This document shows, one piece after another, positions 1 through 27,640 of a stretch of 27,640 nt of DNA. This DNA comes from an uncultured bacterium (lineage in GTDB: Bacteria > Patescibacteriota > Minisyncoccia > Phycocordibacterales > UBA9973). The notes under the pieces are model-generated. The model saw only the letters and a list, made by a program, of their open reading frames with translations. It did no database searches and had not been told where the DNA came from. Position 1 is the first letter of the stretch. Each line of letters opens with the position of its first letter. The stretch spans positions 1 through 27,640 of the forward strand of contig CAIQBF010000107.1 in NCBI GenBank assembly GCA_903869975.1. The letters are read 5' to 3'. The translations under genes were made by a program, and so were the position numbers.

Positions 1-405
1 ATACTCCTCTAATACCGTTTCATTCTTTAAAAAATGCTGACCATTATCAATCTGGAAAAAAATAACTTCGACATCACTCCCTACTCCACGAGGCATTTGA
101 GCGACACCGTTAGGGTAATTATTGGAGAACTTTATACCTGAGGCCTTTACTGCCTCCTCGGGGGATACTGAACGATCTACGTTTTTTACAAAACGAACAA
201 TAATAGGACTCCCTTGTTCAACATATTTTTGCACGACGAGAAATAATTCTTTTGCAAGTGCTTCTCCATTATTAATGAGCGTATTCCCGACAAATTCAGA
301 CGGAAGCTCATTTTGTTTATCCAATAAATGATTTTCTAAAATCGAACTGATACTAGAAATCTGTATCAGATTAATCGGTACAAGCTGAGGGATAATCTTC
401 GACAT
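1..405 (-). CDS. Hypothetical protein, 5' part only (runs off the left edge; at least 135 aa; MSKIIPQLVP...MPRGVGSDVEVIFF...VLEEY)
   Basis: Hand translation: ATG at 405-403, in-frame TAA upstream at 417-415, no stop down to base 1. Absent from the ORF track because its stop lies outside the window. AT-rich. Confidence 0.8.
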   Translation of the reverse strand, partial: MSKIIPQLVPINLIQISSISSILENHLLDKQNELPSEFVGNTLINNGEALAKELFLVVQKYVEQGSPIIVRFVKNVDRSVSPEEAVKASGIKFSNNYPNGVAQMPRGVGSDVEVIFFQIDNGQHFLKNETVLEEY

Positions 406-462
406 AAACCAACATTAAATTGTTACGAACAATAGCGTTCTTATTTAGAAGATACCCTATCT

Positions 463-2199
463 TTACAGTATGTCAAGGATCCGCAACCGTATGGTAGTTC
501 GTCCTGCAAAATATGACTTCTCGAGTGTAGCGACAAGGTCGATGCGCGCACCCTCGCTCGCCTTCTTGGTGAAAGTATCTCCGTCTGCAAAAAACGACAT
601 AGCGGTTCGCTCGAGCTGCATGTCGTCCGTGACGATAATTTCAAGATGGTTTTTTTCCTTACCAAACTGTTTGGTCTTTTTGATCGTTACATTTTTGAAA
701 AGGAACAGCGGTTTTGGATTGCCGAGACCGAATGGCGCGAGCCGGTTTATCATCGTAGTTGTATTGTCATTCACATCGGAAAGCGAAAGTGTCGCGTCTA
801 TGACAGCGCCCGTAGTTACGAGATCTTTTTTGAGCGTATCAAAAAGTGCACAGAGCTTTTCCTCGAGGTGATACACCGAATCTTGAGCGACAGAAAATCC
901 GCCCGCGAGTTCGTGCCCGCCGAATTCGAGAAAGTGTTCGCGTGCAGCCGTCATGAGATCCACAACGTTTACCGCGCCGTTTGAGCGGCACGAACCTTTC
1001 ACCAGGAGCGGCTCCCCTGGCTTCACTTCCCCGATACCCTCCCTGCCCCACACAAAAACTGGCCGATTGTACTCGTCCATAATCTTACCTGCCACAATAC
1101 CCACGACTCCCACACGCCACTCGGGGTTGCCGATAACGATGATGGGGCCGAGTTCGCGCTCGGAGAGTTTCGCTTTTACATCCTTCATAATGCGCGCCAC
1201 GATCTGCTTGCGCTCGTCGTTGATCTTCGTAAGGTGATCCGCAACCGTGCCCGCTTTCAGAGAATCACGTTCACTCAAGAGCTCAAACGCTCGCATCGGC
1301 GAATCCATGCGCGAGGCAGCATTAAGCCGAGGCGTCACCATAAAGGTAATATCGTCTTCCATAATCGTGCGCTGGTCGATACTGAGCTTCCGCAAAAGCT
1401 GCATGATGCCAGGGCGAGGAGATTTGCGAAAGACCTGCATACCAAACGATGCGATCGCTCTATTCTCGCCCGTGAGCGGAACCATATCTGAAAGAGTAGC
1501 CAGGCCAGCCATGTCGAGGAGCCACTTCTCCCATCCCGCGCCAACCTTGAATTCCTCACCATATTTTGAGAGAAAAGCTTGAACAAATTTAAACATGACG
1601 CCTGAACCACAGAGCATCGGATCTGGGTACGCACTTTCGGTATCGGCCCCGATCTTAGGATTCACGACGGCAAAGGCCGCAGGCAGTGTGGCATGCGGCA
1701 AATGATGATCCGTTACTATCACATCCACACCGTGCTCCTGTGCAAAAGCAATGTCTTCATGATTGGTCGTACCAAGGTCGATAGTTATGATGAGCTTCAC
1801 GTCGTCCGTAATAAATTGCTCCACTGCTGGGCGGTTGAGTCCGTAGCCTTCCGTATGACGATCAGGAATATATACGACAAAATTCTCATACCCTATTTTC
1901 TTCAAGAGGTCGTGTAAAATCACTGCACCCGGAATTCCATCGCAGTCATAATCGGCGTAGACAACAATCTTTTCTTCTTTTTTGATAGCCTCATACACGC
2001 GCACAACGGCACGCTCCATATCGTGCATCAAAAATGGATTATGCAGATGATTCTCATAGCTTGGCTTGAGGTACCGCGCAGCTGCCTCCTCTGTCGTATA
2101 CCCCCGATTCACAAGCAGTTTTACCAGGAGCGGCGAGTGCGTTGTGAGCGAATGAGCGCCCTTGGCGGGCTCCCGGGCATGAGTAAAAAGTCTTTGCAT
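463..2199 (-). CDS. recJ: Single-stranded-DNA-specific exonuclease RecJ
   Basis: DHH-family motifs: DYDCDG, YGLN, TDHH, TLSDMVPL, PRLNAASR, KGSCRS, FGGHELAGG, LAPFGLGNPKP. Confidence 0.97.
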   Translation of the reverse strand: MQRLFTHAREPAKGAHSLTTHSPLLVKLLVNRGYTTEEAAARYLKPSYENHLHNPFLMHDMERAVVRVYEAIKKEEKIVVYADYDCDGIPGAVILHDLLKKIGYENFVVYIPDRHTEGYGLNRPAVEQFITDDVKLIITIDLGTTNHEDIAFAQEHGVDVIVTDHHLPHATLPAAFAVVNPKIGADTESAYPDPMLCGSGVMFKFVQAFLSKYGEEFKVGAGWEKWLLDMAGLATLSDMVPLTGENRAIASFGMQVFRKSPRPGIMQLLRKLSIDQRTIMEDDITFMVTPRLNAASRMDSPMRAFELLSERDSLKAGTVADHLTKINDERKQIVARIMKDVKAKLSERELGPIIVIGNPEWRVGVVGIVAGKIMDEYNRPVFVWGREGIGEVKPGEPLLVKGSCRSNGAVNVVDLMTAAREHFLEFGGHELAGGFSVAQDSVYHLEEKLCALFDTLKKDLVTTGAVIDATLSLSDVNDNTTTMINRLAPFGLGNPKPLFLFKNVTIKKTKQFGKEKNHLEIIVTDDMQLERTAMSFFADGDTFTKKASEGARIDLVATLEKSYFAGRTTIRLRILDIL

Positions 2200-2205
2200 A
2201 CAGGC

Positions 2206-2238
2206 GGTATTCTAGCACGCACACCTCTGTGCTAGACT
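2206..2238. promoter_or_regulatory. Back-to-back extended -10 promoters for recJ (-) and the HIT gene (+)
   Basis: Minus strand TGC-TAGAAT (-10 at 2214-2209) and plus strand TGC-TAGACT (-10 at 2233-2238), each 9 nt from its ATG. They form the inverted repeat CTAGCAC...GTGCTAG. Confidence 0.55.
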
Positions 2239-2247
2239 ACAGGACAT

Positions 2248-2661
2248 ATGAAGGACACGAACTGCCTATTTTGCAAAATCGCTACCGGAGAGATCCCTTG
2301 CGATAAAGTGTACGAGGACGCGGATACGCTCGCTTTTTTGGATATACACCCCGTTAATCCAGGCCACACACTTGTGATCCCAAAAGAACATTGCCAAAAT
2401 GTTTTCGAGACTCCTGAGGAAATCTGGAACAAGGTGATGCAGAGCGTACAAAAAGTCGCCCAGGCAATTCGTACTGGACTACCTACAGAAGATCTGAACA
2501 TTGCCATGAACAACGGCACCTACGCAGGCCAAGTCGTATTCCACGCCCACGTACACATCATGCCCCGCCACGCAGGCGACGGCTTTGAACTCTGGCACGG
2601 CAAAATGTATGCGGAAGGCGAAGCAAGCGTTATCGCAGAAAAAATAAAAAAGGCTTTCTGA
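2248..2661 (+). CDS. HIT-family (histidine triad) nucleotide hydrolase
   Basis: CLFCKI N-terminus, DIHPVNPGHTLVIPKEH, and the histidine triad QVVFHAHVHIMPR. Confidence 0.95.
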   Translation: MKDTNCLFCKIATGEIPCDKVYEDADTLAFLDIHPVNPGHTLVIPKEHCQNVFETPEEIWNKVMQSVQKVAQAIRTGLPTEDLNIAMNNGTYAGQVVFHAHVHIMPRHAGDGFELWHGKMYAEGEASVIAEKIKKAF

Positions 2662-2746
2662 GAAGGCCTCTCGCAGGACCCGCAGGGGTCCGAGAGGCGC
2701 CGTTCGCGGGCACGCGAAACGGCGTTGCCTTTCAGAAAGCCTTTTT
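2647..2746. repeat. Structured intergenic repeat, copy 1 (outer inverted repeat enclosing a 59-nt two-hairpin core); likely also acts as a bidirectional terminator between the convergent HIT gene and pgk
   Basis: Outer arms AAAAAGGCTTTCTGA(G)AAGGC / GCCTTTCAGAAAGCCTTTTT. Core 2668-2726 aligns without gaps to 27102-27160. Confidence 0.85.
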
Positions 2747-2762
2747 AATTTTGTCTGCGATT

Positions 2763-3881
2763 CTACTTTAATGCAGTAATTCCCGGCAATGTCCCCTTCG
2801 AAAGAAACTCGAGTGTAGCTCCTCCGCCAGTCGATACAAAACTGAATTTATCCGCAAGCTTCTTCTTCTCAACAAGCACGGAAGTGTCTCCGCCGCCGAT
2901 AATAGTTTCAGCTTTTGCATTCGCAAGAAGCTTCAAAAGAGCCTCAGTAGCCTTGGTGTATCCTCCTTCGTAGTATCCCATCGGGCCATTCCAGAGAATG
3001 AGTTTCGCTTTTGCGATTACCGGAGCAAGTGCTTCAATTGCAGGTAGTCCGATATCCAAAATAGAATCTTCTTTCGTGACGCTTGCAAGAGGAACCGTTT
3101 TTGCTTTCTTCTCCTTACCTGAAACCACTACCATATCAGGAATGATTAACTTCTGATTTTTTATCATGGCTTTCAAATTCGGAAGGTTCTCATCGGTCTT
3201 AGATTTTCCAACCTCAAACCCTTCAGCCTTAAAAAAATTGTTGGCAAGGATACCTCCGATAAACACACTGTCAGCTTCAGCGAGATATTTCTTGAGAAGC
3301 GGAATCTTGGTCTCCGCCTTTCCGCCGCCAAGAATAAAGAGGAATGGGCGCTTCGGCTTCAAAACGCGAGATAGTTCTTTGACCTCGCGTTCAAACTGAA
3401 GTCCTGCATATGAAGGCAGGAGTTTCGCAACACCAACAATCGACGCATCTGCGCGGTGAGAAACAGGGAATGCCTCGTTTACATACGCATCACCGTACGA
3501 TGCAAGAATGCGTGCAAACGCTTTGTCGCCTTCTTTTTCCCCTGGATTGCTTCGAAGATTCTCAAGCATGAGAACGTCGCCATTCTTCATATCCTCAAGA
3601 GCATCCGCAACCTTCACTCCTACGATGTCGTCAACGAAACGAACTGGAATATGCTTTTTGAGTGCGGAGTATACCGGCTTGAGAGACTCTTTAGGATCAC
3701 GGCCGATGTGTGAAATGATCACGACGCGCGCACCCTTCTTCTGAAGAAGCGCGATGGTCGGAAGCGCAACTCGAATACGCGTCGCATCTAAGATCTTTCC
3801 GTTTACGATAGGCACATTGAAATCAGTGCGCACGAGCACATACTTTCCCTTACAGTCCTTGAGTGATTTAACGGAGATCAT
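2763..3881 (-). CDS. pgk: Phosphoglycerate kinase (372 aa; start revised from the track's 4070)
   Basis: VLVRTDFNVP, SHIGR, LENLR, ILGGGK, WNGPMG, GGGDT, STGGGATLEFL. Homology begins at MISVKSLKD (ATG 3881). The upstream in-frame extension overlaps tpiA and is not PGK-like. Confidence 0.95.
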   Translation of the reverse strand: MISVKSLKDCKGKYVLVRTDFNVPIVNGKILDATRIRVALPTIALLQKKGARVVIISHIGRDPKESLKPVYSALKKHIPVRFVDDIVGVKVADALEDMKNGDVLMLENLRSNPGEKEGDKAFARILASYGDAYVNEAFPVSHRADASIVGVAKLLPSYAGLQFEREVKELSRVLKPKRPFLFILGGGKAETKIPLLKKYLAEADSVFIGGILANNFFKAEGFEVGKSKTDENLPNLKAMIKNQKLIIPDMVVVSGKEKKAKTVPLASVTKEDSILDIGLPAIEALAPVIAKAKLILWNGPMGYYEGGYTKATEALLKLLANAKAETIIGGGDTSVLVEKKKLADKFSFVSTGGGATLEFLSKGTLPGITALK

Positions 3882-4656
3882 TGGAATCTTTGAGATTATT
3901 AGCGGTTTGTAATATGGCAACGAATTTCTTGGGCGTGAGACTCGCGCGTCCGGGCAAGAGCCCATCCGCCTTACCTCCGACCAAAAATCCAACGGCGTTC
4001 TTCTCGTCCACCGATCCTCCGTAGAGAATGCGGACTTTCTCCGCGGCGACTGCCCCAAAAATATCGGCAAGTACTTTTCGAATATATATCATCATCTCCT
4101 GACAATCCTCCGGTGTAGCATCACGACGATTCTCGGTCGACGAAAGTGCCCAGACTGGTTCATATGCAATAACAAGTCTCGACAAAGCGGATTTTGGAAT
4201 ACCCGCAAGGCATTCTTCGATCTGCGTCTTCACGACGCTAAGATACCACATGGTTGTATCGCGCTCAGTCTCCCCTACGCAGATAATCGGCGTCATCTTG
4301 TTGGCAAGCACAAGCTCTACCTTTTTGTTTACAATAGCATTTGTCTCACCAAGAGATCGGCGCTCCGAATGACCAACAATGACGTACCGAATCTTCATCG
4401 GCGCAATCATACCCGCAGAAACTTCCCCGGTAAAAGCACCCTCTTTTGCAGAAGAAATATTCTGCGCAGCGAGACCAAATCCAAGAGAAACCGACTTCGC
4501 AAGCTCAGGAAGATACACAAAAGGAGCGGCGACTGCAGCGTCGATATTTTTGAATTTTGAAGCCTCTTTTTTAATACTGAGGAAATTCGTCCGGGCATCG
4601 CGCAGGCTTTTTGGGTTCATCTTCCAATTGCCGACAATGAGTTTTTTCATAGACAT
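3868..4656 (-). CDS. tpiA: Triosephosphate isomerase
   Basis: GNWKM, GAFTGEVS, IVGHSERR, AYEPVWA, ILYGGSV motifs. Confidence 0.97.
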   Translation of the reverse strand: MSMKKLIVGNWKMNPKSLRDARTNFLSIKKEASKFKNIDAAVAAPFVYLPELAKSVSLGFGLAAQNISSAKEGAFTGEVSAGMIAPMKIRYVIVGHSERRSLGETNAIVNKKVELVLANKMTPIICVGETERDTTMWYLSVVKTQIEECLAGIPKSALSRLVIAYEPVWALSSTENRRDATPEDCQEMMIYIRKVLADIFGAVAAEKVRILYGGSVDEKNAVGFLVGGKADGLLPGRASLTPKKFVAILQTANNLKDSNDLR

Positions 4657-4662
4657 GCGCCG

Positions 4663-4671
4663 ATTATATCA
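4663..4671 (-). promoter_or_regulatory. Extended -10 promoter for tpiA-pgk (probably leaderless mRNA)
   Basis: Minus strand TGA-TATAAT; the -10 hexamer ends 6 nt before the ATG at 4656; no SD. Confidence 0.55.
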
Positions 4672-4679
4672 CGACCACG

Positions 4680-5102
4680 CTATCTCGTCTGCGCCCACGA
4701 GCGTATGGAGAAATCACCAAGTGTCCCGTTCCCCACGCGAATCGTAGCGCGGTGCTGGCTATTTTGGACATTCCCCGTTGAAACGATCTCCTCCGTCGTG
4801 CTGTCATAAAAATCAATGGTTGCGACAGCGGTAGCCGCGCCAATAGAGAGCGTCGAACCAGAAGACGGGAGCATATTCTTATACCTATAATAGAGGTCTT
4901 CCCCGGCCGATTCAGCCATAAAATAGCTCGCATGCGAAGCGAATGCCTGATTTGCCGTATGAAACTCTCGAGCGGACGGGCCTGTAAGGCCAAGTACTAC
5001 AAGGACTGAGGCCGCAATAAAGAAAATAACCGAGATCATCATCGCAGCACCTCGCTCAGCGTTTCGAGAATATATACCTGTTTTTTTGAATATATGTTTC
5101 AT
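4680..5102 (-). CDS. PilX/GspK-like minor pilin
   Basis: Class III signal ERG|AAMMI lacking Glu+5 (typical of PilX/GspK), hydrophobic helix, SYFMAESAGED; last gene of the minor pilin run. Confidence 0.75.
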   Translation of the reverse strand: MKHIFKKTGIYSRNAERGAAMMISVIFFIAASVLVVLGLTGPSAREFHTANQAFASHASYFMAESAGEDLYYRYKNMLPSSGSTLSIGAATAVATIDFYDSTTEEIVSTGNVQNSQHRATIRVGNGTLGDFSIRSWAQTR

Positions 5103-5107
5103 ACAGA

Positions 5108-5659
5108 TTATGGGTGAGCGTAGCTTCCACGAAGCGCAGCAGTCTCAGAAACGGAAACAGTACGTCCGCTCGGTGAACGGAGAGATCGCACTGTCATCTC
5201 AACACGAACCGCACTTCCGGCTGTGGTTGTGATGGTACGGAAAACGAGAGACGTTACCGCAATCCTGCCTCCCGTAAGATCTCGCGGTTCAGTGTCCGTA
5301 CTGTCAGCTATTTGGAGTACTCCGCCACTCAGTGCAAACGTAACTGTTTTCGGTGAGCCGCTACCGTCGAGCGCATTGAGTACCAGTGTTCCAGGCGTCA
5401 TATCAAGCACGCTTGATCCACCATCAATACTCTCAGCATTACGAAATTCACGAACCATACGCTCAGTAGCAACATGGACAGCATCGAGCAGGTCGTCGTT
5501 CACTCGAACTTCAGTGTATGCGCGTGACAAGCCAGCAAGAGCACCGACGAGTACCGTAGAGAGCGTTATAAAAAGCGCCATATATACCACCATCTCCACG
5601 AGTGAGTACCCCCCCGCCATTTTGCGCCCCCGTTTTTTTGTATGCAAAAATGAAACCAT
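5108..5659 (-). CDS. Type IV minor pilin, PilW/GspJ-like
   Basis: Basic leader then GG|YSLVEMVVYMALF (Glu+5). Confidence 0.85.
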   Translation of the reverse strand: MVSFLHTKKRGRKMAGGYSLVEMVVYMALFITLSTVLVGALAGLSRAYTEVRVNDDLLDAVHVATERMVREFRNAESIDGGSSVLDMTPGTLVLNALDGSGSPKTVTFALSGGVLQIADSTDTEPRDLTGGRIAVTSLVFRTITTTAGSAVRVEMTVRSLRSPSGRTVSVSETAALRGSYAHP

Positions 5660-5662
5660 GGA

Positions 5663-6202
5663 TTATATAAAAATGTTCATGAGATAGAACGAAAGCGACC
5701 GAGAGATATCACGTCCATCGCTCGTCGTCCATGTTACATGAGCGGTGATACGCTTTGCATCCGCATCAGGACTACCGCTCGGAGAAATCTCCCCCGACCC
5801 TGCTTCACGGAGTACTTCTTCTACTGTAATCGAACGCGTATACATCCCAACCACTCCATCACTCGAACTCGTCGAAAGCAACCAGGTGTTGGTACTCGAA
5901 TCAAAAGTTGGATAGTAGGTCGTAGCCGGATCAAGCGCAGCAATATCTGCCCACGAATCATCCCGTACGACGCGCACCGCTTCAGCCGCCTCCTCAAGCA
6001 CGGTCGAAGCGACATAGGTGTCGAGCGAGGTGTGAGATATGACCAATGACTGTCCCGCAATATAAATCACCGAAACCAGAGAAAGCGAAATAATCCCTGT
6101 AGCAATGACGATCTCTACGAGGTTGAACCCCTCTTGCCGTTGAGACAGGAAGTTTTTTGAGCGAACAGGCCTTTGTGCTCTATCAGTAATTCGCATATGC
6201 AA
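5663..6202 (-). CDS. Type IV minor pilin, PilV/GspI-like
   Basis: Basic leader then EG|FNLVEIVIATGII (Glu+5). Confidence 0.85.
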   Translation of the reverse strand: MHMRITDRAQRPVRSKNFLSQRQEGFNLVEIVIATGIISLSLVSVIYIAGQSLVISHTSLDTYVASTVLEEAAEAVRVVRDDSWADIAALDPATTYYPTFDSSTNTWLLSTSSSDGVVGMYTRSITVEEVLREAGSGEISPSGSPDADAKRITAHVTWTTSDGRDISRSLSFYLMNIFI

Positions 6203-6214
6203 TTCTCGGAACTA

Positions 6215-6706
6215 TTACCGGCTGCTTGATACGGCACCCGCGCGAGAAACAGTCACCGTCTTTTGACCAAGAGTCGAAGTAAGACGCTTGATTACAAACG
6301 TTCCATATCCAGTAGTATCCCCCATCCCTTCCTCAAACACAATATCATCTCCTCCGCCACTCAAAGTAATCACATCGATCTTCACGCGCACATCAAGCGG
6401 TACCGGCTGGTTGCCCACAGCGCCCACTGAATATGTCGGCCCCGAAAATAACACCGCCTGCCGTTCCTCAAGATGCACTCCATAGTAAGTACCTCCCTCT
6501 GCAGCCACCGTGCGCGATCGTGCTTGGTTGATCAAAGCAACAACTTCATCCACTCCATTATTAAGCGCCTGCGTCTCACTGAAGCGAGACAAACTCAATG
6601 CCGTGATACTCGCGAGTATGACAACAACAGCGATGCCAATAATCAGCTCAAGCAGCATATAGCCACCACGTGCGCCTTTGAGTTGAGTACCAATCGATGT
6701 TCGCAT
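6215..6706 (-). CDS. Type IV minor pilin, FimT/FimU/GspH-like
   Basis: GG|YMLLELIIGIAVVVILA, then LINQARSRTVA, typical of FimT/GspH. Confidence 0.85.
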   Translation of the reverse strand: MRTSIGTQLKGARGGYMLLELIIGIAVVVILASITALSLSRFSETQALNNGVDEVVALINQARSRTVAAEGGTYYGVHLEERQAVLFSGPTYSVGAVGNQPVPLDVRVKIDVITLSGGGDDIVFEEGMGDTTGYGTFVIKRLTSTLGQKTVTVSRAGAVSSSR

Positions 6707-6715
6707 AAAAATTCC

Positions 6716-7936
6716 TTATGATGCCGTGAGCGTACTGACCAATCCGTACATTGGCGCGATCATGGATACCGCAAAGAATCCAACCGCAGCACCAATGAAC
6801 ACCATAAGCACCGGCTCGATAATTGTCGAGAGGTTCTTGGTCTGTGCGTCGACCTCTTCTTCGTAGTAAGTAGCAACATCTCCGAGCATCTGCGTAAGCG
6901 CGCCCGTCTCTTCTCCCACAGCAACCATCTCTCCCACCATGACAGGATACAAGTCCGGCTGCGCCTTAAAGACATTTGAAAGCACTTCACCGCGCTGAAC
7001 AGCGCTGTTTGCCGACTCAAGGACGTCCTTGTAATAGCTATTCTGTACAACATCCTTGGTAATCGAAAGCGCGCGAGTCATTTCGACACCAGCAGAAAGG
7101 AGCGATGAGAGTGTACGCGCAGTACGCGCAGTGTTTACCTCACGCACAATACTTTTAATGCCGGGAAGCATAAGTACAATACGATCATTCGTACGGCGCA
7201 TACGTTTTGATTTCACAAACAAGGTAACGAGGGCAATACATCCAAACATACCCCCGAGGAACTGAAGTGGGTGTGTCGAAACCGTATCCGATACCGCAAT
7301 AACAAAGCGTGTTGATGCTGGAAGTGTCGTGCCGAAATCGCTGAATATTTTTGTGAGCGTCGGTACCACAAAAATAAGCATCAATATACCGATGATTATG
7401 ATAGCCGAAACGATAATAGCCGGGTACATGAGAGCGCTTTTTACTTTACGATTAAGCTCAAATGATTTTTCTAGATTCACGCCAATATCCTTGAGAGCGC
7501 CCGACATGTTCCCCGACTCCTCGCCAGCATGCACCATAGACACGAACAGTGGCGCAAATACTTTTGGATATTTTGAAAGACCAAGAGAAAGCGTACCTCC
7601 TTGGTTGATCGTCGCAAGAAGCCCATCGAGTACGATATCAAATGCGGGGTTTTTGTTTTGTTTCTTTTCTACTTCAATTGCGCGAAAAAGTGGCAACCCT
7701 GCCGAAAGCATCCCCGAGAGGTTGTGCGTAAAAACCACTTTTTCTCGTAACGTTACCCGGGAAAAAAATCGTTCAAAACTAAGAGAAAACGCGCTCTTGG
7801 TAGCGATAGGCTTCACTGAAAGTGGTATCTGACTGCGTCCGCGCAACTCTTTCGCAACGCCGAAACGATCCTCCGCTTCAAGCGTACCACTCACAATCTC
7901 GCCCTGCGCGTCACGCGCTGTGTAATTGAATAGCAT
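6716..7936 (-). CDS. pilC: Type IV pilus platform protein PilC (GspF family)
   Basis: Two GspF repeats (AGEESGNM; VGEETGAL...IEP), YPAII, three TM segments. Confidence 0.95.
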   Translation of the reverse strand: MLFNYTARDAQGEIVSGTLEAEDRFGVAKELRGRSQIPLSVKPIATKSAFSLSFERFFSRVTLREKVVFTHNLSGMLSAGLPLFRAIEVEKKQNKNPAFDIVLDGLLATINQGGTLSLGLSKYPKVFAPLFVSMVHAGEESGNMSGALKDIGVNLEKSFELNRKVKSALMYPAIIVSAIIIIGILMLIFVVPTLTKIFSDFGTTLPASTRFVIAVSDTVSTHPLQFLGGMFGCIALVTLFVKSKRMRRTNDRIVLMLPGIKSIVREVNTARTARTLSSLLSAGVEMTRALSITKDVVQNSYYKDVLESANSAVQRGEVLSNVFKAQPDLYPVMVGEMVAVGEETGALTQMLGDVATYYEEEVDAQTKNLSTIIEPVLMVFIGAAVGFFAVSMIAPMYGLVSTLTAS

Positions 7937-7941
7937 AAATA

Positions 7942-9693
7942 TTATTCCGAAATCACGCGAAGCACCTCTTCTGTCGTCGTCATTCCCTGAGCAGCAAGAA
8001 AGATGCCGTCTTCAAGCATCGTCATCATTCCCTCTTTCTTGGCCTGCTCATTGATAGCATCCTGCGATCCGCCTTTGAGAATCAAGTCCTTGATCGCAAG
8101 TGAAACAGAAAATACCTCGTGGATACCCATGCGACCCTTATATCCGTCCTCACTCTCTTCACTTTTTACCGGACGATAAAACGGTACCGTGTTCCAAGTA
8201 GCACTCGGGTCTACAATCTTTTCCCGCTTAAGTATCTCGAGCATGCGCCCAAGATCAATTAATTTTCCAAGCGCATCAAGCTCGACATCGCTCATCGTAT
8301 ACCGCTGCTTAGATTTCGTGAGACGACGAACCAGACGCTGCGCGACAACGGTGCGTACAGTCGATACAATCAAGAACGGCTCGATACCCATATCGATCAT
8401 ACGCGGGATGGCGCCAGCAGCAGAATTCGTATGAATAGTGGAGAGCACCAAGTGTCCGGTGAGCGATGCGTTCACAGCAAGGCCCGCAGTTTCGCCGTCG
8501 CGGATTTCTCCCACCATGATAATGTCCGGGTCCTGACGAAGCAATGTACGAAGACCGTTTGCAAATGTGAGGCCAATCTCAGGCTTCACCTGTGTCTGGT
8601 TGATGCGCGGCATCTGATATTCGATCGGATCCTCCACTGTCGAGATGTTTACGTCCGGCGTATTCAAAATATCGAGCAGTGTATACAGAGTCGTGGTCTT
8701 TCCGGAGCCAGTCGGTCCTGCAGCAAGAATCATGCCGGCACGCTGCTTCATTGCCGAGTGAATACGTTCAAGCCCTTCGCCATGAAACCCTAATCCCTCA
8801 AGCGTGTACCCATGCGAATTCTCGCGCAACAGACGAAGTACCGTCTTTTCGCCGTAGTATGTAGGCAGTGTTGAGACACGGAACGAAACACGCTCCCCGT
8901 CTGTATCAATCTTAAAACGGCCATCCTGCGGCAAACGCTTCTCGTCGAGCTTGAGACCTGAGAGGACTTTGATGCGAGCAGTGATGCCCGGCGCAATCTC
9001 GCGAGGCAATGTCATCGCATCATGCAAAATACCGTCTACGCGATAGCGTACAATCACCGAATCTTCCGCCGGTTCAATATGTATATCCGATGCTCCTTGA
9101 GTGATCGCATGTGCTATAAGCGTGTCGACGATCTTCACGATCGGCAAATCCTCGGCAAGAGCCTTGAGGTCTTTCTCACTCGCATCAGCGCTGAATCCTT
9201 CCGTTACCGTACGAGCGGAAGCAGTCTCGTTCTGAATAAGTGCCTCGAACTCTGCCTTCAAGCTTTTTTTGTATTGCTGCAGTGCGCTTTTGATAGAAAT
9301 ATCATCAGTGAGACATGGCACGATCTTGAGACCCGTCTTCTTTTTTACGAAGTCAATCGTCGGCAGATCATCCACATCGAGCATGGCTACCTCGAGACGA
9401 TCATCGTTCTTCTTAAACGCAACAATATTGTTCGTACGAGCGATAGGCTCTGGAATCAGTGAGAGTACCGTAAGATCAATCTTTTCGTTTGCAAGAAATA
9501 CAAACGGAATCCCAAGCACATATGCTTCAATGCGCTTAAGGTCGGCCTGTTTGAGCTTGCCGGAAGATACGAGAACCTCTCCCAATTTTTGACTGCTTGC
9601 CGCTGCTGCTTTTTCTGCTTGATCAATTTCCGGAGCCGATACAAGTCCACTTTCGATAATAAACCTTTTTAGCTGATCGGTGTTGATTTGCAT
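7942..9693 (-). CDS. pilB: Type IV pilus assembly ATPase PilB (GspE/PulE family)
   Basis: ASDIHIEP, RLPQDGR, Walker A GPTGSGKTTTLY, TVEDPIEY, LRQDPDIIMVGEIRD, GHLVLSTIHTN. Confidence 0.95.
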   Translation of the reverse strand: MQINTDQLKRFIIESGLVSAPEIDQAEKAAAASSQKLGEVLVSSGKLKQADLKRIEAYVLGIPFVFLANEKIDLTVLSLIPEPIARTNNIVAFKKNDDRLEVAMLDVDDLPTIDFVKKKTGLKIVPCLTDDISIKSALQQYKKSLKAEFEALIQNETASARTVTEGFSADASEKDLKALAEDLPIVKIVDTLIAHAITQGASDIHIEPAEDSVIVRYRVDGILHDAMTLPREIAPGITARIKVLSGLKLDEKRLPQDGRFKIDTDGERVSFRVSTLPTYYGEKTVLRLLRENSHGYTLEGLGFHGEGLERIHSAMKQRAGMILAAGPTGSGKTTTLYTLLDILNTPDVNISTVEDPIEYQMPRINQTQVKPEIGLTFANGLRTLLRQDPDIIMVGEIRDGETAGLAVNASLTGHLVLSTIHTNSAAGAIPRMIDMGIEPFLIVSTVRTVVAQRLVRRLTKSKQRYTMSDVELDALGKLIDLGRMLEILKREKIVDPSATWNTVPFYRPVKSEESEDGYKGRMGIHEVFSVSLAIKDLILKGGSQDAINEQAKKEGMMTMLEDGIFLAAQGMTTTEEVLRVISE

Positions 9694-9732
9694 ATATAGG
9701 TATGTTGATCAGATAAGTATACCAAATAAAAC

Positions 9733-9762
9733 AAAAAACTTCTGCTCGTGCAGAAGTTTTTT
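9733..9762. terminator. Intrinsic terminator (bidirectional form) between the secreted-protein genes and pilB
   Basis: AAAAAACTTCTGC-TCGT-GCAGAAGTTTTTT perfect inverted repeat. Confidence 0.85.
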
Positions 9763-9777
9763 GAATAATAATACGTA

Positions 9778-10971
9778 TTAGAGAATGACGCTCGCTGGCA
9801 AAATGTACCCGAAGAGAATATTACCTCCAAACCAGCCTGATCCTGCGTGGAATGGTCCTCCTCCTGAGCTGTAACAGCTATCCTGCCAGAGCACGACACC
9901 TTGAGTGTCACAAAACGTAGCTGGCTTATATACGGGAATCGCGCCGCCTGGGACATCATATTTGTTTGCGCGAACAACGTTTGTAGCAATACTATCCGCC
10001 TTAATGCTGTAATCGATACCGGGTCTAGGATCAGAACCCAAAGGTCCTAGGCCGTTCCAACGAAAACTGTTCGGTGCGTCATTGGATACAATACCACCTC
10101 CTCTTACTAGCAAACTTGTGCGTGATGAATCGCGTATCGGCGTACCCGGAGTCACTCCAATATCGAGAGTTCGTGGAATTTCCACACTACCGCTTGAATT
10201 GACTTTGAGACCCTCAAAACCGTTTGCGTAGAGACTCATCGCACGAGATCCATTCTTGTAGATAATACGTCCGCCAAAATCAGTTCCCGTTTCAGCGAAA
10301 TCAATATATCCGCCAGCAGAACTGCCAGCATTGAGCTGCATTCCCGCGTAGCCAGCTGTGTCAATACCTAGGTTTACTCCAGCATCTACCGGAGTATTTG
10401 GAAGCTGTCCGCTCACGAGGACATTACCCGTATTCGCATTGCGCATATTGGCACCAGAAACTATCCACTGCGATGTGCTCGATGAAGAAGACGGATCCTG
10501 CCATGTCGCATAGCCTGAAGCATCACTCGTGAGAACGCGTCCCACTGCTGGAACGCCTGGAGGAAATGGAGTGCCTGAAGGCCAAAGCGTCCCCGGAAGA
10601 GCCGCTCCAGTAATCTGAAGCGTTCCGCCAAGAACACCTGAACTCAAAATAGTACTACCCCAGTTCACAAAACCAGTCACATCCAAAACGCTTGTCACGG
10701 TAGCCTTACCATTTACCGTAAGCATTTGCGGAATAATACTTGTGCAGGGTCCCCCGGGAATACATGCATTACCCAGAGTTAGTTTCCCGAGCTTGATCTG
10801 AGCAGTGTTGCTCACATTGATCGGCGCATCACACCCAGGATGCCCACTCGGACAGGTAGGAGCACCTCCTGCTGGCGGCGTAACTTGAGCGAGTACCGGA
10901 AGAGAAAGTACCAGTGCCGAAACGACAACAAGAACTTTTGCAGCGGTAGTGATTTTTTCTTTCATATTCAT
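9778..10971 (-). CDS. Secreted Gly/Thr/Pro-rich surface protein with tail-fibre-like segments
   Basis: Sec signal peptide (MNMKEK...LPVLA|Q), Cys pairs, motifs GRVLTSDASGYATWQ and GYIDFAETGTDFGGRII. Function inferred. Confidence 0.7.
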   Translation of the reverse strand: MNMKEKITTAAKVLVVVSALVLSLPVLAQVTPPAGGAPTCPSGHPGCDAPINVSNTAQIKLGKLTLGNACIPGGPCTSIIPQMLTVNGKATVTSVLDVTGFVNWGSTILSSGVLGGTLQITGAALPGTLWPSGTPFPPGVPAVGRVLTSDASGYATWQDPSSSSSTSQWIVSGANMRNANTGNVLVSGQLPNTPVDAGVNLGIDTAGYAGMQLNAGSSAGGYIDFAETGTDFGGRIIYKNGSRAMSLYANGFEGLKVNSSGSVEIPRTLDIGVTPGTPIRDSSRTSLLVRGGGIVSNDAPNSFRWNGLGPLGSDPRPGIDYSIKADSIATNVVRANKYDVPGGAIPVYKPATFCDTQGVVLWQDSCYSSGGGPFHAGSGWFGGNILFGYILPASVIL

Positions 10972-11007
10972 ATCTTTTAATTACTGATAATTATGTACTA
11001 ACAATGA

Positions 11008-12372
11008 TTAACGCTCGTCATACGGGAATCGGATACCTCGGCCACCTCCTCCTGTTCCTGTACCAACCGGAGGGTTTACGGTAATGGTAGCGCGGCACGT
11101 AGTACCTCCTGACTCTCGGGCAGTTACGACTATTGCGTAAGCGCTCGTCGGGATCGTTCCGGAAACAGTAATCGGTATTCGGTCACGTGCGCTTGTAATA
11201 CTACCACCAAACGAAACACCGGAATCAGATGAAGAGAATGTAAACGTCGGGAAGGTTCCCGTACCAGTCCACGACACTCCATATGAAGGAGTGACTGTGA
11301 TCGGTCCAAACGGACCGGATGTCCCTGTTGGAGTGACAGAAGCGGTACGCGGTGTGATCGAACACGTTGCAAGAGCTGGATCGGTCGGATACACAATAGC
11401 AGCTGCCGGCAATGAAAGAGTGATTCCGTCACGTGCTACACATTGTATTTTGTACACATTGAGCACGGTTGTCCCCATAGTTCCGGCAGGTACACGTACA
11501 TCCATAGTGCCTATTCCGGTTACCGTAATCGTCGAAGGTCCACCCGGCTCCCAGTATGGATAAACGATAGGGTCCCCAAGACCATCTACGAGACCAAGTG
11601 GCTGCGACTGCAGCCGGCACGTATCGACATCACCGGTTGGAATCCATTTGAGTGTCGCTGTACGCACGCCGCCAGTACGAGTCATGTCTCCATAAGGACC
11701 AAATCCGCGTCCATCGTGCGTATCTACTGAAAGAGCTACCCCAGGAGGAACTACTGTCGTATTCGAGACGCTCGCAAACTCAAAATCGAGCCAGCCGACG
11801 TTGACCCCTCCCCAGGCAAAGCTATAGGGACCTACTCCTGAACCCGATGAAACAAAGGGAAATCCAGGAAGACCTGCGGGAGGCGTCCCGGAAGCGAGAT
11901 ATTTAAGACCAAAATCGGTTCCACCCGAACCCAGATTGATACAACCATCCCAACCGCCCGTTCCACCCGAGATTGCTCGAGCAAAGCCGGTAATAAGACC
12001 TGTCGATTCATTATATGTACCGCTAGGACCGCATGCGCCAGGCGAAGAGAAATCGATCCACCCAATGTTGTCATTCCAAGCCGTGCCTCCAAATGTATTG
12101 GCAGTAATCGTCACTTTGTAGGTAATAAGGTGCGTAGGACTCGTGTCACAAATACTTACCCGACCAGCGCCACCCTCAGCACAGTTGAGGCTCACCCAGC
12201 CAATAGTATTACTCCATGCATATCCGTGAACATCTGCCGTAAGCGGCGATGCATGTGCGATAGATCCAAAGGAAAGCAGCCCTGCTGCAACCGCAACTAC
12301 AGCAAAAAAGCCTTTCAATGCTTGCTGAAAGCGAGAAACGCGGTTTGGAGTGCTTATATGAAATGTGGACAT
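11008..12372 (-). CDS. Secreted protein with GxAW...IGW repeats and beta-rich Ig-like C-terminus
   Basis: Signal peptide (IAHA|S); repeats GYAWSNTIGWVSL, GTAWNDNIGWIDF, FAWGGVNVGWLDF; Thr/Gly-rich tail. Confidence 0.75.
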   Translation of the reverse strand: MSTFHISTPNRVSRFQQALKGFFAVVAVAAGLLSFGSIAHASPLTADVHGYAWSNTIGWVSLNCAEGGAGRVSICDTSPTHLITYKVTITANTFGGTAWNDNIGWIDFSSPGACGPSGTYNESTGLITGFARAISGGTGGWDGCINLGSGGTDFGLKYLASGTPPAGLPGFPFVSSGSGVGPYSFAWGGVNVGWLDFEFASVSNTTVVPPGVALSVDTHDGRGFGPYGDMTRTGGVRTATLKWIPTGDVDTCRLQSQPLGLVDGLGDPIVYPYWEPGGPSTITVTGIGTMDVRVPAGTMGTTVLNVYKIQCVARDGITLSLPAAAIVYPTDPALATCSITPRTASVTPTGTSGPFGPITVTPSYGVSWTGTGTFPTFTFSSSDSGVSFGGSITSARDRIPITVSGTIPTSAYAIVVTARESGGTTCRATITVNPPVGTGTGGGGRGIRFPYDER

Positions 12373-12375
12373 AGG

Positions 12376-12714
12376 CTACTGCTTACTCAATGAATCAATG
12401 ACAGCTTGTTTTTCAGCCTCAGTACGAACAGGAGTCTTTGATTGCGTTTGCGCCTCAACCATCTGCCTAATGACTTTAGCCTTGGCCGTTTCAGGTATTG
12501 GCTTCTCAGGCTTTTCGGCCGCAATCGAATCTATGATTGTCTGTTTTTGTACCTCAGTGAAGCGTTCTTTTGGTGTAGCTGGCGAAGAATAGTACCGATT
12601 CCAGGCAACCCAAGCGATAGCACTCACGGCGGCGAGCACAATAATACAGATGACTGTGTTTCTCTTCTGCTTGAAGTGATCTGAATGAACGATGCTTGCC
12701 TCAGGAGGATTCAT
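12376..12714 (-). CDS. Small single-pass membrane protein (112 aa; start revised from the track's 12921)
   Basis: One TM helix (VICIIVLAAVSAIAWVAW). ATG 12714 has an extended -10 TGG-TACAAT 9 nt upstream. The longer ORF would run through the divergent nusA promoter. Confidence 0.7.
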   Translation of the reverse strand: MNPPEASIVHSDHFKQKRNTVICIIVLAAVSAIAWVAWNRYYSSPATPKERFTEVQKQTIIDSIAAEKPEKPIPETAKAKVIRQMVEAQTQSKTPVRTEAEKQAVIDSLSKQ

Positions 12715-12799
12715 ATAGAGATAATTGTACCATTTATATAGCTGTGGACTGCAAAGACAGTATGTGGAAAACCAGTCAGCAGCAGCACACGCAGTGGCG

Positions 12800-12828
12800 T
12801 TGACACTTTTTACCTCGTCGCGTACTAT
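12800..12828 (+). promoter_or_regulatory. Sigma70 promoter upstream of the nusA operon
   Basis: TTGACA (12800-12805), 17 nt, TACTAT (12823-12828). Confidence 0.8.
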
Positions 12829-12860
12829 ATATAGTGTTATCAGATAAGGTTTTGAGGTAT

Positions 12861-12888
12861 GTCGGCCAGAGGGCCGGCTCTTTTTTTT
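12861..12888 (+). terminator. Leader terminator/attenuator upstream of nusA
   Basis: GTCGGCC-AGAG-GGCCGGC hairpin followed by TCTTTTTTTT, about 30-50 nt after the predicted start of transcription. Confidence 0.6.
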
Positions 12889-12980
12889 AAAAAAAGGGGG
12901 GGGGCACTTACATACGCTCACAGCTTGTCGAAATTAGTAAAATTAAATAAAAAGGCCGTATTATAAGGCCAAAACCATAT

Positions 12981-14144
12981 ATGTTAGACCTAAAAGCACT
13001 GAAAATCGCCCTCGACCAGCTCGAAACAGAGCGCCGCGTACCACGAGAAAAGATCATCGAGGCTATCGAACAAGCTCTCGCTGCCGCATATAAAAAAGAC
13101 TACGGCAAACGCGGTCAGATCGTTCGCGCGCATTTCGACCTCGAAACTGGCCGCACCGACTTCTTCCAGATCAAAGTCGTCGCCGATGAGAGCACTATCT
13201 ACTTCGTTGAAGAAGGAGAGGATACACCTGAACTTCCTGAAGGAGACGAGCGCATCCGCTTCAATCCTGAACATCACATCCTCCTTGAAGATGCTCGCAT
13301 CATGAAATCGAACGCAGTTGTAGGCGAGGAAATCAATTTCCCACTCGAAGCAAAAGAAGACTACGGCCGCATCGCCGCTCAAACAGCGAAGCAGGTCATC
13401 ATCCAGCGCATCCGCGAGGCTGAGCACGGCGCTATCATGAGTGAATTCGGCGGACACGAAGGAGACATCATTAGCGGAATCGTCCAGAAAATGGAGCGCG
13501 GCAACGTGTTCCTCGATATGGGTCGCATCACTGCCATCCTTCCACGAGAAGAACAGATCCCCGGCGAATATTACCGCCGCGGCGAACGCCTCCGTGCATA
13601 TCTCTATGCCGTCGAAGAAACCCCACGCGGTGTGTCTCTCAAGGTTTCCCGCACTCATCCAAAACTCATCACTGCTCTCTTTGCACAAGAAGCTCCAGAG
13701 GTCGCATCAGGAACAGTTGAAATCAAATCGACTGCCCGCGAAGCTGGTGCTCGTACAAAAATCGCCGTCTTCAGCGCTGATGAGCATGTTGATCCAGTCG
13801 GATCATGCGTTGGACAGAAAGGCATCCGTGTAACCACTGTCATGAGCGAACTCGGTAACGAGAAGATCGACATCATCGAATGGAATGCTGACCCAGCAAA
13901 ATTCGTCGCAGCAGCACTTTCACCAGCAAAAGCTCTTTCAGTCACGATCAACGACACCGAACACACCGCAAGCGTAGAAGTCGCCGATGACCAGCTCTCA
14001 CTCGCAATCGGAAAGGGAGGGCAGAACGTTCGTCTCGCCGCAAAACTTACCGGATGGAGAATTGACATCAAGGGTGTCGCCGGAGATATGGTTGGCTCGT
14101 CAGATGGAGAGACTGTCACCGAAAAAACAGCAGAGGTCGCATAA
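12981..14144 (+). CDS. nusA: Transcription termination/antitermination factor NusA
   Basis: FGRIAAQTAKQVIIQ-like motif (YGRIAAQTAKQ), S1 domain, REAGARTKIAV, DPVGSCVG, AIGKGGQNVRLAAKLTGWRIDI. Confidence 0.98.
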   Translation: MLDLKALKIALDQLETERRVPREKIIEAIEQALAAAYKKDYGKRGQIVRAHFDLETGRTDFFQIKVVADESTIYFVEEGEDTPELPEGDERIRFNPEHHILLEDARIMKSNAVVGEEINFPLEAKEDYGRIAAQTAKQVIIQRIREAEHGAIMSEFGGHEGDIISGIVQKMERGNVFLDMGRITAILPREEQIPGEYYRRGERLRAYLYAVEETPRGVSLKVSRTHPKLITALFAQEAPEVASGTVEIKSTAREAGARTKIAVFSADEHVDPVGSCVGQKGIRVTTVMSELGNEKIDIIEWNADPAKFVAAALSPAKALSVTINDTEHTASVEVADDQLSLAIGKGGQNVRLAAKLTGWRIDIKGVAGDMVGSSDGETVTEKTAEVA

Positions 14145-14172
14145 TTACTATTCTCGTAACCATTCACTCACT

Positions 14173-14712
14173 ATGAATCTTTGGCACGACGTATCCGCAG
14201 GTAAAAATGTTCCCGAGGAACTTAACTGTATTATTGAAATCCCAAAAGGATCGTACAATAAATACGAAATCGACAAGGAAACGGGACTCATCGCCCTCGA
14301 CCGCGCAAACTATTCGTACGCTCCATACCCATTCGACTATGGCTTTGCGCCGCAGACACTCTGGGACGACGGTGACGCTCTCGACATTATTGTACTAACA
14401 ACCTTCCCTCTCAATCCAGGAATTCTCGTGCGCGTCCGCCCTGTTGCCGTCATGGATATGACCGACTCAGGCGAATCCGATTACAAAGTGATTGCTGTTC
14501 CAGTCGAAGACAAACGATGGGACGACATCCACGACCTCGGAGATCTCAATAAACACATGCTCAAAGAGTTCACGCATTTCTTCGAGACCTACAAGGCACT
14601 CAAAGGAAAACCAGTCGTGGTTTCTATCAATTCCGTCATGGGAAAGAAAGAAGCCATGGATGCAGTCACCCGCTCGATCGGGCTCTACACGGAAAAATAC
14701 GGAAAGAAATAG
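14173..14712 (+). CDS. ppa: Family I inorganic pyrophosphatase (179 aa; start revised from the track's 13987)
   Basis: IEIPKGS.NKYE, YPFDYGFAPQT, DDGDALD, DYKVIAVP, HFFETYK. Natural start MNLWHD at ATG 14173; the longer ORF overlaps nusA. Confidence 0.95.
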   Translation: MNLWHDVSAGKNVPEELNCIIEIPKGSYNKYEIDKETGLIALDRANYSYAPYPFDYGFAPQTLWDDGDALDIIVLTTFPLNPGILVRVRPVAVMDMTDSGESDYKVIAVPVEDKRWDDIHDLGDLNKHMLKEFTHFFETYKALKGKPVVVSINSVMGKKEAMDAVTRSIGLYTEKYGKK

Positions 14713-14730
14713 TTTAGTACTCCCATACCT

Positions 14731-15774
14731 ATGAAAAAATCAATCACAAAACTACCTAAAAGCCAGATCGCTGTCGAAGTGAGCGTACCGCAGGACATCT
14801 TTGAAAGCTATCGTACAAAAGCGCTCGAACGAGCAAGCGCGCATGTCGAAATGCCTGGATTCAGAAAAGGTAAAGTACCTATGAATGTGCTCGAAAAAGA
14901 GCTCAACCCAATGGCGATACTCGAAGAGATGGCGGACCTTGCTATCAATGAACACTTTCCAAAAATCCTCGTCGATGAAAAAATCGACGCCATTGGTCGC
15001 CCGGAAATACAAATCACCAAAATCGCAAAAGGAGAGCATCTTGAATTCACCGCTACTGTCGCCGTACTCCCGACAGTGACACTCCCTGACTATAAGAAGA
15101 TTGCTGCAAAAGAAAATAAAGCTGATGCCGAAATCATCGTCAGTGACGAAGAACTCGAAAGCGCAATCAAAGAACTCAAGAAAGCTCGCGAGCACAACGA
15201 AATCCACCAATCAGGCGCTGAGCACAATCACGAAGAATTCGAGAAAAAGGAATTCGACGCGACACTCACCGACGAATATGTAAAAGATCTCGGACCGTTC
15301 GAGAACGTCGCGACATTCAAGGAAAAATTCCGCGAAAACATCGCAAACGAAAAGAAAGCTCGCGAAACTGAGAAGCACCGCGTCGCTATCGTTGAAGCAC
15401 TCGCGACAGCAACAGAAATCGATATTCCTGATGTTCTCATCGAGAATGAACTTGAAAATCTGGTAAACCGCCTCAAGAGCGATATCGCTCAAGCCGGCAT
15501 CCCATTCGAAGAATACATTAAGCACATCAAAAAGACCGAGGCAGATATCCGTGCCGATATGAAGCCCGACGCAGAGAAGCGCGCGAAAGTTGAGCTCATC
15601 ATGATGAAAATCGCCGAGGCTGAGAATCTCAAGCCAAAAGACGAGGATATTGAAAACGAAACCAAGCGCCTCATCCAAACCTACCAGGATGCCGACCCGC
15701 TTCGCGCTCGCTTCTATGTCGCACACATGCTGACAAATGAAGAGATCTTCAAGTTCCTCGAGTCACAGAAATAA
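14731..15774 (+). CDS. tig: Trigger factor, short form lacking the FKBP/PPIase domain
   Basis: Ribosome-binding motif MPGFRKGKVP and SurA-like C-domain; 347 aa; position upstream of clpP. Confidence 0.92.
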   Translation: MKKSITKLPKSQIAVEVSVPQDIFESYRTKALERASAHVEMPGFRKGKVPMNVLEKELNPMAILEEMADLAINEHFPKILVDEKIDAIGRPEIQITKIAKGEHLEFTATVAVLPTVTLPDYKKIAAKENKADAEIIVSDEELESAIKELKKAREHNEIHQSGAEHNHEEFEKKEFDATLTDEYVKDLGPFENVATFKEKFRENIANEKKARETEKHRVAIVEALATATEIDIPDVLIENELENLVNRLKSDIAQAGIPFEEYIKHIKKTEADIRADMKPDAEKRAKVELIMMKIAEAENLKPKDEDIENETKRLIQTYQDADPLRARFYVAHMLTNEEIFKFLESQK

Positions 15775-15798
15775 TTATTAGTTTGCTCTCTTTATCTT

Positions 15799-16389
15799 AT
15801 GCTTATCCCAACAGTCATTGAAAAGTCACAGTTCGGCGAGCGTGCATACGACATCTACTCTCGCCTCTTGCGCGAACGCATTATCTTCCTCGGAGGTCCG
15901 ATCGATGATTACATGGCAAACATTGTCATCGCACAGCTTCTCTTCCTTGAAAACGAAGATCCAAAAAAGGAAATCAAGCTCTACATCAATAGCCCAGGCG
16001 GATCGGTTACGGCAGCAATGGCCATCTACGATACGATGAACCATATCAAGCCTGACGTTGCGACAGTGTGTGTCGGTATCGCAGCGAGCGCTGCAGCCGT
16101 CCTGCTCTCAAGCGGAACAAAAGGCAAGCGTTACTGTCTCCCGAATTCTGAAGTCATGATCCACCAGGTCATGGGCGGCGCAGAAGGCCAAGCTTCAGAC
16201 ATCGCAATCACCGCAAAGCACATCCTCCGCACAAAGGAGAACCTCAACAAGATTCTCTCGAAAAACACCGGAAAGCCGATCGCACAAGTAGAAAAAGATT
16301 CCGATCGCGACTACTACCTCTCGGCGGAAGAAGCCAAGAAGTATGGACTCGTGGACGAGATCATCATGAAGTCAAAAAGCATAAAATAA
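15799..16389 (+). CDS. clpP: ATP-dependent Clp protease proteolytic subunit
   Basis: [21 protein letters not shown], catalytic Ser (AASAA), His (MIHQ), Asp (DRD). Confidence 0.98.
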
Positions 16390-16405
16390 CACCACTCGAC
16401 GCAGG

Positions 16406-16439
16406 AAAACACGGCCGGAGAAATCCCCCGTGTTTTTTT
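16406..16439 (+). terminator. Intrinsic terminator after clpP
   Basis: AAAACACGG...CCGTGTTTTTTT. Confidence 0.7.
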
Positions 16440-16448
16440 GCGCCTTTC

Positions 16449-16477
16449 TCGACAATCTTCCAAACCTCTGGTATTCT
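16449..16477 (+). promoter_or_regulatory. Sigma70 promoter upstream of the rny leader RNA
   Basis: TCGACA, 17 nt, TATTCT with an extended TG. Confidence 0.6.
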
Positions 16478-16507
16478 GTGATTATCGAACTTTAGTATAT
16501 TAGTTTG

Positions 16508-16639
16508 CTAGTTCGCCCGGAAATCGCTTCGTTTGCCTCTCAAACCATTATGAAATTCAGAACTTCCCGCTGTGCGTACCCCCCACTATCTGTCATTTTG
16601 ATTCGGTCCAACCGAGGTATTTTCTAGACGGCTAGCTAG
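16508..16639 (+). ncRNA. Candidate structured RNA (6S-like long hairpin with central bubble, or cis-regulatory rny leader)
   Basis: Hand pairing: CTAGTT/AGCTAG, GCC/GGC, GGAAA/TTTCT, GCTTCGTTTG/CAACCGAGGT (9 of 10 pairs), two unpaired strands, then ATGA/TCAT and CAGA/TCTG. No covariance model was run. Confidence 0.4.
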
Positions 16640-16646
16640 GTCGTTT

Positions 16647-18173
16647 ATGAGTTTAATCGCAGTATTGTTGATCGCAGTCGCCCTCGGAGGAGGCGTGGCT
16701 TTCGGCTACTACCTCCGCAAGATCACGGCGCTCGCAACGCGTCGTTCGATCGAGCTCGACATCAAGCAAATGATGGTCGGAGCGAAGGAAGAAGCCCAGC
16801 ACATCACCGAGGAAGCAAAGAATAAGGCAGAGGAGCTTGAACGAGAGGCTCGTGCAACCGTTCGCCAGAAGACGGAGGATTTTAAGAAGACGGAAGATCG
16901 CCTCATTAAAAAGGAGTCCCTGCTCGATACCCGCCAAACCGAGCTCGACAAGGAAACAGAGATCCAGAAGGGTAAAATCGAAGAAATTAAGAAGATCAAG
17001 GAACGCGCAGATACCCTGCTCGCCGACCGAGTCAGCACGCTTGAAAAGATCGCCGGACTCTCCCGCGAGGACGCAAAAGGAGAGCTCGTACGTGAAATTG
17101 AGCGTGAAAATGAAGAGGACTTCATGATCCGCATGCAAAAGCTCGAGCAGAACGCCGAGGAACGCCTTGGACGCCGCGCCCGCGAAATCCTTGCGACGAG
17201 CATCCAGCGCCTCGCATCATCGACCGCATCTGAAATCATGACAACGAATGTCGCCATCCCGAACGACGAGATCAAAGGCAAAATCATTGGAAAAGAAGGC
17301 CGCAATATCCGCGCCTTCGAACGGGCAGCTGGTGTTGAGCTCATCGTGGATGAAACCCCGGGAGCTATCATCATCTCAGCGTTTGACCCTGTTCGCCGCC
17401 AGATCGCTCGTGTAGCGCTCGAAAACCTCATTCTTGACGGCCGTATCCAGCCAGCCAAGATCGAGGAAATGGTTGAAAAAGCAAAAGACGATATCAATAA
17501 AATCATCAAGGAAAAGGGTGAGCAGGCCGTGTACGAGTGTGGGATCTTCAATTTTGATCCGCGCATCATCGCTATTCTCGGACGTCTCTACTTCCGCACA
17601 AGCTACGGACAGAACGTGCTCCAGCATTCAATCGAAATGACGCACATCGCCGGCATGATCGCGGAAGAACTCGGTGCCGATGTCGCTATTGCGAAGCAAG
17701 GCGCACTCGTACACGACATTGGAAAGGCGCTCGATCATGAGGTTCAGGGCACGCATATCGAAATCGGTATGCGCATCCTTCAGAAGTTTGGAGCTGATCC
17801 TCGCGTCATCACAGCGATGAAAAGCCATCACGACGACTACCCGCACGAAACAATCGAAGCGGTTATCGTGCAGACTGCCGACAACATCTCCGGAGGACGT
17901 CCTGGTGCTCGCAGAGACAGCGTCGAGAACTACCTCAAGCGCCTCCAGGAACTCGAAGCGCTCGTAAACGCCTTCCCTGCTATCGAGAAATCATACGCGC
18001 TCTCCGCTGGTCGCGAAATCCGAATCTTTGTTACCCCTGAAAAAGTAACTGACGTTCAAGCAAAAGAAATGGCTCGCGATATCGCGAAAAAGATCGAAGC
18101 TGAGCTTAAGTATCCAGGAGAGATCAAGGTTACTATGATTCGAGAGACACGCATTACAGAGTACGCACGGTAA
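16647..18173 (+). CDS. rny: Ribonuclease Y
   Basis: N-terminal TM helix, coiled coil, KH domain (KGKIIGKEGRNIR), HD domain (HSIE...LVHDIGKA), ISGGRPGARR. Confidence 0.98.
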   Translation: MSLIAVLLIAVALGGGVAFGYYLRKITALATRRSIELDIKQMMVGAKEEAQHITEEAKNKAEELEREARATVRQKTEDFKKTEDRLIKKESLLDTRQTELDKETEIQKGKIEEIKKIKERADTLLADRVSTLEKIAGLSREDAKGELVREIERENEEDFMIRMQKLEQNAEERLGRRAREILATSIQRLASSTASEIMTTNVAIPNDEIKGKIIGKEGRNIRAFERAAGVELIVDETPGAIIISAFDPVRRQIARVALENLILDGRIQPAKIEEMVEKAKDDINKIIKEKGEQAVYECGIFNFDPRIIAILGRLYFRTSYGQNVLQHSIEMTHIAGMIAEELGADVAIAKQGALVHDIGKALDHEVQGTHIEIGMRILQKFGADPRVITAMKSHHDDYPHETIEAVIVQTADNISGGRPGARRDSVENYLKRLQELEALVNAFPAIEKSYALSAGREIRIFVTPEKVTDVQAKEMARDIAKKIEAELKYPGEIKVTMIRETRITEYAR

Positions 18174-18175
18174 AA

Positions 18176-18253
18176 GCAAAATAAAAAGGCGGATCAAAAT
18201 TTTCTACGCAGTCTTCGCTGCCTTGAAAATTTTGATCCGCCTTTTTGTTTTGC
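18176..18253. terminator. Very long hairpin after rny (29-bp stem, 20-nt structured loop)
   Basis: GCAAAATAAAAAGGCGGATCAAAATTTTC / GAAAATTTTGATCCGCCTTTTTGTTTTGC: 28 Watson-Crick pairs plus one G.U. Confidence 0.8.
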
Positions 18254-18360
18254 CTTATAAGAAAGGCTAAAATCGTATTTTAGGCACAAAAAAATACCCC
18301 CACAGGGCATCCGTTACGGCACCACCTAATTCACCCCACGAGCTTGCGCTCACGAATTAA

Positions 18361-18391
18361 AAAGATGGCGAGTGATCTACTCATTCGCCAT
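18361..18391 (-). terminator. Probable terminator for the minus-strand orphan gene
   Basis: ATGGCGA...TCGCCAT hairpin followed by CTTTT on the minus strand. Confidence 0.5.
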
Positions 18392-18423
18392 TTGATAAGG
18401 GAATAGAGTCCACCGCCGTTGTT

Positions 18424-19161
18424 TTATTCTTCCAAAGAACATTTTTTACAGTCTTTTTTTGGATATGAAATATCCCATCCTACTTCAACAAGAGCTGTTA
18501 CTGACGCAAAAGGTTTTCGTGGATGTCCAGAATGAATATTCGGTTCAACCTCTTTTTCTTGGTACAAGGTTGTACCAACACCGACAAAAGCGTACATGTT
18601 AATCTTAGGAAAAGAAATACGCTCAGTAAAATAAAAATCATTCACGACATTCGTAATACCGATTTGATTTTCACATTTCCTGTTACTGATGAAATCGAGG
18701 CATCTCCAAGCCTCAATGAAATATCCATGGTTAGGGGCAACAACTGCCCAGAGTGACCACTGATAATCATTCGACTGAAGGTGTGTCCAGAACGAATATG
18801 CACGTTCTGTCTTCTGAATCTTAAAGGAGTGGTTAACCCCTCCGAAACTTGCCCCTGCGGCAAGCGTCGCTTTCTTGTTGCAAAAACCGCCTCCCAGGTA
18901 AACCTGAGTGATACTGCCTTCATCTGAGAATTTCTCCCAAATGCCGACGGATTGAACCACGTAATAAATGCCGTTTATTGGTGTTTCTCCGCCTTTTATA
19001 GCGAGCCACCCAATACCTCCCGTCATAAGACCACCCTTAGGGTTAGTACCCTTTTGGTAGACCGACGAATTCAACGCCAAAGTAAATTTGGACATTTGAG
19101 CTGCTACTCTTTTAGTAGCTAGGCAGCAAAGTACTGCGAAAAAACATACAATTTTCTTCAT
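18424..19161 (-). CDS. Secreted beta-strand-rich hypothetical protein (AT-rich orphan)
   Basis: 245-aa ORF, signal peptide ending VAA|Q, alternating-polarity strands, own promoter; no recognised family. Confidence 0.75.
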   Translation of the reverse strand: MKKIVCFFAVLCCLATKRVAAQMSKFTLALNSSVYQKGTNPKGGLMTGGIGWLAIKGGETPINGIYYVVQSVGIWEKFSDEGSITQVYLGGGFCNKKATLAAGASFGGVNHSFKIQKTERAYSFWTHLQSNDYQWSLWAVVAPNHGYFIEAWRCLDFISNRKCENQIGITNVVNDFYFTERISFPKINMYAFVGVGTTLYQEKEVEPNIHSGHPRKPFASVTALVEVGWDISYPKKDCKKCSLEE

Positions 19162-19216
19162 GTCGTATTAATTTGTGAAGTTTGAAAATATTGTTTGAAA
19201 TATTTTATTTGTTTAT

Positions 19217-19244
19217 ATTATAGCATAGACATTGTATCTTGCAA
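19217..19244 (-). promoter_or_regulatory. Sigma70 promoter for the 18424-19161 gene
   Basis: Minus strand TTGCAA, 16 nt, TATAAT with an extended TG. Confidence 0.65.
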
Positions 19245-19247
19245 TAA

Positions 19248-19306
19248 TGAAAAAACCCTTATAAATAAGGGTTCTACAGGATCACCTTGAAAAAACCCTT
19301 ATAAAT
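19248..19306. repeat. Two identical 19-bp direct repeats (TGAAAAAACCCTTATAAAT), 40 bp apart; the first extends into a 9-bp inverted repeat
   Basis: Copies at 19248-19266 and 19288-19306; AACCCTTAT-AA-ATAAGGGTT at 19254-19273. Confidence 0.85.
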
Positions 19307-19307
19307 G

Positions 19308-19335
19308 TTGCATTATTCCCCGCGACCCCTATAAT
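19308..19335 (+). promoter_or_regulatory. Sigma70 promoter for the HU gene
   Basis: TTGCAT, 16 nt, TATAAT. Confidence 0.6.
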
Positions 19336-19458
19336 TACCATAGTTTTAAGCAAAGGAGTCAAATCCGGCCTTAAAGCTCTAGAGCATTATAAGCACAGGT
19401 CGACTTAGCTTGCCCTCGCCCGGACGCATTCTGCGAACTGGCGAAGGCGTCAATCAAT

Positions 19459-19731
19459 ATGAATAAAGCAGCACTTGTTGACTGGGTTCATCAGAAGATT
19501 GGCGGCACGAAAGTACAGGCTGAGGAGGTCGTAGACGGCATGATGGAAGCCATCGTCAATACCCTCAAGAAGGGTGGCGAAGTTTCTATCGCAGGTCTCG
19601 GCATCTTCAGTGTAAAACAGCGCGCAGCACGTATGGCACGCAATCCTAAAACAGGAGAGCAGGTCAAGGTTGCAGCGATGAAAGTACCTAAGTTCCGCGC
19701 AGCGAAGGCCCTCAAGGACGCAGTGAAGTAA
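19459..19731 (+). CDS. hup: DNA-binding protein HU
   Basis: MNKAALV, VSIAGLGIF, ARNPKTGE, VPKFRAAKALKDAVK. Confidence 0.97.
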   Translation: MNKAALVDWVHQKIGGTKVQAEEVVDGMMEAIVNTLKKGGEVSIAGLGIFSVKQRAARMARNPKTGEQVKVAAMKVPKFRAAKALKDAVK

Positions 19732-19761
19732 TTCACTCTCCTCCTAGAGACCTCTTTACAG

Positions 19762-19794
19762 AAAAGTCCGGTTGCCTATCAGCCGGGCTTTTTT
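19762..19794 (+). terminator. Intrinsic terminator after HU
   Basis: AAAAGTCCGGTTG-CCTAT-CAGCCGGGCTTTTTT. Confidence 0.8.
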
Positions 19795-19851
19795 GCTGCC
19801 AAAAACAGCAAATCATAGCGATTTCACTGAATATCTCCTCCCCAAATACTA

Positions 19852-19880
19852 TTGACAATATATTCTATATGGCGTACAAT
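19852..19880 (+). promoter_or_regulatory. Near-consensus sigma70 promoter for the 116-aa orphan
   Basis: TTGACA, 17 nt, TACAAT. Confidence 0.8.
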
Positions 19881-19897
19881 AAGTAAAATTATTAAAA

Positions 19898-20248
19898 ATG
19901 AAGACATTAAACAAAGAGAACGCCCCTACTGTTGAGGCGTTACTAGAAATCTTGGCATCTGAAGGATGCCTCATATTTAAACAACAACTGCCCGAAGTAG
20001 CATACGCTTCAGGTCAATCAGCTGAGGAGCTGAGTATAACCAAGTTACCCCGAGCGACACGTACCCAAATGTGGTACGAAGTAAGCCTCTCGAGAATTAT
20101 AATGCTCGAGGACGGTGAAAAACAGTACGACTCCAGCCGGGGGTCGATAAACCACCTAAGCAATAAAGAGGAGGTTAAAGACCTCTTAAAGAGCGAGGGA
20201 CTCATTTTAGTAGGTCAAGATGGACCTGTCTTTGAATACATTAAGTAA
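19898..20248 (+). CDS. Hypothetical protein (116 aa, AT-rich orphan)
   Basis: ORF bracketed by its own consensus promoter and terminator; no recognised motif. Confidence 0.7.
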   Translation: MKTLNKENAPTVEALLEILASEGCLIFKQQLPEVAYASGQSAEELSITKLPRATRTQMWYEVSLSRIIMLEDGEKQYDSSRGSINHLSNKEEVKDLLKSEGLILVGQDGPVFEYIK

Positions 20249-20252
20249 CCGC

Positions 20253-20300
20253 AATTGCCCGAGATTAACAATAAAAATTGTTCATTCTCGGGCAATTTTT
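20253..20300. terminator. Terminator between the orphan gene and the convergent tRNA operon
   Basis: AATTGCCCGAGA / TCTCGGGCAATT 12-bp arms followed by TTT. Confidence 0.8.
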
Positions 20301-20327
20301 ATATGAAGATGAGACAAAAGTCTCGTA

Positions 20328-20401
20328 TGGTGCGGGATAGGAGAGTCGAACTCCTCACCACAGTTTGGAAAACTGTTGTTTTACCGATAAACTAATCCCG
20401 C
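20328..20401 (-). tRNA. tRNA-Gly(TCC), CCA encoded
   Basis: Acceptor GCGGGAT/ATCCCGC, anticodon arm ACAGT-TTTCCAA-ACTGT, T arm GTTCGAC, 3' ACCA. Confidence 0.95.
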
Positions 20402-20457
20402 ATACTTCGGGCAAATGAGAATCAGAAACACTTCCCGATTCCCTGCCCGCGAAATAC

Positions 20458-20538
20458 CTAGCGATTACGAAGAGAAACCTGCTTCTTCGAGACTTTCTTC
20501 GCATGCTTCTTGATCGCAAGCTTTTTCTTTTTATTCAT
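20458..20538 (-). CDS. Putative 26-aa Lys-rich microprotein MNKKKKLAIKKHAKKVSKKQVSLRNR
   Basis: Hand translation: ATG 20538, TAG 20460-20458; 10 Lys, 2 Arg, no acidic residue; same strand as the flanking tRNAs. Below the ORF-track length cutoff. Confidence 0.55.
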   Translation of the reverse strand: MNKKKKLAIKKHAKKVSKKQVSLRNR

Positions 20539-20580
20539 ACAAATAGAGATTAGCAAATAAGGCGAACTCGCACAAGATAG

Positions 20581-20651
20581 TCGGGGCGCCGAGAATCGAA
20601 CTCGGCCCTCATGTTCCCAAAACATGCATACTACCGATATACTACGCCCCG
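20581..20651 (-). tRNA. tRNA-Pro(TGG), CCA not encoded
   Basis: Acceptor CGGGGCG/CGCCCCG, anticodon arm CATGT-TTTGGGA-ACATG, GTTCGAT; followed by CTA. Confidence 0.95.
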
Positions 20652-20667
20652 ATGTAAGGATACTACC

Positions 20668-21069
20668 TTAAATAATAATATTTTCCAAGTACTCGACCTG
20701 TGCACTACGCAAAACAGGATTAAGATGGACCACAATGAGGTCGAATTGCCAGTCCCGATCGACCCGCCGCTCAAGCAAATAGGTCGAGACGGTTCGCCGC
20801 AAACGCAGGAGTTTCTTTTGATGCATTTGCTCTTCTGGGCGATACCGGTCGAGTCTTTCACGGGAAACGCGTTCAGGAGACACTGTCTCGGCTTTTACTT
20901 CCACGAAGTGAACAATCGACCCTTTCTGGGCAACAATATCAATCTCGCCCCATTTCTTCGTGTAATTACGCTCAAGTATCGAGAAACCCTTACGCTGTAA
21001 GTAGAGGGAAGCAATCTGCTCCCCCTTCTCCCCCACCCTTTGTGTTTTTGAAGTAAAGACCTTGGGCAT
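20668..21069 (-). CDS. yraN: YraN/UPF0102 family PD-(D/E)xK nuclease-like protein
   Basis: GEKGEQIA, ILERNY, WGEIDIVA, HFVEVK, FDLIVV motifs. Confidence 0.9.
   Translation of the reverse strand: MPKVFTSKTQRVGEKGEQIASLYLQRKGFSILERNYTKKWGEIDIVAQKGSIVHFVEVKAETVSPERVSRERLDRYRPEEQMHQKKLLRLRRTVSTYLLERRVDRDWQFDLIVVHLNPVLRSAQVEYLENIII
20854..20869. other. parS-like site inside yraN (encodes VSRER)
   Basis: Minus strand CGTTTCCCGTGAAAGA, 13/16 to TGTTTCACGTGAAACA. Confidence 0.5.
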
Positions 21070-21090
21070 AGACCTGTGAGTTACTCACAC

Positions 21091-21106
21091 GGTTTCACAT
21101 GAAAGC
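21091..21106. other. parS-like site upstream of yraN
   Basis: GGTTTCACATGAAAGC, 12/16 to the consensus. Confidence 0.45.
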
Positions 21107-21170
21107 TCGTCCTTAATAAACCCTTATTTATCAATGTTTTTTTCCATAAAGGACTTATGGAAGGTGTCCG

Positions 21171-21200
21171 TTATACACACATTGCACACCTTTATCCACA
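21171..21200 (+). promoter_or_regulatory. Two co-oriented DnaA boxes
   Basis: TTATACACA (21171-21179) and TTATCCACA (21192-21200) match TTWTNCACA. Confidence 0.65.
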
Positions 21201-21288
21201 GGTTGTCTATTTCGTTGTCGAGTTATCCTTTAGACGCTTCTCCCTTTCCTTTACGGTAATTCCGCCTTTGTCTGTATCGCTCGTTTTG

Positions 21289-21359
21289 TGCGGCCAAGGG
21301 TAATCGAAACCCTGTCTCATCCTTGGCAAGGACGTGTTCTACCACTAAACCATGGCCGC
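21289..21359 (-). tRNA. tRNA-Gly(GCC), CCA not encoded
   Basis: Acceptor GCGGCCA/TGGCCGC, anticodon arm CGTCC-TTGCCAA-GGATG, T loop TTCGATT; followed by CAA. Confidence 0.93.
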
Positions 21360-21488
21360 AATTAGCACGGTGCAATTCTACTCTTTTTTACTTTTTTTTG
21401 CAATCTCAAATACCAGCTTATCTATAATGGATATTTGGTATATTGACGAATATGGACTATACTGGCACAGAATTACCAATTAATATCT

Positions 21489-21560
21489 GCACCCGTAGTG
21501 AAATGGATCTCACGACGGTCTTCGAAACCGTTATTCCAGGTTCGAATCCTGGCAGGTGCA
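21489..21560 (+). tRNA. tRNA-Arg(TCG), CCA not encoded
   Basis: Acceptor GCACCCG/CAGGTGC (one C.A mismatch), anticodon arm ACGGT-CTTCGAA-ACCGT, GGTTCGAATCC, D-loop GGA. Confidence 0.9.
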
Positions 21561-21575
21561 CACTAAACGTTTCTT

Positions 21576-23171
21576 ATGAAACAAGATTATAACCGAATAG
21601 ATACGGCTCTCGTCCCCTCTTATGTTACACATGTAACGGAGACCCTCGAGAAGGCCGGATATGAAGCATACATTGTTGGTGGCTGCGTCAGGGATCTTTT
21701 ACTTGGGCGCGAACCTAAGGATTGGGATGTGACCACAAACGCCACCCCCGAACAGATCATACCTCTCTTCGAAAAGACGGTGTACGAGAACAAGTTTGGC
21801 ACTGTTGCCGTCGTGTTCGAGCCCAAAGAGGCCCCCGTTACACATGTAACAGAAGAAATAGTTTCACGTGAAACTATAGATAGCGTTACACATGTAACAG
21901 CAACCCAGAAATACATAGTCGAAGTCACTCCTTTCCGCACAGAGACCACTTACTCAGACTTCCGCCACCCCGACGAGGTTCGCTTCAGCACCAAGATCGA
22001 CGATGACCTTATGCGCCGAGATTTTACGGTAAATGCTATGGCATATAGGCTTTCTGACCCGTCTAAAGGACAGAATACTGAAAATAGCCTTATAGATCTG
22101 TTTAATGGACGCCAAGATTTAAAGGACAAGGTCTTACGGACGGTAGGAAATCCGGGCGAGCGCCTAAAGGAAGACGCGCTCCGCATGCTCCGAGCTGTCC
22201 GTTTCTCGGTACAATTAGGCTTTTCTATGGCCGTGGAAACGACTCAGGCTATCATGGACAACGCAGATCTACTCAAAAACATCTCCGCTGAACGTATCCG
22301 AGACGAATTCGAGAAGATAATCACGTCGCCAGAACCCGCCGTCGGGATCGGCATGCTGCAGAAGTTTGGCCTACTCAAGCATTTTATCCCCGAACTTGAA
22401 GAGGGAATCAAATGTGAACAGAAAGGGGAGCACATTTATGATGTATACGAGCACCTCCTGCATGCCCTCCAACATGCGGCTGACAAAGGATGGCCGCTCG
22501 AAATACGTATTGCCGCACTCTTCCACGACATCGGTAAGCCTAAAACTCGCCGATGGGACGGAACCAAGGCGGGAGGAAAGGGAAAGTATACGTTCTACGG
22601 CCATGAAGTCGTCGGAGCACGAATGGCCGACAAAATCATGACTCGCATGAAATTCCCGAAAAAGGTAACCGACCTCGTGGTCACACTCGTCCGCCAGCAC
22701 ATGTTCTTCTCCGACACTGAAGCAATCTCGCTCAGCGCAGTTCGTCGAGTCGTTGCAAAAGTAGGGAAGGAGAATATCTGGCTCTTGATGAATATCCGTG
22801 AATGCGATCGGGTGGGCATGGCAAAAAAGGAAGCTCCCTACCGTCTACGCAAATACCATGCCATGATCGATGAGGTGCTTCGCGACCCAATCTCTGTCGG
22901 ACAGCTCGCTGTCGACGGAAGCATTCTTATGAAAGAACTCGGCATGAAGCCAGGTCCACGCATGGGCTGGATACTCCACGCACTTCTTGAAGAGGTGCTC
23001 GACGATCCCGCAAAAAATATACGTGCTTATCTTGATGCGAAAGTAGGGGAGCTTGAAGCGCTTTCGGACAAGGAGCTGCGTGAGCTTGGAGAGAAGGCGA
23101 AGGAGGCGAAGGAGGAACTCGAGGAGGAAGAAGTTGCGAAGTTGCATGCTAAGCATGGAGTGAGGAAGTAA
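21576..23171 (+). CDS. cca: CCA tRNA nucleotidyltransferase with HD domain
   Basis: IVGGCVRD, DWD, RRDFTVNAMA, EDALRMLRAVRF, ERIRDE, LFHDIGKP, FYGHE. Confidence 0.93.
   Translation: MKQDYNRIDTALVPSYVTHVTETLEKAGYEAYIVGGCVRDLLLGREPKDWDVTTNATPEQIIPLFEKTVYENKFGTVAVVFEPKEAPVTHVTEEIVSRETIDSVTHVTATQKYIVEVTPFRTETTYSDFRHPDEVRFSTKIDDDLMRRDFTVNAMAYRLSDPSKGQNTENSLIDLFNGRQDLKDKVLRTVGNPGERLKEDALRMLRAVRFSVQLGFSMAVETTQAIMDNADLLKNISAERIRDEFEKIITSPEPAVGIGMLQKFGLLKHFIPELEEGIKCEQKGEHIYDVYEHLLHALQHAADKGWPLEIRIAALFHDIGKPKTRRWDGTKAGGKGKYTFYGHEVVGARMADKIMTRMKFPKKVTDLVVTLVRQHMFFSDTEAISLSAVRRVVAKVGKENIWLLMNIRECDRVGMAKKEAPYRLRKYHAMIDEVLRDPISVGQLAVDGSILMKELGMKPGPRMGWILHALLEEVLDDPAKNIRAYLDAKVGELEALSDKELRELGEKAKEAKEELEEEEVAKLHAKHGVRK
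21623..21638. other. parS-like site in the 5' part of cca (encodes VTHVT)
   Basis: TGTTACACATGTAACG. Confidence 0.6.
21836..21899. repeat. Three parS-like palindromes at exact 24-bp spacing inside cca
   Basis: CGTTACACATGTAACA (21836), AGTTTCACGTGAAACT (21860, perfect palindrome with the canonical 14-bp parS core), CGTTACACATGTAACA (21884). Confidence 0.8.
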
Positions 23172-23172
23172 T

Positions 23173-23209
23173 AAAAAACCGCATCATAATTGTATGATGC
23201 GGTTTTTTT
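23173..23209. terminator. Bidirectional intrinsic terminator between cca and the convergent orphan
   Basis: AAAAAACCGCATCATA...TATGATGCGGTTTTTTT. Confidence 0.9.
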
Positions 23210-23220
23210 GATAGATGTTG

Positions 23221-23544
23221 TTAGGCATTAACGCCTGGAAAAACTTTTTTTACAAAATCGTTATGCCCTGCTATAGCCTCGATTGGAGGTTTGGAAATCA
23301 ATTTAAATAGCGGAACCATGTTCGCCGGACAATCTTTTACTTGCCTAATAATCCTCCCTCGCAATTTATGAACTAAGCTTGTTAGAACTTGCTTTAGCTC
23401 TAAAAAATCATATCCAGTTTCTTCAACAAGCGCGGTCTGCACTAGATGAATATTTTGAATAATGTTATCAGGCGAGCCGTCTTCCTTTACAGAAGAATGT
23501 ACTTGGAGCAGAAACTGCTGCTGTTTTTTCAAAACTTCCTGCAT
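23221..23544 (-). CDS. Hypothetical protein (107 aa, AT-rich orphan)
   Basis: Only sizeable ORF filling the gap between the cca terminator and xth; no recognised motif. Confidence 0.6.
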   Translation of the reverse strand: MQEVLKKQQQFLLQVHSSVKEDGSPDNIIQNIHLVQTALVEETGYDFLELKQVLTSLVHKLRGRIIRQVKDCPANMVPLFKLISKPPIEAIAGHNDFVKKVFPGVNA

Positions 23545-23635
23545 TTCTATTGAATTTTAAGTGTTTACAAAAAAGTGGGCTTTCAGTTACTTAAAAACTA
23601 TATCTTTTCCTCCGCGCCGTCAAGGAGCACTTCTG

Positions 23636-24403
23636 TTATATAAGCTCAATCGAAATAGGGCAGTGGTCGGAACCGTACCAGTTGGAAAGGATGGTTGTGG
23701 ATTTTACGCGAGGCATGAGCTTCTGCGAGGCGAGGAAATAGTCGATGCGCCAGCCAACGTTGCGCTCGCGAGCGTGAGTAAATTGGTCCCAGTAGGTATA
23801 GGCCTCTGTTTTGGTCGGATACAAATGACGAAAGACATCGGTAAACCCATGCGCGAGAAATTCATCGAACCAGGCACGCTCGATAGGGAGGAATCCGACA
23901 TGCGTTTTGTTGGCATCAGGCCGGGCAAGGTCGATCTCTTCGTGGGCGACGTTCACATCGCCCGTCACGAGAACAGGAACTTTCTTCGCGAGCTTGTCCG
24001 TAAATTCGAGAAAGGCGTCGTAGAAATCGAGCTTGTATTGGAGCTTCTCTGGTGCGCCGCCACCGTTTGGAAAGTAGCAATTGATGAATACGAAGTCTTT
24101 GAAGTGAAGCACGAGTGTGCGACCTTGTTCGTCGAAACGGGGGATACCAAGACCGTACTCAACTTTGACTGGCTCTTCTTTTGTATACACAGCCACACCA
24201 CTATAGCCTTTCTTGTATGTCGAAACGGCAAAATATGAATGGTACCCAGCAATATTCACGGCTTCGAGCGGAAGCTGAGAGGGATCGCATTTGGTTTCTT
24301 GGAGAGCGAGAATGTCCGGCTGTTCTTTTTCAAACAGCGGAAAAAAGAGATTGTCGCGGAGGGTAGCGCGCAGACCGTTGGTATTCCAAGAAATAATCTT
24401 CAT
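23636..24403 (-). CDS. xth: Exodeoxyribonuclease III / AP endonuclease
   Basis: SWNTNG, LQETK, GYSGVA, YFPNG, TGDVNVAH, GWRIDY, SDHCPI. Confidence 0.97.
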   Translation of the reverse strand: MKIISWNTNGLRATLRDNLFFPLFEKEQPDILALQETKCDPSQLPLEAVNIAGYHSYFAVSTYKKGYSGVAVYTKEEPVKVEYGLGIPRFDEQGRTLVLHFKDFVFINCYFPNGGGAPEKLQYKLDFYDAFLEFTDKLAKKVPVLVTGDVNVAHEEIDLARPDANKTHVGFLPIERAWFDEFLAHGFTDVFRHLYPTKTEAYTYWDQFTHARERNVGWRIDYFLASQKLMPRVKSTTILSNWYGSDHCPISIELI

Positions 24404-24418
24404 GGTTTGTACTGTATG

Positions 24419-25066
24419 TTATTTTTTCTTCAAAAGCAAAACAGAGAACACCATGTCTCGTGGGCCGTACGGCATATCGTGGTCGAGCTGCATAATTTCG
24501 AATTTTTTACCAAACAATCCATAGAGCTCTTCATCAGAAAAGAAATGATATCGAACTCCTTCACGGACGTAATCAGACTGTTCGTCTTTGTTTGGGTGCC
24601 AGGAGAAGTAATTAGGAGAGAGCTTCGACAAAAGGACAATATATGCAAGGCCTCCAACTTTTAATACACGGGCAGCTTCCGAAACATACGTCTCGTAATC
24701 TTCAGGCTTGATGTGGTGCAAAAGACCAATATCAACAACAGCATCGAAGCTTCCGTCTGTAAGGGGAATATCGAGCGCATCTCCATGTATGAAACGCATC
24801 TCACGCTCGAGCTTTTTGTTTTTGATTTCTGAATTGCCTCGATGCACCATATCGAGATTGTTCTCAAGACCGATAGATCTGAAGTCGAGATCAGCAAGCT
24901 CATAGAGCAGGCGGCCTCGTCCAGTACCGAGATCGAGGATGAGCGCATCCTTCGGGAGATAGAGCGTAAGCTCGTTGGGCCTGCGATTAAACGGAATGTT
25001 TGTCCAATGGTCAGTACCAGTACGGTATGCCTGGGCAAAGAAAGTGTTCTGATCGGTGTACGACAT
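24419..25066 (-). CDS. Class I SAM-dependent methyltransferase
   Basis: Motif I ILDLGTGRG, GDALDIP, FDAVVDIGLLHH, RVLKVGG. Confidence 0.9.
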   Translation of the reverse strand: MSYTDQNTFFAQAYRTGTDHWTNIPFNRRPNELTLYLPKDALILDLGTGRGRLLYELADLDFRSIGLENNLDMVHRGNSEIKNKKLEREMRFIHGDALDIPLTDGSFDAVVDIGLLHHIKPEDYETYVSEAARVLKVGGLAYIVLLSKLSPNYFSWHPNKDEQSDYVREGVRYHFFSDEELYGLFGKKFEIMQLDHDMPYGPRDMVFSVLLLKKK

Positions 25067-25087
25067 GTCTATATATAGTATAGCGCG

Positions 25088-26047
25088 TTATTTCTTGCTG
25101 TGAAACTTTTTGTGAATTTCACGCAGCTGCTTGTCGGTAACGTGGGTATATATCTGCGTGGTCTGAATATTTGCGTGACCGAGCATGACTTGCACACTGC
25201 GGATATCGGCACCATTCTCAAGAAGATCTGTCGCAAAACTATGGCGCAGGATATGCGGAGTGACTTTGCGCGAGATGCCGGACTGAATAGCGTATTGTTT
25301 GACGATGCGTTCGATAGAGCGGGGAGTGAGGCGAGAAGAGTCACGTGTCGTCGACTGTACTTTGTTGCGAGAAAACTGCACGAACATCGGCTCATCCATA
25401 TCGGTTCGCTTTTTCAGGTACTCGCGGATAGCATCCTTAGCGCTATCAGAGAGGAACACCACCCGCACCTTTTCACCCTTTCCACGAATAGAAAACTCAT
25501 CTTTCGAGAGATCAAGGTCGCGGTTGAGTGAGCAGAGCTCGGCAAGACGAAGACCTGTTGAGAAGAAAAGTTCAAGCAAGGCTTTGTCGCGCAGATTGGA
25601 AACACTCGGATCAGGAAGCTTGCCGCCGCCTTTCGGATCAGAAAGGGGAGCGGCGAGCAGTTTGTCGAGTTCACTCGAACTCATCAGATCAAGCTGACGC
25701 TGGCCGACTTTCGCAAGTTCGATGCGATCGGGCGAGAGAGCAGTAATGCCGCGCTTCATGAGATATTTCAAAAAACGTCGAAGAGCGATGAGATAGTAGT
25801 TCTGCGTGTTCTTTTTCATAGTCGAACTCGCCTGCCCACGGACGGAAGCGCCCTCCGATCGGTTGAGATAGAGCCGGAACTCACGAATGCGATCGTCAGT
25901 AATGCCCGAAATATCTGAAATCTTCGTAAAATCAAAGAAACGGGTGAGATACTGCTCATAATTCCGTACAGTCTTCAGACTCGAGCCCTTCTCGATCTCC
26001 ATATATTCGAGAAATTCGCGTTTTAGTCGATCAGCTTCCGTACTCAT
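25088..26047 (-). CDS. XerC/XerD-family tyrosine recombinase
   Basis: SAM-like N-domain; catalytic residues in TGLRLAEL, GKGEKVR, TPHILRHSFAT, LGHA...TTQIY. XerC versus XerD cannot be assigned by eye. Confidence 0.93.
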   Translation of the reverse strand: MSTEADRLKREFLEYMEIEKGSSLKTVRNYEQYLTRFFDFTKISDISGITDDRIREFRLYLNRSEGASVRGQASSTMKKNTQNYYLIALRRFLKYLMKRGITALSPDRIELAKVGQRQLDLMSSSELDKLLAAPLSDPKGGGKLPDPSVSNLRDKALLELFFSTGLRLAELCSLNRDLDLSKDEFSIRGKGEKVRVVFLSDSAKDAIREYLKKRTDMDEPMFVQFSRNKVQSTTRDSSRLTPRSIERIVKQYAIQSGISRKVTPHILRHSFATDLLENGADIRSVQVMLGHANIQTTQIYTHVTDKQLREIHKKFHSKK

Positions 26048-26053
26048 CCATAT

Positions 26054-26062
26054 ATTGTATCA
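26054..26062 (-). promoter_or_regulatory. Extended -10 promoter for the xer gene (probably leaderless mRNA)
   Basis: Minus strand TGA-TACAAT ending 6 nt before the ATG at 26047. Confidence 0.55.
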
Positions 26063-26098
26063 AATATATGTCGGAAAATGATGATCTAGGGGTCTCAC

Positions 26099-26127
26099 TT
26101 GCATCATTTAAAAATATATGCTACTAT
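26099..26127 (+). promoter_or_regulatory. Sigma70 promoter for rpsO
   Basis: TTGCAT, 17 nt, TACTAT with an extended TG; ATG 10 nt downstream. Confidence 0.7.
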
Positions 26128-26137
26128 CTATCTCGTT

Positions 26138-26401
26138 ATGTTGAAGACAAAAAAGAAGGCGGCAGTCGTCAAAAAAGCGCAGATCCACGCTACAGACACG
26201 GGTTCCCCGGAAGTCCAGGTTGCGATCCTTTCTACGCGCATTGATGAACTCGCTAAACACCTCAAGGAACACAAGAAAGACAACCATTCCCGCCGCGGCC
26301 TCCTCAAAATGGTCGCCGACCGCCGAACACACATGAAATATCTTGAGCGCAAGAGCAAGACACGACATGAGGCAGTCGCTAAAAAGCTCGAATCGAAGTA
26401 A
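26138..26401 (+). CDS. rpsO: 30S ribosomal protein S15 (87 aa; start revised from the track's 26099)
   Basis: DTGSPEVQVAIL, HLKEHKKDNHSRRGLLKMV..RR. The track's start lies in the -35 element. Confidence 0.97.
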   Translation: MLKTKKKAAVVKKAQIHATDTGSPEVQVAILSTRIDELAKHLKEHKKDNHSRRGLLKMVADRRTHMKYLERKSKTRHEAVAKKLESK

Positions 26402-26402
26402 C

Positions 26403-26432
26403 AAAAAACCCCGGCTCTGGCCGGGATTTTTT
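26403..26432 (+). terminator. Intrinsic terminator after rpsO
   Basis: AAAAAACCCCGG-CTCTGG-CCGGGATTTTTT. Confidence 0.75.
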
Positions 26433-26506
26433 GTGCTACACTTTTACTACAGCCTCGCAGTATTTTTTAATAACCGTTCGCTAATTGTTCGCTTTTTTAT
26501 ATTCAT

Positions 26507-27031
26507 ATGAGTATCGTCAAACACGCCGACCAGCGCGTCGCTATTTTCATCGACACGCAGAACCTGTATCACAGCGCCCGCAATCTCTACAAATCATACG
26601 TCAATTTCGGCAACGTCCTCAAAGACGCCCTTGCCGGCCGCAAGCTCATCCGCGCCATCGCGTATGTCATCACCAGTGAAGCAGGAGATGAAAAAGCTTT
26701 TTTCGACGCACTCGTCAAAGTCGGGATCGAAACCAAAACAAAAGACCTCCAAGTATTTTCGAGCGGCGCAAAGAAAGCCGATTGGGATGTGGGTCTCGCT
26801 GTCGACGCTATCAAGATGTCCCACAAAGTCGACACCGTCATTATCGCCTCCGGCGATGGCGATTTCATCCCACTTGTCGAATATCTTCAGATGAACGGTG
26901 GTACACAAGTAGAAGTCGTGGCTTTCGGAAAATCTTCTTCCATGAAGCTCAAGGAAGTCTGCGATGATTTTCTCGACCTTTCAGAAAATCCAAACAAGTA
27001 TCTCATGCGCGGCGGGGGAAATAGGAGATAA
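26507..27031 (+). CDS. NYN-domain protein (LabA/DUF88, PIN-like fold)
   Basis: IFIDTQNLY, KKADWDVGLAVD, ASGDGDFIPLV, QVEVVAF. Confidence 0.92.
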   Translation: MSIVKHADQRVAIFIDTQNLYHSARNLYKSYVNFGNVLKDALAGRKLIRAIAYVITSEAGDEKAFFDALVKVGIETKTKDLQVFSSGAKKADWDVGLAVDAIKMSHKVDTVIIASGDGDFIPLVEYLQMNGGTQVEVVAFGKSSSMKLKEVCDDFLDLSENPNKYLMRGGGNRR

Positions 27032-27076
27032 CATTCTAATACACCTAAGAAAAGCGAAGTCGAACCCTACGTGCCT

Positions 27077-27185
27077 AAATAAAATACTCCGATAAAAAGG
27101 CCTCGCGCAGACCGCGAAGGCGGTCGAGCGGCGTCGTTCGCGAGCACGCGAAACGACGTTGCCTTTTTATCGGAGTATTTTATTT
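27077..27185. repeat. Structured intergenic repeat, copy 2 (perfect 25-bp outer inverted repeat around the same 59-nt core)
   Basis: AAATAAAATACTCCGATAAAAAGGC / GCCTTTTTATCGGAGTATTTTATTT; core matches 2668-2726. Confidence 0.85.
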
Positions 27186-27239
27186 GGGTACGAGAAATGA
27201 CAGACTTTCCTTTTCCCACGAAGAGAGTAAAATCCCAAT

Positions 27240-27640
27240 ATGAAATCCAAAGAATATTCCGTCGTCATCGGCGGCAAAACCATCACCGCCGTTTTCTCCG
27301 ATCTTGCCGAACAAGCAAACGGATCGGTTATCCTAAAGTCCGAAGGTACCGTTGTTTTGGCTACCGCTTGTATCTCAAAAGACGGCAAGGACAACCGTGG
27401 CTTCTTCAACCTCACCGTTGAGTACATGGAGAAATTCTATGCTGCCGGCCTCATTCTTGGCGGGCAATACAATAAGCGTGAAGGACGGCCGTCTGACGAG
27501 GCAATCCTTTCGGCCCGCATCATCGACCGCACCATCCGCCCACTTTTTTCCCAGCACATCAAAAACGCAATCCAGGTCATCGTAACCGTACTTGCGGTTG
27601 GGGAGTCTGATCCAGGAATACTGGGTATCAACGCGGCCTC
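27240..27640 (+). CDS. pnp: Polyribonucleotide nucleotidyltransferase (PNPase), 5' part only
   Basis: Hand translation from ATG 27240: MKSKEYSV...LAEQANGSV...FFNLTVEYMEKFYAAGLILGG..KREGRPSDEAILSARIIDRTIRPLF. Runs off the right edge, so it is missing from the ORF track. Confidence 0.95.
   Translation, partial: MKSKEYSVVIGGKTITAVFSDLAEQANGSVILKSEGTVVLATACISKDGKDNRGFFNLTVEYMEKFYAAGLILGGQYNKREGRPSDEAILSARIIDRTIRPLFSQHIKNAIQVIVTVLAVGESDPGILGINAA

Follow-up and report, generated by a model that had tools for sequence, protein, structure and literature searches.

A branched, structure-constrained module in the loops of terminator-like hairpins of ultra-small Patescibacteria

What is a GC-rich sequence of some 70 nucleotides, folded into a three-way junction, doing at the top of two otherwise unrelated hairpins that stand 24 kb apart in the genome of an uncultured bacterium? 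The window that raises the question is a stretch of 27,640 nt from a genome denoted G000 (715 kb, 95% complete, in 110 contigs). A preliminary description, made from the letters alone, had noticed a 59-nt core that recurs without gaps at a second site, with base differences that preserve pairing. Self-comparison of the window places this core inside a gapless 70-nt repeat of 83% identity (2663-2732 versus 27097-27166), and the compensatory differences are real in both hairpins of the junction: GGACCC/GGGTCC versus GACCGC/GCGGTC in hairpin 1, GCCG..CGGC versus GTCG..CGAC in hairpin 2. As single strands, the two regions fold into a long stem with the three-way junction on top, at fold-energy z-scores of -11.6 and -12.9 for the two copies (0 of 200 shuffles fold as well); the + strand of each folds more stably than the - strand.

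The family consensus reads, 5' to 3': a 5-bp helix (P1), an unpaired CU, a 3-bp helix (P2), an internal loop with GCA on the 5' and GA on the 3' side, hairpin 1 (hp1, 4-6 bp with a GNNG-type loop), hairpin 2 (hp2, a lower helix, a bulged A, a 6-bp upper helix and an AGCA loop), an unpaired U and the closing strand of P1. The core measures 69 nt in the window copies and about 70-80 nt across the family. Copy 1, on the + strand as are all its parts, has its core at 2663-2731, supported by covariation and by scores of 97.6 and 87.2 bits under covariance models R1 and R2 (described below), with P1 at 2663-2667/2727-2731, the unpaired CU at 2668-2669, P2 at 2670-2672/2694-2696, the internal loop at 2673-2675 (GCA) and 2692-2693 (GA), hp1 at 2676-2691, and hp2, including its bulged A and its loop at 2709-2712, at 2697-2725. 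What had been drawn as a CTC/GAG junction helix with a 5-nt bulge is in fact the 3-bp P2 (columns 8-10 with 38-40) beside the GCA/GA internal loop. The locus-specific hairpin that carries this core, delimited as an inverted repeat and by folding, consists of an A-rich 5' arm (2632-2662), which overlaps a HIT gene in its final 10 codons and TGA and whose homologue in relatives is the 5' arm of a plain terminator after HIT, and a T-rich 3' arm (2732-2761), which mirrors it and stops 1 nt short of the stop codon of the convergent pgk (2763-4070, - strand).

Copy 2, also on the + strand, repeats this architecture with its core at 27097-27165 (R1, 94.6 bits; R2, 90.9 bits), CGC/GCG as P2 and AGCA as the hp2 loop. 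Its arms, again defined by inverted repeat and fold, occupy 27070-27096, 38 nt 3' of an NYN-domain gene (26507-27031; Pfam), and 27166-27192, 47 nt upstream of pnp (27240 onward); their two mismatches are each a G-U pair on the + strand. The closing stems of the two copies have AAGGC/GCCTT alone in common, as had been stated, and are longer than the 20 and 25 bp that went with that statement: 2632-2661/2732-2761 are 30 nt and 93% complementary, and 27070-27101/27161-27192 are 32 nt and 94% complementary. An independent Logan contig (run X1) covers 72-2743, the core of copy 1 included, and position 2709 is an A in Logan contigs of runs X1 and X2, which restores the consensus AGCA loop. The window DNA occurs in lake-water metagenomes, no RNA run figures among the public runs that contain it, and in the sampled population the DNA contigs from public runs contain neither an empty allele nor the other core orientation at this site.

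"Present twice" turned out to be an undercount. A third copy came from a pattern search; it lies on a different contig, has a closing stem of ~45 bp of unrelated sequence and follows a normal terminator 3' of rpsI. R1, the covariance model built from these three copies, finds 13 copies in G000; R2, built from 32 sequences, finds the module in 107 of 151 genomes from the GTDB family to which G000 belongs, at 1-17 copies per genome and distributed over 35 of 45 genera, and outside the family matches in 2 of 150 genomes sampled across the rest of the phylum. Among the 29 hairpins that a palindrome scan of G000 detects (ungapped arms of at least 22 bp), nine contain the junction core and 12 a second kind of cap, to which we return. 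In Rfam 15, tRNAs alone pass the gathering score for the window and 20 loci of other genera compared for the junction module; no hammerhead, twister, twister-sister, pistol, hatchet or riboswitch matches at that score, and at E<=10 the two window copies draw just miRNA-type long-hairpin matches far below threshold. The module is without a match in a phage collection, and searches of the full-text literature, together with a recent preprint on noncoding motifs, gave no description of the element. This is, apparently, an undescribed multi-copy family restricted to one lineage of ultra-small Patescibacteria; the suggestion of a REP-like dispersed repeat outside the known Rfam families thereby gains 13 copies in this genome and a presence in 107 of 151 relatives at the family level. 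The prosaic explanation, a duplicated terminator, a chance resemblance or an artefact of assembly, could appeal to the position of both window sites at gene 3' ends and to several G000 copies that lie at contig ends, two of them with fold-back arms of more than 150 nt. Its probability is nevertheless negligible, given that the family has 13 members in G000 and hundreds in the 107 carrier genomes, which come from many studies, and given covariation, an independent contig over copy 1 and fold z-scores below -11.

That the structure is under selection, as had been proposed from two copies, is borne out by covariation in sets of 32 and 56 sequences. In the latter, all distinct and from many genera, 94.1% of cells are standard pairs, versus 35-42% when the partners are slid by 1-3 columns; both sides have changed in 23 of 26 pairs, and the observed covariation score is reached by 0 of 500 shuffles. 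Even the short P2 covaries (CGC/GCG, UGC/GCA, UUC/GAA, CUC/GAG). The most conserved positions are unpaired: C6, U7, A13 and G36 are invariant in the 32 sequences, and G11, C12, A37 and the AGCA loop are nearly so. Within the helices, G-U outnumbers A-C by 10 to 0 when the terminal P1 pair (3 A-C) and two doubtful pair columns are excluded; in the arms the count is 37 to 16. The excess of G-U over A-C implies that one defined strand folds, and the bias tracks the strand of the core even where both flanking genes are antisense to it (8 to 1). Conservation of this strength suggests that something reads the module. Two local resemblances were pursued and set aside: hp2 is superficially like domain V of group II introns, but the AGC triad varies across subfamilies, and the strand layout does not suit a K-turn in the GCA/GA loop.

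The copies sit at gene 3' ends, in any orientation; the classes of (left, right) gene strands number 20, 18, 13 and 6 loci, on gene orientations that rest on crude ORF calls. The neighbors are unrelated housekeeping genes (HIT/pgk, NYN/pnp, rpsI/MGMT-like, PAP2/secDF, ruvA, pilB/ruvB, ABC/gdh/HerA-like, dnaB, a release factor, uvrD, msrB and ppdK/aminotransferase), and this variety, together with the varying orientation, rules out a riboswitch or gene-specific leader. A functional structured RNA of a more general kind would be transcribed within terminator hairpins, either to cap mRNA 3' ends, by binding a protein or blocking nucleases, or to act as a new small self-cleaving ribozyme, and would owe its multi-copy pattern to repeated recruitment. 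Functional RNAs typically betray themselves by helices that covary around unpaired nucleotides that do not change. Between species the core is more conserved than the flanking coding DNA, and G-U is tolerated where A-C is not. Known self-cleaving ribozymes are small, are built around multi-stem junctions and have no gene association, and in these respects the module resembles them. The gene 3'-end location points the same way, with the upstream gene on the strand of the core at 38 of 57 classifiable loci; about a third of the copies, however, stand in divergent regions or antisense to both neighbors, the wobble bias goes with the strand of the core and not with that of the genes, and no Rfam ribozyme or other RNA family matches. 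We regard this reading as a minority possibility.

Near-identical copies at unrelated loci, present in one species and absent from another, also bring to mind a classical non-autonomous transposon (a MITE, a REPIN-like element, or a PATE of IS200/IS605), whose transposase, acting in trans, would recognize the folded single-stranded DNA of the junction and target hairpin loops. There is ample precedent for the components of this scheme: IS608 ends, REP elements and attC sites combine strand-specific folding with a conserved bulged base, and IS1397-type elements insert into the loops of palindromic units. The enzyme itself does not come to light. The linked HUH/RAYT or IS200/IS605 transposase that the preliminary description had proposed to look for was found neither in G000 nor in five other carrier genomes (G001, G011, G010, G012 and G007): none of the six, three of which are 99-100% complete, has a match to the Y1/HUH transposase (PF01797), which was matched in control genomes, or a TnpB. 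No reverse transcriptase is found in G000, the only genome searched for one, and the sole tyrosine recombinase of G000 (PF00589) is a single Xer-like gene (window 25088-26047, - strand). That gene lies ~1 kb from copy 2. The search comprised Y1/HUH, TnpB, reverse transcriptase and PF00589; a trans-acting enzyme may be one that was not recognized, or may reside on an unassembled or extrachromosomal element. The ends of the copies likewise speak against transposition: the terminal inverted repeats that they have in common extend for just about 5-10 bp beside the core, and the junctions of copy 1, compared with empty orthologous sites at HIT, have no direct repeat that would mark a target-site duplication. 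To our knowledge, moreover, the second cap (20-30 nt) is smaller than any transposase substrate. Taken with these absences, a classical transposon is improbable.

A different account of the family begins with the arms. In G000 they are AT-rich and palindromic, have a GC-richer stem flanked by an A-tract and a T-tract, and lie 0-60 nt from stop codons; by sequence, the host hairpins look like bidirectional terminators. Among the G000 copies are five whose cores are within 0-3 nt of one another, while their arms defy alignment except for a few bases adjoining P1. The preliminary description had argued that a plain terminator has no need of a conserved branched core, and a plain terminator indeed does not suffice: the loop is a conserved 69-nt module. 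The long closing stems that it had grouped with the structure are genuine, but lie outside the repeat unit and are a property of the locus, at copy 1 the ancestral terminator. In eleven relatives of the same genus, most HIT orthologues end in a plain hairpin of 20-24 bp with a loop of 3-4 nt at the stop codon, followed by a T-run, and the HIT 5' arm of one relative (G003) matches that of copy 1 almost base for base. Since relatives have the matching plain terminator, the hairpin at HIT is the older, ancestral part and the core was added within its loop, copy 1 being the only one of three compared sites whose arms can be matched to relatives. That the arms are mirror copies made at insertion was also considered; against this, at copy 1, is the presence of the palindrome without the core in relatives.

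The comparison of filled and empty loci extends to other sites. For copy 2, upstream of pnp, and for the rpsI copy, relatives have ordinary terminators in the orthologous position, and, conversely, sites that are filled in G001, G011, G012 or G010 are tiny hairpin-less spacers or plain terminators in G000; presence of the module thus differs between species at orthologous sites. In other genera some copies have arms of 0-10 bp only, so that "always in a terminator loop" is valid for this genus and not for the whole family. Whether presence reflects gain or loss of the junction family rests on parsimony, and the direction is polarized just for the second cap family.

That second family consists of a conserved segment of ~20 nt (core GCAGCGAAGACTG, in either orientation) between inner arms ending in ATTTTC/GAAAAT, nested in locus-specific terminator stems; its inserts are 20-44 nt long. 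The 30-nt pattern that includes the inner arms occurs in 12 copies in G000 (for example window 18176-18253 and loci L195 and L198-L200), and none of 150 further genomes of the family has a convincing match. The copy at 18176-18253 lies 3' of rny, where most of 12 relatives have a plain terminator of A-tract, GC-stem and T-tract that is like the outer arm of the G000 hairpin. Judged from these sequences, the cap at rny was gained recently and in this species only, as a small palindromic insert that entered the loop of a terminator, and the junction family would be an older, larger example of the same behavior.

How the cores have evolved once in place can be followed between G001 and G011. In three orthologous pairs, with flanks of 400 nt on each side, the cores are identical at 64/64, 64/64 and 62/65 positions, the arms at 91%, about 50% and 70%, and the flanks at 86%, 80% and 84.5%, respectively. 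Cores that are better conserved than their flanks imply purifying selection or homogenization of the core; the identity of the G001 and G011 cores could also stem from recent horizontal spread. The arms of these pairs change faster than the flanks, yet stay paired. Two G000 copies (contigs C56 and C51) have orthologues in G011, and the core of each is nearer to its own-genome paralogues than to its orthologue, which implies concerted evolution or replacement. One orthologous pair has a mirrored indel in both arms, which fits the known mechanism by which template switching perfects quasipalindromes (PMC7202029).

The core also turns around. It is inverted between collinear flanks in three of five orthologous pairs, and this flipping between arms accounts for the mixed orientation relative to genes. 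As regards an inverton, what is seen is a core between inverted repeats that is flipped between species, with one orientation in the contigs of the sampled population. For the RNA interpretation the consequence is direct: orthologous copies that are flipped and yet identical cannot all have a cis role on the sense strand. The proposal of a structured 3'-end RNA belonging to the upstream gene is accordingly weakened, by placement in either orientation and by flips at orthologous sites with 100% identity, even as the location at gene 3' ends stands.

The explanation that we favor, with somewhat better than even confidence, is that the module is a REP-like, structure-constrained "loop cap" of terminators that is spread by hairpin-templated copying and read by a host factor. 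A function as loop cap, a folded form, either RNA or single-stranded DNA, and termination activity are what we infer from the sequences. The module would fold back on itself and so persist in the loop of a terminator while the host hairpin stays intact; because it is self-folding, it fits there without destroying the hairpin. Template switching or gene conversion would carry copies of it from one palindromic terminator to another, without a transposase of its own. Copying would start in the AT-rich inner arms, and such a start would account both for a similarity that falls off with distance from the core and for modules inserted either way round. The invariant unpaired bases would form the contact surface for a putative host factor on the folded single strand, DNA or RNA. 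Copying along these lines is probably the mechanism, to judge from the patterns of identity, flips and arms. The loop-cap reading and that of a functional RNA are compatible and not mutually exclusive.

A bolder version makes the junction a trans-recognized signal, either a new ribozyme or a protein site on single-stranded DNA or RNA, that is kept uniform by transposase-independent, hairpin-templated copying; we hold it only tentatively. Were it true, the terminator palindromes of Patescibacteria would be a substrate for a previously unknown kind of sequence spread, and the flip between arms would be a regulated or tolerated switch.

Of known systems, the functionally closest are the REP/BIME-type extragenic repeats. 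The REP, BIME and REPIN elements of Proteobacteria are mobilized by RAYT, a Y1 HUH transposase. Like the junction family, they are extragenic and multi-copy, lie mostly at gene 3' ends or between convergent genes in both orientations, form hairpins with compensatory changes, and are restricted to lineages with no fixed gene association. A REP, however, is a stem-loop of 20-40 nt with a GTAG-type head, standing alone or in REPIN pairs; here the unit is a branched junction of 65-70 nt that lacks the head and is nested in locus-specific arms, in six genomes without a RAYT. MITEs and other palindromic repeats (Correia/NEMIS, ERIC/IRU, RUP/BOX, Rickettsia RPE) are likewise small and gene-less, form long hairpins, lie close to the ends of genes and may be present in one relative and absent from another. 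The pattern of conservation is reversed: theirs is in the terminal inverted repeats, whereas here the arms are unique to each locus and the center is conserved; and they have a parent IS, of which there is no trace here in the families searched, nor of a target-site duplication at HIT.

Bidirectional intrinsic (Rho-independent) terminators have in common with the host hairpins a place directly after stop codons and A- and T-tracts around a GC-richer stem, but their loops are of 3-8 nt and unconserved, in contrast to a structured 69-nt module common to unrelated hairpins. IS1397 and ISKpn1 take the apical loop of an extragenic palindrome as their target; they are full insertion sequences with a transposase, whereas the inserts here are of 70 nt (20-44 nt for the second cap) and have none. 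In integron attC sites, structure is kept over sequence, the fold is strand-specific, a base is extrahelical and the apical part can branch. The junction family is alike in conserving structure more than sequence, in strand-specific folding and in its conserved extrahelical base; it differs in having no R''/R' and L''/L' boxes at the base of the hairpin, in being dispersed instead of arrayed as cassettes, and in having no integron integrase, the sole tyrosine recombinase being a single Xer-like gene.

The genomes of Patescibacteria are among the smallest and most compact of bacteria; that a lineage so compact keeps a dozen or more 70-nt modules, better conserved than the adjacent housekeeping genes, is a reason for attending to them. 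If the module spreads between terminator hairpins without a transposase, bacterial genomes would have a simple and so far undescribed route for the propagation of short sequences; should it be an RNA or single-stranded DNA signal, it points to a protein partner or a catalytic RNA in uncultured organisms. There are practical consequences as well. Capped hairpins break assemblies at palindromes and lengthen apparent open reading frames (as in the HIT genes of G000 and G007), and the covariance model from this work can be used to annotate the modules.

Several observations at individual loci are worth recording. Two capped hairpins of G000, C51:11550-11927 (L012) and C103:3397-3832, have arms of more than 150 nt that reach the contig end; in the former, 147 of 155-157 arm positions are paired (8 mismatches, 2 gaps). 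These long arms are either fold-back by the assembler at a palindrome or a real long palindrome. Also in G000, C48:3040-3215 and C108:3724-3881 are long terminator-like hairpins with unrelated loop inserts of 85-94 nt, and the orthologue of the C48 site bears the junction in G001 and G011.

At HIT, the A-tract of the terminator (2632-2661; L041-L050) doubles in this genus as the codons of a Lys-rich C-terminus (..KIKKAL, then stop), and the mirror arm co-varies with the coding sequence species by species. G007 has a divergent member of the family at the same HIT gene end (L051, 1900-2050), with different arms, and its HIT frame runs into the member; either this copy is ancestral, in which case many losses could have followed, or the family reached this terminator a second time, independently.

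Downstream of rpsI, within the first ~200 nt in G001 (L099) and G002 (L106), a composite insert precedes the original terminator; it opens with the end of rpsI and a small terminator hairpin, after which the rpsI end is repeated twice, first inverted and then direct, with a GC-rich structured core between the two repeats. The core of this composite has GCAG/CGAG words and an AGCA-loop hairpin in common with the junction family, and the whole looks like a related element whose arms were copied from the target. In the pnp leader (window 27193-27239; L082-L096), finally, 13 compared relatives of the genus have a conserved hairpin of ~45 nt, GACGTATAGAATTGC...GCAATTTTACGGTC; G000 is without this hairpin and retains the promoter-like stretch upstream of it.

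Follow-up and report, generated by a model that had tools for sequence, protein, structure and literature searches.

Between the genes for tRNA-Pro and tRNA-Gly on a stretch of DNA from an uncultured bacterium of the Patescibacteriota (27,640 nucleotides, referred to here in its entirety as the window) lies an open reading frame of only 26 codons. Commonly used gene callers set a length limit that excludes genes of fewer than 30 codons. The locus therefore raises the question of whether this frame is a gene that annotation has missed and, if it is, what a protein so short and so basic might do. A preliminary description, made from the window alone, had taken it for an unannotated microprotein gene inside a tRNA operon and had suggested a ribosomal or nucleic-acid-binding role.

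The locus

The features of the locus are collected in Table 1. The tRNA genes, on which ARAGORN and Rfam agree, flank the frame on the same strand, as the preliminary description had stated, and the composition that it had reported (26 aa with 12 K/R and no acidic residue) was recovered exactly. The 12 basic residues are 10 Lys and 2 Arg; there is one His, and Asp and Glu are absent, giving a net charge of about +12. Such a composition is rare in the source genome (716 kb in 110 contigs), where only two of 2531 ATG-started ORFs of 20–40 aa, read in six frames, combine at least 45% K/R with a lack of acidic residues. Proof beyond chance composition comes from the conservation described below. 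A second polybasic micro-ORF, 38 aa long and consisting almost purely of Lys/Ala/Val repeats, was noticed on the minus strand of another contig of the source genome (C25).

Table 1. Features of the microprotein locus (positions in the window).
Feature	Positions	Strand	Basis and remarks
Microprotein gene	20458–20538	minus	ATG at 20538, 26 codons, TAG to 20458
tRNA-Pro (anticodon TGG)	20580–20651	minus	ARAGORN; Rfam RF00005, 58.6 bits
tRNA-Gly (anticodon TCC)	20328–20401	minus	ARAGORN; Rfam, 63.7 bits
Extended −10 element, TGC + TAATCT	20547–20555	minus	Read from sequence; end 8 nt 5' of ATG
Promoter-like site 5' of tRNA-Pro: TGCACA, 18 nt, TATTAT	20675–20704	minus	Consensus scan; pattern match only
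Strong 42-nt hairpin in the spacer from the microprotein stop codon to tRNA-Gly	20408–20449	minus	RNA fold

The same frame stays open in the 5' direction as far as an upstream ATG, which yields a 55-aa ORF whose added part overlaps tRNA-Pro. This extended frame is conserved in none of the relatives found. As a query against a collection of 5.8 billion proteins it retrieved no homologue of 30–97 aa, and the family appears to be unannotated in that collection.

The hairpin that follows the stop codon is part of a fold of positions 20402–20540 (minus strand) of −43.4 kcal/mol (z = −3.6). It is not kept in relatives, the spacers of genus mates being different, and may have a part in processing or stability. 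Because it lacks a U-run, co-transcription of the microprotein with tRNA-Gly is likely in the source genome.

The 26-codon frame is a protein-coding gene

When the 178-nt spacer between the two tRNA genes was compared with 60 relatives by DNA search, similarity to the genus mates was confined to the ORF (query positions ~40–122). A protein search recovered the full frame of 25–26 aa, start and stop included, in 9 of the 15 genomes of the genus and in further genera, three of them in the organism's own family, where the frame is again of full length and the stop is conserved. Altogether about 47 full-length copies of 23–27 aa were found in CPR genomes of at least 15 families. Every relative found keeps the full-length frame, and every copy has its stop codon.

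Substitutions among these copies follow the codon phase. In 12 aligned sequences, 14, 10 and 25 sites vary at the first, second and third codon positions, so that 25 of the 26 third positions are variable, and the pairwise differences at these positions number 347, 230 and 832. Arg codons alternate between CGN and AGA, Ala codons among GCA, GCG and GCT, and the three indels present are each of 3 nt and hence in frame. For 37 sequences, pS is 0.71–0.75, that is, near saturation, and pN is 0.09–0.13; pN/pS is 0.18 in genus g1, to which the source genome belongs, and 0.12 in genus g14. The ratio exceeds 1.4 in the two other sense frames, where the number of sequences interrupted by stops runs from 6 up to the whole set, and also in the out-of-phase reverse frames. 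The in-phase antisense frame gives low values (0.23 and 0.27) because its wobble positions coincide with those of the coding frame, and stop codons interrupt it in one sequence of 10 and in five of 16. RNAalifold found no conserved base pair among 15 members, and a non-coding RNA element was rejected on this result.

The 26-codon frame is thus protein-coding and under strong purifying selection, and a chance ORF is rejected by the codon-phased substitutions and the low pN/pS. The preliminary description, which had named frame conservation in CPR relatives and dN/dS among the checks to be made, was right in taking the frame for a genuine unannotated microprotein gene.

Expression signals

In most loci of the family, a TGnTAnnnT motif ends 6–10 nt 5' of the ATG, as does the extended −10 element in the window. 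No Shine-Dalgarno (SD)-like motif precedes the ATG of the source-genome ORF, and the same placement of the −10 for a start at the ATG, with no SD, holds for most relatives. The arrangement indicates a transcript start predicted at the ATG or no more than 2 nt from it, so that the mRNA would be leaderless or have a leader of just 1–2 nt. Taking the coding and promoter evidence together, we consider it very probable that the locus encodes a genuine protein and that its transcript is leaderless.

This mode of expression fits the lineage. Upstream of 773 long ORFs of the source genome, SD motifs are not enriched at any distance, while −10-like hexamers peak 6–11 nt before the starts. The source genome has no assembled 16S gene, and the anti-SD sequence was examined in three relatives (G013, G021 and G028), in all of which CCUCC is absent from the 3' tail of the 16S rRNA. 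A missing anti-SD has been described for a subgroup of Parcubacteria by Tsurumaki et al. (PMC9297842). The lineage appears to start translation without SD pairing, and the hexamer peak suggests that leaderless first cistrons are widespread in it; a leaderless microprotein mRNA is in keeping with the absence of a genome-wide SD signal and with the 16S tails lacking CCUCC. In a distant lineage that does use SD pairing (L042), a GGAGG-type site is found at the right distance 5' of the ORF in place of the −10 element, and this provides independent evidence of translation.

Genomic context

The tRNA neighbourhood is a feature of genus g1. In every positive genome of this genus, tRNA-Gly(TCC) lies 11–65 nt downstream of the ORF, and tRNA-Pro is not fixed in place or strand with respect to the ORF. 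At the loci of genera g14 and g369 the gene is located between dnaK and dnaJ, around positions 1501–1700 of each locus, as a unit with its own promoter and intrinsic terminator; in g14 a hairpin followed by a T-run was recognized 3' of the ORF, and the −10 box of dnaJ comes after the terminator. A lysS-like gene lies 3' of dnaJ at these loci. The dnaJ gene of g14 and g369 has an extended −10 box a few nucleotides before its ATG and looks leaderless too. Neighbours in other CPR lineages include alanine racemase, LemA, tRNA-Glu with Dus, a SpoU rRNA methylase, an RlmI-like methyltransferase, LexA and NifU, and no consistent translation context emerges from these neighbourhoods.

Linkage to tRNA genes is therefore a trait of one genus and not of the family. 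The tRNA-operon setting of the preliminary description applies to genus g1 but not elsewhere, where the gene stands alone under its own promoter, as it does between dnaK and dnaJ. Outside genus g1 it is a self-contained unit of promoter, ORF and terminator, and the retention of its own signals while the neighbours change argues that it acts in trans.

Distribution

Profile searches gave 8 confident matches among 400 genomes sampled across the phylum and 11 matches, in 7 families, among 400 genomes sampled across the class. Among 150 genomes of the organism's own family, the gene was detected in 4 of 45 genera: g1 (9/15 genomes), g14 (14/16), g7 (1/2) and g369 (2/2). Carriers make up 2–3% of the sampled CPR genomes, and named carrier records include Falkowbacteria, Nomurabacteria and a 'Saccharibacteria' MAG. 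Narrow pattern scans returned four loci from genome contigs and one from metagenome contigs, all of them from CPR or from the same contig. Searches of IMG/VR and INPHARED revealed no relative on viral contigs or in phage genomes, which leaves a phage or mobile origin unsupported.

Of the six negative genus mates, five were inspected. In four of these tRNA-Gly(TCC) is missing as well, so the region is probably unassembled there. In genus mate G013, which is 100% complete, tRNA-Pro and tRNA-Gly are present with a 220-nt spacer between them that stands in place of the microprotein gene; the spacer contains no such ORF, and no copy was found elsewhere in the genome. The 5' half of tRNA-Pro is partially duplicated at the G013 locus (positions 1794–1950 of that locus, minus strand), just upstream of the intact tRNA-Pro. 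Absence from this complete genome shows that the gene is accessory and not a core ribosomal component, with a patchy occurrence in CPR. A rare and patchy gene, missing from a complete genome of the same genus, does not bear out the general appeal of the preliminary description to an unusual protein complement of CPR ribosomes.

A match to the Toxoplasma mitoribosomal protein mS161

A profile built from 21 members of the family gave one significant match in the PDB, to chain HN of entry 9FI8 (9fi8_HN), which is protein mS161 (E = 3.3e-5, 27.6 bits). The second-best match scored 13 bits; in six-frame searches of ~950 Lys-rich CPR genomes, sequences outside the family scored ~16 bits at most. The alignment runs end to end, pairing query residues 1–26 with chain residues 2–26, and the C-termini coincide. 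A 12-member profile also matched mS161 (E = 0.0046), which was moreover the sole match of a single Falkowbacteria member (E = 3.6e-4). The similarity to the modelled mS161 peptide is full-length and significant. The near-invariant columns of the family, namely the MNKK start, Ala8, a Gly in the middle and the terminal SLR-x-R, match mS161 by identity or K/R equivalence. Members and mS161 have fewer than three exact 5-mers in common.

Protein mS161 is T. gondii TGME49_247640, of 341 aa (PMC11652630). Only its 26-residue C-terminal peptide has been modelled, in the SSU-head map of the mitoribosome (supplementary file 9 of PMC11652630), and the assignment comes from a 3.6 Å local map. The protein is not discussed in the main text of that paper, and the orthologues listed in supplementary file 9 are from Plasmodium, Eimeria and Theileria/Babesia, plus one FOZ63 ID. 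Our literature search found neither a CPR ribosome structure nor a discussion of mS161.

The matched piece is the very part of mS161 that is seen bound in the SSU head. In other respects the two differ: mS161 is a nuclear-encoded eukaryotic protein, in which the motif forms the C-terminal tail, and is Arg-rich, whereas the microprotein is Lys-rich. We put forward, as a tentative possibility, that the CPR microprotein and the apicomplexan mS161 tail are true homologues and would represent an undescribed family of bacterial SSU ribosomal proteins. Under such homology, and with the same reserve, the protein would be free-standing and leaderless in CPR and the tail of a long precursor in myzozoan mitochondria, as in the case of bS22/mS38. 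The likeness could also have arisen by convergence of two short K/R-rich sequences.

Comparison with other small ribosomal proteins

Scans of the members against Pfam and NCBIfam gave nothing above noise. The microprotein belongs to none of the small ribosomal families named in the preliminary description; the bS22/mS38 and Thx models do not match it. For bS22/mS38 (PF08213, COX24_C), hmmscan at E ≤ 10 found no match whether 12 or 21 members were used, and the model itself found nothing at E ≤ 10 in the six-frame translation of the source genome, the control being matched in Corynebacterium. Nor did any bS22 or mS38 chain appear at E ≤ 10 in the PDB searches with the family profile. Mycobacterial bS22 (33 aa, PMC10081302) resembles the microprotein in being tiny, polybasic, missed by annotation and non-essential, and has a KKH-type motif in common with it. 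The bS22/mS38 pair is also a parallel to the microprotein and mS161 in that a free-standing protein in bacteria has its counterpart at the C-terminus of long mitochondrial proteins (PMC10081302). The locations differ, however: the site of bS22/mS38 is at h44/h45 near the decoding centre of the small subunit, with bS22 at h44 in the body, and mS161 was modelled in the head map.

Similarly, bTHX is a polybasic peptide of 26–27 aa, buried in the 30S head and patchily distributed, and so is close to the microprotein in size, charge and patchiness. No member matches its sequence model (PF17070), which found nothing in the source genome and one sub-threshold match in 151 genomes of the family. With Thx undetected in the family, no complementary occurrence of Thx and microprotein was seen.

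The bS21 model (PF01165) gave no hmmscan match and an hhalign probability of 2.4%. The C-terminal helix of E. coli bS21 (RpsU) has a local motif of 12–13 residues, A-[IV]-K-[KR]-H-A-K-K..., in common with the microprotein (pairwise BLASTP E = 8e-4 in a single comparison). At the sequence level we regard this likeness as a short basic motif and not as homology. A separate bS21-like ORF is present in the source genome (contig C43, positions 1327–1791, minus strand). It scores 17.5 bits, below the Pfam cut-off, and its basic core leads into a C-terminal tail rich in Thr, Ser and Pro; the listed frame is long at its N-terminus.

Discussion

The data presented here allow us to consider what the microprotein may do. 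The proposed ribosomal or nucleic-acid-binding role is partly supported, its one specific support being the match to the ribosome-embedded C-terminal peptide of mS161. From this match, and from general knowledge of tiny polybasic ribosomal proteins, we infer both that the peptide may bind the ribosome and where it may bind, and we give roughly an even chance to its binding rRNA as an accessory part of the small ribosomal subunit. The rarity of the gene, its loss in G013, the varied neighbourhoods and the lack of a match to any known ribosomal family count against such a role, as do the shortness and K/R-richness of both matched sequences and the 3.6 Å resolution of the map behind the mS161 assignment.

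In the model that we favour, a stand-alone gene would specify an extremely basic microprotein of 25–27 residues from its own extended −10 promoter, through a leaderless or nearly leaderless mRNA that in genus g1 probably reads on into tRNA-Gly(TCC). The peptide would act in trans as an rRNA-binding polycation and accessory SSU protein, lying among rRNA helices and neutralising backbone charge, as the 26 C-terminal residues of mS161 do in the solved structure.

The charge of the peptide, with its total lack of acidic residues, would also suit a general nucleic-acid-binding polycation, that is, a protamine- or H1-tail-like coat of the nucleoid or of RNA, or an RNA chaperone, which would not be a stoichiometric component of the ribosome. 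The accessory distribution with loss in a genus mate and the presence of another Lys/Ala-rich micro-ORF on contig C25 are in line with such a protein. This is the main rival reading, but we think it rather unlikely, as the length is fixed and MNKK, Ala8, the middle Gly and SLR-x-R are kept across classes. This conservation beyond charge suggests a defined binding site, and the specific end-to-end match is to a peptide embedded in a ribosome. CPR bacteria are episymbionts, and a short, cationic, possibly helical peptide of accessory distribution might also be secreted or released to act on the host or on competitors in the manner of antimicrobial peptides. This is improbable for a protein that lacks a signal or leader peptide, that is encoded away from any gene for transport, immunity or maturation, whose neighbours include tRNAs, dnaK/dnaJ and alanine racemase, and whose family is absent from the phage and viral contigs searched; its hydrophobic residues, about one quarter of the total and mostly Ala/Val, are probably also a low share for a membrane-active peptide.

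Being short, rich in Lys codons and first on its transcript, and followed in g14 by a terminator, dnaJ and a lysS-like gene, the ORF could be read as encoding a cis-acting leader peptide, an attenuator or regulatory upstream ORF for tRNA-Gly in g1 or for dnaJ-lysS in g14. We rate this as highly improbable. The genes downstream are wholly different between lineages, and a −10 box beyond the terminator serves the dnaJ of g14 separately. Lys is frequently exchanged for Arg, which points to selection on charge and not on codon identity, and residues other than Lys are conserved. A conserved alternative RNA structure was not found, and the conserved terminator/antiterminator RNA and constant downstream operon of attenuators of the trpL/hisL type are lacking. 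Finally, a frame below the length limits of gene callers, with no match in Pfam or NCBIfam and no homologue of 30–97 aa in the 5.8-billion collection, might be no gene at all: it could have arisen by chance between tRNA genes, or be conserved as a non-coding RNA or a processing element. This is scarcely credible in view of the codon phasing of the substitutions, the pN/pS of 0.12–0.18, the in-frame indels, the stops in the other sense frames (6 to all sequences) and in antisense frames (1–5), and the lack of any RNAalifold pair, with start and stop conserved at ~47 loci that have different flanks.

Judged by sequence comparison, the family appears to be new in that it matches no described family and has been missed by annotation, while its kind, a tiny polybasic and probably ribosome-bound peptide, is already known. 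CPR genomes hold selected microprotein genes whose existence can be proved through comparative genomics alone, and the locus offers a clear case of predicted leaderless expression where the anti-Shine-Dalgarno sequence has been lost from the lineage. If the link to the ribosome is true, the microprotein would be a new accessory ribosomal protein of bacteria. It would also be a bacterial relative, missed because it has fewer than 30 codons, of a mitoribosomal protein so far listed only with apicomplexan-type orthologues, and would inform how reduced ribosomes, those of CPR and of mitochondria, compensate for lost rRNA and proteins.

Follow-up and report, generated by a model that had tools for sequence, protein, structure and literature searches.

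A phased array of parS-like sites within the cca gene of an uncultured Patescibacteriota bacterium

Known parS systems and the cca locus

ParB dimers recognise a 16-bp site, parS, close as CTP-dependent clamps and spread outward. It is well known that parS sites occur in bacterial genomes and that some of them are intragenic; the B. subtilis spo0J gene contains one such site. The F sopC and R1 parC iterons are arrays of centromere repeats that are non-coding and plasmid-specific. Intragenic parS has also been described within repABC genes (PMC9040568). In S. pneumoniae there are four origin-proximal parS sites of the sequence AGTTTCACGTGAAACT together with an orphan parB and no parA, and ParB-parS loads SMC (PMC7022226).

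The stretch of DNA analysed here, referred to as the window, is 27,640 nucleotides long and constitutes contig C107 of a 716-kb assembly that comprises 110 contigs, is 95% complete and has a GC content of 48.6%. Within the cca gene of this window lies a cluster of parS-like sites that shares features with each of the systems above. Like F sopC and R1 parC, it consists of closely spaced, phased tandem sites for a partition protein (binding here being predicted), but the sequence concerned is the universal chromosomal parS and it is translated. Like the intragenic parS of spo0J and repABC, the sites overlap codons; those, however, are single sites in existing coding sequence, whereas here the repeats add new, disordered protein sequence, and the number of sites varies between species via in-frame indels. 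The likeness to S. pneumoniae, the closest of these systems, is in the central 16-mer, which is identical, in the clustering in a probable origin region, in the presence of SMC, in a single canonical ParB with a GERRxRA box and in the fact that no ParA was found. Unlike in S. pneumoniae, the sites form a tight 24-bp tandem array that adds approximately 23 residues to a protein, and they are mostly of a lineage-specific variant, GTTWCAYRTGWAAC. The detectable sites here are all confined to about 1 kb; the 10 sites of B. subtilis, C. glutamicum or P. aeruginosa, by contrast, stand as separate loci (PMC7022226 Table 1, PMC4368675). In the searchable literature, which omits most subscription journals, no description was found of a parS array that is translated and phased and builds a variable insertion in a protein.

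The cca gene, its loop insertion and the sites

The features discussed below are as follows, in positions of the window.

21576..23171, + strand: cca, 531 aa, class II tRNA nucleotidyltransferase with an HD domain
21819..21914, + strand: sequence encoding the loop insertion (about aa 82-113), which separates strands 77-81 and 113-119
21836..21851: cca-loop site 1, variant parS-like, 16-mer CGTTACACATGTAACA, core GTTACACATGTAAC from 21837, frame 0, VTHVT
21860..21875: cca-loop site 2, perfect 16-bp palindrome, 16-mer AGTTTCACGTGAAACT, core GTTTCACGTGAAAC from 21861, frame 0, VSRET
21884..21899: cca-loop site 3, variant parS-like, 16-mer CGTTACACATGTAACA, core GTTACACATGTAAC from 21885, frame 0, VTHVT
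21624..21637: N-terminal site, variant core as in loop sites 1 and 3, aa 17-21 VTHVT, inside helix 15-26
21569..21582: weak site, GTTTCTTATGAAAC, one mismatch from the motif, lying across the start codon of cca
21092..21105: weak site between genes, GTTTCACATGAAAG, also with one mismatch
20855..20868: degenerate site within yraN, CTTTCACGGGAAAC, VSRER, two mismatches from the parS core

Judged from its domains and motifs, the cca product is probably a CCA-adding enzyme. Pfam matches were obtained to PolyA_pol (split in two stretches), PolyA_pol_RNAbd, HD and tRNA_NucTran2_2, and the translation carries GGCVRD, DWD, RRDFT and EDALRMLR, which answer to the GGxVRD...DxD and RRD/EDxxR motifs of a class II head domain. 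The NCBIfam CCA models matched below their equivalog cut-offs (284 against 438.8, and 272 against 290), and the best solved relatives were the CCA-adding enzymes 6ibp and 1miv. A tRNA-Arg(TCG) gene at 21489-21561, 15 bp upstream of the start of cca, is followed by ACT with no encoded CCA, so that at least this tRNA needs CCA addition. Given how closely the tRNA-Arg gene, the weak site at the start codon and cca follow one another, they may be co-transcribed. Close relatives of the cca product are encoded by metagenome-assembled genomes labelled Paceibacterota, Paceibacteria, Minisyncoccia or Patescibacteria, that is, by the Candidate Phyla Radiation (CPR).

The original observation was that the array builds an insertion at a turn that is normally short, and this was confirmed: the strand-to-strand segment is 37 aa long here, against a modal 14 aa among 78 orthologs and 1-3 residues in solved CCA enzymes, and the HMMER alignments to 6ibp and 1miv break exactly at the insertion. 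An AlphaFold2 model of the protein (28-sequence alignment, mean pLDDT 84) gave residues 85-109 a pLDDT below 50 and no secondary structure, in agreement with the expectation of a disordered loop, while helix 15-26, which holds the N-terminal site, was modelled with a pLDDT of about 90. A second, small lineage-specific insertion in cca, LSDPSKGQNTEN at 22050-22085 (aa 159-170), has a pLDDT of about 50 and no parS-like site; an insertion like it at the same position was seen in one other genus member only (L012), with similarity in the first seven residues (VSAPSE...).

The start-to-start period of the three loop sites is exactly 24 bp, and their 14-bp cores all lie in frame 0 of cca, with GTT-TCA-CGT-GAA-AC spelling V-S-R-E-T and GTT-ACA-CAT-GTA-AC spelling V-T-H-V-T. 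The array had been described as three in-frame 16-bp palindromes separated by 8-bp spacers. The spacing and the frame are as described, but of the three only the middle one is fully palindromic; both outer sites are imperfect, with cores that are 12/14 self-complementary and flanking bases, C..A, that do not pair. The two 8-bp spacers are unlike each other (GAAGAAAT between sites 1 and 2, ATAGATAG between sites 2 and 3) and stand between retained sites, and the spacer residues of orthologs are unrelated, bearing out the claim that spacers diverge where sites are kept. The middle site, at 21860-21875, has a perfect core, matches the general parS consensus TGTTNCACGTGAAACA at 14/16 positions and is identical to S. 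pneumoniae parS (PMC7022226 Table 1). The other three of the four strong sites differ from canonical parS at 3/14 core positions, including the non-palindromic centre CACATG, and match TGTTNCACGTGAAACA more loosely, at 13/16 positions with N allowed. The consensus, which is also that of B. subtilis, has N where the variant core differs (PMC7022226).

The loop array had been taken for the entire cluster, which proved too narrow, as a fourth, identical variant core is found at 21624 and weaker sites are found at 21569, 21092 and 20855. In one relative (L007) an exact palindrome, GTTTCATATGAAAC, occurs at the position equivalent to the weak start-codon site and contains the start codon. The yraN site at 20855 is possibly a decayed one. 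In the whole 716-kb assembly GTTWCAYRTGWAAC is found only at 21624, 21837, 21861 and 21885, and even the loose pattern GTTNCANNTGNAAC gave the same four places only; the expected number of chance matches in the window is 0.04 for the variant core and 0.05 for parS. A motif scan found no other parS candidates anywhere in the assembly, which is fragmented (110 contigs, 95% complete), so that a further site or a parA could sit in unassembled DNA.

Purifying selection on the cca sites at the DNA level

Copying of an 8-codon unit in tandem could be enough to give a 24-bp period, and the repeat might be kept for its peptide, a V-[ST]-x-[EV]-T motif with a function in the enzyme. It might also have arisen by a recent tandem duplication that is neutral, or as a palindromic insert of a mobile kind. 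Both the 8-residue period of the peptide and the identical 17-nt stretches with which units 1 and 3 of the array start would be in keeping with such an origin. A codon test was carried out on the columns lying under this genome's own sites, without conditioning on the motif in the orthologs. Where orthologs had the same residue they used the same codon in 98.5% of cases at the site columns; for 387 other columns the corresponding share was 40.7% (MWU p = 3.7e-9, a value that, like the other p-values, is overstated because related genomes are not independent). Outside the sites, synonymous divergence is close to saturation. The codons GTT ACA CAT GTA of the N-terminal site were identical in every ortholog with the same residues, and at the column of loop site 1, where orthologs were too few for a codon tally, all six of those encoding VTHVT spelled the identical core. 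Just beyond the core, the third base of the final Thr codon is variable. The cca sites are thus under purifying selection at the DNA level, with synonymous positions frozen only within the sites and the spacers free, as had been foreseen.

Within this genome, VTHVT and VSRET were found in cca only, among the long ORFs, and the similar pentapeptides VSHVT, VTRVT and VTYET, which occur elsewhere, are spelled with other codons; the probability that the four peptides would spell these cores under the genome's own codon usage is 2.8e-9. A reading at the level of the peptide or of duplication is hard to reconcile with synonymous freezing that is confined to the sites when divergence elsewhere is nearly saturated, with the use of other codons by the kindred pentapeptides, with sites that also occur in another frame and across a start codon, or with a loop that is modelled as disordered and varies in its length and spacers. 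Nor does the motif behave like a mobile repeat, since it is found nowhere else in the genome. We consider this whole group of explanations highly improbable, and favour selection on the sites as DNA.

To determine how the sites are distributed, 41 related genomes of the same genus, family and order were searched with GTTWCAYRTGWAAC. Exact matches were present in 31 of the 41, and among the matches listed nearly all were inside cca or less than about 1 kb from it, while a reversed-pattern control gave 0-2 matches per genome. In the three genus members that gave no matches, the contigs bearing cca are truncated. Among orthologs from the genus the cca loop contains 0-3 exact sites, and the changes in length keep the frame; variable site number with frame-preserving indels is what had been predicted for the orthologs. 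Spacings of 24 bp are the commonest in the genus, with 15, 27 and 69 bp also occurring, and 24 bp accounts for 17 of 35 adjacent exact pairs (sites no more than 120 bp apart). The middle site, in the VSRET column, is the best-conserved site column in the genus. Across the 78 orthologs the modal 14-aa segment (e.g. GVVNETVSDETLKV) has no exact site and the expanded loops carry sites, loop length and site number being correlated (Spearman 0.78, over related genomes that are not independent). In being rare in the genome (four matches in 716 kb) and conserved as DNA, with frozen synonymous positions and retention at cca across an order, the sites have the character of parS.

Sites also appear at other places. 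At 22935-22952 this genome encodes ELGMKP and has no site. Of 13 genus members, 7 have ELHMKP in its place, and three synonymous changes accompany the replacement, which creates GTTACACATGAAAC in frame +2; this site has been gained or lost within the genus. In an order-level relative (G026) the array is located in yraN and not in the cca loop: the yraN ORF (L025:3-434, minus strand) contains four in-frame parS-like sites at L025:148-254, which encode VSYET, VTHET, VPHET and VSYET at spacings of 24, 45 and 24 bp. In distant cca orthologs (e.g. L026, L031, L073-L093) the hairpin turn V-S-D-E-T is almost always encoded by GTTTC[A/T]GATGAAAC, which is one base from the site motif. This coding could be an ancient weak site or else plain AT-biased codon usage.

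Public reads were also examined for polymorphism in the length of the array. In Logan contigs the region was present in one lake-water study only; these contigs were built separately, and the study is possibly the source of the window's own sample. The array was present in them with no indels, which is evidence neither way. Relative to the window, the contig from run X1 had T>A at 21875 and C>A at 21824, with the 14-bp cores unaltered, and the former, at the flanking 16th base of the central site, is synonymous (ACT>ACA).

A conserved palindrome might also be kept for pairing, as an mRNA hairpin acting in cca translation or stability or as a cruciform. An 80-nt region here folds to -20.3 kcal/mol (z = -4.5 against shuffles) and the whole array is a 74% complementary inverted repeat, as secondary structure of this kind would have it, but such folding is expected of any array of palindromes. 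A tally of 191 exact sites included 76 hybrids, with A..A or T..T at positions 4 and 11, which lack self-complementarity, and the commonest centre (CA) is unpaired too, indicating that it is the sequence of the half-sites that is conserved and not the pairing. The spacers are without covariation, and sites also occur between genes and in a gene on the opposite strand. Maintenance of the sites for secondary structure is therefore very unlikely. The hybrid sites, the frozen synonymous positions and the absence of the motif elsewhere in the genome led us to reject the RNA-hairpin, peptide-repeat and mobile-element readings.

ParB, the probable origin and the role of the cluster

A chromosomal ParB that would be cognate to the sites is encoded in the same genome. 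It is a single protein of 329 aa (MADFY..., contig C21) that matches ParB_N with 95 bits and TIGR00180 with 161 bits against a cut-off of 58, contains a GERRLRA box and has its best PDB matches in Spo0J/ParB (1vz0, 7bnk, 6sdk, 6t1f), ahead of Noc. An SMC_N match is also present in the genome. ParA/Soj (PF13614) scored below cut-off in this genome and had no match in five near-complete relatives (G001, G011, G021, G025 and G034), and the matches to PF01656/CbiA were only short P-loop matches in proteins of approximately 560 aa. The set thus falls short of a complete ParABS system, which includes the ParA/Soj Walker ATPase. As the genome is 95% complete, the absence of ParA is probable rather than proven, and the ParB-parS system of the lineage appears to work without ParA. 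ParB was detected in 37 of the 41 related genomes, the few without a match being incomplete assemblies that still carry sites. For this reason ParB-lacking relatives, considered as a natural control, were uninformative.

It is conceivable that some dimeric DNA-binding protein other than ParB uses the palindromes as operators, for instance a local transcription factor for cca, yraN or the tRNA genes. The variant GTTACACATGTAAC and hybrids, rather than canonical parS, make up most of the sites in the genus, and sites flank promoters and tRNA genes, both of which would suit an operator. However, at the best-conserved site the core is exactly that of canonical parS, and the variants mix the same half-sites, GTTWCAY. 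It is hard to see a promoter operator in an array that lies in a translated loop, in sites towards the 3' end of the gene or in those of yraN, and the 37 genomes with a canonical ParB and the lack of other parS candidates in this genome also speak for ParB as the ligand. We regard an operator function as unlikely.

Several observations bear on the position of the cluster relative to the origin of replication. In four relatives dnaA is 35-46 kb from cca, and in this genome it is on another contig. In the single-contig relative G021 the parS pair is at 539.3 kb, within a broad minimum of cumulative GC skew at 515-560 kb that forms a flat plateau; a DnaA-box scan of G021 to locate the origin found one perfect box only, far from cca. 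In the window the GC skew changes sign near 21 kb, and the only perfect DnaA box, TTATCCACA, is at 21192-21200, with a one-mismatch box in the same orientation at 21171-21179. The region between yraN and tRNA-Gly, at 21070-21290, contains the DnaA boxes and AT-rich stretches, and on the basis of its sequence is a candidate replication origin. The parS cluster probably lies beside the origin, the position of which is only roughly located.

Taken with the evidence for ParB, we think it likely that the cca cluster is the chromosome's ParB nucleation cluster, located by the probable origin, and that it has expanded the tolerant tip of a hairpin with the peptide as a by-product. The four strong cca sites would be the parS cluster at which the single ParB nucleates, and the weaker sites at 21569, 21092 and 20855 probably belong to the same cluster. 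ParB would recognise these sites, the variant core being where binding is most a matter of prediction, and would then clamp via CTP and spread. The high coding density of the genome would force the sites into genes, and those in cca would occupy a beta-hairpin tip that tolerates insertions. Since selection on the DNA fixes the codons, the disordered peptide with its 8-residue period would be a by-product of the 24-bp-period site array. It had been suggested that the genome stores its centromere inside an essential gene. The sites are indeed in cca and are the only ones of the genome, but as no ParA was found the locus is probably a ParB/SMC loading site. With no detectable ParA, the likely output is organisation of the origin region and loading of SMC, as in S. 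pneumoniae, and not ParA-driven transport. The cca sites would then have a role in SMC loading, and the 24-bp spacing may have a functional meaning.

A broader proposal is that in the Paceibacteria-type Patescibacteria, which are apparently ParA-less, the whole ParB loading region is a compact, evolvable and translated parS array. In such an array 24-bp units would be gained and lost, and sites would appear in more than one frame and move between the yraN and cca genes; the ancestral V-S-D-E-T turn (GTTTCAGATGAAAC, one base from the motif) would have been made into a site and then multiplied. At present we see this generalisation as evenly balanced between being right and being wrong. If it is true, a cis-acting chromosome-segregation element directly writes and remodels the sequences of essential proteins across a bacterial class.

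The locus is an unusually clean natural case of dual coding, in which a DNA-protein recognition site, and not protein function, appears to set a run of residues in an essential enzyme, and the signatures of this dual coding are measurable as frozen synonymous sites, free spacers and variable copy number. The natural arrays, with spacings of 24, 27 and 69 bp, are defined substrates for determining how closely ParB clamps can load. For annotators, 'low-complexity' loop insertions in proteins of the Patescibacteria (CPR) can be cis-elements and not protein features. The locus also gives a first concrete picture of the chromosome-segregation locus in an uncultivated, genome-reduced lineage, with all sites in approximately 1 kb by the probable origin, ParB and SMC, and no ParA detected.
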